Source: Escherichia coli
Lineage (GTDB): Bacteria; Pseudomonadota; Gammaproteobacteria; Enterobacterales; Enterobacteriaceae
Reading direction: 5' to 3' (one strand)
NCBI RefSeq assembly: GCF_030013595.1
Contig: NZ_CP122768.1
Length of the DNA: 64,000 bases
This document shows, in pieces, positions 1 to 64,000 of the stretch. Made by a program: the position numbers and the translations under genes. Numbering within the stretch: position 1 is the first letter of the stretch; each line of letters starts with the position of its first letter. The notes below the pieces were generated by a model that made no database searches, was not told where the DNA came from, and was given only the letters and a program-made list of their open reading frames with translations.

Positions 1-121
1 GGCTGTCGGTATCTTTTTCCCGCGAGCCCATCACCCAGCCCTTTAGCGCCGTGGAGATCCAGACCAGAATACTGAATCCTGGCAGGCGCGGCATTTTCAG
101 GCGAGGGAGAGATAAACGCAT
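1..121 (-). CDS. ftsW: FtsW (SEDS-family cell division protein), N-terminal 40 codons only; gene continues beyond window start
   Basis: Minus-strand ATG at 121..119 overlaps murD stop (TGATG); translation [40 protein letters not shown] matches FtsW N-terminus; dcw synteny. Confidence 0.9.
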
Positions 122-1437
122 CAACCTAACTCCTTCGCCAGACGGGCAAACTCATTGCCTCGTTGTTCAAAGTTCTTGAACTGATCAAGGCTGGCACAGG
201 CCGGGGAGAGCAGAACCATATCGCCCGGCTGAACACGCGGAGCCAGCAAGCGCATCGCCTGTTCCATGGTTTCGGTTTGTTCTGCCACTTCCGGGCGTAG
301 CGCCGCCAGCTGCGCGCCGTCCCGACCGAAACAATACAGACGTACGTTATCGCCATTCAGGTAACGCGCCAGTGGGCTAAAATCTGCCGATTTACCATCG
401 CCGCCCAGCAACAAATGCAGCGTGCCGTCTACGTGCAGGCCATTCAGTGCCGCTTCCGTACTGCCGACGTTGGTCGCTTTTGAATCGTTAATCCAGCGCA
501 CACCGTTATGCTCCAGCACAACTTCAAAGCGATGCGGCAGACCAGTGAATGTGGTTAACGCTTTCAGGCTGCTGGCGCGCGGCAAACCAGCGGCATCTGC
601 CAGTGCCAGAGCTGCCAGTGCATTGGTGTAGTTATGCTGCCCGGAAAGTTTCATTTCTTTCACGTTCAGCACTTTCTCGCCCTTCACCCGCAGCCAGGTT
701 TCACCCTGCTGATGATTCAGGTGATAGTCACCCATGTTGACGCCAAAGCTGACGCAGCGTTCATCCGCACCGCGAATCGGCATTGTTAAGGCATCATCAG
801 CATTAACCACGCAAACTTTCGCGTTTTCGTAAATGCGCAGTTTTGCTGCACGATACTGTTGTAAACCAAACGGATAGCGATCCATATGATCTTCAGTCAC
901 GTTCAGAATGGTCGCTGCTACCGCCTGTAAACTGGAGGTGGTTTCAAGCTGGAAGCTCGACAGCTCCAGCACGTACAGTTCGCACTCATCATCCAGCAGC
1001 ATCAACGCAGGCAGGCCAATATTGCCACCCACACCAACGTTAACCCCCGCCGCTTTCGCCATTTCACCCACTAGCGTGGTGACCGTGCTTTTGCCGTTAG
1101 AACCGGTGATCGCCACAATCGGTGCTTGTGCTTCACGACAGAACAGCTCGATATCGCCAACGATTTCGATTCCGGCATCAGCGGCAGCGCTTAAGGATGG
1201 ATGCGCCAGTGCAATACCGGGACTGGCGACAATCAGATCGGCCGCCATCAGCCATTCATCATTCAGACCGCCCGTGTGGCGTTCTACAGCTTCGGGTAAT
1301 TTATCCAGGCCAGGCGGTGTCATACGCGTATCCATAACGCGCGGCGTCACACCGCGAGCGAGGAAAAAGTCCACGCAAGAAAGCCCGGTGAGGCCCAGGC
1401 CGATAATGACGACATTTTTACCCTGGTAATCAGCCAT
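121..1437 (-). CDS. murD: UDP-N-acetylmuramoyl-L-alanine--D-glutamate ligase
   Basis: 438-aa ORF, full-length MurD ([18 protein letters not shown]...); dcw cluster position. Confidence 0.97.
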
Positions 1438-1439
1438 GA

Positions 1440-2522
1440 TTAACGTACCTTCAGCGTTGCCAGACCAATCAGGACCAGCATCAGCGAAATAATCCAGAAA
1501 CGTACAATGACGCGCGGTTCCGGCCAGCCTTTCAGTTCATAGTGGTGATGAATCGGTGCCATGCGGAAAATACGTTGTCCGCGCAGTTTAAAGGAGCCGA
1601 CCTGCAGGATGACGGAAAGTGTTTCTACCACGAACACGCCCCCCATAATCACCAGCAGGAATTCCTGACGCAGCAGTACGGCGATAATACCTAACGCACC
1701 ACCTAACGCCAGCGAACCGACATCGCCCATAAAGACCTGCGCCGGATAGGTGTTAAACCACAGGAAGCCCAGCCCTGCCCCAACTATCGCGGTACAGACA
1801 ATGACCAGTTCCCCGGCGTGTCGTAGATACGGTATGTGTAAATAGCTGGCAAAGTTCATGTTGCCGGTCGCCCACGCCACCAGCGCAAAACCACCGGCGA
1901 CAAATACGGTCGGCATAATTGCCAGACCGTCGAGACCATCAGTCAGGTTTACCGCGTTGCCAGTACCCACAATGACGAAGTAAGCCAGCAGAATGTAGAA
2001 CAGCCCCAGTTGCGGCATCACATCTTTAAAGAACGGAACCACCAGCTGCGTTGCGGGCGTGTCTTTGCCGGCAAGGTACAGCGCGAAGGCAACACCCAGC
2101 GCGATCACCGACATCCAGAAATACTTCCAGCGCGCAATCAGGCCCTTGGTGTCTTTACGCACCACTTTGCGATAGTCATCAACAAAGCCAATGATGCCGT
2201 AACCTACCAGCACCACCAGTACGCACCAGACGTACGGATTGGATGGATAAGCCCATAGCAGCACGGAGATCACAATCGCTGTCAGGATCATAATCCCGCC
2301 CATGGTCGGAGTACCGCGCTTGCTGAAGTGTGATTCAGGACCGTCGTTACGCACTACCTGACCAAAGGAAAGTTTTTGCAAATGAGCAATCATACGCGGG
2401 CCCATCCACAATGAGATGAACAGCGCGGTCAGCAGGCTGACGATGGCGCGAAACGTCAGATAGGAAAAGACGTTAAAGCCGGAATAATATTTGACCAAAT
2501 GTTCGGCCAGCCAAACTAACAT
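1440..2522 (-). CDS. mraY: phospho-N-acetylmuramoyl-pentapeptide transferase
   Basis: 360-aa polytopic membrane ORF ([19 protein letters not shown]...), between murD and murF. Confidence 0.97.
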
Positions 2523-3874
2523 GTCCCATTCTCCTGTAAAGCGCGTACTACCTCTTCCATGGCGGCACTACGTGAACCCTTAACTAAAATCGTAATTACC
2601 TGTTGCTCAGCAATCAGTGATTTAATACGCGCGATAAGCGCTGTTTTATCTGCAAAATGTTCGCCAACGCCGCTGGCGGTGCTGATAGCATGGCTTTGTT
2701 TACCCACGCTTAACACGCGGTCAATACCAGCAGCTTTTGCCGCCTCGCCCACCTGTACATGGCAGGCTTCGCTTTCAGCGCCCAATTCCGCCATATCGCC
2801 CACCACCAGCACGCGGTAGCCCGGCATTTCAGCCAGTACCTGGACTGCTGCGGTCATTGAACCGACATTGGCGTTGTAGGAGTCGTCGAGCAGCAACTGG
2901 TTTTCCGCCAGTTGGATGGGGAACAGACGGCCTGGAACAGCTTTCAGATTTGCCAGCCCCGCTTTGATAGCATCAAGCGTTGCGCCCACGGACATGGAGA
3001 GCGCAGCGGCTGCCAGCGCATTCGCAATATTGTGACGCCCTGGAAGCGGCAGCAGAACATCGACGCTACCTGTTGGGGTTTGGAGGGTAAATTCCGTACC
3101 GTGCGAAGTCACATGGATGTTGGTGGCGGTGAAATCGCTGTTGGCGGCATTGGGTGAGAAACGCCACACTTTGCGTGAGCCAATTACGCTCTGCCAGTTC
3201 AGCCAGTCGTTGTTGTCAGCGTTCATGATGGCGATACCGTTTTCCGGCAGGCCGCTAAAGATTTCACCTTTCGCTTTCGCGACACCCGCAAGCGAGCCAA
3301 AACCTTCCAGATGTGCCGCTGCCAGGTTGTTGACCAGCGCCGCTTCCGGGCGAGTCAGACTCACAGTCCAGGCAATTTCGCCCTGATGGTTCGCGCCAAG
3401 TTCAATAACTGCGAAATCGTATTCCGGCGTTAAGCGCAACAGCGTCATCGGTACACCGATGTCGTTGTTGAGATTGCCTGCCGTATAAAGTGTGTTGCCG
3501 CACTGGCTTAAAATTGCCGCCGTCATCTCTTTAACAGAGGTTTTGCCGGAGGAGCCCGTCAGAGCAACCACGCGCGCCGGAACTTGCTGGCGAACCCATG
3601 CAGCCAGTTCACCAAACGCCAGACGCGTATCCTTGACGATTAACTGCGGCAGATCGATATCCAGCGGACGGCTGACCAGTAGTGCGCCCGCGCCGCCAGC
3701 TTTCGCCTGGTCGGCAAAATCATGAGCATCGAAACGTTCGCCTTTCAGGGCAACAAACAGGCAGCCCGGCGTCAGTTTTCGCGTGTCAGTGGTTACAGCA
3801 TCAAGGGTAATATCTGCACCTTGCAGTTCACCGTTGAGAATATCGGTAAGTTGGCTAAGGGTTACGCTAATCAT
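2516..3874 (-). CDS. murF: UDP-MurNAc-tripeptide--D-Ala-D-Ala ligase
   Basis: 452-aa ORF, Mur ligase family, overlaps mraY start and murE end as in dcw cluster. Confidence 0.97.
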
Positions 3875-5358
3875 GCAATCCCCCCCAGCAGACGCGCCAC
3901 CGTGACGCGATCGGAGTAGTCCAGACGCTGATTGCCAACAATCTGGTAATCCTCATGACCTTTGCCCGCGACCAGTACCACATCATTCTCTTTAGCCTGC
4001 ATAACGGCGCAAGTCACCGCTTCAGCACGGCCTTCCATCACTTTGGCATGTCCGGCATCTAACATTCCCGCCAGAATATCGTTGATGATGGCACGCGGTT
4101 CTTCGGTACGCGGGTTATCGTCCGTCACCACCGCCACGTCAGCAAACTCTTCAGCAATTGCGCCCATCAGTGGACGTTTGCCTTTATCACGATCGCCACC
4201 ACAGCCAAAGACGCACCACAGCTTGCCTGCACAGTGCAGGCGCGCCGCCTGTAAGGCTTTTTCCAGTGCATCTGGCGTATGCGCGTAATCCACCACCACC
4301 GTCGGTTTGCCTGGTGCAGTGAACACTTCCATACGTCCGCAAACCGGTTGCAGACGCGCGGCGGTTTTCAGCAAATCAGCCAGCGGATAGCCGAGTGCCA
4401 GCAGTGTCGCCAGCGCCAGCAGCAGGTTGCTGACGTTGAATGCGCCCATCAGGCGACTTTCAATTTCCCCATCGCCCCAGCTTGAGCTAAAGCGAATGGT
4501 CGCACCGCTGTCGTGATAGTTCACGTCGGTCGCTTTCAACCAGCGTCCGTGACAGTTCGGATTGATATGATCTTCCATTGACACCGCAACTGCGTCTGGC
4601 AGTTTTGCCAGCCAGCGGCGACCCACTTCATCGTCGGCGTTAACAATCGCCTGACCGCAATGATGTGCAGAATAAAGCAGCCATTTCGCGGCTTCGTAGT
4701 GTTCCATATCACCATGATAATCAAGGTGATCGCGGCTTAAGTTGGTAAAGACCGACGCCGCAAATTTCAATGCCGCCACACGGTGCTGTACCAGCCCGTG
4801 GGAGGAAACTTCCATTGCGCAAAAAGTCGCGCCCTGATCCACCAGCCCCGCCAGCTCATGCTGAACATCGACTGCCGAACCGGTTGTATTTTCTGTCGGG
4901 ATCACTTTCCCCAGCAGGCCGTTACCAACGGTGCCCATTACCGCGCTGGTTTCGCCAAGCAGTTGGCTCCACTGCGCCAGCAGCTGGGTCGTCGTGGTTT
5001 TGCCGTTGGTGCCCGTTACGCCCACGAGACGTAAATTGTCAGAGGGTTCATGGTAAAAGCGGCCCGCCAGTGCAGATAAACGCTCGTTGAGCTGGCTGAG
5101 ATAGATGACCGGTACGCCGTGCATTTCACGGATTTCACCGTCGGTCGCCTCATCTTTCGCCTCTGCAATAATGGCAGCCACACCTTGCGCTATCGCCTGC
5201 GGGATATATCGACGCCCGTCCGCCTGATGACCTACTACAGCTACAAAGAGATCGCCCGCCGCAGCCACACGGCTGTCGAGTGTCATCTCTCGCAGTGCTC
5301 GCGAAGGTGCGTCTGGCACCCACGGAGCAAGAAGGTCGCGCAAATTACGATCTGCCAC
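3871..5358 (-). CDS. murE: UDP-MurNAc-L-Ala-D-Glu--meso-diaminopimelate ligase
   Basis: 495-aa ORF ([18 protein letters not shown]...), dcw synteny. Confidence 0.97.
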
Positions 5359-7111
5359 CTGTCCCCTCGCCTTGATTAATCACAAATTCATTTTTATCGC
5401 CCGTTGTCAGCGCATCCGGCTCGATGTTCATGGTACGCAATACGCCGCCCATGATGGCACCAAAGACCGGCGCGGAAACGGCGCCGCCGTAGTATTTACC
5501 CGCCTGCGGATCGTTGATAACAACAACCAGCGCGAAGCGCGGCTGACTCGCAGGCGCAACGCCTGCGGTATAAGCAATATATTTATTGATGTAGCGACCG
5601 TCCGGCCCGACCTTTTTCGCGGTACCGGTTTTAATGGCGATACGATAGCCCTTAATCGCCGCCTTCACGCCGCCACCACCCGGTAGCGCCACGCTTTCCA
5701 TCATATGCACCACGGTGCGAACAATGGATTCCGGGAAGACTCGTTCACCGGGAACCGGGGGGTCAACTTTGGTAATCGACAGTGGGCGATAAATGCCGTA
5801 GCTGCCGATAGTTGCGTAGACTCGCGCTAACTGTAACGGTGTTACCATTAGCCCGTAGCCGAAAGAGAAGGTGGCCCTCTCTATGTCAGACCACCGTTGT
5901 TTTTGAGGATATAAGCCACTGCGTTCTCCGACCAACCCCAAATTGGTCGCTTTTCCCAGTCCAAAACGTGAGTAAGTATCTACTAACGCTGAGGACGGCA
6001 TCGCTAACGCCAGCTTGGAAACACCGACGTTACTCGACTTCTGTAATACCCCGGTCAGGGTTAATTCGCTGTAGCGTGCCACGTCTTTGATTTCGTGGCC
6101 GTTAATTCGATAAGGAATGGTATTGAGTACCGAGTTTTCCCGCACCACGCCACGTTGCAACGCGGTCATCACCACCATCGGTTTAACCGTTGAGCCCGGT
6201 TCAAACACGTCGGTGATGGTACGGTTACGCATCGCCTCTTTCGGCGTGCCGCTCAGATTGTTAGGGTTGTATGACGGACTGTTAGCCATCGCCAGCACTT
6301 CACCGGTGTTGACATCCACCAGCACGGCGCTACCAGATTCAGCCTTGTTAAAGGCCACCGCGTTGTTCAGTTCGCGATAAACCAGCGCCTGCAAGCGTTC
6401 ATCAATACTCAGCGCCAGGTTGTGCGCTGCCTGGCTGTCAGTAGAAGAAATATCTTCAATTACGCGACCATAGCGGTCTTTACGCACAATGCGCTCACCC
6501 GGCTGCCCGGTAAGCCATTTATCGAAACTCTTCTCGACGCCCTCAATCCCCTGACTATCGACGTTAGTAAAGCCGATGAGGTGAGCAGTCACTTCGCCGG
6601 ATGGATAATAACGGCGAGATTCTTCACGCAGATGAATCCCCGGCAGTTTCAGTTTTTTGATGTAGTCCGCCATGTCAGGGTTTACCTGACGCGCCAGATA
6701 AATAAAGCGCCCTTTCGGGTTGGCGTTAATGCGGGCTGAAAGCTGATCCAGCGGAATATTGAGCGCGTTAGCCAGCGCCTTCCAGCGGTCACCGACGCTG
6801 ATACCGCCAGCGTCATGCACTTCTTTCGGGTCAGCCCAAATCGCTTTTACCGGCACGCTCACCGCTAACGGGCGACCAGAACGGTCAGTAATCATGCCGC
6901 GGGAGGTGGAAACTTGCTGAACGCGAAGAGAACGCATGTCGCCCTCTTTCACCAGCATATCCGGGGAGATAACTTGTAACCACGCTACGCGTCCGAGCAG
7001 AAAAGCCAGCGCCAGGAGAATACAGCCGCATAACAACGCAAAACGCCAACTGATAAAGTTGGCATGTTCTTCCTGACGTTTTGGTTTCTGCGTTTTCGCC
7101 GCTGCTTTCAT
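5345..7111 (-). CDS. ftsI: penicillin-binding protein 3 (septal transpeptidase)
   Basis: 588-aa ORF ([24 protein letters not shown]...), overlaps murE start. Confidence 0.97.
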
Positions 7112-7126
7112 GCGTCGCGTTTATCC

Positions 7127-7492
7127 TTATTTTTGCACTACGATATTTTCTTGTGACGGATCAACATGCTGCATTTGCAGCTTTTCCGTGGCGATCCTTT
7201 CCACCCGGCTATGGTCGCCGAGCGCATTCTCTTCAAGGATCAGGTTGCGCCATTCAATGTCTAAAGCATCTCGCTCCAGCACCAGTTGTTCGCGCTGAGC
7301 GGTCAGTAAACGGGTATGGTGCGCCGTGGTTACCACGGTCACCGCCGTCAAAATAATGCAAATGAACAGGCAGAGTGGCAGCTTCCCAAATCGCAAAAGA
7401 TCGTCACCGATAACACCAGGCAATGCATGGCGCTCGTGGCTTCCCATCGATCCTTTAACTTTGCTTAGAGCTTCTGTCACTCTGCTGATCAT
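7127..7492 (-). CDS. ftsL: cell division protein FtsL
   Basis: 121-aa ORF ([35 protein letters not shown]...), single TM segment, between ftsI and rsmH. Confidence 0.96.
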
Positions 7493-8430
7493 GCGTTCGT
7501 CCTCTCTGCAATACGCAGAACTGAACTACGGGCACGAGGGTTCTCAGCCACCTCTTCTTCGCCCGGCATTAACTTGCCTAGTGCTCGCAGCTGACGGCCA
7601 CCCAGTTTTTTGAGCTGCTCTTCAGTCATCGGTAACCCTGCCGGAACTTGCGGACCGCGGCTGTTTTCACGCATAAAGCGTTTCACAATGCGGTCTTCCA
7701 GTGAGTGGAAGCTGATGATCGAAAGCCGCCCACCCGGGGCCAGCACGTTGAGCGAGCTTTTTAGCGCCTGCTCTATCTCCTCCAGTTCACTGTTTACCCA
7801 AATGCGCACCGCCTGGAAGGTCCGGGTCGCGGGATGTTTAAACTTATCTTTCACCGGCGTTGCAGCAGCCACGACTTCCGCCAGTTCTTTGGTGCGGGTC
7901 ATCGGCTGTTCGCGGTTTCGCTCGACAATGGCGCGGGCAATGCGTTTGGCAAAACGCTCTTCACCATAGGTTTTCAATACCCAGGCGATATCGGCTTCTT
8001 CTGCGGTTTGTAGCCATTCAGCGGCTGACTGCCCACGGGTTGGGTCCATACGCATGTCCAGCGGACCATCGCGCATAAAGGAAAAGCCGCGTTCAGCATC
8101 ATCAAGTTGCGGTGAAGAGACGCCAAGATCGAGGAGAATGCCGTCGATCTTGCCGATAAGATCGCGCTCGGCAACGTATTCGCCCAGCGCGGAGAAAGGT
8201 CCGTGGATGATGGAGAAGCGCGGATCATCAATAGTCTTCGCAACGGCGATAGCCTGCGGGTCGCGATCGATCGCCAGCAAACGCCCCTCTTCGCCAAGCT
8301 GCGAGAGGATCAGACGTGAGTGACCACCGCGACCAAAAGTCCCATCAATGTAGATGCCATCAGGACGGATATTGAGGCCATTAACGGCTTCATCCAGCAG
8401 CACCGTAGTATGTTTATAGTTTTCCATCAT
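7489..8430 (-). CDS. rsmH: 16S rRNA m4C1402 methyltransferase RsmH (MraW)
   Basis: Track ORF 7489..8559 trimmed to the [19 protein letters not shown] start (313 aa); upstream 43 codons would overlap mraZ. Confidence 0.93.
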
Positions 8431-8431
8431 T

Positions 8432-8890
8432 TTATAGAGACAAGTCCTGCAGTCGCTCCGATAAGTCTCCAGTAGCCAACTGCTCTGCGTCGATATCTTC
8501 CTTGACCTGTTGATGCCAGGTTGTTTCATCCCACAGCTCAAACTTGTTGAACTGTCCAACCAGCATCACTTCTTTTGTCAGCCCGGCATGTTGCCGCAGT
8601 ACTGGCGCGATTAACAATCGACCTGCGCCATCCATCTGACATTCGCTGGCATGACCTAACAGTAGGCGCTGCACACGGCGCTCAACCGGGTTCATGCTCG
8701 ACAGACGCGATAATTTTTGCTCGATAATTTCCCATTCAGGCAGGGGGTAAAGCAGCAGGCACGGGTGATGAATGTCAATGGTGCAAACCATTTGACCGGC
8801 AGCGTTCTCAAGCAGCTGTTCCCGATAACGGGTAGGCACTGATAAGCGCCCTTTGCTGTCGAGATTGACTAACGTTGCTCCCCGGAACAT
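8432..8890 (-). CDS. mraZ: transcriptional regulator MraZ
   Basis: Track ORF trimmed to [19 protein letters not shown] start (152 aa); first gene of dcw cluster. Confidence 0.93.
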
Positions 8891-8909
8891 GCCAGCCTCA
8901 CCCCTTATT

Positions 8910-8934
8910 CCCACTTTGCCCCACAATTTCCCAC
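8910..8934 (-). promoter_or_regulatory. MraZ operator: three direct TGGGN repeats at 10-bp spacing in the mraZ promoter (Pmra) region
   Basis: Plus-strand CCCAC at 8910, 8920 and 8930 (GTGGG on the coding strand), 20-45 bp upstream of the mraZ ATG; matches described MraZ binding repeats. Confidence 0.75.
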
Positions 8935-9491
8935 TGAAAGGAGTTTACGGAGCGGAGGAAAAGCTTGTCAAGCCAGTCACAAGGCATACCGAGGTAAAAA
9001 ACCCGATGTTTACGGCTAATATCAGCGTTGTTTATTTTACGTCCAACGTGCGAAGCAAATTAACGTTATGAATAGCTGTAAGAAAAAATCCCTCATCGTC
9101 ATCACCGTTTTAAAATGACTCACTATTTTCCACAGCAAATATAAAGTGTCAGTTTGCGACGCGAGCGGCATTTTAGGACATATCTTCCCCGGTTAACAGT
9201 CCCTGTTGCGTCTGTGTGGCGCTTGATGCCAGCGGGTTTGCGCAAAAGCAAAGAAAAGTGTTTGTTAAATCGGCAATTCATCTCTGCATGTAACAAAATA
9301 ATGCAAAAACGCGCTATCGATATCACTTAATTATTGTGAATTTCAGCTGGTGAGGTAATTAACGGGCAGGTTTAAAAGCATTTATCAATAATAGCCAGGA
9401 ATAGTCTTATTTACTTTAAGGATATTGATGTCCATTCCCGTACTCAACGCGCCAGAGAGAAATTCACCTGGCGCGTATTTTTGTTCGCGGC

Positions 9492-10496
9492 TTAGCTACG
9501 GCTGAGCACGCCGCGGCGATAGAGATTACGTTTAATGCGCGTTAAACCAGGTTTTGGCTTACGCGGTTCGTCCAGGCTTGCCAGGACAATCTCCAGCACA
9601 CGCTCTGCGACATCGCGGTGACGTTGAGCCACTGCCAGCACCGGGCACTGTAAGAAGTCGAGCAGTTCGTTATCGCCAAAGGTGGCAATTGCCAGGTCAG
9701 AAGGCAGTTTGCCGTCACGACGTAGCGTGACATCCATCACCCCTTGCAACAACGCAAACGACGTTGTGAACAGTGCCTGCGGCATCGGATGCGTTTCCAG
9801 CCATTTTTCGAATAACTGGGCAGCCGCCTCCCGCTCATAGCTGTTGGCATAAAGGAAATGCACTTCGCGCGGATCATCTTTCCAGGCAGTACGGAAACCT
9901 TGTTCACGCAGGAAGCTGACAGAAAGCTCCGGCAGCGCGCCAAGATAAAGTACCGTCTCGGCGGGAAACTTACGTAACTCTTCCGCCAGCATTTCGGCAT
10001 CATCCTGATCGGCACCAACCACGCTGGTGAAATGTTCACGATCGAGGGCGCGGTCCAGCGCGACAATCGGGAACGGGTCGTTAGCCCAGCGTTGATAAAA
10101 AGGATGCTCAGGTGGCAACGACGTCGAAACAATAATGGCATCAACCTGACGCTGCAAAAGATGCTCGATACAACGCATTTCGTTGTCGGGCTGATCTTCC
10201 GAGCAGGCAATCAGCAGTTGATAACCCCTTTGCCGCGCCTGGCGTTCAAGATAGTTAGCGATGCGGGTATAGCTGGTGTTCTCCAGATCGGGGATCACAA
10301 GACCAATAGAACGTGTGCGTCCAGCACGAAGCCCAGCTGCCACGGCGTTCGGGTGGTAATTGTGCTCACGCACCACAGCCATGACTTTTTCAACGGTTTT
10401 GTCGCTCACACGGTATTGCTTCGCTTTGCCGTTAATAACATAGCTTGCAGTGGTCCGCGACACTCCCGCCAGCCGAGCGATTTCATCCAGTTTCAC
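9492..10496 (-). CDS. cra: catabolite repressor/activator Cra (FruR), LacI family
   Basis: 334-aa ORF ([34 protein letters not shown]...), HTH plus periplasmic-binding-like domain; synteny ilvH-cra-mraZ. Confidence 0.97.
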
Positions 10497-10675
10497 AATT
10501 GCCCCTTGCGTAAAATGTAAAAACCATAGCCATTGTACTGGTATGGGTTAAATTCATTAACATCTAAGCGCAGAAAATTAACTGCGGCAACTGCTTTTAT
10601 TCCAGGTTCCCACTGATTTCGCAAAAAAAGCCCAACGTGACATGTTGGGCTGCAAATTGCGCATTGAGATCATTC

Positions 10676-11167
10676 TCAACGCATTATTTTATCGCCGCGC
10701 GAAAGTCCGACTACACCAGAGCGAGCAACTTCCACAATTTTCGCCACATCGCGAATCGATGCTAAAAATGCATCAAGCTTATCGCTGGTGCCTGCTAATT
10801 GAACGGTATAAAGCGAGGGTGTGACATCAATAATTTGCCCACGGAATATTTCCGTATTACGTTTAACTTCGTCACGCCCGTAGCCGCTGGCCTGAATTTT
10901 CACCAGCATGATTTCCCGCTCAACATGCGCACCCTGCCCCAACTCGCTCACGCGTAATACATCGACCAGCTTGTGTAATTGCTTTTCGATCTGCTCAAGC
11001 ACTTTTTCATCGCCCACGGTCTGGATGGTCATACGCGATAATGTCGGATCGTCGGTTGGCGCAACGGTCAGGCTTTCAATGTTGTAGCCACGCTGGGAAA
11101 AAAGGCCAATCACGCGGGATAACGCGCCTGATTCATTTTCGAGTAAGACTGATAATATCCGGCGCAT
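10676..11167 (-). CDS. ilvH: acetolactate synthase III small (regulatory) subunit
   Basis: Track ORF trimmed to [19 protein letters not shown] start (163 aa); immediately follows ilvI. Confidence 0.95.
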
Positions 11168-11169
11168 AA

Positions 11170-12894
11170 TCAGGTTCTCTCCGTTTTGCTTAACCACATT
11201 TCATCCATTCCGCCCCCGCGAATCTGCATCGGGTAGACGTGCTCACTGCCATCGACGGTGACATCAACAAACACCAGGCGATTATTGCGCACCTGTTCCA
11301 GCGCCTCGCTAAGTTTGCTTTCCAGTTCTTGCGGATGAGAAATCTGGATCCCGACGTGACCATAGGCTTCCGCCAGACGAACGAAATCGGGTAGTGACTG
11401 CATATAAGATTGTGAATGACGGCCGGAATAGATCATGTCCTGCCACTGTTTCACCATCCCCAGATAGCGGTTATTGAGATTCACCACCAGTACTGGCAAC
11501 TCGTATTGCAACGCGGTAGACAGTTCCTGAATGTTCATCTGAATACTGCCGTCGCCAGTGACGCAAACCACGGTTTCTTCTGGCAACGCCATTTTGACGC
11601 CCAGTGCCGCAGGCAAACCAAACCCCATCGTGCCGAGGCCGCCAGAGTTGATCCAGCGACGCGGTTTGTCGAATGGATAATAAAGCGCAGCAAACATCTG
11701 GTGCTGCCCGACATCGGACGTCACGTAAGCGTCTCCCTTCGTCAACCGCCAAAGAGTCTCGATCACCGCCTGCGGTTTAATCTTTTCACTGTAAGAGTCA
11801 TATTTCAGGCACTGACGAGCGCGCCACTGTTCAATCTGCTGCCACCAGTCGCGGATCTCATCCAGCGGTTGATGGACGGATTCTTGCGACAGGAGTTCAA
11901 GCATTTGTTCGAGGACCTGGCGAGCATCCCCCACAATCGGGATATCAGCAGTCACGGTTTTAGAAATGGAAGTAGGATCAATATCGATATGCAGAACCGT
12001 GGCATTTGGGCAGTACTTCGCCAGATTGTTCGTCGTTCGGTCATCAAAACGTACCCCGACGGCAAAAATCACATCCGCGTTATGCATCGTCATATTAGCT
12101 TCGTAGGTGCCGTGCATTCCCAGCATGCCCAGTGCCTGACGATGCGTTGCCGGAAACGCCCCCAGCCCCATTAATGAGGAAACAACGGGCAGATTCAACG
12201 CCTCCACCGTTTCTTTTAGCTGCTGATGACAGCCCGCCGTGATTGCCCCACCGCCTACATAGACAACCGGTTTTTTTGCCGCCACCAGCGTTTGCAGAGC
12301 ACGCTTAATTTGTCCTTTATGTCCGGAGGTCGTGGGATTGTAAGATCGCATACTGACCGACTCCGGCCAGACGTAGGGTAATTTGTTCGCCGGATTAAGA
12401 ATATCTTTGGGTAAATCAACGACCACGGGCCCAGGGCGACCACTTGCCGCCAGCCAGAAAGCCTTTTTCAGCACCTGCGGAATGTCTTCCGTTTGCTTAA
12501 CCAGAAAACTGTGTTTAACCACCGGGCGAGAAATCCCCACCATGTCGCACTCCTGAAAGGCATCGTAGCCTATCAACGAGGTCGCTACCTGCCCGGAAAG
12601 GACAACTAAGGGAATGGAATCCATATAAGCGGTGGCAATGCCAGTAATCGCATTGGTCGCCCCTGGACCCGACGTTACCAGCACGACGCCGACTTCCCCG
12701 GTCGCGCGCGCCAGACCATCGGCCATATGTACCGCCGCCTGCTCATGACGAACTAAAACATGATCGATACCACCCACGGTATGCAATGCATCGTAAATAT
12801 CAAGGACCGCGCCTCCGGGATAACCGAATACTTGTTTAACGCCCTGATCGATAAGCGATCGGACGACCATCTCGGCTCCAGACAACATCTCCAT
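11170..12894 (-). CDS. ilvI: acetolactate synthase III large subunit
   Basis: Track ORF trimmed to [28 protein letters not shown] start (574 aa); TPP-dependent enzyme family. Confidence 0.95.
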
Positions 12895-13211
12895 GGCCTG
12901 CCTCACTGTTTGACGGAAAAAATGTGTAAAACACATTAACCGTCCGATCTTGCTTAAGCAATTGGCAGCCTGAGACATAAACACGGGGTAATAAGAATAA
13001 ACAGGAGGAAAGGTGAAAAGAAACGATAAAATCCTCCATTACAGAGGATTAAATTGATAATAAATCGGCTGAATCCCACAACTTACAGCAATTTCTCTAT
13101 TTTTTTAATTAATCCTAAAATAGCGAAATCACACATTCAGAATAAAATTCTACATTCAATAAAAAATGCAGAACAAACCAGACATTAATGTCTGACCTAT
13201 TCTGCATTCAG

Positions 13212-64000: not shown

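Follow-up and report, generated by a model that had tools for sequence, protein, structure and literature searches.

Genes and features at the locus

The window, by which we mean the whole stretch of 64,000 nucleotides of Escherichia coli DNA that was analysed, carries on its minus strand cra (9492..10496), followed by mraZ and then by rsmH, ftsL and ftsI. A Pfam search places Cra among the LacI-family proteins and recognizes MraZ as PF02381 (E = 4e-47, in two stretches), while a reading of the MraZ translation locates two DXXXR motifs, DSKGR at residues 11-15 and DGAGR at residues 87-91. Between the cra stop codon, which ends at 9492, and the mraZ ATG at 8890 lies a spacer of 601 bp (8891-9491). 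The K-12 spacer is also 601 bp long and is 97.8% identical to that of the window, and the spacer of E. coli strain FDAARGOS_497 is 100% identical to it. Among 5,426 complete E. coli genomes, 5,423 contain the spacer, and no annotation lies under it in E. coli genomes, the curated K-12 record included. Positions are given here in window coordinates, and K-12 coordinates are obtained as 98524 minus the window position. The features of the locus are collected in Table 1.

For comparison, 80 Enterobacteriaceae loci were collected via their MraZ protein; the 80 aligned spacers are those of the window, of K-12 and of 78 collected loci. The relatives compared are thus Enterobacteriaceae alone, and the MraZ homologues among the matches listed are all at least 85% identical. 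Across all collected loci, the synteny of cra and mraZ is retained, with a spacer of 560-740 bp.

Shortly past the cra stop codon, the spacer contains a GC-rich hairpin that is likely the cra terminator. The hairpin found at this place differs from genus to genus. The terminator scan did not call the hairpin of the window, owing to its short T-run, and Term-seq has no 3' end there.

Table 1. Features of the cra-mraZ spacer and of mraZ, in window coordinates
Feature	Position	Strand	Remarks
GC-rich hairpin CGCGCCAG...CTGGCGCG	9448..9475	-	directly past cra stop; fold -21.5 kcal/mol, z = -2.5
Block 0 TAAGACTATTCCTGG, then TATTAT (-10-like, 9393-9388) and TSS 9381	9381..9409	-	
Block A, TTGyATTATTTTGTTACAT	9287..9307	-	57% of columns >=97% conserved; ends at weak TSS 9287
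Candidate P2, -35-like CTGTTA	9194..9199	-	3/6 to consensus; 18-bp spacer, not conserved
Candidate P2, -10 TAAAAT	9170..9175	-	5/6 to consensus; invariant; TSS 6 nt downstream
Block B, invariant stretch GCCGCTCGCGTCGCAAACTGACACTTTATATTTGC	9135..9169	-	around and downstream of TSS 9164
Block C, TTTTTTCTTACAnnTATTCATAACGTTAATTTGCyTCG	9050..9088	-	54% of columns >=97% conserved
Predicted PdhR site (Goehler 2011)	8960..8983	-	overlaps Pmra -35; EMSA probe sequence
Pmra -35 TTGACA	8966..8971	-	promoter scan; invariant in all species
Pmra 18-bp spacer AGCTTTTCCTCCGCTCCG	8948..8965	-	nearly invariant across family
Pmra -10 TAAACT	8942..8947	-	promoter scan; taken as -10 in Sun et al. 2021
Pmra TSS, A8935 or G8934	8934..8935	-	three datasets; 45-nt 5'UTR
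MraZ box 1 GTGGG	8930..8934	-	+2..+6 of Pmra
MraZ box 2 GTGGG	8920..8924	-	+12..+16 of Pmra
MraZ box 3 GTGGG in E. coli, GTGGN in family	8910..8914	-	+22..+26 of Pmra
mraZ Shine-Dalgarno region GGGGTGAGG	8896..8904	-	sequence reading; 8904-8888 mean identity 0.95
mraZ CDS	8432..8890	-	152 aa + stop; 99.3% identical to K-12 MraZ

The proximal promoter Pmra and its short 5'UTR

The promoter scan identifies Pmra as TTGACA-18-TAAACT, with 10/12 consensus matches, directly upstream of three GTGGG boxes that precede mraZ. In the Pmra core (8975-8942), conservation reaches at least 97% in 85% of the alignment columns. The near-invariance extends to the 18-bp stretch between the two hexamers, which is unusual for a promoter spacer.

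The start of transcription from Pmra can be taken from three sources. In Sun et al. 2021, the primers used for mutagenesis place the start region at C(-1)A(+1)G(+2) within ccttt-CAG-tggg. Kim et al. 2012 report a TSS at K-12 89589, which gives a UTR of 45 nt, and one at the equivalent position in K. pneumoniae, where the UTR is also 45 nt; Pmra is the only start that they list here. In Cappable-seq data, K-12 position 89590 has an RRS of 27.2, the top score in the spacer, and since the sgrS start in the same file equals its annotation exactly, the coordinates carry no offset. As the three sources agree, the TSS lies at window 8935/8934 and the boxes occupy +2..+26. The spacer had been described in the original prediction as a 601-bp leader of the dcw cluster; this needs correction, because the main transcript starts within the last 45 nt and its leader is 45 nt rather than 601 nt long. 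Older literature gives a 38-nt UTR, 7 nt off the three newer maps, a discrepancy that leaves the overall picture unchanged.

Beneficial mutations from the LTEE fall within the same short interval. A C->T change at -82 (8972) adjoins the Pmra -35, another C->T change at -53 (8943) lies within the -10, and recurrent IS150 insertions at -12 (8902) hit the mraZ Shine-Dalgarno region. This clustering at -35, -10 and -12 indicates that expression is set at the Pmra core.

In the literature examined, PdhR is the only regulator proposed for this region, and its binding is weak: Goehler 2011 reported a 1.7-fold ChIP signal and a 'very weak' EMSA shift. Our consensus scan for PdhR over the spacer gave no good match. 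GalR was considered as a second candidate and set aside, as its predicted site (K-12 89735) falls within mraZ, outside the spacer.

Conserved blocks and further start sites upstream of Pmra

The original prediction implied that the remaining ~550 bp of the spacer, up to cra, were featureless. Our alignment does not bear this out, as it reveals invariant blocks at fixed spacing, with which three further TSSs are associated. The conservation forms four islands, which we call block 0 (9409-9395), block A (9307-9287), block B (9199-9192 and 9177-9135) and block C (9088-9050). Columns that are at least 97% conserved across the family make up 54-58% of blocks A, B and C, against a benchmark of 1.8% for the four-fold degenerate sites of cra. 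Between the blocks there are no such columns (0%), and the mean identity of these segments is 0.28-0.49.

The distances between the blocks are kept as well. Within block B, the -35 anchor and the -10 anchor are separated by 22 bp in 75/75 species. From block B to block C there are 84-87 bp, and from block C to the Pmra -35 101-104 bp, in all species. The distance from block A to block B is either ~144 or ~154 bp, and these two classes occur in two or more separate clades. In 5,423 E. coli genomes, blocks B and C each occur as a single copy. The ~30 bp that are conserved past the start site in block B, and the whole of block C, exceed what a promoter needs.

Some natural variants lack parts of this arrangement. 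In a bee-gut lineage, blocks B and C have been lost, with Pmra and the boxes retained, and in the natural human faecal isolate 4/4 an IS5 lies within the CTAA of the -10 element of block B. Taken together, these two cases indicate that the upstream module is dispensable.

All upstream TSSs come from a single Cappable-seq source (MG1655, M9 glucose, mid-log; K-12 plus strand). The strongest of them is a 5'-triphosphate end at K-12 89360, that is, window 9164, with an RRS of 9.4 and an enrichment of 4.9 in this one dataset. Its start signal is about one third of that of Pmra (RRS 9.4 vs 27.2). A start at ~9163 had been predicted from conservation before the TSS data were read, and the chance of a TSS in a given 5-nt window is p ~0.01-0.03. 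The two elements upstream of this start have mean identities of 0.91 and 0.92, whereas the stretch between them (9191-9178) has 0.46. We therefore consider it rather likely, though far from settled, that block B contains a conserved secondary promoter, P2, with the architecture CTGTTA-18-TAAAAT and its TSS at 9164. The TSS base of this candidate is a T, and the consensus promoter scan did not call it. The scan did propose a different promoter-like sequence in the same block, CTGACA-16-GAAAAT (9152-9125), which was rejected as it has no Cappable-seq TSS. An MPRA tiling study mentions 'two distinct promoters' at mraZ in a figure legend, which gives no coordinates.

Two further starts are weaker. 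One, at K-12 89237 (window 9287), lies at the end of block A, with an RRS of 2.1 at a threshold of 1.5; the other, at K-12 89143 (window 9381), follows the TATTAT behind block 0, with an RRS of 6.2. This TATTAT is present only in Escherichia and Citrobacter. Both starts probably mark weaker promoters. Transcripts that begin at any of the upstream starts would reach mraZ only by traversing both Pmra and the MraZ operator, so that their contribution to mraZ would depend on read-through. The ~550 bp are an upstream control region, and not the leader of the main transcript.

Block C differs from the other three in having no TSS in Cappable-seq (K-12 plus strand, one dataset), and its sequence would most likely represent a protein-binding site. 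This raises the broader alternative that the upstream blocks mainly serve to bind nucleoid or other DNA-binding proteins, through which Pmra would be controlled from a distance, with the nearby TSSs being minor or incidental. Upstream activation or looping would fit the contiguous invariant stretches, which are longer than promoter hexamers, as well as the rigid spacing from B to C and from C to the Pmra -35. The two A-to-B classes differ by ~10 bp and arose in at least two clades, block A resembles a 10-bp direct repeat (TTGTAT / TTGTTA), and neither RNAalifold nor the hairpin test described below gave a signal at the RNA level, all of which would suit proteins bound to DNA. However, three of the four blocks coincide with mapped TSSs, and the single-copy status of blocks B and C in E. 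coli implies that they do not recur in the manner of a regulon. In addition, the search for a responsible factor gave no convincing match among the consensus sites compared, of which only PdhR was scanned by a tool. The others were compared with the spacer informally, which gives leads at most: Cra, GalR, IHF, Fis, LexA and DnaA gave no convincing match, nor did CpxR, OmpR, RstA and ArcA, nor the promoter consensus of sigma-54, sigma-28 or sigma-32. On balance, we regard a predominantly protein-bound upstream region as possible but doubtful. It is compatible with the presence of secondary promoters, and both readings could apply to the same blocks.

Searches for RNA elements and small genes in the spacer

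Since the upstream TSSs would yield leaders of 274 to 491 nt, and there is a precedent in Rhodobacteraceae, the ~550 bp might instead form a structured cis-regulatory RNA leader or an sRNA, similar to the Rhodobacter dcw leader and its UpsM. Conservation here takes the form of invariant blocks, rather than of paired variable stems as such an RNA would have. An Rfam scan of 8700-9700 on both strands returned 0 matches at E <= 10. With RNAalifold, none of the 30 predicted pairs in 32 non-redundant leaders was compensatory, and the covariation term was -0.54. The folding energies of the leaders were no better than those of shuffles (z = -0.1 and -0.2). A hand-picked hairpin at 9047-9023 was 58.7% paired, compared with 53.8% in shuffles, which places it marginally above its controls. 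Moreover, no terminator was called in an intrinsic terminator scan of the spacer, and Term-seq lists no 3' end between K-12 83641 and 89783. These results make an RNA element very unlikely. A more specific proposal, that the CCUCC of the Pmra spacer hides the mraZ Shine-Dalgarno sequence in long RNAs, was also discarded, as the pairing of the Shine-Dalgarno sequence is the same in long and short transcripts.

A small protein or leader peptide encoded upstream of mraZ is more improbable still. Two reading frames come into question, a 67-aa ORF with a GTG start (9123..9326) and a 44-aa ORF from an ATG at 9171. The first lacks its start codon in most species and is interrupted by scattered stops. 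In the second, almost every species keeps the ATG and the first ~12 codons (MP-x-x-SQTDTLYF), and a 20-codon version occurs in many; but the codons that are kept never differ by a synonymous change, those at positions 3 and 4 encode different amino acids among species, and the length of the ORF ranges from 7 to 75 aa. In addition, its ATG shares bases with the TAAAAT -10 and precedes TSS 9164, and the frame has no conserved Shine-Dalgarno sequence. A Pfam search of the ORFs of the spacer gave no match. The earlier statement that there is no convincing ORF upstream of mraZ is therefore well founded, as the ORFs are unconserved over 80 species and Pfam finds nothing in them. The same prediction had raised a structured RNA or a small protein within 8935..9491 as something that a conservation scan could reveal; neither was found.

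The three GTGGG boxes and the MraZ operator

The array of boxes reads caGTGGGaaattGTGGGgcaaaGTGGGaataaGGGGtgaggctggcATG on the minus strand, and the three GTGGG copies stand in the minus-strand context ...TTGACAagcttttcctccgctccgTAAACTcctttcaGTGGGaaattGTGGGgcaaaGTGGGaataaGGGGtgaggctggcATG. On the plus strand, CCCAC starts at 8910, 8920 and 8930, exactly as claimed for three direct repeats with a 10-bp period. The array is unique in the window: GTGGG-N5-GTGGG-N5-GTGGG, with one mismatch allowed, has 1 match across both strands of the 64 kb where 0.01 would be expected, and TGGG-N6-TGGG-N6-TGGG has 1 match where 0.00 would be expected, the expectations being derived from dinucleotide-preserving shuffles.

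Across the family, boxes 1 and 2 are GTGGG in 79/80 aligned Enterobacteriaceae spacers. The GTGG core of box 3 is invariant in 80/80, and its fifth base is T in 53, C in 14, A in 11 and G in 2 sequences, the last being the two E. coli sequences. No indel interrupts the array, all three GTGG cores are found in every one of the 80 sequences, and the three boxes are still present in the divergent bee-gut lineage. The repeats had been described as TGGGN, which holds for all three boxes in E. coli, although in the family box 3 is conserved only as GTGG. Because this fifth base varies, the conserved unit, as read from the alignment, is GTGG at 10-bp phase.

The placement of the boxes can be compared with what has been described for MraZ. 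Three direct repeats are reportedly the MraZ operator of E. coli K-12, in work said to be that of Eraso et al. in 2014 (J Bacteriol 196:2053). Across phyla, MraZ sites consist of three boxes with GTG(G/T), spaced by six nucleotides, and in a cryo-EM model each box receives one MraZ subunit in its major groove (PMC12957436). A secondary source puts the E. coli site past the -10, where it overlaps the TSS (PMC7761207), and binding and repression by MraZ in E. coli K-12 are reported via secondary citations. The array described here has the same properties. It consists of at least three direct GTG(G/T) repeats at a 10-bp period, it lies in the dcw promoter, past the -10, at the TSS and upstream of mraZ, and the gene beside it encodes an MraZ with two PF02381 repeats and DXXXR motifs. 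Similarly, the number and phase of the boxes are kept at orthologous loci, as expected of an MraZ operator. The match to the MraZ autoregulatory site, which had been proposed from the repeats, thus agrees with the published box layout, with the position at +2..+26 of Pmra and with the PF02381 gene that follows. We conclude that the three GTGGG repeats are, with high probability, the E. coli MraZ operator. The sequence of the array, its position relative to the TSS, its uniqueness and its conservation are established here, and binding and repression are taken from the literature.

The geometry of the array suggests how the operator would act. The three boxes, which span +2 to +26 of Pmra, lie one helical turn apart and would face a single side of the DNA. 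An MraZ oligomer, produced from the gene that begins 45 nt past the TSS, would insert one DNA-binding 'cradle' into the major groove at each box. MraZ bound in this way could occlude RNA polymerase or block promoter escape, and mraZ and the downstream dcw genes would be repressed.

That the G-rich repeats are mainly a G-quadruplex element, and not a protein operator, is scarcely credible: the E. coli coding strand does contain the canonical motif GGG-N7-GGGG-N6-GGG-N5-GGGG, and one paper claims, in its title and abstract, that the mraZ promoter of S. aureus contains a G-quadruplex, but four G3 tracts are found only in the two E. coli sequences of 80, the last base of box 3 being T, C or A in all other genera, and since the G3 tracts are unconserved and GTGG is kept, selection acts on GTGG at 10-bp phase and not on G-tracts.

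Discussion

The operator at Pmra is already known as the textbook autoregulatory site of the dcw cluster, and identifying it adds nothing new. The added value of our analysis, which we consider modest, is the conserved module upstream of it. Most of the spacer is neutral, while ~130 bp in four blocks are conserved as strongly as the promoter itself, and we see in these blocks a modest lead. How nutrition and growth rate act on dcw transcription in E. coli is poorly understood; the only link proposed in the literature examined is PdhR, with its weak binding. The upstream blocks offer sequences that can be mutated.

It is tempting to speculate that blocks 0, A, B and C (9409-9050) together form a control platform of the dcw operon, composed of tandem promoters and of at least one factor site, for which block C and the ~30 bp after 9164 would be the candidates. 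The discriminator of candidate P2, gccgc, is GC-rich and resembles, by analogy only, those of stringently controlled promoters, and an rRNA-like discriminator of this kind might provide a coupling to the growth state. We put this forward as a tentative idea that could well prove wrong. If it is true, such a platform could couple the transcription of cell-division and cell-wall genes to the growth state through the promoter at 9164.

The closest known system is the Pmra/MraZ operator of E. coli K-12, which is the same locus. The promoter and the box array are identical, and the two sequences are separated by strain-level SNPs only, such as that in the Pmra spacer, which reads ttcctcCgc in the window and ttcctcAgc in K-12. 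In other phyla, MraZ boxes are known as the B. subtilis MBRs (GTGGWG x3), as a four-box site in M. genitalium with a cryo-EM structure, and as four repeats in B. cenocepacia. These share with the array described here the GTG(G/T) core, the 10-bp period, the direct orientation and the position at the dcw TSS. They differ in the number of boxes, which is three here and four in M. genitalium and B. cenocepacia, and in the flanks, since the boxes here are GTGGG with AAAGTGG at box 3, while AAAGTGT is found elsewhere. In addition, the 5'UTR of B. cenocepacia is 100 nt long, compared with 45 nt here.

A second point of comparison is Rhodobacter sphaeroides, in which an extended dcw 5' leader with an sRNA, UpsM, has been described (Weber 2016). 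Both loci have a long non-coding region before mraZ, with starts far upstream. In contrast to R. sphaeroides, the E. coli region yielded no terminator, mapped 3' end, conserved RNA structure or sRNA in our searches, and its main promoter is the proximal one.

Finally, the rrn operons are transcribed from tandem promoters, P1 and P2, with GC-rich discriminators. The dcw locus differs from them in that the candidate P2 has a spacer of 18 bp, not 16, and is weaker than the proximal promoter. As in rrn P1/P2, several starts in the same direction precede one operon, and the candidate P2 of the dcw cluster would combine a near-consensus -10 and a weak -35 with a GC-rich discriminator.

The main mraZ promoter

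The 18-bp spacer of Pmra, the main mraZ/dcw promoter, is nearly invariant over about 80 species, and ordinary promoter spacers differ in that respect. Within it CTCCG occurs twice as a direct repeat (CTCCG-CTCCG), and its sequence can pair with that of the G-rich boxes, the three MraZ operator repeats lying just downstream. An RNA-level role for this element, in which its CCUCC motifs would sequester the mraZ Shine-Dalgarno sequence (SD), was tested and is unsupported.

Coordinates of sequence features in the cra-mraZ spacer
Feature	Window	Strand	Details
Pmra spacer	8948-8965	minus	18 bp, AGCTTTTCCTCCGCTCCG
Canonical G-quadruplex motif	8901-8932	minus (coding)	GGG-N7-GGGG-N6-GGG-N5-GGGG; E. 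coli boxes and SD
DnaA-box-like sequence	9120-9134	minus	TGTGGAAAA; fits relaxed consensus TTWTNCACA (other strand)
Hairpin 3' of the cra stop	9448-9475		-21.5 kcal/mol, z = -2.5; T-run poor

Upstream region and transcript ends

In the human faecal isolate E. coli strain 4/4 (locus L086; NZ_CP023826.1 98170-99363), the candidate -10 of the upstream promoter, CCTAAAAT, is interrupted within its CTAA by an IS5 element (window equivalent ~9173-9177) that has the same orientation as mraZ. The DnaA-box-like sequence also carries a GTGG/GTGA recurrence at 10-bp distance; since neither the match nor the recurrence is conserved outside Escherichia, both probably arose by chance. Further upstream, the hairpin that follows cra differs in sequence from genus to genus while its position is constant, and thus the structure has been retained and its sequence replaced. 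On the other side of cra, the Apirhabdus / 'Erwinia sp. HR93' lineage has a gene call of 51 aa in the ilvH-cra interval (L082-L084, positions 638-797).

Within mraZ, Cappable-seq places two weak transcription start sites at K-12 89783 and 89806 (window 8707-8741 region), the first of which shares its coordinate with a 3' end in Term-seq; a start site at K-12 89701 has been assigned to rsmH (Kim 2012).

Operator boxes and the Shine-Dalgarno sequence

In the Buttiauxella / Cedecea / Dryocola group (L054, L067, L073, L078 and relatives), an insertion of ~10 bp, equivalent to window ~8905, lengthens the stretch that separates box 3 from the SD, so that the distance from box 2 to the ATG is 47 bp in this group and 37 bp otherwise, a difference of one helical turn. 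No fourth GTGG box is created by the insertion. The G-quadruplex motif, which spans the boxes and the SD, is found in only two of the 80 aligned spacers, both from E. coli, because the final base of box 3 is T, C or A elsewhere. For the S. aureus mraZ promoter, one paper reportedly claims a G-quadruplex.
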